Shown here piece after piece: positions 1-34,971 of a DNA stretch of 34,971 bases (the first letter of the stretch is position 1; each line of letters starts with the position of its first letter). Position numbers and translations under genes: made by a program. The notes beneath the pieces are model-generated. The model saw only the letters and a list, made by a program, of their open reading frames with translations. It made no database searches and had not been told where the DNA came from. Origin of the DNA: Trueperaceae bacterium (GTDB lineage Bacteria > Deinococcota > Deinococci > Deinococcales > Trueperaceae); the NCBI GenBank assembly GCA_040905465.1, contig JBBDRK010000029.1:110165-145135 (forward strand). The letters run 5' to 3'.

Positions 1-97
1 GCAGTTTGGCGCTTTCAATCTGTCGGTTGCCATCGGTCATAGCTATCAGACTCTACCCCGACAACTGTAAGGCGCTCGCGGACCGAGCCTCGACTCA

Positions 98-142
98 GCC
101 GTCACAGATTGCGCTGTAAAAGATTGCGCCGTCACAGATTGC
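98..142. repeat. Three tandem 15-bp units GCCGTCACAGATTGC / GCTGTAAAAGATTGC / GCCGTCACAGATTGC
   Basis: Read directly at 98-112, 113-127 and 128-142, upstream of the first lipoprotein gene. Confidence 0.9.
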
Positions 143-273
143 GGGCGCTGGCCACAGCGGGCAATTACCCGCATAGCCGCCTACGCGGCGAGGATCGCAT
201 AGGCGCCCACGCAGCGGCGACGCAGTGTCGGCGGTAACTGACGGAGGCGGGCGGCACGGCTAACGTCGCTAAA

Positions 274-1698
274 GTGCCTGGATCATTCCGAAATACTTTC
301 TTGGGCGTCGCCCGTCGTCTCCGGCTCCGGCTCCGGCCTATTCTGCTGGCGGCTTCGCTGGCTACGACTGCCGTTATGCTCGGCGCCTGCTACCCGAGCC
401 CGGGGGTAGACCAGGAGGGCGGCCAACTGCCCGCCCCCTTCCCTGCCCCCACGTCTCTTGCCGTGACGTCGCCTTCACACGCGCCCAAGCCGGCCATCAT
501 CGGCGGCCGCTCCTCGGTCCTCCAGGGGGATCCGGACTTCGACCCCGACTCCTTGGCGCCGGATGTTCGCCGCTGGTACGACGAGTTGTGGGCATCGTTG
601 GAACTGCCGGAGCAGCGACGGTATATCGCCCGTCTTGCCGCCAGCGACAACCTCTACGAGTACAGCCGCCTGGTCCACACCTATGTCGTCAGCCTGCTGA
701 CGGGGCTGCGGGCGACCGGAGACCTGCGCCTGCTCGACGAAGCCGACCAGATCTCGGAGCTCATGCGGGCCCAACTGGCCGACTCCTGGCGCGGCACCGG
801 CAACCGCGAATCGAACCGCGACGGCTACCTCAACTGGGTCTGGCGAAACGACACCTCGGAAGAGCACCTGGGCAAGGACCTGCACCAGACCGACGAGATG
901 GGCACGCACTCGCTGGTGGCGGAGCTGGCATGGGCCTACGCGAGCAACAAGGATCACCCCAGCCCGGCAGGCGTGGACTACGGCGAGCGGGCGGACTTCT
1001 GGCTCGACTACCTGCAGAACCATTTCGAGGCCAAGTGGCGGGAACGCAACCAGGTCCGCTGGCCCAGGTTCCCGTTCATCAACCGCCCGCACATGCACGA
1101 GACCGTGAGCTTCATCAAGTACCACTACTACATGTACCGGCTGACCGCCCGCGAGCAGTACCTGAGCGAAGCGAAGCGGTTGAGCGACCTCGTCTATGAG
1201 GAGTTCAGGCAGGTCCAGACCGACGCTGGCCCCGCCTTCGTCTGGCCGCGCAGCATCGTGTCGGAAGGGGGTAGCGAACGCTACCTCATGCCCACCACCT
1301 ACAGCAGCCTGGTGCTGCTCGATTCGCTGGACCTGCACCTGGAGGGCTTCTACGGCTGGGCCGACGGGAGCGTGCCGGAGCGGTTCGCGAACACCGTCTC
1401 GCAGTTCATCATCGACAACGGCTCCTCGGACTTCGCTCGCGATGTCGGCGGCGGCCAGACGCGCGCCGGCCTGGCGGCCTCGTCGGCCCGCGATTGGGAA
1501 AGGTTGACGGCGCCGCAGTTCGCCATCAAGCCGTTCGCGCTGCTTTCCGCCTGGGACGACAGCGGGACGATCGGATCGGTGGCGCGCGAGGTGTATGCCG
1601 ACCTGCCCACTGAGCACCTCTACCTTCACATTCCGGTCGGCATGATGATCGAGGCGATGAAGGAGACGGTGGTAGCCCAGGATGAACCGGCGGAGTGA
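274..1698 (+). CDS. Lipoprotein of unknown function, paralogue of 6785..8569; predicted helical (alpha/alpha)-barrel-like domain
   Basis: Arg-rich N-terminus, hydrophobic stretch and lipobox MLGAC, then a Pro-rich linker. Extensive similarity to the 6785..8569 protein. TAACGT lies 7 nt before the GTG (leaderless). Confidence 0.85.
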   Translation: MPGSFRNTFLGVARRLRLRLRPILLAASLATTAVMLGACYPSPGVDQEGGQLPAPFPAPTSLAVTSPSHAPKPAIIGGRSSVLQGDPDFDPDSLAPDVRRWYDELWASLELPEQRRYIARLAASDNLYEYSRLVHTYVVSLLTGLRATGDLRLLDEADQISELMRAQLADSWRGTGNRESNRDGYLNWVWRNDTSEEHLGKDLHQTDEMGTHSLVAELAWAYASNKDHPSPAGVDYGERADFWLDYLQNHFEAKWRERNQVRWPRFPFINRPHMHETVSFIKYHYYMYRLTAREQYLSEAKRLSDLVYEEFRQVQTDAGPAFVWPRSIVSEGGSERYLMPTTYSSLVLLDSLDLHLEGFYGWADGSVPERFANTVSQFIIDNGSSDFARDVGGGQTRAGLAASSARDWERLTAPQFAIKPFALLSAWDDSGTIGSVAREVYADLPTEHLYLHIPVGMMIEAMKETVVAQDEPAE

Positions 1699-1752
1699 GA
1701 GGTCATCCGGCTGTGTCTCTGGTCGTGCCGCCGCCGGTTATGCCGCGGCCGG

Positions 1753-2994
1753 CTATGCCGCCGGCTCTGCGCCCGGCTCTGCACCCGACTTTGCGGTCGA
1801 CGCGCTCGACCTTGCCGTAGACGGCACGGCCGACCTTATGCCGAGCACGAGCGGTCGCTGATTGGCGATCAGCGCCAGCAGGAACCAGGTGAACTTGTCG
1901 GTGTCGGCGTTCGAAGGCATCATGGCAACGATCAGGGCGGTGGCGAGGATCACCAGGAACGGCCGTTCGGCCGCTTCGGCACCCAGCGCGGTGATGAACG
2001 CGACCGCGAAGAGCGCCACGAAGAGCGCCAACCCGGCGATCCCGCCACCTACCGCAATCGACAGGAAGGCGTTGTGCGCATCCTTGTAACGCCCCAGGAG
2101 AGGCTCGACGGCATAGGCGAAGGTGCCGAGGCCGGTGCCGAAGAAGGGTGAGGAGAGGAAGAGGTCCTGGCCGTTGCTCCAGATGGCGGTTCGCCCGGTG
2201 AGATCGCCCCGAGCCAGCTCTTCGGACGTCGAGGAGAGGCGTTCGATGTTGGCACTCAACTCCGGATAGAGCTGTGGGGCTTGCACGAAGCCGATCCAGA
2301 TAGTGGCGGTGATCAGCCCGAACAGCAGCAGTTGCCGCACCGGATCGAGCCGGAACAGGCTGAGGGGAATTATCGCCAGCGCCACCAGCGCCGTCACCAG
2401 ACCGCCTCGTGAAGCAGACAGGACGATGCCGAGCACCGCGACTGCCGGGTAGGCCATGTTCAACCACGTCAGCCAGCGGGAAGTGCTCCGCAGGCTGAGG
2501 TACCAGGCCAGCGGGATCGCCAGAGCGGAGACGATGGCGAACTCGTTGGGGTTGAAGCTTCCCACGTTCCGGAAAGTGGGTTCGCTGGCCCGCAGGAACA
2601 CGGTGAAAGCCACCGCGATGGTGACGTAGCTTCCCAGCACGAAGGCCTGCATCAGCAGCGCGCTGTCGGACTTCGACCGGCAGAACTGCCAGACCAGCCA
2701 CACCAGCACGAACAACTGAGCCACCGTTACCGAGCTGCTGAGCGTGTCGCCGGGGCGCACGCTCCAGAAGTAGCTCGAGATGCCGTAGAGCGTGAACAGC
2801 AGCGCCAGGATCACGAACAGCGACGGGGTCCTGATGTTCAGGCGGCCTCTTCCCACCAGGGCCGCCATCCCGGCACCGAAGGAGACGATTCCCAGCACGC
2901 GGCTCATGCTGCCGATCCCGGGTATCGTCACCCCGTTTTCGAACGGGATGCTGAAGACCAGGAGCGCCAGCAGCCACAGCGTCAACCGTTGCAA
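1753..2994 (-). CDS. O-antigen ligase / Wzy_C family polytopic membrane protein
   Basis: Many TM segments; motifs NPNEFA, LSASRGG, LTGRTAIW, FGTGLG, AHNAFL. Confidence 0.9.
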   Translation of the reverse strand: MQRLTLWLLALLVFSIPFENGVTIPGIGSMSRVLGIVSFGAGMAALVGRGRLNIRTPSLFVILALLFTLYGISSYFWSVRPGDTLSSSVTVAQLFVLVWLVWQFCRSKSDSALLMQAFVLGSYVTIAVAFTVFLRASEPTFRNVGSFNPNEFAIVSALAIPLAWYLSLRSTSRWLTWLNMAYPAVAVLGIVLSASRGGLVTALVALAIIPLSLFRLDPVRQLLLFGLITATIWIGFVQAPQLYPELSANIERLSSTSEELARGDLTGRTAIWSNGQDLFLSSPFFGTGLGTFAYAVEPLLGRYKDAHNAFLSIAVGGGIAGLALFVALFAVAFITALGAEAAERPFLVILATALIVAMMPSNADTDKFTWFLLALIANQRPLVLGIRSAVPSTARSSASTAKSGAEPGAEPAA

Positions 2995-3064
2995 CTGACC
3001 ACCGTCCGAATCGGCGCCGTCCTCGCGGACCCGCCCTGGCCGGCTGCTTCACGCACCGCTGTTT

Positions 3065-4081
3065 TCACGCCATCTCCCGCGACTGGGACGACAACGCTCG
3101 GTAGCGTCCCTTGAGGCTCAGCAGCCACCGGTAGATGTCGTACCCCGGACGATTGGCGAGGAGGCCCCAGCCGAGCGCGGAGAGGTTGAAGGGCCAGATG
3201 AGCCACGCCCGCCGGAAGTGCTCACGCGCCTCGGACAGCCGCCGCTCGGCAAGCAGCAGCACGCCGAGTTGCAGCAGACGCTGACTGTGCGAACCGGGGT
3301 TGCGCTCGAGCTCCGCGCGATGCTTGCGCAGGAAAAGACTGTGCGCTTCGATCGAGCCGCGACGATTCTTGCCTATGGCGTCGCCGGCGTGCCGGTACCA
3401 GGTGACCAGAGGCTCCGCAACGAATGCGAACCGATAACTCCGGGCAAGGCGAACGTAGAGGTCGACATCCTGCCTCGAGCGAAGCTCGGTGTCGAACATC
3501 CCGACGTCGAGAAGCGCCTGCCGGCGACAGAGCACTGCCGAGGTGGTGCCGACTCCGTTCGTCTTGAGCAGGGCGGCGTGGCTGTGCCGGCGAGGGCTCG
3601 GCAACACGACGCTGCTTCGGCCGTTGGCGACGTTGACCTTTCGGTAGCCGCAGTAGACCAGGGCGACGTCTCCGGGAGCGCTGCCGAAGACGTCGATCTG
3701 CCGTTCCAGCTTGACCGGCGCCCATTCGTCGTCGTCGTCCAGAAATGCGACGTACTCTCCGGTCGATTGACGGATGCCGGTGTTGCGCGCCGCGGCTCCT
3801 CCTGAGTTCCGTTCGTGTTTCAGGTAGACGATCCGCGGATCGCCTGCAAGGCGTTTCATGTACTCTTCGGTCTGACGCCGGTGCTCGCTGGCCGGATCGT
3901 TGTCGTCGACGACAAGCAGCTCCCAATTACGGTAGGTCTGCGCGAGGATCGTCTCCACGGCACGCTCCAGCATTTCGCGGCGGCGAAAGGTGGGCAGCAC
4001 GATCCCGACCCTGGGTTCGGCCGTCCGACCATCGAAGCCGGCCCTGTCCCGTTCTTCGCCCGCCGGGCCGCGTCCGCTCAC
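3065..4081 (-). CDS. Glycosyltransferase family 2 (GT-A fold)
   Basis: IVLPTFRR, ELLVVDD, GGAAARNTG, YVAFLDDDD, QDVDLYVRL; start overlaps the stop of the upstream gene (GTGA). Confidence 0.93.
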   Translation of the reverse strand: MSGRGPAGEERDRAGFDGRTAEPRVGIVLPTFRRREMLERAVETILAQTYRNWELLVVDDNDPASEHRRQTEEYMKRLAGDPRIVYLKHERNSGGAAARNTGIRQSTGEYVAFLDDDDEWAPVKLERQIDVFGSAPGDVALVYCGYRKVNVANGRSSVVLPSPRRHSHAALLKTNGVGTTSAVLCRRQALLDVGMFDTELRSRQDVDLYVRLARSYRFAFVAEPLVTWYRHAGDAIGKNRRGSIEAHSLFLRKHRAELERNPGSHSQRLLQLGVLLLAERRLSEAREHFRRAWLIWPFNLSALGWGLLANRPGYDIYRWLLSLKGRYRALSSQSREMA

Positions 4082-5454
4082 CGTTCTGCCGGACTGGCGC
4101 CGACCGCGACGCCGTGGGTAGCACCGTTCTTGCCGCCCAGGGCGAGGCCCTGTCCGACCGCGTGTTCGACCCCGCCCTCAGCGCTGCGCTCGAAGCCGGC
4201 GCCGAGGTCCGGCAGATAGAACAGGTAGAGCGCGCCCGAGATCTCGGCCAGGTCGCTGTCGCCGGTCGCCCCCGCCAGGACCAGGCCCCCTTTCACCGCC
4301 ACCGCCGCGCCGAACGCGTCCGTCGACCGCAGGCCGGACACCACCAGCCCCGCTCGGTGTTGCCAACTTTCATCCGTTCTCTCGTATACGTGTACCGAGC
4401 CCACGCTGCCGTCTTCTTCAGGGGAACTTCCCGGGGCTCCAACCGCCAGCACGTTCCCGTCCAGCGCCAGCGCCGAACCGAAGTGGCCCGGGCCAGGGTC
4501 GGTCGAGAAGAGCCGGTCCTCCTGGCGCCAGTCCGTACCATCCCAGCGGTAAGCAAAGACGCTGGGCGCCGATTGGACGGCGGGCGCTCCCACGAGCAAC
4601 GAGTCCCCATCCAACGCCAGGGCGCTTGCGAACATCAGCCCCGCCTCGGGCGCCGTCAGCGTCTGTTCCGGCTGCCAGCCGCTTTCGCTCCGGCGAAACA
4701 GGCGTACCTCGCCTCGTCCGCCTTCGGCATCGCTGGGGCTTGCTACGGCCAATCGGTCGCCGTCGATAGCAACGGCGGAACCGAAGCCGGGCGAACCGCC
4801 GGCGCCGGCGGCCAGTTTCGCTTCCAGCTCCCAGCCGGTTTCGCTCGACGAGTAAACGTACACGGCTTGGGCTTCGGCGCCAGGCGCTCCGACCGCCAAC
4901 CTGCCGCCGTCGATAGCGAGGCTGGTCCCGAAGCGCTCGGCGCTGCCCGGTTCCTCCGGCGTGAGGGTTGCTGTCGGTTGCCAGCCGCCGTCGCCCGGCT
5001 CGAAGACGAAGACCGTACCGGTGCGAGCTCCGCCACCGCCTTCCAGTGGAGCCGAAGCCACCACTCGGCTGCCGCCGCTGGCTACCGCGTGTCCGAACGA
5101 AGCGTCGGCGGCTTCGGCGGGCGAAATCGAAACGGAGTCGCCCCAATCGCCGCCCTCGCGCGGGAAGAGGCGTACCACGCCGCCTTGCGAGCCGGGCGCG
5201 GCACTGCCGAATCCGCCGGCCACGATGAAGTTGGCGCCGATCGCCACCGTCTGGCCCAGGCGTTCATAGGGCGCCGGTGTCGTTGCCTTCAGCTTGTCGA
5301 CCCGGGCAGCCGGGTGCTCGCTCAAACCCAGGGCATTCTCGCCGAGCGTTGCGCCGCAGGCGGTGAGCGCGATCAGCAAACAGGTCGCCGCGCCCACCAG
5401 GGTGAACCGCAGCGGATAGTCGCGTGCTCGTTTTTCGGTTCTCTGCTGCCCCAT
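4078..5454 (-). CDS. FG-GAP repeat (integrin-alpha-like beta-propeller) lipoprotein
   Basis: Lipobox ALTAC. Repeated FG-x-S/A-x-A-x-DG-x-L-x-VGAP motifs (FGHAVA, FGTSLAIDGGRLAVGAPG, FGSAVAIDGD, FGSALALDGNVLAVGAPG, FGAAVAV). Confidence 0.9.
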   Translation of the reverse strand: MGQQRTEKRARDYPLRFTLVGAATCLLIALTACGATLGENALGLSEHPAARVDKLKATTPAPYERLGQTVAIGANFIVAGGFGSAAPGSQGGVVRLFPREGGDWGDSVSISPAEAADASFGHAVASGGSRVVASAPLEGGGGARTGTVFVFEPGDGGWQPTATLTPEEPGSAERFGTSLAIDGGRLAVGAPGAEAQAVYVYSSSETGWELEAKLAAGAGGSPGFGSAVAIDGDRLAVASPSDAEGGRGEVRLFRRSESGWQPEQTLTAPEAGLMFASALALDGDSLLVGAPAVQSAPSVFAYRWDGTDWRQEDRLFSTDPGPGHFGSALALDGNVLAVGAPGSSPEEDGSVGSVHVYERTDESWQHRAGLVVSGLRSTDAFGAAVAVKGGLVLAGATGDSDLAEISGALYLFYLPDLGAGFERSAEGGVEHAVGQGLALGGKNGATHGVAVGASPAER

Positions 5455-5730
5455 ACTCCCCCACCGATTCCCGCACCAATTCCGTCAGCGAGGCCGTGTC
5501 CGCCGTTCGACTGGCGAACCGCGGACCAAGGTCGCTCAGACAGTGATAACCCCTGCGGTCTGCTTCCCTCCTGTTAGCTGTCACAGTCGTGCAGGGGCCG
5601 CCGGTTGCCGAGCCGCTCTCAATTGCGCCCTGGGCTAGTTACTGGACCCACCTCGCACGCTTACCTTGTCCCAACGCCGCGAAGCTGGCTCGCGGAGGGG
5701 CGACGGCAAATATGCAGGAGCGGGGGGCAG

Positions 5731-6792
5731 ATGAAGGATCTACTCGTAAACGGCGTACTCAAGCGGAGCCTCAACCGGCATCGTCCAGGCCGCGATCCGA
5801 ACGTCTTTCTGTTCGGCACGCCCCGGGGCGGCACTACCTGGCTCATGGAGATGATCTGGAGCCAGCCCGGTTTCAAGAGCTGCAACGAGCCACTGGACCT
5901 CCGCAACCCGCTCGTTCGCAAGCATCTCGGAATCAGCGAGTGGCGCCGGCTGTACGACCGGACGGTCGACCGGCAACTGGAGTCCTACCTGGGCCGGCTC
6001 GAGCGGGGCGAGCTGTACATCGTCGATCCGCTGCCGGGCCGGGGGAGATACCACCGGTTCTTCTCGCATCGCACCGTCTTCAAGATCATTCACGGCGCAG
6101 AAGACAGGATCGAGTTCCTGGCCAACCGTTTTCACGGCCGAGCCTTGCTGCTCGTGCGCCATCCGATTCCCGTTAGCCTCTCACGCCAAACGCTTCCGCG
6201 GCTCGAGGCTATGGTGGAAGGAGATTACCGCCGACACTTCACCGCCGACGAACTGGTTGCGGCCCGCCGAGTCATCGAACGTGGCCTGCCGCTTGAGAAG
6301 GCGGTGCTCGACTGGTGCCTGCAGACGGCGGTCCCACTGCGCCAGTTGCGGAGAGACTGGCTGGTGGTGAGCTACGAACAGCTCGTCCTCGAACCCGAGG
6401 CCGTGATACCGGTCCTGGCGCGCGAACTGGGTCTTCCTTCCCCGGAGCGGATGATGCGCCACGTCGCGCTGGCGTCGCAGAGCAGCAACCAGTCAGACGC
6501 CGAGGCCCGCAGGTTATTGGGGATGGCCGGTCGGCAGGAAGCGTCCCGGCGGCTCCTCGACAGGTGGCGTAGCAAGGTGAGCGTCGACGAAGAGAAGCGA
6601 GCCATGGGCCTCCTGGAACGCTTCGGAATCGACGTCTACACCGCGGGTGAGAACCTGCCGAGGCGATTCTGGTTGGGTGCCCGTGAGGACGATCGGAAGG
6701 TCGACTACGAAAGCGAGGGAGGGGCCCGGTTGGACCCCTCCCTCGACCCCTCCCTCGACCACGCCGTCGTGGGCGGTCGTCAGGTTACTTGA
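5731..6792 (+). CDS. PAPS-dependent sulfotransferase
   Basis: 5'-PSB loop FGTPRGGTTWL, 3'-PB motif LVRHP, VSYEQLV. Start moved to ATG 5731, behind a purine-rich AGGAG/GGGG leader. Confidence 0.88.
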   Translation: MKDLLVNGVLKRSLNRHRPGRDPNVFLFGTPRGGTTWLMEMIWSQPGFKSCNEPLDLRNPLVRKHLGISEWRRLYDRTVDRQLESYLGRLERGELYIVDPLPGRGRYHRFFSHRTVFKIIHGAEDRIEFLANRFHGRALLLVRHPIPVSLSRQTLPRLEAMVEGDYRRHFTADELVAARRVIERGLPLEKAVLDWCLQTAVPLRQLRRDWLVVSYEQLVLEPEAVIPVLARELGLPSPERMMRHVALASQSSNQSDAEARRLLGMAGRQEASRRLLDRWRSKVSVDEEKRAMGLLERFGIDVYTAGENLPRRFWLGAREDDRKVDYESEGGARLDPSLDPSLDHAVVGGRQVT

Positions 6793-8569
6793 ACGAGACC
6801 GCGAACAGCATGCTGGCTGGTATGTAGGTCGTCCGCGGGACGTTGATATCCCTCTCCCAGGCCTTGTAGAGCTGCTCGGAGATTCGTAGGATCTTGTCGT
6901 CGCTCTGCCAGGCGGCCAGTTGCGCAAACGCGCTTATGTTCGCCTGTCCCAGTGTCGGCCGGTCACGGTAGGTGGTGGGCTTGATGCCGCCCGCGCTGCC
7001 GCTCCCGGTCACACCGGCGGCCAGGGGCGCCGAGTTGCCGCTCACCGGATCGGTGTCCATCACGAAGTGGGCGATGCCGTTGCCGAGCTTCTCCATGATG
7101 TCGGTGTCTCCCCAGCGGTAGAACCCTTCCATGTGGAGTTCCACTGCGGCCTCCACCAGTAGCTTGGTGTAGGTGGTCGGGCAGGACTGCTCCTTGGGGC
7201 TGCCGGTTCCGTAGGGGCTGCCGAAGGCGTAGACGACCGCCGGACCGCGGGAGGTGCTGACGTCGACGAATCCGCCCGCCTGCTTGCCGGCAATGTGCGG
7301 CTCGTCGAACATCTGATCGGTCATCTTGCGGGCCTGCGCCAGGTAGGCATCCGCGTCGGGATCGCCCTGGTCGGCGAGCATGGTGCCGACGTAGTAGTGA
7401 TAGAGCGTGAACTGGTTGTGGGTGTGACAGAACTTGGTGTTGATGAAATCCATCCGGGGCCAGGCCTTGCCCGAGCGTTCCCGCCACTTCGCTTCGAAGT
7501 GCTCGCGGAGGTAGTTCATCCAGAAGTCGGCTCGTTCGCCGTAGTCGACGCCGCTGGGGCTCGGTACGTTGCGGTTGACGTGGTAGGCGTACATCACCGA
7601 CGCGAGATGACCATGCATCACGGTTTCTTCCAGGTCGCTGACATCACGGCAGTAGTGGTCCGGTGATGTGATCTTGCGGCGGAAGTTCAGGTATCCGTCT
7701 TTTTCATAGACCCTGCTGCCGTAGTACAGGTCGTAGCTGCTGGCCACGCCGCCGCACCAGCCGTCGCGAAGGCGGTCGCGCATGCCTTGGGCGACGCGGT
7801 CGACCTCGTCGAGGAAGCGCAGGTCGCCGGTAACGCGCAGGGCGCCGAGCAAGCCGTGGTTGTACTGGTTCAGGAGACGGGCGTACTCGTACTCGTCGTC
7901 GCTCGCGATCAGGGTGTCGATGTCGGGCACCTGATTCGGATTGCGAACCCCTGCCCACAGGCGTTCGTACCAGAGTCGTTGCGCGCTGCTGAGGCTGGAG
8001 ACGTCGAAGTTCGGATCGCCTACCAGGCTGAAGCCGTTGCGAACGGCGTTCGAACCGGCACCGCTGCCATCGGATCCACCTGTCGAACCGTCACTGATGT
8101 CGGCGTCGGGATCGACCTCGAGCACGACGTCGAGGCTCACGCCGGCAGCCTCATCGTCCTCGGCGGCTCCGTCGGACGTTATCTCCACCAGCTTCTCGAC
8201 GGTGTAGTAGCCGGCCTTCATCACCAGGACCTTGTAGCGTCCCGGCTTCAGGTCGTAGCGCAGCTCGCCGGAGCCGTCGGCGGCCGCGGTGCCGCGCGGC
8301 GGGACGCCCGTGGTCTCGAAACCCTCTTCGACCACCACCACCTCGGCATCGGACGGGCTGACGCTGAGAAGGAAGTTACCATCGTGCGTGGGCTGAATGC
8401 CTATCGGCAACGGCCGCGTTCCACAGCCGGCGAGCACCAGCGCCAGAAGCCCGACGAGAAGCGCCGGAAGTACTGACTTGAGACTGGTTCGCTTGCTGCT
8501 ATCGGGGGCGTCGACGCTCGAGTCGACACACGGGTAGTTCTCGGGGGCATTCAACAAGCTTTTCGCCAC
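6785..8569 (-). CDS. Lipoprotein with an N-terminal PEGA/carboxypeptidase-regulatory-like beta domain, Gly/Ser linker and the unknown helical domain shared with 274..1698
   Basis: Lipobox VLAGC; LKPGRYKVLVMKAGY PEGA-like strand; GSTGGSDGSGAGS linker. AGGAG precedes GTG 8569 (the ORF is open to 8599). Confidence 0.85.
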   Translation of the reverse strand: MAKSLLNAPENYPCVDSSVDAPDSSKRTSLKSVLPALLVGLLALVLAGCGTRPLPIGIQPTHDGNFLLSVSPSDAEVVVVEEGFETTGVPPRGTAAADGSGELRYDLKPGRYKVLVMKAGYYTVEKLVEITSDGAAEDDEAAGVSLDVVLEVDPDADISDGSTGGSDGSGAGSNAVRNGFSLVGDPNFDVSSLSSAQRLWYERLWAGVRNPNQVPDIDTLIASDDEYEYARLLNQYNHGLLGALRVTGDLRFLDEVDRVAQGMRDRLRDGWCGGVASSYDLYYGSRVYEKDGYLNFRRKITSPDHYCRDVSDLEETVMHGHLASVMYAYHVNRNVPSPSGVDYGERADFWMNYLREHFEAKWRERSGKAWPRMDFINTKFCHTHNQFTLYHYYVGTMLADQGDPDADAYLAQARKMTDQMFDEPHIAGKQAGGFVDVSTSRGPAVVYAFGSPYGTGSPKEQSCPTTYTKLLVEAAVELHMEGFYRWGDTDIMEKLGNGIAHFVMDTDPVSGNSAPLAAGVTGSGSAGGIKPTTYRDRPTLGQANISAFAQLAAWQSDDKILRISEQLYKAWERDINVPRTTYIPASMLFAVSFK

Positions 8570-9099
8570 GGTGGGGGCTCCTACTCTCTCTGCTGCCACG
8601 GCCTTTGACGGGACTCGGGCAGCACTTGCTGGAATTCGAGGGAGAGAGTAAGGAGACGGAGATGTTCGCGACTCCCTCGGCCGGTTGCGCCACTGGCTCG
8701 ATCCGACTCAGGCGCCCATGTTTTGGAGCCGGACTTCATAGCCTCCGAGGGGTCAAGACATTTCCCCTCCGACGAACAGCAAGGTAGCCCCGCCGATTCT
8801 TAGAACAATTAGTCGCGGATTCACGCTGTGGTCGATGGTCGCGGCGGTTCTTGCGCCTACCACGCGCCAAAGCCTCCTCGGCACGCTCACGGGAAACGTG
8901 TGAGGGCTCACGAATGTGAAAAACCCGTGTTTAGTGGCTCGTAGATGGTCGGCGAGCGTCAACGCTCGCCTCGGGCGCTCCTCGTGACTCTGTCACAGGA
9001 GCGCCCGATTCTCGACGCTATTGTGGCCCGAAGGTTCTCAACACTTCCACCACGAGGCAGCGGGCTCCGAGAGAACCGGGCACCGAGAACGAGGTATCG

Positions 9100-10149
9100 A
9101 TGAAAATACTGGTCACCGGCACTGAAGGCTATCTGGGATCGTTGCTGGCGCCGTACCTGATGGCGCGCGGGCACGACGTGACGGGCGTGGACACCGGCTT
9201 CTATAAGGAGGGCTGGCTCTACAACGGCCTGGACCGGACGCCGCTTACGCTGGTCAAGGACTTGCGGCGGCTCGAGCCCGGGGATTTCGAGGGGGTCGAC
9301 GCGGTCGTGCACATGGCCGAGCTTTCCAACGATCCGGCGGGAGCTCTGGCGCCCCAGATCACCTATCAGATCAATCACAAGGGATCGCTCCACATCGCCC
9401 GCCTGGCCAAGGAAGCCGGAGTTGAAAGATTCGTCTACATGTCTTCCTGCAGCGTCTACGGAGTGGCCGAAGCCGGCGAGGTCGACGAAGACTCGGCGGT
9501 GAACCCGCAGACCGCTTACGGCATCTGCAAGACCCTGGTCGAGCGCGACGTGATGCCGATGGCCGGCGACGACTTCTCGCCGACCTTCCTGCGCAACGCA
9601 ACCGCCTACGGCGCCTCTCCGCGCATGCGCTTCGACATCGTGCTGAACAACCTGGCCGGTTGGGCGTGGACGGCCAAAGAGATCCGGATGACTTCCGACG
9701 GCTCGCCCTGGAGGCCGCTGGTTCACGCCCTGGATATCGCCAAGGCGATCGCCTGCACCCTGGAGGCGCCGCGCGAAGCGGTGCACCGCGAGGTGTTCAA
9801 CGTGGGCGACTCGCGGCACAACTACCGGGTGCGCGAGATCGCCGAGATCGTTGCCCGCGCCTTCCCCGGTTGCGAGCTGTCGTTCGGCGAATCCGGCGGC
9901 GACAACCGCTCCTACCGGGTGCGCTTCGACAAGATCAACTCGCAACTGCCCGGCTTCGCCTGCGAGTGGGACGCCGAGCGTGGCGCCCGCCAGTTGCGCG
10001 AGGTGTTCGAGCGCGTAGACATGGACCTGGGCACATTCGAGTGGCGCGGGTTCACTCGACTCGCGGCGCTCGAGCACCTGATCCGAACCGGGCAGATCGA
10101 CAAGGACTTCTACTGGACGACCCAGGAGCAGAGGGAGGTAGTGGCGTGA
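9100..10149 (+). CDS. NAD-dependent nucleotide-sugar epimerase/dehydratase (extended SDR)
   Basis: GTEGYLGS Rossmann motif, SSCSVYG, YGICK (YxxxK); SD GAGG. Confidence 0.92.
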   Translation: MKILVTGTEGYLGSLLAPYLMARGHDVTGVDTGFYKEGWLYNGLDRTPLTLVKDLRRLEPGDFEGVDAVVHMAELSNDPAGALAPQITYQINHKGSLHIARLAKEAGVERFVYMSSCSVYGVAEAGEVDEDSAVNPQTAYGICKTLVERDVMPMAGDDFSPTFLRNATAYGASPRMRFDIVLNNLAGWAWTAKEIRMTSDGSPWRPLVHALDIAKAIACTLEAPREAVHREVFNVGDSRHNYRVREIAEIVARAFPGCELSFGESGGDNRSYRVRFDKINSQLPGFACEWDAERGARQLREVFERVDMDLGTFEWRGFTRLAALEHLIRTGQIDKDFYWTTQEQREVVA

Positions 10150-10691
10150 TCTTCAGCGAGACCCCGCTCACCGGCGCGTTCGTGATCGACCTGGACAGGC
10201 GTGAGGACGAACGCGGATTCTTCGCCCGCAGTTTCTGCATGCACGAGTTCCTGGAGCACGGCCTGGAGAGCTTCACCGCCCAGTGCAACCTCTCGTTCAA
10301 TCATCAGGCGGGCACACTGCGCGGAATGCACTACCAGTTGCCGCCGGCGGCCGAGGCCAAGCTGGTGCGCTGCACCCGCGGTGCGATCTTCGACGTGATC
10401 ATCGATCTCCGCCCCGATTCGCCGACCCGTCTGCAGCACTTCGGCGTGCGCCTCGACGACGAGAACCGCCGAGCGCTCTACGTGCCTCCCCAGTTCGCTC
10501 ACGGCTACCAGGCGCTCACCGCCGGCGCCGAGGTGAGCTATCAGGTGAGCGAGTTCTATACCCCGGGTCAGGAGCGCGGCCTGCGCTACGACGACCCCGC
10601 GTTCGGCATCGAGTGGCCGCTCGAAGTGACCGTGATATCGGAGAAAGACGCCTCCTGGCGACCGTTCGAGCGCGAGGCGGTGGCTCGGTGA
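10146..10691 (+). CDS. rfbC: dTDP-4-dehydrorhamnose 3,5-epimerase family (RmlC/RfbC-like cupin)
   Basis: DERGFFAR, GTLRGMHYQ, KLVRC, FAHGY. GTG start overlaps the previous stop; the upstream part of track ORF 9660 is spurious. Confidence 0.9.
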   Translation: MIFSETPLTGAFVIDLDRREDERGFFARSFCMHEFLEHGLESFTAQCNLSFNHQAGTLRGMHYQLPPAAEAKLVRCTRGAIFDVIIDLRPDSPTRLQHFGVRLDDENRRALYVPPQFAHGYQALTAGAEVSYQVSEFYTPGQERGLRYDDPAFGIEWPLEVTVISEKDASWRPFEREAVAR

Positions 10692-11998
10692 TCATCGTCG
10701 ACCGGGCCCTGCGGCGTCGGGCGGACGAGGGCAACCCGGTTCGAGTCGGACTGATAGGCGCCGGCTTCATGGCGCGGGGGGTGGCCAACCAGATCGTCAA
10801 CAGCGTGCCGGGCATGGAGCTGGTGGCGATCTGCAACCGCACGGTCGAGAAGGCCGAGGAAGCCTACCGACTGGCGGGCGTGGAGGACGTAGCGCGCCCG
10901 GAGTCGCTGCCGGCCCTGGAGCTGGCGCTGCGGCAGGGCCGAGCGGCGGTGACCGACGATCCTTCGTTGTTGACCGGGTCGGAGGCGATCGACGTGCTGA
11001 TCGAGGCCACCGGCGCGGTGGAGTTCGGTGCCGGCGTGGTCCTCGAGGCGATACGCCAGGGTAGGCACGTGGTGTCGATGAACGCCGAGTTGGACGGAAC
11101 CGTCGGCCCGATCCTGAAGACCTACGCGGACAGCGCCGGCGTGATCCTCACGGCCTGCGACGGCGACCAGCCGGGCGTTCAGATGAACCTGTTCCGCTTC
11201 GTCCGGTCGATCGGACTCACGCCGCTGTTGTGCGGCAACATCAAGGGGCTCCAGGATCCTTACCGGACACCCACTACCCAGCGGGCGTTCGCCGAGAAGT
11301 GGGGCCAGGATCCTCACATGGTCACCTCGTTCGCCGACGGCACCAAGATCTCCTTCGAGCAGGCGATAGTCGCCAACGGCACCGGCATGACCGTGGCCCG
11401 GCGGGGGATGTACGGTTACGACTGGGACGGCCACGTCGACGACGCGACCGAGCTGTACGACCCTGACGAACTGCGTGAGCTGGGCGGGGCGGTCGACTAC
11501 GTGGTGGGGGCCAAGCCGGGTCCGGGGGTGTTCGTCTACGCGACGCACGACGACCCCAAGCAGCGCCACTACCTGAACCTCTACAAGCTGGGCGAGGGCC
11601 CGCTCTACTCGTTCTACGTGCCCTACCACCTGTGCCACTTCGAGGTGCCGCTGTCCGCCGCCCGCGCGGTGCTGTTCGGCGACGCGGTACTGCAGCCGTT
11701 GGCCGGCCCGACGGTGGAGGTAATCGCTACCGCCAAGCGCGACCTGAATGCCGGCGAGGTGATCGACGGCCTGGGTGGTTATCTGACCTACGGCCAGGCC
11801 GAACGTGCCGACGTGGTCGAACGCTCGGGGCTGCTGCCGATCGGCGTGGCGGAGGGGTGCACGCTCACTCGGGACGTTCCCAAGGACGGGGTGCTCGGCT
11901 ACGCCGACGTTGAGCTGCCGCCGGGGCGGCTCGTCGACCGGCTGCGGAGCGAGCAGGCGGAGAGGTTCACGCGGGCCGAGCAGCGGGTGCCCGCCTAA
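10688..11998 (+). CDS. NAD(P)-dependent oxidoreductase, homoserine-dehydrogenase-like with C-terminal SAF domain (COG4091)
   Basis: VGLIGAGFMARG, GDQPG, SFADGTK, PYHLCH, AKRDLNAGEVIDGLGGY, LLPIGVAEG; GTGA overlap start. Confidence 0.88.
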   Translation: MIIVDRALRRRADEGNPVRVGLIGAGFMARGVANQIVNSVPGMELVAICNRTVEKAEEAYRLAGVEDVARPESLPALELALRQGRAAVTDDPSLLTGSEAIDVLIEATGAVEFGAGVVLEAIRQGRHVVSMNAELDGTVGPILKTYADSAGVILTACDGDQPGVQMNLFRFVRSIGLTPLLCGNIKGLQDPYRTPTTQRAFAEKWGQDPHMVTSFADGTKISFEQAIVANGTGMTVARRGMYGYDWDGHVDDATELYDPDELRELGGAVDYVVGAKPGPGVFVYATHDDPKQRHYLNLYKLGEGPLYSFYVPYHLCHFEVPLSAARAVLFGDAVLQPLAGPTVEVIATAKRDLNAGEVIDGLGGYLTYGQAERADVVERSGLLPIGVAEGCTLTRDVPKDGVLGYADVELPPGRLVDRLRSEQAERFTRAEQRVPA

Positions 11999-12101
11999 GT
12001 CGTCGGGGGTCGATCGTCACGTCGCGGAAGCGCACGTCTCGCTATGGTCGGCAGTGGGCACCGTTTTACACATTTGGGTCTCACATATTGGGGGGAGCAG
12101 C

Positions 12102-12914
12102 ATGAAAGCAGTGATACTGGCCGGGGGATTCGGAACGAGGTTGCAGGAGGAGACGGTACTTCGTCCCAAGCCGATGGTCGAGGTCGGCGGCAAGCCCATC
12201 CTCTGGCACATAATGAAGATCCTCGATGCGAACGGGATCAACGAGTTCGTCATCGCCCTGGGTTACAAGGGCGACTTCATCAAGGAGTACTTCCTCAACT
12301 TCTACGCCATCAACAACGACATATCGATCGACCTGGCCGCAGGGCTGACCACGATCCACGACGGCAACCAGCCCGATTGGAAGATCCATCTCGTCGACAC
12401 CGGACTCAACACCATGACCGGCGGCCGCCTGAAGCGGCTCAAGCCCTGGCTCGAAGGGGAAGACACCTTCCTGTTCACCTACGGCGACGGGGTCACCGAC
12501 CTCGACCTGAGCTCGCTGCACGCCTTCCACCGGAGCCACGGCCGGCTCGCGACGGTCACCACCGTCAAGCCGCCCTCGCGCTTCGGCAACCTGGCGTTCG
12601 AGGGCGACCGCGTCACCAACTTCTATGAGAAGCCCTCCGACGGCGAGACCTGGATCAACGGCGGCTACTTCCTGCTCGAGCAGGGTGCGATCGACTACAT
12701 CACCGGCGATGAGACCGTATGGGAGAAGGACCCGGTTGAGAAGCTGGTGCAAGACGGCCAGATGATGGCCTACCGGCACCGCGGTTTCTGGTCCTGCATG
12801 GACACGCTCAAGGAGCGGAACATGCTCGAGGAGCTTTGGGAGTCGGGCCAGGCGCCCTGGCGGGTGTGGGACCGCCGGCACGAGCGGACCCCGGAGCTGT
12901 CGCTGGGCGTGTAG
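12102..12914 (+). CDS. rfbF: Glucose-1-phosphate cytidylyltransferase
   Basis: MKAVILAGGFGTRLQEET, PKPMVEVGGKPILWHIM, TMTGGRLKR, TYGDG, WINGG, GFWSCMDT; SD GGGAG. Confidence 0.95.
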   Translation: MKAVILAGGFGTRLQEETVLRPKPMVEVGGKPILWHIMKILDANGINEFVIALGYKGDFIKEYFLNFYAINNDISIDLAAGLTTIHDGNQPDWKIHLVDTGLNTMTGGRLKRLKPWLEGEDTFLFTYGDGVTDLDLSSLHAFHRSHGRLATVTTVKPPSRFGNLAFEGDRVTNFYEKPSDGETWINGGYFLLEQGAIDYITGDETVWEKDPVEKLVQDGQMMAYRHRGFWSCMDTLKERNMLEELWESGQAPWRVWDRRHERTPELSLGV

Positions 12915-12978
12915 GCCCAGCCGGTGTCAGCCGGAGTCAGACGTCGCAAGTGGCGAGCTGCCTCCGGTCGTGCAGGCC

Positions 12979-13515
12979 TCAGACGAAGATATCGGGTACG
13001 TCGCCCAGGGTGACGAACGAGTCGGCCATGTCCACCAGGGACTGGCCGACGCTCTCTTTGAAAGCCAGCACCTCCACCCGCAACCCGCGCTCCTGGGCGA
13101 ACTCGAGGATGGGCACGAAGTCGGCGTCGCCCGAAGCGAGGGCAAGAACGTCCGTGTGCCCCAGCGCCCGCACCATGTCTGCGGCGATCCCCATGTCCCA
13201 GTCCCCTTCCATGACCGTATGCCCTTCATCGTCGATCCGGTGAACGCGCACCTTGCGCCGCCGCACCCGGTAGCCGAGCATCGACAGCTTGGTGATGAAG
13301 CCGTAGGCGGTCGAGTCCCCCTCGCGCTCGACCACGTATGCCGTGGCGTGCGCCAGGCGCCGGCTGCCTGCGGCTACCTGAAGCAGTCGCTGGTAATCGA
13401 CATGACGGTCGAACACGTCACGCGCCGCGTAGTAGAGGTTCTGGGTGTCGACGAACAGGGCGACTCGCTGCTCCGGCCACTCGCCGGGCACGGCGTTCTC
13501 GCGGTTGGGCTGCAT
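12979..13515 (-). CDS. NYN domain (LabA/DUF88, PIN-like) protein
   Basis: FVDTQNL, DWDMGIAAD, SGDADF acidic residues; TAAACT lies 5 nt before the ATG. Confidence 0.9.
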   Translation of the reverse strand: MQPNRENAVPGEWPEQRVALFVDTQNLYYAARDVFDRHVDYQRLLQVAAGSRRLAHATAYVVEREGDSTAYGFITKLSMLGYRVRRRKVRVHRIDDEGHTVMEGDWDMGIAADMVRALGHTDVLALASGDADFVPILEFAQERGLRVEVLAFKESVGQSLVDMADSFVTLGDVPDIFV

Positions 13516-13597
13516 TCCTGAGTTTAACTCTGGTAAGCCCGGCTCTGGTGGTACCGGTAGCTCCGATTACGAGAAGTCGAAGATTGAGATATCGCCA

Positions 13598-14107
13598 TCA
13601 GTCGATGAACTTCGCCATGATCAGGTTGTCCTCGTACCCCTCGCGAGTGCGGATCTGATCCCGCTCGCGACCTTCGAGAACGAAGCCCTCCTCCTGGTAT
13701 AGCCCGATCGCGCCGACGTTGCCGGCCCGCACGTTCAGGCTTATCTTGCGCACCCCCACGCCTCGCGCCCAACTGTAGCCCCCTTCGAGCAGGGCGCTGC
13801 CCACGCCCCGGCGGCGGCGCGTGGGCGAAACGGCCAGCGTCAGGGTGGCGACGTGCCGCAGACGCGCAGGCGCCAGCCGGTGCAGTTCCAACCAACCCCA
13901 CAGCTGCCGTTGATCACCGGCGACCAGCCACAACGACGATTTCGGATCGACGGCTCGGAGCCGCTGGGCGAGGCTCGCCTCGGAGGGCGGGCCATCTCCA
14001 ACGAACCAGCGCTCTTCACGGTAGATCTGCCTCTGTAACGTCACCAGCGCGGCTGCGTCGAACGGCTCGGCTCGCCTTACGACCACGTTGTCGCGGACTT
14101 CGGACAC
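13598..14107 (-). CDS. GNAT family N-acetyltransferase
   Basis: RRRGVGSALL acetyl-CoA motif, NVGAIGLYQEEGF. Start uncertain (GTG 14107 preferred; open to 14182). Confidence 0.88.
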   Translation of the reverse strand: MSEVRDNVVVRRAEPFDAAALVTLQRQIYREERWFVGDGPPSEASLAQRLRAVDPKSSLWLVAGDQRQLWGWLELHRLAPARLRHVATLTLAVSPTRRRRGVGSALLEGGYSWARGVGVRKISLNVRAGNVGAIGLYQEEGFVLEGRERDQIRTREGYEDNLIMAKFID

Positions 14108-14216
14108 GTCAACAAGTATCTCACGGCGATTCCCGACCAGGTGGAACAGCACACCGGACGCGACCTCGGGCTCGGAGCGCACCTGCTAGTGTTGGGAGGC
14201 ATGAAGGAGGCCGCCG

Positions 14217-15389
14217 TTGCGCAAGCTGATTACATCTGAATCCGTGACCGAGGGGCATCCGGACAAGCTGGCCGACCGCATCAGCGACAGCGTGCTCGAT
14301 GCAATTCTGGCGATCGATCCACACGCCCGCGTTGCCGCCGAGACCATACTCACCACCGGGCTCGCGCTCATCGCCGGCGAGATCACCACCAGCGGCTACG
14401 TGGACCTGCAGCGCATCGTGCGCGACACCGTCCGCGAGGTCGGTTACGTCGACGGTACCTACGGAATCGACGCCGATCACAGCGCGGTGCTGATAGCCAT
14501 CAACGAGCAATCACGGGACATCGCCCAGGGCGTCGACCGCGCCATCGAGTCCGACTCGGGAGACGACTTCGATCGGATCGGCGCCGGCGATCAGGGGCTG
14601 ATGTTCGGTTACGCGTCGGATGAAACCGAAGAGCTGATGCCCCTGCCGATCATGCTGGCCCACCGGCTGGCCGAGCGCCTGGCCCAGGTCCGACGCGACG
14701 CCACCCTGGCCTACCTGCGGCCCGACGGCAAGGCGCAGGTGACGGTGCTCTACGACGGCGACCAGCCGGTGAAGGTAGCGACGGTAGTCCTCTCCGCCCA
14801 GCACGGTCCAGAAGTCGAGATGGCCACTCTGCGCCGCGACCTGGAAGAGCACGTGATCCGCCGGATCGTCCCGGAATCGCTGCTCGACGGTACCCGGATG
14901 CTCATCAACCCGACAGGTCGCTTCGTGGTCGGTGGACCCCAGGCGGACGCCGGACTTACCGGCCGCAAGATCATCGTCGACACCTACGGCGGAGCGGCGC
15001 CGCACGGTGGCGGGGCGTTCAGCGGCAAGGATCCCACCAAGGTCGACCGCAGCGCCTCGTACTACGCCCGCTACATGGCCAAGAACATCGTCGCAGCGGG
15101 CCTGGCCCGTCGCTGTCAGGTTCAGCTCGCCTACGCGATCGGTGTCGCTCACCCCGTGGGGCTGTACCTGGACACCTTCGGTACCGGCACCATAAGCGAC
15201 GAACGGCTCGCGGATCTGGCCGCCAGACTGTTCGACGCCCGACCGGCATCGATCATCGCCCAGCTCGACCTCCTAAAGCCGATCTACAAGCCCACCAGCG
15301 CCTATGGGCACTTCGGCCGCGCCGGGTTCTCTTGGGAGCGGACCGACCGGGCCGAGCAGTTGCGAACCGAGGCGCTGGCGATCGCGTAA
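14217..15389 (+). CDS. metK: S-adenosylmethionine synthetase
   Basis: [42 protein letters not shown] before the TTG. Confidence 0.98.
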
Positions 15390-15417
15390 CCCGCTCCAGG
15401 GCGGACTCTTCGCGTCT

Positions 15418-15448
15418 CACGGGCAGCCTCGCTCGGGCGCTGCCCGTG
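15418..15448 (+). terminator. Hairpin after metK (10-bp arms CACGGGCAGC / GCTGCCCGTG), no U-tract
   Basis: Inverted repeat read directly. Confidence 0.4.
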
Positions 15449-15463
15449 TGTTACAACATGCCT

Positions 15464-16327
15464 ATGGCAAGAATCGTGATGGGGAATCGCGATGGCCCGC
15501 TCGCCCTCGCGCAAGCGCGAGCCGTGGTGAGCGAACTGGCCGCCGAGTGGCCCGACGTGCACCTGGTCCAGAAGACGATTCCGACCGGGTCGAATGAAAG
15601 TGACTTCCATGCGCTCTTCGCGGCTCTCGAGAAGGGCGGCGTGAACATCGCCCTCGTCGGCCTCGAACGACTCCCCGCCACGCTTCCGGAAGGCCTTACC
15701 CTTGCCGCCGTGACCAAGCGGCTCGAGCCGCGCGGCGCGCTGGTCGCCAAGGGCGTTCGCAGCCTGGCCGCGTTGGGTCCGGATGCGACTGTCGGGGTTC
15801 AATCGGAGCGCGACAGGGCGTTTCTGGTATCGGCGGGCCACGAGTTTCGGATCGAGCTGCTCGCCGGCCCGATCGACCGCAATCTGGGCCTACTGGCCTC
15901 CGGAGAGATCGACGCTCTCGTACTCCCCTGCTCGACGATGATGGCCCTCGACCGACGCGACCGCGTCGACGCCCTGCTGGATCCGGAGACGTTCGTCCCG
16001 GCCGTCGGTCAGGGATCGCTGGGGCTTGTCGTCCGGGCGGAGGACGACATGTCGTTCGAGATCGCCTACACCGTGCAACACCGGCCGAGCTTCGACCGGG
16101 TGGCCGCCGAACGCTCGTTTCAGGAGTCACTCCAAAACGAGGGGCTGGCGGTCGGCGCTCTGGCCACGGTAGCGCCCGACGGGGAACTCACTCTCCTGGG
16201 CGCCGTTGCCGCCGTCAACAGCGGTGTGCTGCAAGGGACCGTGAACGGCGAAGCACACGAGGCCGCGGAGCTCGGCCGCGAGCTGGCCCAGGATGTGTTG
16301 GAGCAACTGAAGAGCCTGCGAACCTAG
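15464..16327 (+). CDS. Hydroxymethylbilane synthase (HemC)-like protein lacking catalytic and cofactor residues
   Basis: Scaffold motifs RIVMGNR..LALAQ, LPEGLTL, EPR, PAVGQGSLG and AERSF are present; VHSLKD, SSLRR, RGN and GGC are lost. Confidence 0.85.
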   Translation: MARIVMGNRDGPLALAQARAVVSELAAEWPDVHLVQKTIPTGSNESDFHALFAALEKGGVNIALVGLERLPATLPEGLTLAAVTKRLEPRGALVAKGVRSLAALGPDATVGVQSERDRAFLVSAGHEFRIELLAGPIDRNLGLLASGEIDALVLPCSTMMALDRRDRVDALLDPETFVPAVGQGSLGLVVRAEDDMSFEIAYTVQHRPSFDRVAAERSFQESLQNEGLAVGALATVAPDGELTLLGAVAAVNSGVLQGTVNGEAHEAAELGRELAQDVLEQLKSLRT

Positions 16328-16349
16328 ACGATATAGATTGACGTAGGGT

Positions 16350-16580
16350 ATGACACAGAAGGCGTTGGCCGCCAGGCTCAAGGTGTCGTATCCGAAGGTG
16401 AACGAATTGGTGCACGGAAAGCGCGGAATCACCCCCGATACTGCTCTTCGGCTTGCTCGATTATTCCGAACCAGCCCCGAGTTCTGGTTGAACGGTCAGC
16501 TTGCTCGGGACCTGTATCACGCCATGCGATCATCGAACGCGAGCCAGATCGACGAAATAGAACCTGTCGGCACTGTTTGA
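16350..16580 (+). CDS. higA: HigA-family (XRE HTH) antitoxin, orphan and apparently N-terminally short
   Basis: TQKALAARLKVSYPKVNELVHGKRGITPDTALRLARLFRTSPEFWLNGQ. Confidence 0.8.
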   Translation: MTQKALAARLKVSYPKVNELVHGKRGITPDTALRLARLFRTSPEFWLNGQLARDLYHAMRSSNASQIDEIEPVGTV

Positions 16581-16589
16581 CGATAAGCA

Positions 16590-18638
16590 TCAACCAGCCT
16601 TCGCCTCAGCCGGCCTGTCGCTACGGATCCGGTCCGCGAGCGCCTGCGGTACCGCGTCGTAGTGGTCGACCTTCAGCGAGAACGCTCCACGGCCACCGGT
16701 CATGGAGCGCAGGTCGGGCGAGTAGGTCTGCACCTCGGCCAAGGGGACGTGTGCGCTGACCACGCTCACCGACCCCTCGGTGTCCATCCCCTGGATCCGG
16801 CCGCGCCTGGTGTTGAGGTCGCTGATCACGTCTCCGGTATAGCGGTCGGGCACCCGCACCTTGAGCAGTACGATCGGCTCCAGCAGGACCGGTCGTGCCT
16901 CCAGGACCGCCGCCTTGAAGGCGTGGCCGGCAGCGATCTGGAACGCGATGTCCTTGCTGTCAACCGGATGGTCCTTGCCGTCGAACACGACCGCCTTCAC
17001 GTCGACCACCGAAAACCCGCCGAGCGGCCCTTGGTTCAGCGCAGCCCGGATCCCTTTTTCGCACGAGGGGATGAACTGAGAGGGGATCGAGCCTCCCACC
17101 ACCTCGCTGGCGAACTGGAAGCCGCCCGAGCGGGGCAACGGTTCGACGCGCAGCGCTACATCGGCGAACTGGCCGGCGCCACCTGTTTGCTTCTTGTGCC
17201 GGTAGCGGGACTCGGCGCGTGCGGTGACAGTTTCGCGGTAAGGGATTCGTGGCTTGGAGGTGTCCATGCCGGCGTGAAAACGCTCGTCGAGTGCCCGGAT
17301 CGCCGTTTCGAGATGGACGTGCCCCATCCCCCAGAGCACCGTCTCCTGGGTCTCGGGATTGCGCTCGAGCTGCAGCGTCGGATCGGCGTCGAGCAGCTTG
17401 GCCAGCGCCTCGCCCATCCGGTCCTCGTCTGCCCGGGTTCGCGGCAAGAGGGCAAGGGCCATCACCGGCGACGGGAGCCGCAGCGGCTGCAGGCGAACGG
17501 TGGCGCCGGCGGAGCAGAGCGTATCGCCGGTGCGGATGCCGTCCAGCTTGGTGAGCGCCCCGATGCTGCCGGCCGCCAACTCACGCACCTCCGCCAACTC
17601 CTTGCCCTTGGGCAGGTAGAGATGCGCCACGCGCAACTCCTCGCCGCGCTCGCTCACCGCGATGGTGTCGCCGGCCTTCAGGGTTCCACCCAGCACCCGG
17701 ACCATCGAAACCTTCCCCATGTAGGGGTCGATGGTCGTCTTGAACACTCTGGCGCAAAAGGGTGCGTCCCGGCCTAGCGCGGGTGGCTCGCCTTCCAGGA
17801 CCGGCAGGGGCTTGTGGTCCTCGACGCGGCGCACGCCGCCTTTCATGAAGTCGAGCAGCAGGCTGACTCCCATCGCCTTGGTGGCTGAGGTCAGCAGCAC
17901 CGGCGTAAGCTCGTTGCGCCGGACCGCCGCGAAGAACGCCTCGACCAGCGCGTCGTTGTCGATTTCGGCGTCCTCCAGGTAGCGCAACATCAGGGCGTCG
18001 TCGGTCTCCACCACCGACTCCAACAACCGCTCCCGGAACTCCTCGGCCACGCCCCTGACTTCGTCGGGAATCGGGGCCTCCACCGGATGCCCGTCGGGCC
18101 ACAGGTACGCCTTCATGTGAAGCAGGTCGATGATGCCGCGGAAGTCCTCGGCCTGGCCGATGGGCACCTGGATTGCCGCGATATTCCCGATCAGGCTCGC
18201 CTCTATGTCGGCCATCGTCCTGAAGAAGTCGGCATTCTCCCGGTCCATCTTGTTGATCACGAACATCGTCGACAGCTCCCGCTCGAAGGAGCTGTTCCAC
18301 ACGCGTTCGGTACCAACTGCCACGCCCGAGACCGCCGACACCAGTATCAGCGCGGCGTCGGCCGCCAACTGCGCGCCGCGAATCTCGCCCACGAAGTCGG
18401 CGTAACCGGGCGTGTCGAGGATATTGAAACGCTCGCCCTGCCAGGTGATCGGGTGGACCGTGCTGTAGATGGAAATCTTGCGGCGCTTCTCCTCGGCCGT
18501 GAAGTCGGAGCTGGTGGTGCCTTCCTCGACCGTACCCAACGCGGCGATCTCCCCCGCCCGGTACAGCATCGCCTCCACCAGCGATGTCTTGCCCGCCCCG
18601 CTATGGGACAGAATCGCCACGTTCCGGATGTCTGACAT
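16590..18638 (-). CDS. fusA: Elongation factor G-like protein (EF-G2 type)
   Basis: G1 SHSGAGKTS, RKISI in place of RGITI, DTPG, NKMD, KKQTGGAGQF, LRSMTGGRG; ATG 18638 after AGGAG. Confidence 0.93.
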   Translation of the reverse strand: MSDIRNVAILSHSGAGKTSLVEAMLYRAGEIAALGTVEEGTTSSDFTAEEKRRKISIYSTVHPITWQGERFNILDTPGYADFVGEIRGAQLAADAALILVSAVSGVAVGTERVWNSSFERELSTMFVINKMDRENADFFRTMADIEASLIGNIAAIQVPIGQAEDFRGIIDLLHMKAYLWPDGHPVEAPIPDEVRGVAEEFRERLLESVVETDDALMLRYLEDAEIDNDALVEAFFAAVRRNELTPVLLTSATKAMGVSLLLDFMKGGVRRVEDHKPLPVLEGEPPALGRDAPFCARVFKTTIDPYMGKVSMVRVLGGTLKAGDTIAVSERGEELRVAHLYLPKGKELAEVRELAAGSIGALTKLDGIRTGDTLCSAGATVRLQPLRLPSPVMALALLPRTRADEDRMGEALAKLLDADPTLQLERNPETQETVLWGMGHVHLETAIRALDERFHAGMDTSKPRIPYRETVTARAESRYRHKKQTGGAGQFADVALRVEPLPRSGGFQFASEVVGGSIPSQFIPSCEKGIRAALNQGPLGGFSVVDVKAVVFDGKDHPVDSKDIAFQIAAGHAFKAAVLEARPVLLEPIVLLKVRVPDRYTGDVISDLNTRRGRIQGMDTEGSVSVVSAHVPLAEVQTYSPDLRSMTGGRGAFSLKVDHYDAVPQALADRIRSDRPAEAKAG

Positions 18639-18759
18639 CTCCTGGTCCTTTCCACGGTCGAGCCGACTAGACAGGAACACGGTGGTAAACAGCAGGTGGT
18701 CAACGACAGGTGATCAACGACGCTTGGGCAACGCGAGCTCTACCCCTGAATGTTCAGAG

Positions 18760-18768
18760 AGTATAGCA
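18760..18768 (-). promoter_or_regulatory. Extended -10 (TGCTATACT) for the EF-G2 gene
   Basis: TG-n-TATACT on the minus strand about 120 nt upstream of the start. Confidence 0.6.
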
Positions 18769-18847
18769 GGCTCATTGGCGCCCGCCGGGGCGCGGGCAGC
18801 AGCACCTCCGATGCGGATTGCCGCGGGACAATACCCACCCTCCAACT

Positions 18848-18886
18848 TGCTCGAGCCGTTGCAACAAAGTTGCAACGGCTCGAGCA
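18848..18886. repeat. Perfect inverted repeat, 18-bp arms, 3-nt loop
   Basis: TGCTCGAGCCGTTGCAAC-AAA-GTTGCAACGGCTCGAGCA. Confidence 0.95.
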
Positions 18887-18983
18887 TTTCCAATGAGCGT
18901 ACTGTCGGGGCGGCCTCCCGCCCCTGGACCGGGTTGCCACGTTGCAATCGTCTCGGAAGCGAGCGCGCTGATATGCTCGCCGG

Positions 18984-19613
18984 GTGAGCAGCGAACGGGA
19001 ACTGAAGTTCTCGACAGCGGGAAACGGGACGCCGAACGAAGTGGAACTCGGCCAGGCGCTCGGCCGAGCCGGCTTCGAGCTGGGGCCCGCCGCCCGGATA
19101 CGCAACAAGGACCGCTATTTCGACGACGCGCGGCTGAGCCTCTCACGAGCGGGCATCGCCCTCCGGCGGCGGATGAGCGAGGGACGGATGTTGGCCACGC
19201 TCAAGACCAGGGGCCGCATCGAGGGCGCGCTCCACGACCGCGAGGAGATCGAGCTGCCGATGGAGGGCCAGGAGTGGCCCAGACCGATACTCGACCGGAT
19301 CGCCATGGCCACGGCGCCGGGGCTGCTGCAGCCGCACACGGTAGTGGAAACCGAGCGGCTGCGCTACGCCGTGCTGCAAGACGGCCGGCCGGTGGCTCAG
19401 TTGGCGTTCGACAACGTCAGCGCGCGCGCCCAGCAGGGCGAGCGGAGCGTCGGCTTCGACGAGGTGGAGATCGAGGCGCACGGCAACACCTCGGCGGAGA
19501 CGCTGGAGCGGATCGCCGGGGCGGTCGGGGAGTTGATGCCGTTGACGGCCAATACCAGCAGCAAGCTCGAGCGCGTGCGTCAGCTGCTGATGGTGGGCGA
19601 CTGGGAAGGGTGA
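18984..19613 (+). CDS. CYTH domain (triphosphate tunnel metalloenzyme) protein
   Basis: ERELKF (ExExK), DRYFD, LRRR, TLK, REEIE, EVEIE; TATGCT 6 nt before the GTG. Confidence 0.9.
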   Translation: MSSERELKFSTAGNGTPNEVELGQALGRAGFELGPAARIRNKDRYFDDARLSLSRAGIALRRRMSEGRMLATLKTRGRIEGALHDREEIELPMEGQEWPRPILDRIAMATAPGLLQPHTVVETERLRYAVLQDGRPVAQLAFDNVSARAQQGERSVGFDEVEIEAHGNTSAETLERIAGAVGELMPLTANTSSKLERVRQLLMVGDWEG

Positions 19614-19997
19614 CTAGGCTTCCGCCTCCAACAGGTGCCTGAACTCCTCGGGCAACTGGGTCTCGACATCGGCGAACTCGCCCGCGCTGACCGCCTCGCG
19701 CACCACCCCGATTACCGCCTTGGCGTGGTGCACCGCCTCCGGCAACTCGCGGCCCTCCCGTTCGCTCACTCGCTGGTAGAACCCGTCGAGGTCCAGGCGC
19801 TCTACCTCGGACTCGTCGGCGCGCCGCAGGTGCTCGCCGATCTCGCGCGGCAGTTGCGAAGCCAGGTGGCCTGCCTCGCCGCCGGCCAGCCGTTCGGCGA
19901 GCGTTTCCAAGGTGGCGCGAGTGGCCCGCTCGGCGTCCGCGCGGGTGCTCAGGTGTCCCCGGTTCTGTACCTGTCCGATGAATTGATCGTGCGTCAT
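19614..19997 (-). CDS. DUF2267 family protein
   Basis: FIGQVQNR...AERATRATLETLAERL..GEAGHLASQLP and repeated QLP pattern. Confidence 0.85.
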   Translation of the reverse strand: MTHDQFIGQVQNRGHLSTRADAERATRATLETLAERLAGGEAGHLASQLPREIGEHLRRADESEVERLDLDGFYQRVSEREGRELPEAVHHAKAVIGVVREAVSAGEFADVETQLPEEFRHLLEAEA

Positions 19998-20213
19998 CGC
20001 TACCCCCGTTCATGAGGATAGGGCGCGCACCGGTCCAGGTGTGTGGACGGACTCCTAGTCGGCGTGAAACGTGACCGCTATCATGTTCTATGCGACCCAC
20101 TACGGCTTGACGAGCGCGACCACCGCGAGGGGGGCCGCGAGGGGCGTAGCGATTCCGTGTACGGGGGTCGAATCGTAGGCTAGGCTGCGAATGAGACCCA
20201 GGGGGGTAGCGAG

Positions 20214-21506
20214 ATGACGAAACTTCAACTGTTGGTTCCCATGGACGGCACCGAGTTCAGTCGCCAGATCGAACCGCAGATCCGCAAGCTCTTCCCGGCG
20301 GACCGCTGGGAGCTGAGGCTGCTGCATGTGGCGCGGGTTCCGGTGGACCCAACGGCGGCGGCCTATCAACCCGCCGCGGTGGGCCCCGACTACCGACTGT
20401 ACATGTACGGCTACGAGCTGCCGGGGGCCGACCTGCACCCGATGTACGACGAGGAGAGGCTGGAGGACTTCCGCCAGGCGCTGGAACGAGAGCTCCAGTT
20501 CGAGGTGAAGCTGTTCGAGGACCAGGGCTACGAGGTCAGCGCGGCGGTCAACTTCGGCGAGCCGGCCGACGCGATCGTCGCCTATGCCGAGGAGACCGGC
20601 GCCGACCTGGTGGCGATGGCAACTCACAACCGCAAGGGGTTCGAGAAGCTGATCCACGGAAGCGTGGCCAGGCGGGCGCTCAACCGGCTCAACGTCCCCA
20701 CGCTCCTGCTCCGGGCGGACGACGACCACGCGGGCGGCGATACCGATGAGCGAGCGGTCGGCGCGAGCGGCAAGGAAGCGCGCCCGGCAACCGGCAAGGG
20801 GGCCGGCAAACGAACCGGCGCAGACCGCGACAGCGACCGCCGCGCGGAAGCGGAAGGCCGAGGCGACTCGGAGCGCCGCGCCGACCCGGGCGCGCGGATG
20901 CCGGCCGCCGCAGCCGGCTCGAGCTCGGTGCGCAAGGACGACCAGGTAGTCACCCCGGCCGACACCGCCCCGGCGACTTTGGCCGGGCTGAAGGGACGCG
21001 GGGTGCTCACGGTGCTCCGCTCCGACGAAGATCGGCCCGTTCGCACCAGCGGCAGCTGGTTCCCGGACACGCCCGAAACCGACCTGGCGCCGCTCGAGCA
21101 GGCGGAGCGGCACGCCCGGTCCGTCATCTTTGACGGCATGGCGGTGGAGGCCGAAACGGCCGGCCACGACAACGATGCCGGCAAGCACGTGCGCCGCGAG
21201 GTCAGCATTACCTCGGTTCGGAGCTACCACGACTACGGCGGGCAGGTCCGCAAGCTGGTGAGCTTCGAGCTGGTGGAGGCTCCCGACCAGACCGATGTCC
21301 CAGACCAATACACCCACACCGAGTTCGAGGAGCTCGACCTGGAAACGATTGCGGACATTACCGGCCTGCAGCCGCCGGCGGCGTTGGACGCCGCGACGGA
21401 GGCGGCGTACCGCCGGAAGGCCTGGCAAAGCTATAAGCTGGATATCGAACACCGGGACGAATGGGGAACGGCCCGCCAGAACACGCCCCTTCCCCACGGC
21501 GAATAG
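20214..21506 (+). CDS. Universal stress protein domain fused, via a charged low-complexity linker, to an unrecognised C-terminal domain
   Basis: LLVPMDGTEFS, GEPADAIV, DLVAMATH..G..KLIHGSVA, VPTLL. Confidence 0.85.
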   Translation: MTKLQLLVPMDGTEFSRQIEPQIRKLFPADRWELRLLHVARVPVDPTAAAYQPAAVGPDYRLYMYGYELPGADLHPMYDEERLEDFRQALERELQFEVKLFEDQGYEVSAAVNFGEPADAIVAYAEETGADLVAMATHNRKGFEKLIHGSVARRALNRLNVPTLLLRADDDHAGGDTDERAVGASGKEARPATGKGAGKRTGADRDSDRRAEAEGRGDSERRADPGARMPAAAAGSSSVRKDDQVVTPADTAPATLAGLKGRGVLTVLRSDEDRPVRTSGSWFPDTPETDLAPLEQAERHARSVIFDGMAVEAETAGHDNDAGKHVRREVSITSVRSYHDYGGQVRKLVSFELVEAPDQTDVPDQYTHTEFEELDLETIADITGLQPPAALDAATEAAYRRKAWQSYKLDIEHRDEWGTARQNTPLPHGE

Positions 21507-21525
21507 CAGGCCAGGGAGGAGCTTT

Positions 21526-21843
21526 ATGCATCCTGATCCGAAGTCGAGCGCCAGCTCACTCAAGGGCAACGAGTCACATCGCAGGGACCGGGCGGTCCAC
21601 AAGGTCCGGCTGAGCGAGCTCGGTGCCCTGTCACGCGAGGAGGTGTCGGCGATGGTCGCCAGCGGCGACATCGAGCTGATGGTCAGGCGCTCGGACATCG
21701 CCGACGGAACCAACGGCGGCTGGAGCCACCGGATAGGCGAGCTGTTCGACAAGGTCGCCGGCGGCCTGGACGGCACCCCCGCGCACGAGAACCGCACGAT
21801 CATCGTCAATATCGTGGCCGAAAGCTCGCACCGCTCTCACTGA
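21526..21843 (+). CDS. Hypothetical protein (105 aa)
   Basis: Strong SD GGAGGAG before ATG 21526, 19 nt after the USP stop; genome-like codon usage. Confidence 0.65.
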
Positions 21844-21913
21844 CAGGGCGCATCCGGGGAGATTGCGGGAGCCGGCCTTCGGGAAGCCCAGCGGCCGCTT
21901 GCTATACTCCGGC

Positions 21914-23212
21914 ATGAGCAGCGAAACGGCCGCCACAACCGATCTCCGGCCCAACCAGTCGGGGCGCACCAGTTCCGCGCGCGACAGCGAACTCTTCGCG
22001 CTGGTCGAGCGCGAATTCGAACGGCAACGCGACGGCCTGGAGCTGATCGCCTCCGAGAACTTCACCTCTCCGGCGGTGATGGAGGCCGTAGGCAGCGTTC
22101 TCACCAACAAATACGCCGAGGGGTACCCCGGCAAGCGCTATTACGGCGGCTGCGAGGTGGTCGATCAGGTCGAACGGCTTGCGATCCAGCGGTTGCGCCA
22201 ACTGTTCGGGGCCGAGTGGGCGAACGTTCAGCCCCATTCGGGCTCGTCGGCCAACCTGGCGGTCTACTACGCCCTGCTCCAGCCCGGCGATACCGTCCTG
22301 GGCATGGATCTGGCGCACGGCGGACACCTGACGCACGGCTCTCCCGTCAACTTCTCCGGCCTCAACTACAAGGTGGTGGGCTACCCGGTCGACGCCGAAA
22401 GCGAGGTCATCGACTACGAGGCAGTGCGCACCATCGCCCTGGCCAGCCGGCCGAAGCTGATGATCACCGGCGCATCGGCCTACAGCCGGGTCATCGACTT
22501 CGAGCGCTTCCGGGCCATCGCCGACGAGGTGGGCGCCTACCTCATGGCCGACATCGCCCACATCGCCGGCCTGGTAGCCGTCGGCCTGCACCCTAGCCCG
22601 GTTCCGCACGCGCACGTCGTCACCAGCACCACTCACAAGACCTTGCGCGGGCCGCGCAGCGGCATCATCTTCGGCAACGACGTCGACATCGGCAAGAAGA
22701 TCGACAGGATGGTCTTCCCCGGCACCCAAGGGGGGCCGCTCGAGCACGTCATCGCCGGCAAGGCGGTGTCTTTCTTCGAGGCGCTGCAGCCCGGCTTCCG
22801 CAGTTACGGTGAAACGATCATAGCCAGCGCTCAGGCCCTTTCGGCGGCGCTGGTCGACCGCGGTTACCGCGTCGTCTCCGGCGGCACCGACAACCACATG
22901 TTCGTGATCGACCTGCGTTCCAAGGGCATTACCGGCAACGAGGCGAGCAAGCGCCTCGACCGGGTGAATATCTCGGTGAGCAAGAGCATGGTCCCATTCG
23001 ACCCCGAGAAGCCCTGGGTCACCTCCGGCATCCGCATCGGCACCCCGGCTAGCGCCACTCGCGGCTTCCAGCCGAACGAGATGGAGGCGGTGGCCGAGCT
23101 CATCGACCTGGCGCTGGCGGGCGGCGGTCCGGCGCCCGACGAGGCCGAACAGGAGACGCTGCGGCAACGGGTGGTGGACCTGGCGCGCGAGCATCCCATG
23201 CCCGGTGGGTAG
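21914..23212 (+). CDS. glyA: Serine hydroxymethyltransferase
   Basis: [48 protein letters not shown] 5 nt before ATG 21914 (leaderless). Confidence 0.98.
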
Positions 23213-23365
23213 CGCCCCTGCATATTGCAAACTCGCGTGGTAGCCTGACTCGTTTTGCAGCCCGACGGTCCGGCGGATCGGACCTGGCGGCTGCGGCTGC
23301 GGCAAACTGGCGGCAAACTGGCGGCAGTAAACCCGGCAACGACCGCGGCGCACGGAGGAAGCACT

Positions 23366-24361
23366 ATGTACCGAATCTGTCTCATTCCCGGCGACGGCAT
23401 CGGCGGGGAAGTAATACCCGCGACCCGACGAGTGCTGGAAGCAACCGGGCTCGACTTCGAGTTCAGCGAAGCAGAAGCAGGCTGGGACACCTTTCAGCGC
23501 CGAGGGGTGAGCGTTCCCGAGGAAACGATCGAGCTTGTCCAGCAGTCCCACTCCACGTTGGCCGGCGCCTTCACCAGCCCCAGCCGAAAGGTCGAAGGCC
23601 ACGCCGGCGCCATCCGCTACATGCGCCGGCGCCTCGACCTCTACGCCAACTTGCGGCCGGCGCGTTCCCGACCCGTCCCCGGATGCTTCGAAGGCGTCGA
23701 CATGCTGATGGTGCGCGAGAACACCCAGGGGCTGTACGTCGAGCAGGAACGGCGCTACGGCGACGTAGCGATCGCCGACGCGGTGGTCACGCGCTCGGCC
23801 AGCGAGCGCATCGCCCGGGTAGCTTTGGAGCAGGCGATGAAGCGGCGGCGCAAGCTGGCGATCATCCACAAGGCCAACGTCTTGCCGCTCACCTCAGGGA
23901 TGTTCCTGGAGGCGGCCCGCGACGTGGCGAGCGAGTACCCGCAGGTCGACACCTACGACATAATCGTCGACGCGGCCGCCATGAAGCTGGTGCGCGATCC
24001 GGCGTCGTTCGACGTGCTGGTCTCCACCAACCTCTTCGGCGACATCCTTTCCGACCTGATGGCCGGCCTGGTAGGCGGACTCGGGCTCGCGCCCAGCGCC
24101 AACATCGGCGACCACTACGCGATCTTCGAGCCGGTGCACGGATCGGCGCCCGACATAGCCGGCAAAGGCGTCGCCAACCCCATCGCCTGCATCCTCACCT
24201 CGGCGATGATGCTCTTCCATCTCGGCGAATCAAGCGTCGCCGAGCGGATCGAACGAGCGGTGGCCGCGGTGTTGGCGGACGGTCCGCTCACGCCCGACCT
24301 GGGCGGCAAGGCGAGCACCAGCGAGCTGGCCGGCGCCGTGGTGGAGGCGCTGGCGAGCTGA
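23366..24361 (+). CDS. hicd: Homoisocitrate (/isocitrate) dehydrogenase, Thermus type (AAA lysine pathway)
   Basis: [67 protein letters not shown] closely match T. thermophilus HICDH as I recall it; SD GGAGG. Confidence 0.85.
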
Positions 24362-24487
24362 ACGGCTCCAGCAGCCGCGACCGGGCCGGCGGATACCCTC
24401 TAAGGAACGCTCACTTGCATCCTGGTATAACTTGGCTGAACGTGAATTCAGCCAGACGTCCCCCGATTCGCGACGAGGTTCGCTGAC

Positions 24488-25354
24488 ATGTACTCGCTGC
24501 AGCAGGCGATGCGCGCCATCCGTGCGAACTGGGTAGCGAGCGTCGCCACCATCACCACGATGACGCTGTCGCTCACCATCCTGGCGGCCTTCAGCCTCGC
24601 CAGTCTCAACCTCAACCTGGTGCTCTCCGACCTGCAGGACGAGTTGCAGGTCTCGGTGTTCCTGACCGACGGGGCTAACCATCCGGCGTTGCTGGAGGCG
24701 ATACGTCAGTGGGACGAGGTCGACTCGCGGCGGGTCTACTTCGTGTCGAAAGAGGAAGCGCTGCTCGACCTGATCGACGACCTGCCCTCGTTGGAAGAGG
24801 GTGCCGCTCTGGTTGAGAACCCGCTGCCCAACAAGATCGAGCTCAGGCTGCTCGACCCGTCGCAGACCACCGTCGTCTCCCAGCGGCTGAGCCGGCTGCC
24901 GGGGGTAGATGACGTGCTCGACGGTTCCGAAGCGGTGGAGATCTTCCTCGCCATAAACGACAGCCTGCGCGTCGGCGGCTCGATCCTGATCGTGATACTG
25001 CTGTCCAGCGCGCTGTTCGCAATCGTCAACTCGATTCGCGCCGCCATCACCGCCCGGCGCCACGAGATCGAGGTGATGCGACTGGTGGGCGCGACCCGCG
25101 GCTTCATCCGCCTGCCGTTCCTGATCGAGGGGTTCCTGCTCGGGCTTTTCAGCGCGGTGGTTACGCTGGCGCTGGTCGTTCCGGGCTATCAGATCATCGT
25201 CGACAGGCTCTCGCAGCAGCTCGCCTTCATCCCCCTGGCACGCGATCCGGCGCTTCTCGCGCAGGTTTCGCTGCTGCTCACGGCGCTGGCGCTGCTGGTC
25301 GGCCTGGTCGGTTCGGCGATCAGCATCTCGCAACACCTGCGCGAAGGGAGCTGA
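24488..25354 (+). CDS. ftsX: Cell division permease FtsX
   Basis: VSKEEAL, ENPLP, IVNSIR..ITARRHEIEVMRLVGAT..FIRLPFLIEG; four TM segments. Confidence 0.93.
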   Translation: MYSLQQAMRAIRANWVASVATITTMTLSLTILAAFSLASLNLNLVLSDLQDELQVSVFLTDGANHPALLEAIRQWDEVDSRRVYFVSKEEALLDLIDDLPSLEEGAALVENPLPNKIELRLLDPSQTTVVSQRLSRLPGVDDVLDGSEAVEIFLAINDSLRVGGSILIVILLSSALFAIVNSIRAAITARRHEIEVMRLVGATRGFIRLPFLIEGFLLGLFSAVVTLALVVPGYQIIVDRLSQQLAFIPLARDPALLAQVSLLLTALALLVGLVGSAISISQHLREGS

Positions 25355-25356
25355 CG

Positions 25357-26724
25357 GTGCGGCCCTCCGACAAACTGGCGTGGACGCGGGGGCAGGGCTG
25401 GGCAGGAACGCGCAGGCGGACCCTGCTTCGCGCGACGCTGCCGTGGGCCTTGGTGACCGTGTTGCTGGCGCCGGCTTTCCCGGTCGTGCTGGCGCAACCG
25501 CAACCGGACGAGAGCCGCAGAATCGAGCTGGAGGCGCAGATCGCCGATTACGAGCGTCTGCTCGAAGCGCGGCGGGTCGAGGCGGAACGGATCGAAGAGG
25601 AGCTGGGAGAGACCCGCGCACGGCTGCGGCGCCGCATCGCCGAACGGGATGAGGTCAGCACCGAGCTAGGGGAGCTGCGATCGCGCCGTGAGGCACTGCA
25701 GGTCGAGATCCGCGATCTCGAAGTCAGGCTCGGCGAGACCGAGGAGCGGATCGCCGATATCCTGGCGGACATCGAGGCGCTCAAGGTGCGGATCGAGGCG
25801 CTCCTCGTCAACCTGCACCGCCAGCGCAGCGGGCGCTTCGCACGAGTGCTGTCACAATCGGAGTCGTTTCACGAACTGCAGGTCAAGAACCGTTACCTCT
25901 CGCTCCTCAACACTCAGGATGCCGACGTGGTCGAGCGCCTCAACGGAACCAGGGCGGAACTGCTCGCCGCCCAGGAGCAGCTCGCCGGCCAGCTTGCCGC
26001 CAGGGAGGCGGCCGAGGCGGAACTGGCGGCAAACGAAGTCCGGCTGGAGGCCGCAAGCATCGAGCTGGTGGCGATCATCGCCGACCTCGAGTCCACGCGC
26101 GCAGGCCAGCTGGCCCAGCAGGAATCGCTGCTCGAGGCCCAGGACGACATCGAACGCACCCTCGGCAACCTCGACCAGCAGCTCGACGACGAGATCGTCC
26201 GGCTGCAGGCCGAGCGGCAACGACTGTTGCGGGAGGCGCAGCAGAGCTACCTGGCCGAGCGGGAACGGCAACGGCTGCGCGACCAGGCGGACGCTCTCGA
26301 CGAGCGGATCGATAACCTCACCGCGCCTCTCACCGCCGCGCCATCGGGCTACGTCTATCCGGTCGCCGGCCACACCATCGTCAGCCGCTACGGCCAGGAC
26401 GGCAACTCCTACATGGCCATGCGCGCTTCGTCATCGAACGCCGCGGTTGTCGCAGTTCAGGAAGGGGTGGTGCGCGGGGTCTCCTACGTCAGCGCCAACG
26501 ACGGCTACATGGTGTCGATAGCTCACAGCGACAGGCTATCGACCGTCTACACCAACCTGCGCCCGCCGATCGTGCGGGTGGGCGACCGCGTGACCCAGGG
26601 CCAGGTCGTGGGCAACCTGGGCGGCAGCACCCTGGTGGCTCCCGACACCCTGAAGCTGTGGGTTCAGGTGTCCGAAAACGGCCGCTCGGCCTTCATCGAT
26701 CCTGCCTCGGCGCTCGGCTTCTGA
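25357..26724 (+). CDS. envC: EnvC-like murein hydrolase activator (coiled coil plus degenerate M23/LytM domain)
   Basis: Signal peptide and long coiled coil. M23 fold motifs YPV, AVQEGVV, GYMV.IAH, VRVGDRVTQGQ present, but no HxxxD or HxH. Confidence 0.8.
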   Translation: MRPSDKLAWTRGQGWAGTRRRTLLRATLPWALVTVLLAPAFPVVLAQPQPDESRRIELEAQIADYERLLEARRVEAERIEEELGETRARLRRRIAERDEVSTELGELRSRREALQVEIRDLEVRLGETEERIADILADIEALKVRIEALLVNLHRQRSGRFARVLSQSESFHELQVKNRYLSLLNTQDADVVERLNGTRAELLAAQEQLAGQLAAREAAEAELAANEVRLEAASIELVAIIADLESTRAGQLAQQESLLEAQDDIERTLGNLDQQLDDEIVRLQAERQRLLREAQQSYLAERERQRLRDQADALDERIDNLTAPLTAAPSGYVYPVAGHTIVSRYGQDGNSYMAMRASSSNAAVVAVQEGVVRGVSYVSANDGYMVSIAHSDRLSTVYTNLRPPIVRVGDRVTQGQVVGNLGGSTLVAPDTLKLWVQVSENGRSAFIDPASALGF

Positions 26725-26879
26725 ACCGCCGCATTCTGAGCCGCCTCATGCCGAGCCATTGCACCCCGTGATCGACGAGTGACAGCCACTTCTCTTACCG
26801 GAGCACATCCCGCCCTCGCATACAATACGGGCGTGACGACAGCCCGCCAGCGATCGGCGCCGCCACAGGAGCCGGAGCA

Positions 26880-28991
26880 GTGAACTGCGCCTCGTGCGGC
26901 GCGGCGAACCCGCCGCAGTCGCGCTTCTGTGCCATGTGCGGAGAGCAGCTGCGACCCTCCGGGAGCCGCGAGCGCCGGCGGGTGAGCGTGGTGTTCATCG
27001 ACCTTACGGCCTTCACCACCCTTACGCTCGGATTCGACCCCGAGGAGTTGCGCGACCTCGCAGATGAGGTCCTGACCGTGGTAGCCGGCGTGATCGAAGA
27101 CTACGACGGCTACGTCGACGCCTTTCGCGGTGACGGCCTGATAGCCCTGTTCGGCGCGCCACGCTCTCATCCCGACGACCCGCAGCGGGCCGTGCTGGCA
27201 GCCGCCGCGGGCTTGCGGGCGATCGAGACGATCGGCCGCGCCAAGGGGTACCCGCTCAAGGGCCGGGCCGGCGTGAATACCGGCATCGTGATCGCCGGAG
27301 CGGTCGGTTCCGGGCGGGTGCGCGACTACACGGTGATGGGCTCGACCGTGAACCTCGCCGCCCGGCTGGAAGCGGCCGCGATTCCCGGTGAAGTGTGGGT
27401 CGGTCCCGAGACGTTCGAGTCCACCCGTCACCGGCTGGTGTACCAGACGAGCCCACCGGTCCGGCTGGCCGGCTTCCCCAACGTCAGGCACGCCTACCGG
27501 CTCGTTTCCACGTTGGAGCAGTACGACGTCGACCCCTACGGCCATCTGGAGTTCGTGGGCCGCACCAAGGAACTGGCCACGCTCGAGGAGCGCTTCCGCC
27601 GCGCTCACAAGAGTGGCCGGTCGCACGAGGTCCTGCTGCTGGGCGAAGCGGGCAGCGGCAAGACCCGGCTCCTGCGGGAGTTCAGCCGCTCTCTCGCCCG
27701 CGAGGGGGTTCAGTCGCTGTGGATCGTCGGCACGCCCACGGAGGGCTACTCGTGGAATCAGCTCGCCCGGCAGTTGTTCGGACTGCAGGATGGCGAGGAG
27801 ACGCGAGTTCGGTTGCAGCGGGTAAGCCACGGCCTGCAGTCGCTGCTCCCCGACGACGCACCCAGCCACCGGCTGATGCTCGCCTCGCTCGGCCTGAGTG
27901 GCGAGCCGGTGAGGCAAGCGGCGCGTAGCGGTTCCCCGGATCCGGTAACCCGGGCGTGGCGCGACGCGGTGGTGGCGGCCGCGCGGCGCAGTCCCGGTGG
28001 GCTCCTGCTGGCCGTCGACAGCAACTCGCACGACCCGCAACTTCAGCGGCTGTTGTCGCTGCTCGCCGAAGCGGAGGCGCCGCTCGTGCTGGTTCGCACC
28101 GGCCGTGACAGGAACAGCCCGGCGGGAGCGGACGCTCTGCCACTGGAGCCGCTCGACCTCGAGGCCAGTGTCGCGCTGCTCAACCAACTCGCCAACCCGA
28201 TCCTCAAGGTGGCGGTCGAATCGCTGATATTTCAGGTAAGCGGGGTGCCCGCCTACATCATCGAACTCGGTCGGGCGCTGTCGTCCACCCGCTCCGGCTC
28301 GTTCTCGGGCTCGCTCGCGTCGCTACTGCAGGCACGGCTGGACCTGCTGGCCCCGAGCGAGCGCCAGATGCTGGCCCTCGCGGCGCTGACCGGCGAGCGG
28401 ACTTGGGAGCGGTTGCTGGTGGACGTCTCGGAGAGCGCCGGCGACGCCGAACTGCAGCGGTTGCTCAAGGAGAACCTGCTGGTCACCGAGGCCTCGTCGG
28501 CCCTGCCGGGACAGGTGGCCTACCGCTTCCAGAGCGAGCTGCTGCGCCACGCGGTGCTGAGGATGATTCCCTTCGGCGACCGTCCGCTCCTGCACCTGAA
28601 GATCGCCACCTGGCTCGAGCAGCACGCACCGCTCGCGCTGTCGGAGACCATCGGCCATCACTTTCGCGAGGGGGGCACGCCCGAGGCCGCCTACCCGCAC
28701 TACCTGGCCGCCGCGGACCTGGCCGCCTCCCTGCACGATCCGCGGGCAGAGACGCTCTTCGACGCCCTTCTGGACCTGGAGTTGCCCGCCGAGCTCATGG
28801 CCCAGGGACTGCTCGCCTACGCCCAGGCAGCGCTGAGCATGGGGCGGCTCGAGCATTCGGCCAGGCAGCTCGACGCCGCCGACCGCTGGATGGAGCGGGC
28901 CGACCCCACGCTGCGCGACGACCTTCGCGACGCGCGCAACCGCCTGAGATCCGACCTGGCGGAGTCGTTGGGCGAGCAACAGGCTACCTGA
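26880..28991 (+). CDS. Double zinc ribbon + class III nucleotidyl cyclase + AAA/STAND-like P-loop + helical C-terminus
   Basis: CASC..CAMC, ERRRVSVVFIDL, GDG, YTVMGSTVNLAARL, FVGR..EL, GEAGSGKTRL. Confidence 0.9.
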   Translation: MNCASCGAANPPQSRFCAMCGEQLRPSGSRERRRVSVVFIDLTAFTTLTLGFDPEELRDLADEVLTVVAGVIEDYDGYVDAFRGDGLIALFGAPRSHPDDPQRAVLAAAAGLRAIETIGRAKGYPLKGRAGVNTGIVIAGAVGSGRVRDYTVMGSTVNLAARLEAAAIPGEVWVGPETFESTRHRLVYQTSPPVRLAGFPNVRHAYRLVSTLEQYDVDPYGHLEFVGRTKELATLEERFRRAHKSGRSHEVLLLGEAGSGKTRLLREFSRSLAREGVQSLWIVGTPTEGYSWNQLARQLFGLQDGEETRVRLQRVSHGLQSLLPDDAPSHRLMLASLGLSGEPVRQAARSGSPDPVTRAWRDAVVAAARRSPGGLLLAVDSNSHDPQLQRLLSLLAEAEAPLVLVRTGRDRNSPAGADALPLEPLDLEASVALLNQLANPILKVAVESLIFQVSGVPAYIIELGRALSSTRSGSFSGSLASLLQARLDLLAPSERQMLALAALTGERTWERLLVDVSESAGDAELQRLLKENLLVTEASSALPGQVAYRFQSELLRHAVLRMIPFGDRPLLHLKIATWLEQHAPLALSETIGHHFREGGTPEAAYPHYLAAADLAASLHDPRAETLFDALLDLELPAELMAQGLLAYAQAALSMGRLEHSARQLDAADRWMERADPTLRDDLRDARNRLRSDLAESLGEQQAT

Positions 28992-29931
28992 GGATCAGCG
29001 GCGGCAGGACCTGCTCGATCCGCTCTCGCTGCTCCTCCAGCCAGGGCGGGAGAATCAGCGAGCGACCGAGCTCCTCGGGATTCTCGTCGATTGCGAAGCC
29101 GGGGCCGTCGGTCGCCAGTTCGAAGAGGACGCCGCCGGGCTCCATGAAGTAGACCGACTTGAACCAAAACCGATCGATCAGCTCGGTAGGATGCCGACCG
29201 GCGGCCGCCACCCTCTCCCGCAACGCCAGCTCGGCCTCGACGTCCGGCAGGCGCCAGGCGATGTGATGGACGCTGCCCACGCCCCAGGCGCCACGCCGCT
29301 CCTGCGGCAGCTCGCGGATCTCCAGGGTCGCCCCCGAGCCTCCCCCGGCCACGCCGAAGCGGTGCCAGCCGTCCTCGGCGCCCAGGTTCTCGAAGCCCAG
29401 GACTTGCAGCAGGAAGGTCTCGGTGGGCGCCAGGTCGCGCACCCACAGACGGGCCGAGTGCAGGCCGCGCACCTGCTTGTCGGTCGCAACCGGCCCCTGC
29501 TCCCAGGGCGAGAAAGCCCTGTCTTCGCCGATCTCCACCAGCGCCAACTCCAGGCCGTGCGGGTCCCGGAACGGCAATGCTCTCTCCCCGAAGCGCTGCA
29601 CCGGCGTGCCCACTGTGACCGAGTGGGCGGCGAGCCGCTCGCCCCAGTAATTCAGGGTTCCGGAGGGCACCGCCAGGGACACCTCTACCGTCAGGCCGAC
29701 ACCCTTCCTGCTGGGCGCCGAACGCGACAATGGAATAGACCATGGAAAGAAGGTGAGGTCGGTGCCAGGGTTGCCTTCGTTGTCCGCGTAGAACAGATGG
29801 TAGGTACCGGGATCGTCCTGATTGACGCTCCGCTTCACCAGACGCATGCCCAGAACGCCGCTGTAGAAGTCCAGATTCTCCTGGGCAGGTCCCGCGATCG
29901 CCGTGATGTGATGAATGCCGTGGACGCTCAT
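28984..29931 (-). CDS. Ring-cleaving dioxygenase / VOC-glyoxalase (MhqO/MhqA-like)
   Basis: GIHHIT, VKRSVNQDDPGTYHLFY, VHHIAWR, DRFWFKSVYF.EPGGVLFELATDGPGF; TAACCT 5 nt before the ATG. Confidence 0.92.
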   Translation of the reverse strand: MSVHGIHHITAIAGPAQENLDFYSGVLGMRLVKRSVNQDDPGTYHLFYADNEGNPGTDLTFFPWSIPLSRSAPSRKGVGLTVEVSLAVPSGTLNYWGERLAAHSVTVGTPVQRFGERALPFRDPHGLELALVEIGEDRAFSPWEQGPVATDKQVRGLHSARLWVRDLAPTETFLLQVLGFENLGAEDGWHRFGVAGGGSGATLEIRELPQERRGAWGVGSVHHIAWRLPDVEAELALRERVAAAGRHPTELIDRFWFKSVYFMEPGGVLFELATDGPGFAIDENPEELGRSLILPPWLEEQRERIEQVLPPLILR

Positions 29932-29971
29932 GCGTCAGGTTAGCGCGAGCAACTCGCGCCAGTCCGCCGCC

Positions 29972-30253
29972 TCAGTACCAGTCTCCGCTGATCCTGGCGC
30001 GGCGCTGCCGCCTTTGGCCGTTCGCAGCCATCAGCAACGGCACGCGCGAGGGGACGCCGGGCGACCGGCGCGGCCTGCCGCTCTGCCGGCCGTTCTCACT
30101 GGTACCCACCCGCAGCCGCCCCAACCCGCCTCTGCCACCGGCGACCGCGGCGGCATGCCGCCCCTCCAGCCAGTCGTTGATGCCGACCAACAAGCTGCCC
30201 ACCACGATTACCGCGAAAAAGGCGGCCGCCGCCAGGATTACCGGTTCAGCCAC
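29972..30253 (-). CDS. Small membrane protein, single N-terminal TM with basic tail (hypothetical)
   Basis: PVILAAAAFFAVIVVGSLLVGI hydrophobic helix; strong promoter upstream; start uncertain (open to 30292). Confidence 0.45.
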   Translation of the reverse strand: MAEPVILAAAAFFAVIVVGSLLVGINDWLEGRHAAAVAGGRGGLGRLRVGTSENGRQSGRPRRSPGVPSRVPLLMAANGQRRQRRARISGDWY

Positions 30254-30339
30254 GAGAACATCCCCGACCTTCGGCCACCGCACTCGAGGCACTCGCAGTG
30301 CTGATTCGTCTGTGGTTGGAGTGGCTGTTCATTGCCCGC

Positions 30340-30368
30340 AGTTTATACCTTAGTTATTAAGGCGTCAA
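30340..30368 (-). promoter_or_regulatory. Sigma70-type promoter TTGACG-N17-TAAACT with palindrome CCTTA-N5-TAAGG in the spacer
   Basis: -35 at 30368-30363, -10 at 30345-30340, palindrome at 30348-30362. Confidence 0.75.
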
Positions 30369-30476
30369 GTGTTGGGGCGGCCTCACCGAGGCCTGCGCCG
30401 GCAAGGGTTAGACTCGGCGCAGATGCAGGACCTCGATACGGCCCGTTCGGGACGGTTCGTGGGCCGGGAGCAGACG

Positions 30477-31466
30477 ATGTTGATTCCCATCGAAGACATT
30501 CTGGTCGCGCGCGAGCGCCTGGCGCCTTACCTGCCGCCTACCCCGGTGACGTCTGCCGACAGCTATCATCCGCGACTCCGGGCCACGGTGATGCTGAAAC
30601 TCGAACTGTTCCAGCCTACCGCGGCGTTCAAGGTACGCGGCGCCCTGAACGCGTTGCTGTGCCTGGAGCCCGACGCCAGACGCCGCGGCGTGATCGCCTC
30701 GTCTGCCGGCAACCACGGGCTGGGCATCGCCTACGCCGCCGCCCGGCTCAACAGCCCGGCGACGGTCGTTCTGCCATCCAGCGCCCCGGCGCGGCGGGCG
30801 ACCCTGATTGAGTGGCTGGGAGCCACGGTGGTGGTGCACGGCGAGGACTGGAACGCCGCCAATAGCCACGCGCTCGAGCTCGCGGAGAGCCTGGGCCTCA
30901 GCTACGTCAGCCCCTTCGACGACCCGGCGATCATGGCGGGCCAGGGAACCGTCGCACTCGAGCTGCTCGACCAGGTGCCGGCACTGGACGCCGTCATCTG
31001 CTCGGTAGGCGGAGGCGGACTCATTTCGGGTGTCGCCTCGGCGTTGCGTGCGCTTCGTCCCGAGGTGCGAGTGATAGGGGTGGAGACCGAGGGGGCCGAC
31101 TGCATGGCGCGCAGCCTGGCGGCCGGCAAGATCGTGGGGCTGGAGCGGTTCACGTCCATCGCCACCAGCCTCGGAACGCGCCGCACTCAGGACCGCCCGT
31201 TCGCAATAGTGCGTGAGGCGGTCGAACGGGTGGAAGTGGTGTCGGACCGCGAGGCACTAGTGGAGCTCCTGCGGCTGCTCGACGACGAGAAGATCCTGGT
31301 GGAGCCGGCGGCCTCCTGCACCCTCGCGGCCCTGACGGCGGGCAAGGTGCCGGATCTCGAGGGAGCGGTGATAGCTCCGGTGATGTGCGGAGCCAACGTG
31401 ACGCTCGCCCAGGTGAGCGCCTGGCAGCAGCAGTTGCTGCAACAACCCGCGCCCTCGGCAGACTGA
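30477..31466 (+). CDS. PLP-dependent threonine/serine dehydratase (fold type II, no regulatory domain)
   Basis: LKLELFQPTAAFKVRGA, SSAGNHG, GQGT, SVGGGGL, LVEP, CGAN; alternative in-frame start 30423. Confidence 0.9.
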   Translation: MLIPIEDILVARERLAPYLPPTPVTSADSYHPRLRATVMLKLELFQPTAAFKVRGALNALLCLEPDARRRGVIASSAGNHGLGIAYAAARLNSPATVVLPSSAPARRATLIEWLGATVVVHGEDWNAANSHALELAESLGLSYVSPFDDPAIMAGQGTVALELLDQVPALDAVICSVGGGGLISGVASALRALRPEVRVIGVETEGADCMARSLAAGKIVGLERFTSIATSLGTRRTQDRPFAIVREAVERVEVVSDREALVELLRLLDDEKILVEPAASCTLAALTAGKVPDLEGAVIAPVMCGANVTLAQVSAWQQQLLQQPAPSAD

Positions 31467-31470
31467 CGAC

Positions 31471-31504
31471 GACCACGGCGACCACGGCGACCACGGCGGC
31501 CACC
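31471..31504. repeat. 9-bp tandem repeat (GACCACGGC)x3 plus a degenerate copy
   Basis: Read directly just after the dehydratase stop. Confidence 0.8.
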
Positions 31505-31636
31505 TGGACGGCGACGTCAAGGTCGCCAGCCGCAACGGCGGTCCCTGCGGTTACGGCGGCACCGGCGGTTTCGGCGGCGGCGCCGACCGGCGAGACAGCG
31601 ACGCGCTGGGTATGCTGCTCACGGAGGTAGGCAGGA

Positions 31637-32425
31637 ATGAACACTTGGTTATGGATCGGCGGGGCGCTCCTGTTGGGGGTGGTCCTGGGGGCCGCTGTCA
31701 GCACTTGGCTGACGCGGCGCAACGGCTCCGACAAGGAGACCGTCAACCGCCTTCGCGGCGAGATCGAGGACTACAAGCACGAGGTGAGCGAGCACTTCGT
31801 GCAGACGGCGGAACTGGTCAACACCCTTACCCGTTCGTACAAGGCGGTCTACGACCACCTGGAGCACGGCGCCTACCGACTGGTGGGCGAGGAATCGCTG
31901 CGCAAGGAGCTCGACAACGTGGATTCCGAGCCGGTGCAACTGGAGTACATCGGCCGCCGCGACGGAGCGGACGTGCTCGGAGCGCGGCCCAAGCGTGGCC
32001 CATCTCGGCCAGCCGCAAGCACGCCTGGATCGGCCCAGGCTGGTGTGCCCCGGACCGGCGCAACGCAGTCTGCCTCGGCCCGGGCCGACGCCTCCAACCC
32101 TGCCGCGTCCCAGAGCGGCACGTCCCATACTGGCGCCGCTCAGTCTGGCGCTGCTCAAACCGGCACGTCTCAGTCTGGCGCGGCCCAGTCTGACGCTGCC
32201 CTATCTGGCACCACCCGGTCTAATGCCGCCCAGCCTGGCGCCGCCAATGTCGCCGCAGAAGAGTCTGCTGTCACGGAGACGCCTGCGGATCCCTCGCCGG
32301 CAGCACACGACGAACCCGAAGAGCCGACACCCGAACCTGAACGTCCAAACGCCGAGGAACCCAAGGCGGCGGAGCCCGCCGGCGATGACGCCTCCAGCGA
32401 GGACGGAAAGGACCCTGTTCGCTAG
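31637..32425 (+). CDS. YhcB/ZapG (DUF1043)-like protein with long repetitive and acidic tail
   Basis: N-terminal TM, then EDYKHEVSEHFVQTAELVNTLTRSYKAVYDHL.GA, matching the DUF1043 pattern. Confidence 0.82.
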   Translation: MNTWLWIGGALLLGVVLGAAVSTWLTRRNGSDKETVNRLRGEIEDYKHEVSEHFVQTAELVNTLTRSYKAVYDHLEHGAYRLVGEESLRKELDNVDSEPVQLEYIGRRDGADVLGARPKRGPSRPAASTPGSAQAGVPRTGATQSASARADASNPAASQSGTSHTGAAQSGAAQTGTSQSGAAQSDAALSGTTRSNAAQPGAANVAAEESAVTETPADPSPAAHDEPEEPTPEPERPNAEEPKAAEPAGDDASSEDGKDPVR

Positions 32426-32447
32426 CGCCGCCATCGACTGGCGGCAG

Positions 32448-32948
32448 GTGTTGCTGCCGGAGACGCCGCTTCTCGAGATCATCGTGCGCGGCTCGCTGGT
32501 CTATCTGGCGCTCTTCGTGATCCTGCGGTTCGGGATCCGCCGCCAGGTAGGCGAGATGGGCATAACCGACCTGCTGGTGGTGGTCTTGATTGCCGACGCG
32601 GCGCAGAACGCCATGGGCCACGACTACGGCTCAGTGGCCGACGGCCTGATCCTGGTTCTGGTGATCGCCTTCTGGGCGTTCGCTATCGACTGGCTCGGAT
32701 TCCACGTTCCGGCGTTCGCCACCCTCGCCAGGCCGAAACCCAAGACCCTGGTGTTCCGCGGCAGGACGCTGCCCAGGAACATGGCCCGTGAGCTGATCAC
32801 CGAAGACGAGCTCGACACCATGCTGCGCGAGCAGGGCGTCGAAGATATCCGCGATGTCCGCGAGGCGCGCATGGAGCCCGATGGCCGCCTGAGCGTGATC
32901 ACCGAGCACAGGCGACCGTCACGGCCGCCGCGGCGGCGTATCCGTTGA
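32448..32948 (+). CDS. DUF421 (YetF-like) membrane protein
   Basis: IVRGSLVYL, DLLVVVLIADAAQNAM, LREQGV, EPDGRLSV; start uncertain (32415-32448). Confidence 0.85.
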   Translation: MLLPETPLLEIIVRGSLVYLALFVILRFGIRRQVGEMGITDLLVVVLIADAAQNAMGHDYGSVADGLILVLVIAFWAFAIDWLGFHVPAFATLARPKPKTLVFRGRTLPRNMARELITEDELDTMLREQGVEDIRDVREARMEPDGRLSVITEHRRPSRPPRRRIR

Positions 32949-32985
32949 ACATGCTCCCTATGCCCTGACCCGAAGCCTTGCCCGC

Positions 32986-33399
32986 TCACAGCAAGCGAAA
33001 GAAAACGTTGCGCAACTCCTGAATATCCGAGAGATTTTCCTGAAGGACGCTATGAACGATGCGCCGATCAACCTCTAGATAATCGTGAACGAGGATATTT
33101 CGGAAACCTATGATTTTGATCCATCGCTCGCACTGCTCGGCATTGACATAACCGTGATCTTTGAGCAGGGTGGGAATATCGCGATACCTAGTGATGGTAC
33201 CTAGCCCTCTTGTGGCTACCAGATGCGCTCCCATGTCCATGAGAGCTTCCACAGCCAGCTGCAGAAATCGCTCGGCACTACCGTAACGCTCCGGCTCCTC
33301 GATGAACTCGTCGAAAGAGTAGCGTCCTAGCTTTGAGAGAATCGAAAGCGTTACGTCCAGGCTCCTCAGCCGTCGGTGGAGGATCTCCTCATCCAGCAT
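32986..33399 (-). CDS. HEPN RNase toxin (DUF86 / HepT-like)
   Basis: FRNILVHDY (RX4HXY), ER.LQLAVE; ATG 33399 overlaps the MNT end. Confidence 0.9.
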   Translation of the reverse strand: MLDEEILHRRLRSLDVTLSILSKLGRYSFDEFIEEPERYGSAERFLQLAVEALMDMGAHLVATRGLGTITRYRDIPTLLKDHGYVNAEQCERWIKIIGFRNILVHDYLEVDRRIVHSVLQENLSDIQELRNVFFRLL

Positions 33400-33799
33400 T
33401 TGACTGTAGCTGCTTGAAAATTCTTCGCTGCCTTCGAAGGTAGGGCTCGATGTCAAGATACTTGCGAACGACCTCCGAATAGGCGGTGCCACGGTCAAAA
33501 TCCTCACGAGCGTAAAGAACGACGTTGGGTGCAATTGCCGCGTAGTTGAGGAGCGCATCATCCCCGTCCAGAATGACTAGATCCACCTTGTCCAGCCCTA
33601 TACGGGTTAGGTCTCCTAGAATTTCGAGCTTTCTCTCGCGTAAACCATCGCCGCCTGGGATCAGTGCCACGTCAATATCGCTGGTTGGATTAGCCTTGCC
33701 GGATGCCCATGAACCGAACAGATAAACCGCCAATACGTCAGGGTACCGACGAAATACATCGGCCAACTCGCCCGTATCGACTGGAAGTTCCCGTACCAT
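33389..33799 (-). CDS. Minimal nucleotidyltransferase antitoxin (MntA-like)
   Basis: YLFGSWASGKANPTSDIDVA (GSX10DXD), VDLVIL; TAGACT 7 nt before ATG 33799. Confidence 0.9.
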   Translation of the reverse strand: MVRELPVDTGELADVFRRYPDVLAVYLFGSWASGKANPTSDIDVALIPGGDGLRERKLEILGDLTRIGLDKVDLVILDGDDALLNYAAIAPNVVLYAREDFDRGTAYSEVVRKYLDIEPYLRRQRRIFKQLQSNAG

Positions 33800-34150
33800 T
33801 GCCACTAGTCTAGCCCGGAAGTTACAAGTATTCCCGTTGTCTGTCCCCATGCCGAACGTCGACCTACCGCTTCCAGGGAAAGCGAATAACGTGCTGCTAA
33901 AATTCCTTCGGTCGGTTAGAACATTGTTGCTACAAACTATGCAAAAAGGTGGCGGGCGAGTCATCTTCGGCTAGTTTTTTCACCGGCAATAGCGGTAAAT
34001 CTGCTCAAATGACTGGCGGACGCCGCGTATTGCCGGCGAAAGATTCCGCCAGAAAGCGACTTTCGTTGGAACATCGTACTAACGCGTCCAGGGAATTCGA
34101 CACAGCTATATATCAGCCGTCAATCCGGAAGAAAGGCGACACCAAATCCG

Positions 34151-34211
34151 GTCTCACGGCTCGGCGTCTCGAGTGCCTGCCTTCGTCTCGAGTGCCTGGC
34201 TTGGGTCTCGA
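34151..34211. repeat. Tandem GTCTCGAGTGCCTG repeats (about 19-20 nt period), with another copy at 34949-34971
   Basis: Full copies at 34166-34179, 34185-34198 and 34958-34971; partial copies at 34151 and 34205. Confidence 0.85.
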
Positions 34212-34398
34212 CTATTCTGCTTGAGTTTCGATTGCCCGCCTAAAGGCCGTGCGCTCCTCGGCACGTGCCAAATAGCCAGACATCCAGGGCGATTTCCCGC
34301 CGACAATTGAACTCGTAGGCGCTCGACAATGTGCCAGGACTCTTAAAGAGAAGCGGAGCTTTTTCGGGGGACAGGGAAACCAGGATGCGAGGAACCGA

Positions 34399-34695
34399 TT
34401 GTTCAGTGTTGACTCGCCGCACATAAGCTGGGACAAGGTCAACCGGCGCAAGATCCGCCATCGCCAAATCAGGGAAGTGGAGGTAGCACAGGCCTTTGCA
34501 GATCGGTACTCAGACATTCGCCGCACTGCCAGGGGAACCTATACCCCCAAGTACAAGCGGTACATTCTGATTGGTCAAAGTGAGAGCGGAAGACTGCTTA
34601 AGATTCCCTTCGACGTTATCGAGGGAAAAGTTCGACCCGTTACTGCCTATGATGCGGGAAAACGGGATCATGCCCTATATTGGAGGCATCGATGA
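34399..34695 (+). CDS. BrnT-like (RelE-fold) toxin
   Basis: WDKVNRRK..H.I...EV.QAF, RYILIG.SESGRLL, VRPVTAY; ATGA overlap with the antitoxin. Confidence 0.75.
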   Translation: MFSVDSPHISWDKVNRRKIRHRQIREVEVAQAFADRYSDIRRTARGTYTPKYKRYILIGQSESGRLLKIPFDVIEGKVRPVTAYDAGKRDHALYWRHR

Positions 34696-34901
34696 GTAAC
34701 GAGGTCAAACAGAGGGGTGCCGAGCGTAAGCTCATCACTCGCCTGGAAGACGTTCCGGAGACTTTTGCGTCCCGCGAGGAAGAGGCCGAGTGGTGGGACA
34801 GCCACGACATCGACGATAGCCTCCTGGAGAGCGGACCGGAGGTTCGAGCTGAACTGTTTAAGCAGCTAGGCGCCGAAGACCCGCAAGAGGGCCAGTCCTA
34901 G
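34692..34901 (+). CDS. BrnA/CopG-family antitoxin N-terminal domain (no C-terminal RHH)
   Basis: VPETFASREEEAEWWDSHD motif; SD GGAGG. Confidence 0.75.
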   Translation: MSNEVKQRGAERKLITRLEDVPETFASREEEAEWWDSHDIDDSLLESGPEVRAELFKQLGAEDPQEGQS

Positions 34902-34971
34902 GACAAGGTCAACTCCGGCGAGCGGCAAGTCGGGCTGTCGAAATCGGCCGGCTCGGGGTCTCGAGTGCCTG

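Follow-up and report, generated by a model that had tools for sequence, protein, structure and literature searches.

A probable HemC-derived pseudoenzyme encoded downstream of metK in a Trueperaceae bacterium

HemC, the hydroxymethylbilane synthase (HMBS), is regarded as an enzyme with one purpose only, in a textbook pathway. Its residues Arg11, Arg131, Arg132, and Arg176 (E. coli numbering) bind the carboxylates of the cofactor and the substrate. One published account (PMC8561815) describes Asp84 as catalytic, Cys242 as the covalent link to the dipyrromethane cofactor, and Arg149 and Arg155 as required for the chain steps, and it also describes the active-site lid. In the available part of another account (PMC13564367), the term "paralog" is applied to HemN only. 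No account of a HemC that is conserved yet catalytically dead turned up in a full-text literature search.

The protein described here is related to HemC (TIGR00212; PF01379 and PF03900; structures 1pda and 1ah5) by homology and by a common three-domain fold, and the Arg11, Gln19, Arg131, GQG, and AER motifs of HemC are also found in it. Unlike HemC, it lacks the lid, Lys83, Asp84, Arg132, Arg149, Arg155, Arg176, and the cofactor cysteine, it scores below the equivalog cut-off, and its gene occurs in genomes without a porphobilinogen supply. The class II periplasmic-binding-protein (PBP) / LysR effector fold, known from amino-acid solute receptors and the OxyR regulatory domain, has two lobes and a central cleft, as do domains 1 and 2 of the HemC-like protein. 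This is a distant likeness of fold class only, and the HemC-like protein differs in having neither a signal peptide nor a DNA-binding domain and in having an extra, HemC-specific third domain. HisZ, a histidyl-tRNA-synthetase paralogue that regulates HisG, is alike in concept only, as an enzyme fold minus catalysis that is kept for binding or regulation; it has no sequence or fold relationship to the HemC-like protein.

A HemC fold with an altered active site

The gene lies on the forward strand of the window, that is, the whole stretch of 34,971 nucleotides that was analysed.

14217..15389, + strand: metK (S-adenosylmethionine synthetase), the conserved upstream neighbour
15464..16327, + strand: HemC-like ORF, 287 amino acids plus a stop codon, with a predicted three-domain HemC fold that lacks the catalytic kit

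The original prediction described an uninterrupted 287-codon frame directly downstream of metK, and both points are borne out, as 15464..16327 translates without a stop and metK adjoins it upstream on the same strand. An alternative in-frame ATG is present at 15458, two codons 5' of the ORF start. The GC content of the ORF region (0.675) is the same as that of its surroundings.

The ORF encodes a genuine HemC homologue. In profile searches the 287-residue protein scored 96.2 bits against PF01379, 23.5 bits against PF03900 (below the model cut-off of 26), and 139.8 bits against TIGR00212 (below the equivalog cut-off of 164), and it matched the sequence of E. coli HemC (1pda) with an E value of 9e-28. 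Further evidence comes from a predicted structure, built from family sequences, in which the three domains are intact (pLDDT 96.1). Foldseek superposed this structure on 1pda with a TM score of 0.91 and an rmsd of 1.9 A; across the E. coli HemC structures 1pda and 1ah5 the values were 0.90-0.91 and ~2 A over 284-289 columns. The top 32 Foldseek ranks were all HMBS entries, and the next matches were class II PBP / LysR effector domains (E ~1e-9, TM <0.5). The original prediction had spoken of a periplasmic-binding-protein-like fold. That description stands for the fold class and fails for the location, because the predicted structure has no signal peptide at its N-terminus, which enters strand 1 directly, and the protein is predicted to be cytoplasmic.

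How much of the HemC active site is left? A residue-by-residue alignment to E. coli HemC chains and canonical relatives identified the following changes.

15578..15613, + strand: shortened lid remnant (residues 39-50), variable and indel-rich in the family
15653..15670, + strand: LVGLER in place of VHSxKD (residues 64-69)
15794..15814, + strand: GVQSERD in place of GTSSxRR (residues 111-117)
15863..15886, + strand: AGPIDRNL in place of RGNVxTRL (residues 134-141), at positions that are variable in the family
15932..15949, + strand: STMMAL in place of AGLxRL (residues 157-162)
16133..16150, + strand: QNEGLA, the former cofactor loop without its cysteine (residues 224-229), variable with indels in the family

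The lid, TIPTGSNESDFHAL, has 14 residues compared to 22-29 in canonical relatives of the same lineage (type B, see below), and it has no GD...F motif. In LVGLER, His80 is replaced by Val, Ser81 by Gly, Lys83 by Glu, and Asp84 by Arg. Position 68, the first of the two charged ones, carries an acidic residue in 92% of the 119 family sequences, and position 69 is variable; the Asp84 equivalent is Arg, Thr, Gly, Ala, His, Cys, or Ser across 12 family loci. GVQSERD retains Arg131 and carries Val for Thr127, Gln for Ser128, and Asp for Arg132. Likewise, Arg149, Asn151, and Arg155 have become Ala, Pro, and Asn in AGPIDRNL, and Gly173 and Arg176 have become Thr and Ala in STMMAL. The GxGC loop reads QNEG; C156 is the sole cysteine of the protein, and a cofactor-loop cysteine was absent in all 12 family loci examined.

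These substitutions include every change listed in the original prediction, which held that the whole active site had been rewritten. The claim was too broad in that the equivalents of Arg11 (R9), Gln19 (Q17), and Arg131 (R116) survive together with the GQG turn. In the arginine cluster (Arg11/131/132/149/155/176), the first two of these arginines are kept and the other four are lost. The structural motifs PAVGQGSLG and AERSF are retained in the alignment, as had been proposed. Judged by its sequence, the HemC-like protein is predicted to be enzymatically inactive. In other words, it would neither assemble the cofactor nor polymerise porphobilinogen, because the lid, the catalytic Asp, four arginines, and the cofactor Cys are lost.

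Selection on the gene and its descent

Conservation was followed in the ORF's own family, probably Trueperaceae (f1), and hemC genes were scanned across the other three families searched (f2, f3, and f4). The substitution pattern is not a chance one: 119 full-length relatives from databases show it, as do 12 of 12 f1 loci examined, and family members range down to ~50% identity with the HemC-like protein. Among the 119 sequences, the former active-site positions are altered and unconstrained, with indels in the lid and the Cys loop. Some 80 positions are conserved in 90% or more of them. R9 and Q17 are each conserved in 87% of the sequences, V112 and D117 in 97%, and R116 in 100%; overall, R9, R116, D117, acidic position 68, the QHRPSFDR motif, and domain 3 are 87-100% conserved. 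The near-invariant residues that are new in the family are N8, acidic 68, V112, D117, and P155. The most strongly conserved family-specific motif is the following.

16076..16099, + strand: QHRPSFDR (residues 205-212), 90-100% conserved per position in 119 sequences

In the predicted secondary structure, it sits at the passage from the final helix of the N-terminal domains into domain 3.

The gene is kept under purifying selection across species. For genes trimmed to the coding frame, the dN/dS between the HemC-like gene and a same-genus copy was 0.155 over 286 codons, and the same genome pair gave 0.170 for canonical hemC and 0.126 for metK. Four other pairs of HemC-like genes gave 0.074, 0.226, 0.383, and 0.51, the last indicating that constraint is weaker in places. 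An intact copy was present in 61 of 81 f1 genomes, and internal stops were found in none of the 61. The view that this is an intact gene and not a pseudogene is thus upheld (dN/dS 0.07-0.51 in five pairs, 61 of 61 frames open), and the comparison of dN/dS and frameshifts proposed with it revealed no decay. The function appears to be dispensable in some lineages, because 18 of the 81 genomes have a canonical hemC only, without the HemC-like gene.

A search for a canonical hemC and other hem genes, also proposed at the outset, found a separate canonical hemC (279.1 bits to TIGR00212) elsewhere in the source genome, in a hemA-C-D-B cluster together with hemA, hemD, and hemB. Twelve f1 genomes lack ALAD. 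Canonical hemC is present in none of them, and the HemC-like gene is present in 11, including all 7 that are at least 90% complete. URO-D and hemA were also absent in the three ALAD-less genomes tested. The role of the HemC-like protein is therefore independent of making tetrapyrroles, because 11 of 12 genomes without ALAD and canonical hemC keep its gene.

Against full-length HemC of other families the HemC-like protein scores 160-196 bits, but its score against the canonical HemC from the same genome is just 47 bits. In a tree built without the trait columns (lid and active site), the f1 clade (100) was nested in the type-B HemC clade. Type B is the only HemC, and fully canonical, in most of the genomes searched of f2, f3, and f4. 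Thus, these comparisons place the HemC-like protein in the native Deinococcota (type-B) HemC lineage and do not make it a stray paralogue. Its f1 stem branch is long, with ~1.0 changes per site when trait columns are excluded, which is consistent with neofunctionalisation and also with a period of relaxed selection.

Degenerate type-B copies of the same parent lineage were found outside f1, in f3 (genera g12, g14, g15, and g50), f4 (G234), and f2 (G248, which has no ALAD); the last two are single cases. Like the HemC-like ORF, they have a short lid, have lost Arg149, Asn151, and Thr154, and are intact as ORFs. Their divergence is far smaller, so that they clear the TIGR00212 cut-off at 215-255 bits, and they adjoin a Fur-family gene, not metK. 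In addition, g12 copies keep Arg131, Arg132, and Arg155, nearly all of them (14 of 15) also have Arg176, a displaced Cys is present in 14 of 15, and g14 copies keep Asp84. These copies stand alongside another canonical hemC or in ALAD-less genomes (G226, G248). Type-B sequences from genera showing one hemC locus were fully canonical in 37 of 37 cases, whereas those of g12, g14, g15, and f1 had a short lid and lost site residues in 32 of 32. Catalysis thus appears to have been lost where another hemC took over or the pathway vanished.

A first tree, with trait columns included, grouped the f1 copies with the degenerate copies of g12, g14, and g15 (SH-aLRT 92). A single common origin of these copies was considered and rejected; without the lid and active-site columns each joins its own family, and the first grouping is therefore read as convergent attraction by the trait columns. 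In other words, the degenerate copies of f2-f4 arose independently of the HemC-like ORF in these trees. At least four separate losses of the catalytic kit appear to have taken place in the type-B lineage, with the gene intact each time, although some of the nodes behind four independent losses have an SH-aLRT of only 80-93.

Possible roles of the protein

Taken together, the HemC-like ORF is probably a HemC-derived pseudoenzyme that has been kept for a non-catalytic role. Its parent would be the native type-B hydroxymethylbilane synthase of Deinococcota. The family ancestor may have held a second, foreign-looking canonical hemC in a hemA-hemC-hemD-hemB cluster, and the native copy would then have shed the lid, the catalytic Asp, four of the six carboxylate-binding arginines, and the dipyrromethane-carrying cysteine. 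The three-domain fold would have stayed, under purifying selection since. A protein whose fold was kept and whose gene is under purifying selection presumably does something else.

What might this be? Our leading guess, offered tentatively from the conservation patterns, is that a small ligand is bound in the interior of the former cleft. R9, Q17, R116, and the GQG turn, together with N8, acidic 68, V112, D117, and P155, would form the site, and by homology to E. coli HemC these conserved residues should line one pocket. With class II solute binders the protein shares the fold class, and its inner-cleft residues are conserved. Such an Arg-plus-acid site would suit a zwitterionic metabolite, and the bound ligand may be reported or handed on via the conserved hinge and domain 3. 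The second choice, which we regard as somewhat doubtful, is that the new acids form salt bridges with the leftover arginines and close the cleft, and that the protein works through domain 3 as a binding partner or scaffold. Under either mechanism, the type-B enzyme probably already had this role as a second task, because its lineage lost catalysis independently several times and the gene was always left intact.

An unlikely alternative is that the protein handles tetrapyrroles or haem. It would bind a pyrrole, a porphyrin, or haem in order to carry, chaperone, or sense it, for example with imported haem or in cytochrome maturation. COX1 (haem-copper oxidase) is encoded in all five ALAD-less, gene-keeping f1 genomes tested, so haem has to be acquired and distributed in such organisms. 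Pyrrole binding is a property of the ancestral fold, and the two remaining arginines could hold two propionates; however, the lid and most carboxylate-binding residues are lost and their positions are unconstrained, and the 18 genomes that lost the HemC-like gene have canonical hemC and ALAD. In genera G147 and G073, the next genes on the same strand encode two proteins of cytochrome c maturation, a ResA-like thioredoxin and CcdA (DsbD_TM), but this adjacency occurs in just 2 of 12 f1 loci examined (2 of 8 genera). Likewise, in the sister families f3 and f4 a Fur-family regulator follows type-B hemC, whether canonical or degenerate, in all 10 long loci, but it does so in none of the four long f1 loci.

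Less likely again is a link to MetK, in which the protein would sense or carry methionine, SAM, or SAH, or would modulate SAM synthetase. An Arg-plus-acid cleft would suit an amino-acid-type ligand, and metK lies immediately upstream on the same strand here and in 8 of 11 other f1 loci (6 of 8 genera). However, the other three (genera g2 and g9) lack the adjacency, as do all 17 long loci from other families, and since metK is a housekeeping gene the arrangement may be inherited gene order. No terminator-like site was found between metK and the ORF in a scan of 13900-16700, whose single terminator-like site lay inside metK at chance level. The region just before the ATG carries a conserved promoter-like element, which weighs against the link.

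15449..15457, + strand: TGTTACAAC, extended -10-like element, separated from the ATG by 6 nt

The pattern TGnTAnAnn lies 6-8 nt from the ATG in 8 of 12 f1 loci, overlapping the metK stop in two, and has only 13 occurrences in the 2 x 34,971 positions of the window. It is possible that TGTTACAAC is an own promoter giving a leaderless or near-leaderless mRNA; with this element before the ATG, the gene need not be co-transcribed with metK. The scan of 13900-16700 gave no sigma-70 consensus promoter, and an Rfam search gave no riboswitch near metK or the HemC-like gene. A complex prediction for MetK and the HemC-like protein scored 0.00, which is no verdict and speaks neither for nor against binding.

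It is very unlikely that the ORF is a redundant gene in slow neutral decay, still open by chance. The unconstrained active-site positions, the losses in 18 of 81 genomes, and the pair with a dN/dS of 0.51 could be read in this way. Against this, the frame is open in 61 of 61 carriers although identity to the ORF falls to ~50%, dN/dS is as low as for canonical hemC in the same genome pair, about 80 positions are highly conserved, and the fold is predicted at very high confidence from family sequences. It is scarcely credible that the protein still works as a hydroxymethylbilane synthase by means of an unorthodox active site, since for all its HemC fold, its Arg11, Gln19, Arg131, and GQG equivalents, and the label "hydroxymethylbilane synthase" that some databases give its relatives, it has no cofactor-loop Cys and no Asp84 equivalent (replacements vary between orthologues), it falls below the TIGR00212 cut-off, its genome already has a canonical hemC, and its gene has been kept in 11 genomes where, with ALAD missing, there is no porphobilinogen for the protein to use.

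Consequences for HemC in Deinococcota

As a HemC-derived pseudoenzyme, the protein would be one of few pseudoenzymes that stem from enzymes of core biosynthesis. Database names of its relatives are "hydroxymethylbilane synthase" or "hypothetical protein". The milder degenerate copies of f3 pass the curated hemC cut-off (215-255 bits), although in most of them Asp84 and the lid are missing. When pathways are reconstructed, genomes with such copies could therefore be credited wrongly with haem synthesis; G226 and G248 have a degenerate hemC copy and no ALAD.

The type-B lineage offers a natural experiment in which catalysis was lost repeatedly and independently and the protein was retained, which suggests that HemC has a second function, so far unrecognised, throughout the phylum. 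It is possible, though we would not call it likely, that native Deinococcota HemC has a second, non-enzymatic function, either in sensing or handing on a metabolite or in engaging a partner via the hinge and domain 3, and that this function matters enough for the protein to have been kept after at least four catalytic losses, including those in haem auxotrophs. It would occur in its pure form, without catalysis, in f1, where it may couple regulation to the status of SAM, iron, or haem.

A HemC fold without the catalytic kit

15464..16327, + strand: HemC-like ORF (product P0001), 287 codons

The product of the HemC-like ORF is, by its profile matches, a HemC homologue. It scored 96.2 bits with PF01379, 23.5 bits with PF03900 (below the model cut-off), and 139.8 bits with TIGR00212, the curated hemC equivalog, against a cut-off of 164. 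Substitutions were read from a HMMER alignment to E. coli HemC chains and from alignments with canonical relatives (residue names in E. coli numbering). The lid has 14 residues versus 22-29 in the canonical relatives. The VHSxKD region carries His80 to Val, Ser81 to Gly, Lys83 to Glu, and Asp84 to Arg; the GTSSxRR region Thr127 to Val, Ser128 to Gln, and Arg132 to Asp; the RGNVxTRL region Arg149 to Ala, Asn151 to Pro, and Arg155 to Asn; and the AGLxRL region Gly173 to Thr and Arg176 to Ala. The cofactor loop contains no cysteine. The alignments thus bear out each substitution of the original prediction, and the 287-codon frame is uninterrupted as it said. Its wider claim that the whole active site was rewritten holds for these positions but not throughout, since the equivalents of Arg11, Gln19, Arg131, and GQG are kept.

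In HemC, Arg11, Arg131, Arg132, and Arg176 bind the carboxylates of the cofactor and substrate. According to PMC8561815, Asp84 is the catalytic residue, Cys242 anchors the dipyrromethane cofactor covalently, the chain-elongation steps need Arg149 and Arg155, and the lid is mobile.

An AlphaFold2 model built from a 70-sequence family alignment had a pLDDT of 96.1 and a pTM of 0.93. In a Foldseek search of the PDB, ranks 1-32 were all hydroxymethylbilane synthases, with 1pda at the top (TM 0.91, rmsd 1.9 A, 289 columns, 31% identity). The next matches were solute-binding proteins and LysR-type domains (E ~1e-9, TM < 0.5). All three domains are thus kept in the predicted fold.

Distribution, origin, and repeated loss

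At E <= 1e-10, a word-indexed search returned 289 relatives, of which the best 120 were 50-100% identical to the query and had in common the short lid and the N-terminus RIVxGNRxG...EWPD; many of them had no cysteine anywhere. The named ones, from Trueperaceae, Deinococcales, or Deinococcota MAGs, bear one of two labels, 'hypothetical protein' or 'hydroxymethylbilane synthase'. When 1.84 billion representatives were searched exhaustively with HMMER, only 19 clusters reached E <= 1e-30, and the other matches listed scored at most about 118 bits.

Four Deinococcota families were searched as subsets of their groups, whose names (Trueperaceae and others) would follow those of the database relatives: f1, the query's own, and f2, f3, and f4. 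The degenerate copy is widespread in f1, occurring in 61 of 81 genomes (the unpublished G175 included). A separate canonical hemC (type A) was found in 64 and was split in one further genome. Type A stood alone in 18 genomes, and neither kind was found in two incomplete ones (67% and 78% complete). The one-contig f1 genome G165 has type A and two separate sub-threshold HemC-like matches (112.4 and 84.7 bits), which may be two degenerate copies. The source genome, G000, also has the canonical hemC and other hem genes that the original prediction proposed to look for: a second TIGR00212 locus (279.1 bits) with consecutive hemA-, hemC-, and hemD-like frames, an ALAD frame just downstream, and URO-D a few kb beyond.

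The HemC-like ORF derives from the native Deinococcota HemC lineage (type B). Compared with full-length HemC from the remaining Deinococcota families, P0001 scored 160-196 bits; type A copies, even the one in its own genome, gave only 42-61 bits. Trees were made by a quick method with lid and active-site columns removed, and the gene tree matched the family codes. Support for the type-B clade was 99-100. The f1 clade (100, stem about 1.0) was sister to f2 (80-85), and f3 was monophyletic (87-93). These scores and placements locate the ORF in a vertically inherited lineage. Type A groups among HemCs of other phyla. Genus g15 has a third canonical hemC (L092 G105:C13 and L093 G031:C2; 301-339 bits), neither type A nor type B, which groups with HemCs of other phyla and suggests a separate acquisition.

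Loss of the catalytic kit with retention of the gene recurs in sister lineages. A motif table covered 69 type-B sequences. All 37 from groups with one hemC locus (g10, g11, g17, g19-22, and f4) have the full lid, the GxGC loop, and all 17 site residues, save Thr154 to Ser in two. In all 32 from f1 (12), g12 (15), g14 (3), and g15 (2), the lid is short and Arg149, Asn151, and Thr154 are gone. Asp84 is absent from every degenerate group except g14, and a displaced Cys occurs only in g12 (14/15).

Whole-family TIGR00212 scans (f3, 61 genomes; f4, 21; f2, 71)
f3, g11 (25/25) and g19 (2/2): one canonical locus, 298-344 bits; split in G077
f3, g12 (26/26): 215-255-bit copy; type A in 22, split in one more, none in 3
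f3, g14 (4/4) and g50 (1/1): both kinds present
f3, g15 (3/3): 239-242-bit copy and the third kind of hemC
f4: one canonical copy in 17, 312-335 bits; one genome's copy in two pieces on two contigs; no copy in 2 (70-71% complete)
f4, G234: type A (258 bits) and a 177-bit copy
f2: one canonical copy in 70, 313-342 bits; G248, only a 204.8-bit copy

The G234 copy lacks Arg11, Lys83, Asp84, Arg131, Arg149, Arg155, and the Cys, and the G248 copy lacks the lid, Arg132, Arg149, and the Cys. In the tree, the former falls inside f4 (80-84) and the latter inside f2 (93), moderate supports for single-genome cases, and the degenerate f3 clade g12/g14/g15/g50 (96-97) is sister to g11 plus g19 (97). ALAD was not found in G248 or in the g12 genome G226. 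Motif table, scans, and tree together indicate at least four losses of the catalytic kit in type-B HemC. In every case a second hemC was present or the pathway had been lost, and the frame remained open. In G077, a one-contig g11 genome, the sole hemC locus (G077:C1:1923127-1923989) is a 33-bit N-terminal piece plus a 298-bit remainder, which may reflect a frameshift or an error in sequencing.

Constraint, neighbourhood, and possible roles

What might such a protein do? Among 119 full-length family sequences, the variable positions are the former lid (41-50) and the Cys loop (224-229), both also with insertions and deletions, together with positions 65, 66, and 69 (His80, Ser81, Asp84), 134, 136, 139, and 140 (Arg149, Asn151, Thr154, Arg155), and 161 (Arg176). 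Those kept are R9 and Q17 (87% each), R116 (100%), D117 (97%), an acidic residue at 68 (92%), V112 (97%), P155 (87%), the GQG turn, the motif QHRPSFDR (205-212; 90-100% per position), and most of domain 3. Thus, selection no longer holds the outer substrate and elongation site, and it still acts on the innermost cleft, the hinge, and domain 3. The reading ranked first, tentatively, is that the inner cleft would bind a ligand and signal through the hinge and domain 3. Ranked second, and possible, is a closed, salt-bridged scaffold acting via domain 3. The handling of a tetrapyrrole or haem comes third and is unlikely. A MetK-linked role, which overlaps with the ligand model, is ranked lower still and is improbable.

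In f3 and f4, a same-strand Fur-family gene follows type-B hemC, canonical or degenerate, in 10/10 long loci and G234 (L025-L028, L035-L038, L040, L041, L096), with a Mur-ligase-like gene after it in several; this looks like a conserved hemC-fur unit that would couple haem to iron control. In G147 (L043 3568-4916, -) and G073 (L005 3-1300, -), the HemC-like gene is followed immediately, in the same orientation, by genes for a ResA-like thioredoxin and CcdA.

The HemC-like gene is retained without the tetrapyrrole pathway. ALAD (PF00490) was found in 69 of 81 f1 genomes; the 12 without it have no type A hemC, and 11 of them keep the degenerate gene, including all seven that are at least 90% complete. 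In three of the 12 (G125, the one-contig G141, and G142), URO-D was not found and hemA searches gave only weak NAD-domain matches (<= 36 bits versus 149-152 in G000 and G086). COX1 was encoded in all five ALAD-less genomes tested; these still use haem and are probably haem auxotrophs.

A MetK-linked role, which overlaps with the ligand model, is ranked lower still and is improbable.

14217..15389, + strand: metK, ends 74 nt upstream of the HemC-like ORF
15449-15457: TGTTACAAC, TGnTAnAnn element before the ATG of the HemC-like ORF
16350-16580, + strand: HigA/XRE-like ORF, 76 aa
16590-18680, - strand: EF-G-like GTPase gene, 696 aa, convergent to the HemC-like gene

The ORF does lie directly downstream of metK, as originally stated, and metK is the immediate same-strand upstream neighbour in 8 of 11 other f1 loci. 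This adjacency does not occur in the g2 or g9 loci, nor in any of 17 long loci of other families. No terminator-like site was found between the two genes. The TGnTAnAnn element ends 6-8 nt upstream of the ATG in 8/12 f1 loci and occurs only 13 times in the window (both strands), suggesting that the HemC-like gene is transcribed from a promoter of its own as a leaderless mRNA, a type common in Deinococcota. The EF-G-like gene, probably an EF-G paralogue, is convergently downstream here and in five other f1 loci. The HigA/XRE-like ORF between it and the HemC-like gene matched only the window's own loci by phmmer and none of the other loci searched, and therefore looks like a local insertion. Elsewhere, the window holds a c-di-GMP-II riboswitch aptamer (RF01786; 8670-8754, - strand; full-length model match, 67 bits against a gathering score of 53.5) and a low-GC stretch (33001-34000; 0.518 versus 0.63-0.71 elsewhere) that may mark foreign DNA or an RNA gene.

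Nei-Gojobori dN/dS (dS near saturation in several pairs)
G000/G132: HemC-like gene 0.155 (286 codons, 75.5% identity, dS 1.17); type A hemC 0.170; metK 0.126
G058/G149: HemC-like gene 0.074
G142/G141: HemC-like gene 0.226 (pathway absent from both genomes)
G125/G142: HemC-like gene 0.383
G139/G059: HemC-like gene 0.51; metK 0.265

The dN/dS and frame checks that the original prediction called for place the gene at 0.074-0.51 in five pairs, with no internal stop in any of the 61 f1 copies. The gene is under purifying selection and is not a pseudogene; neutral decay is highly improbable. Residual HMBS activity is the least credible reading of all, and the product appears to be catalytically inactive with a non-catalytic role. 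Because dead copies were retained repeatedly, this role was probably already present in the functional type-B enzyme.
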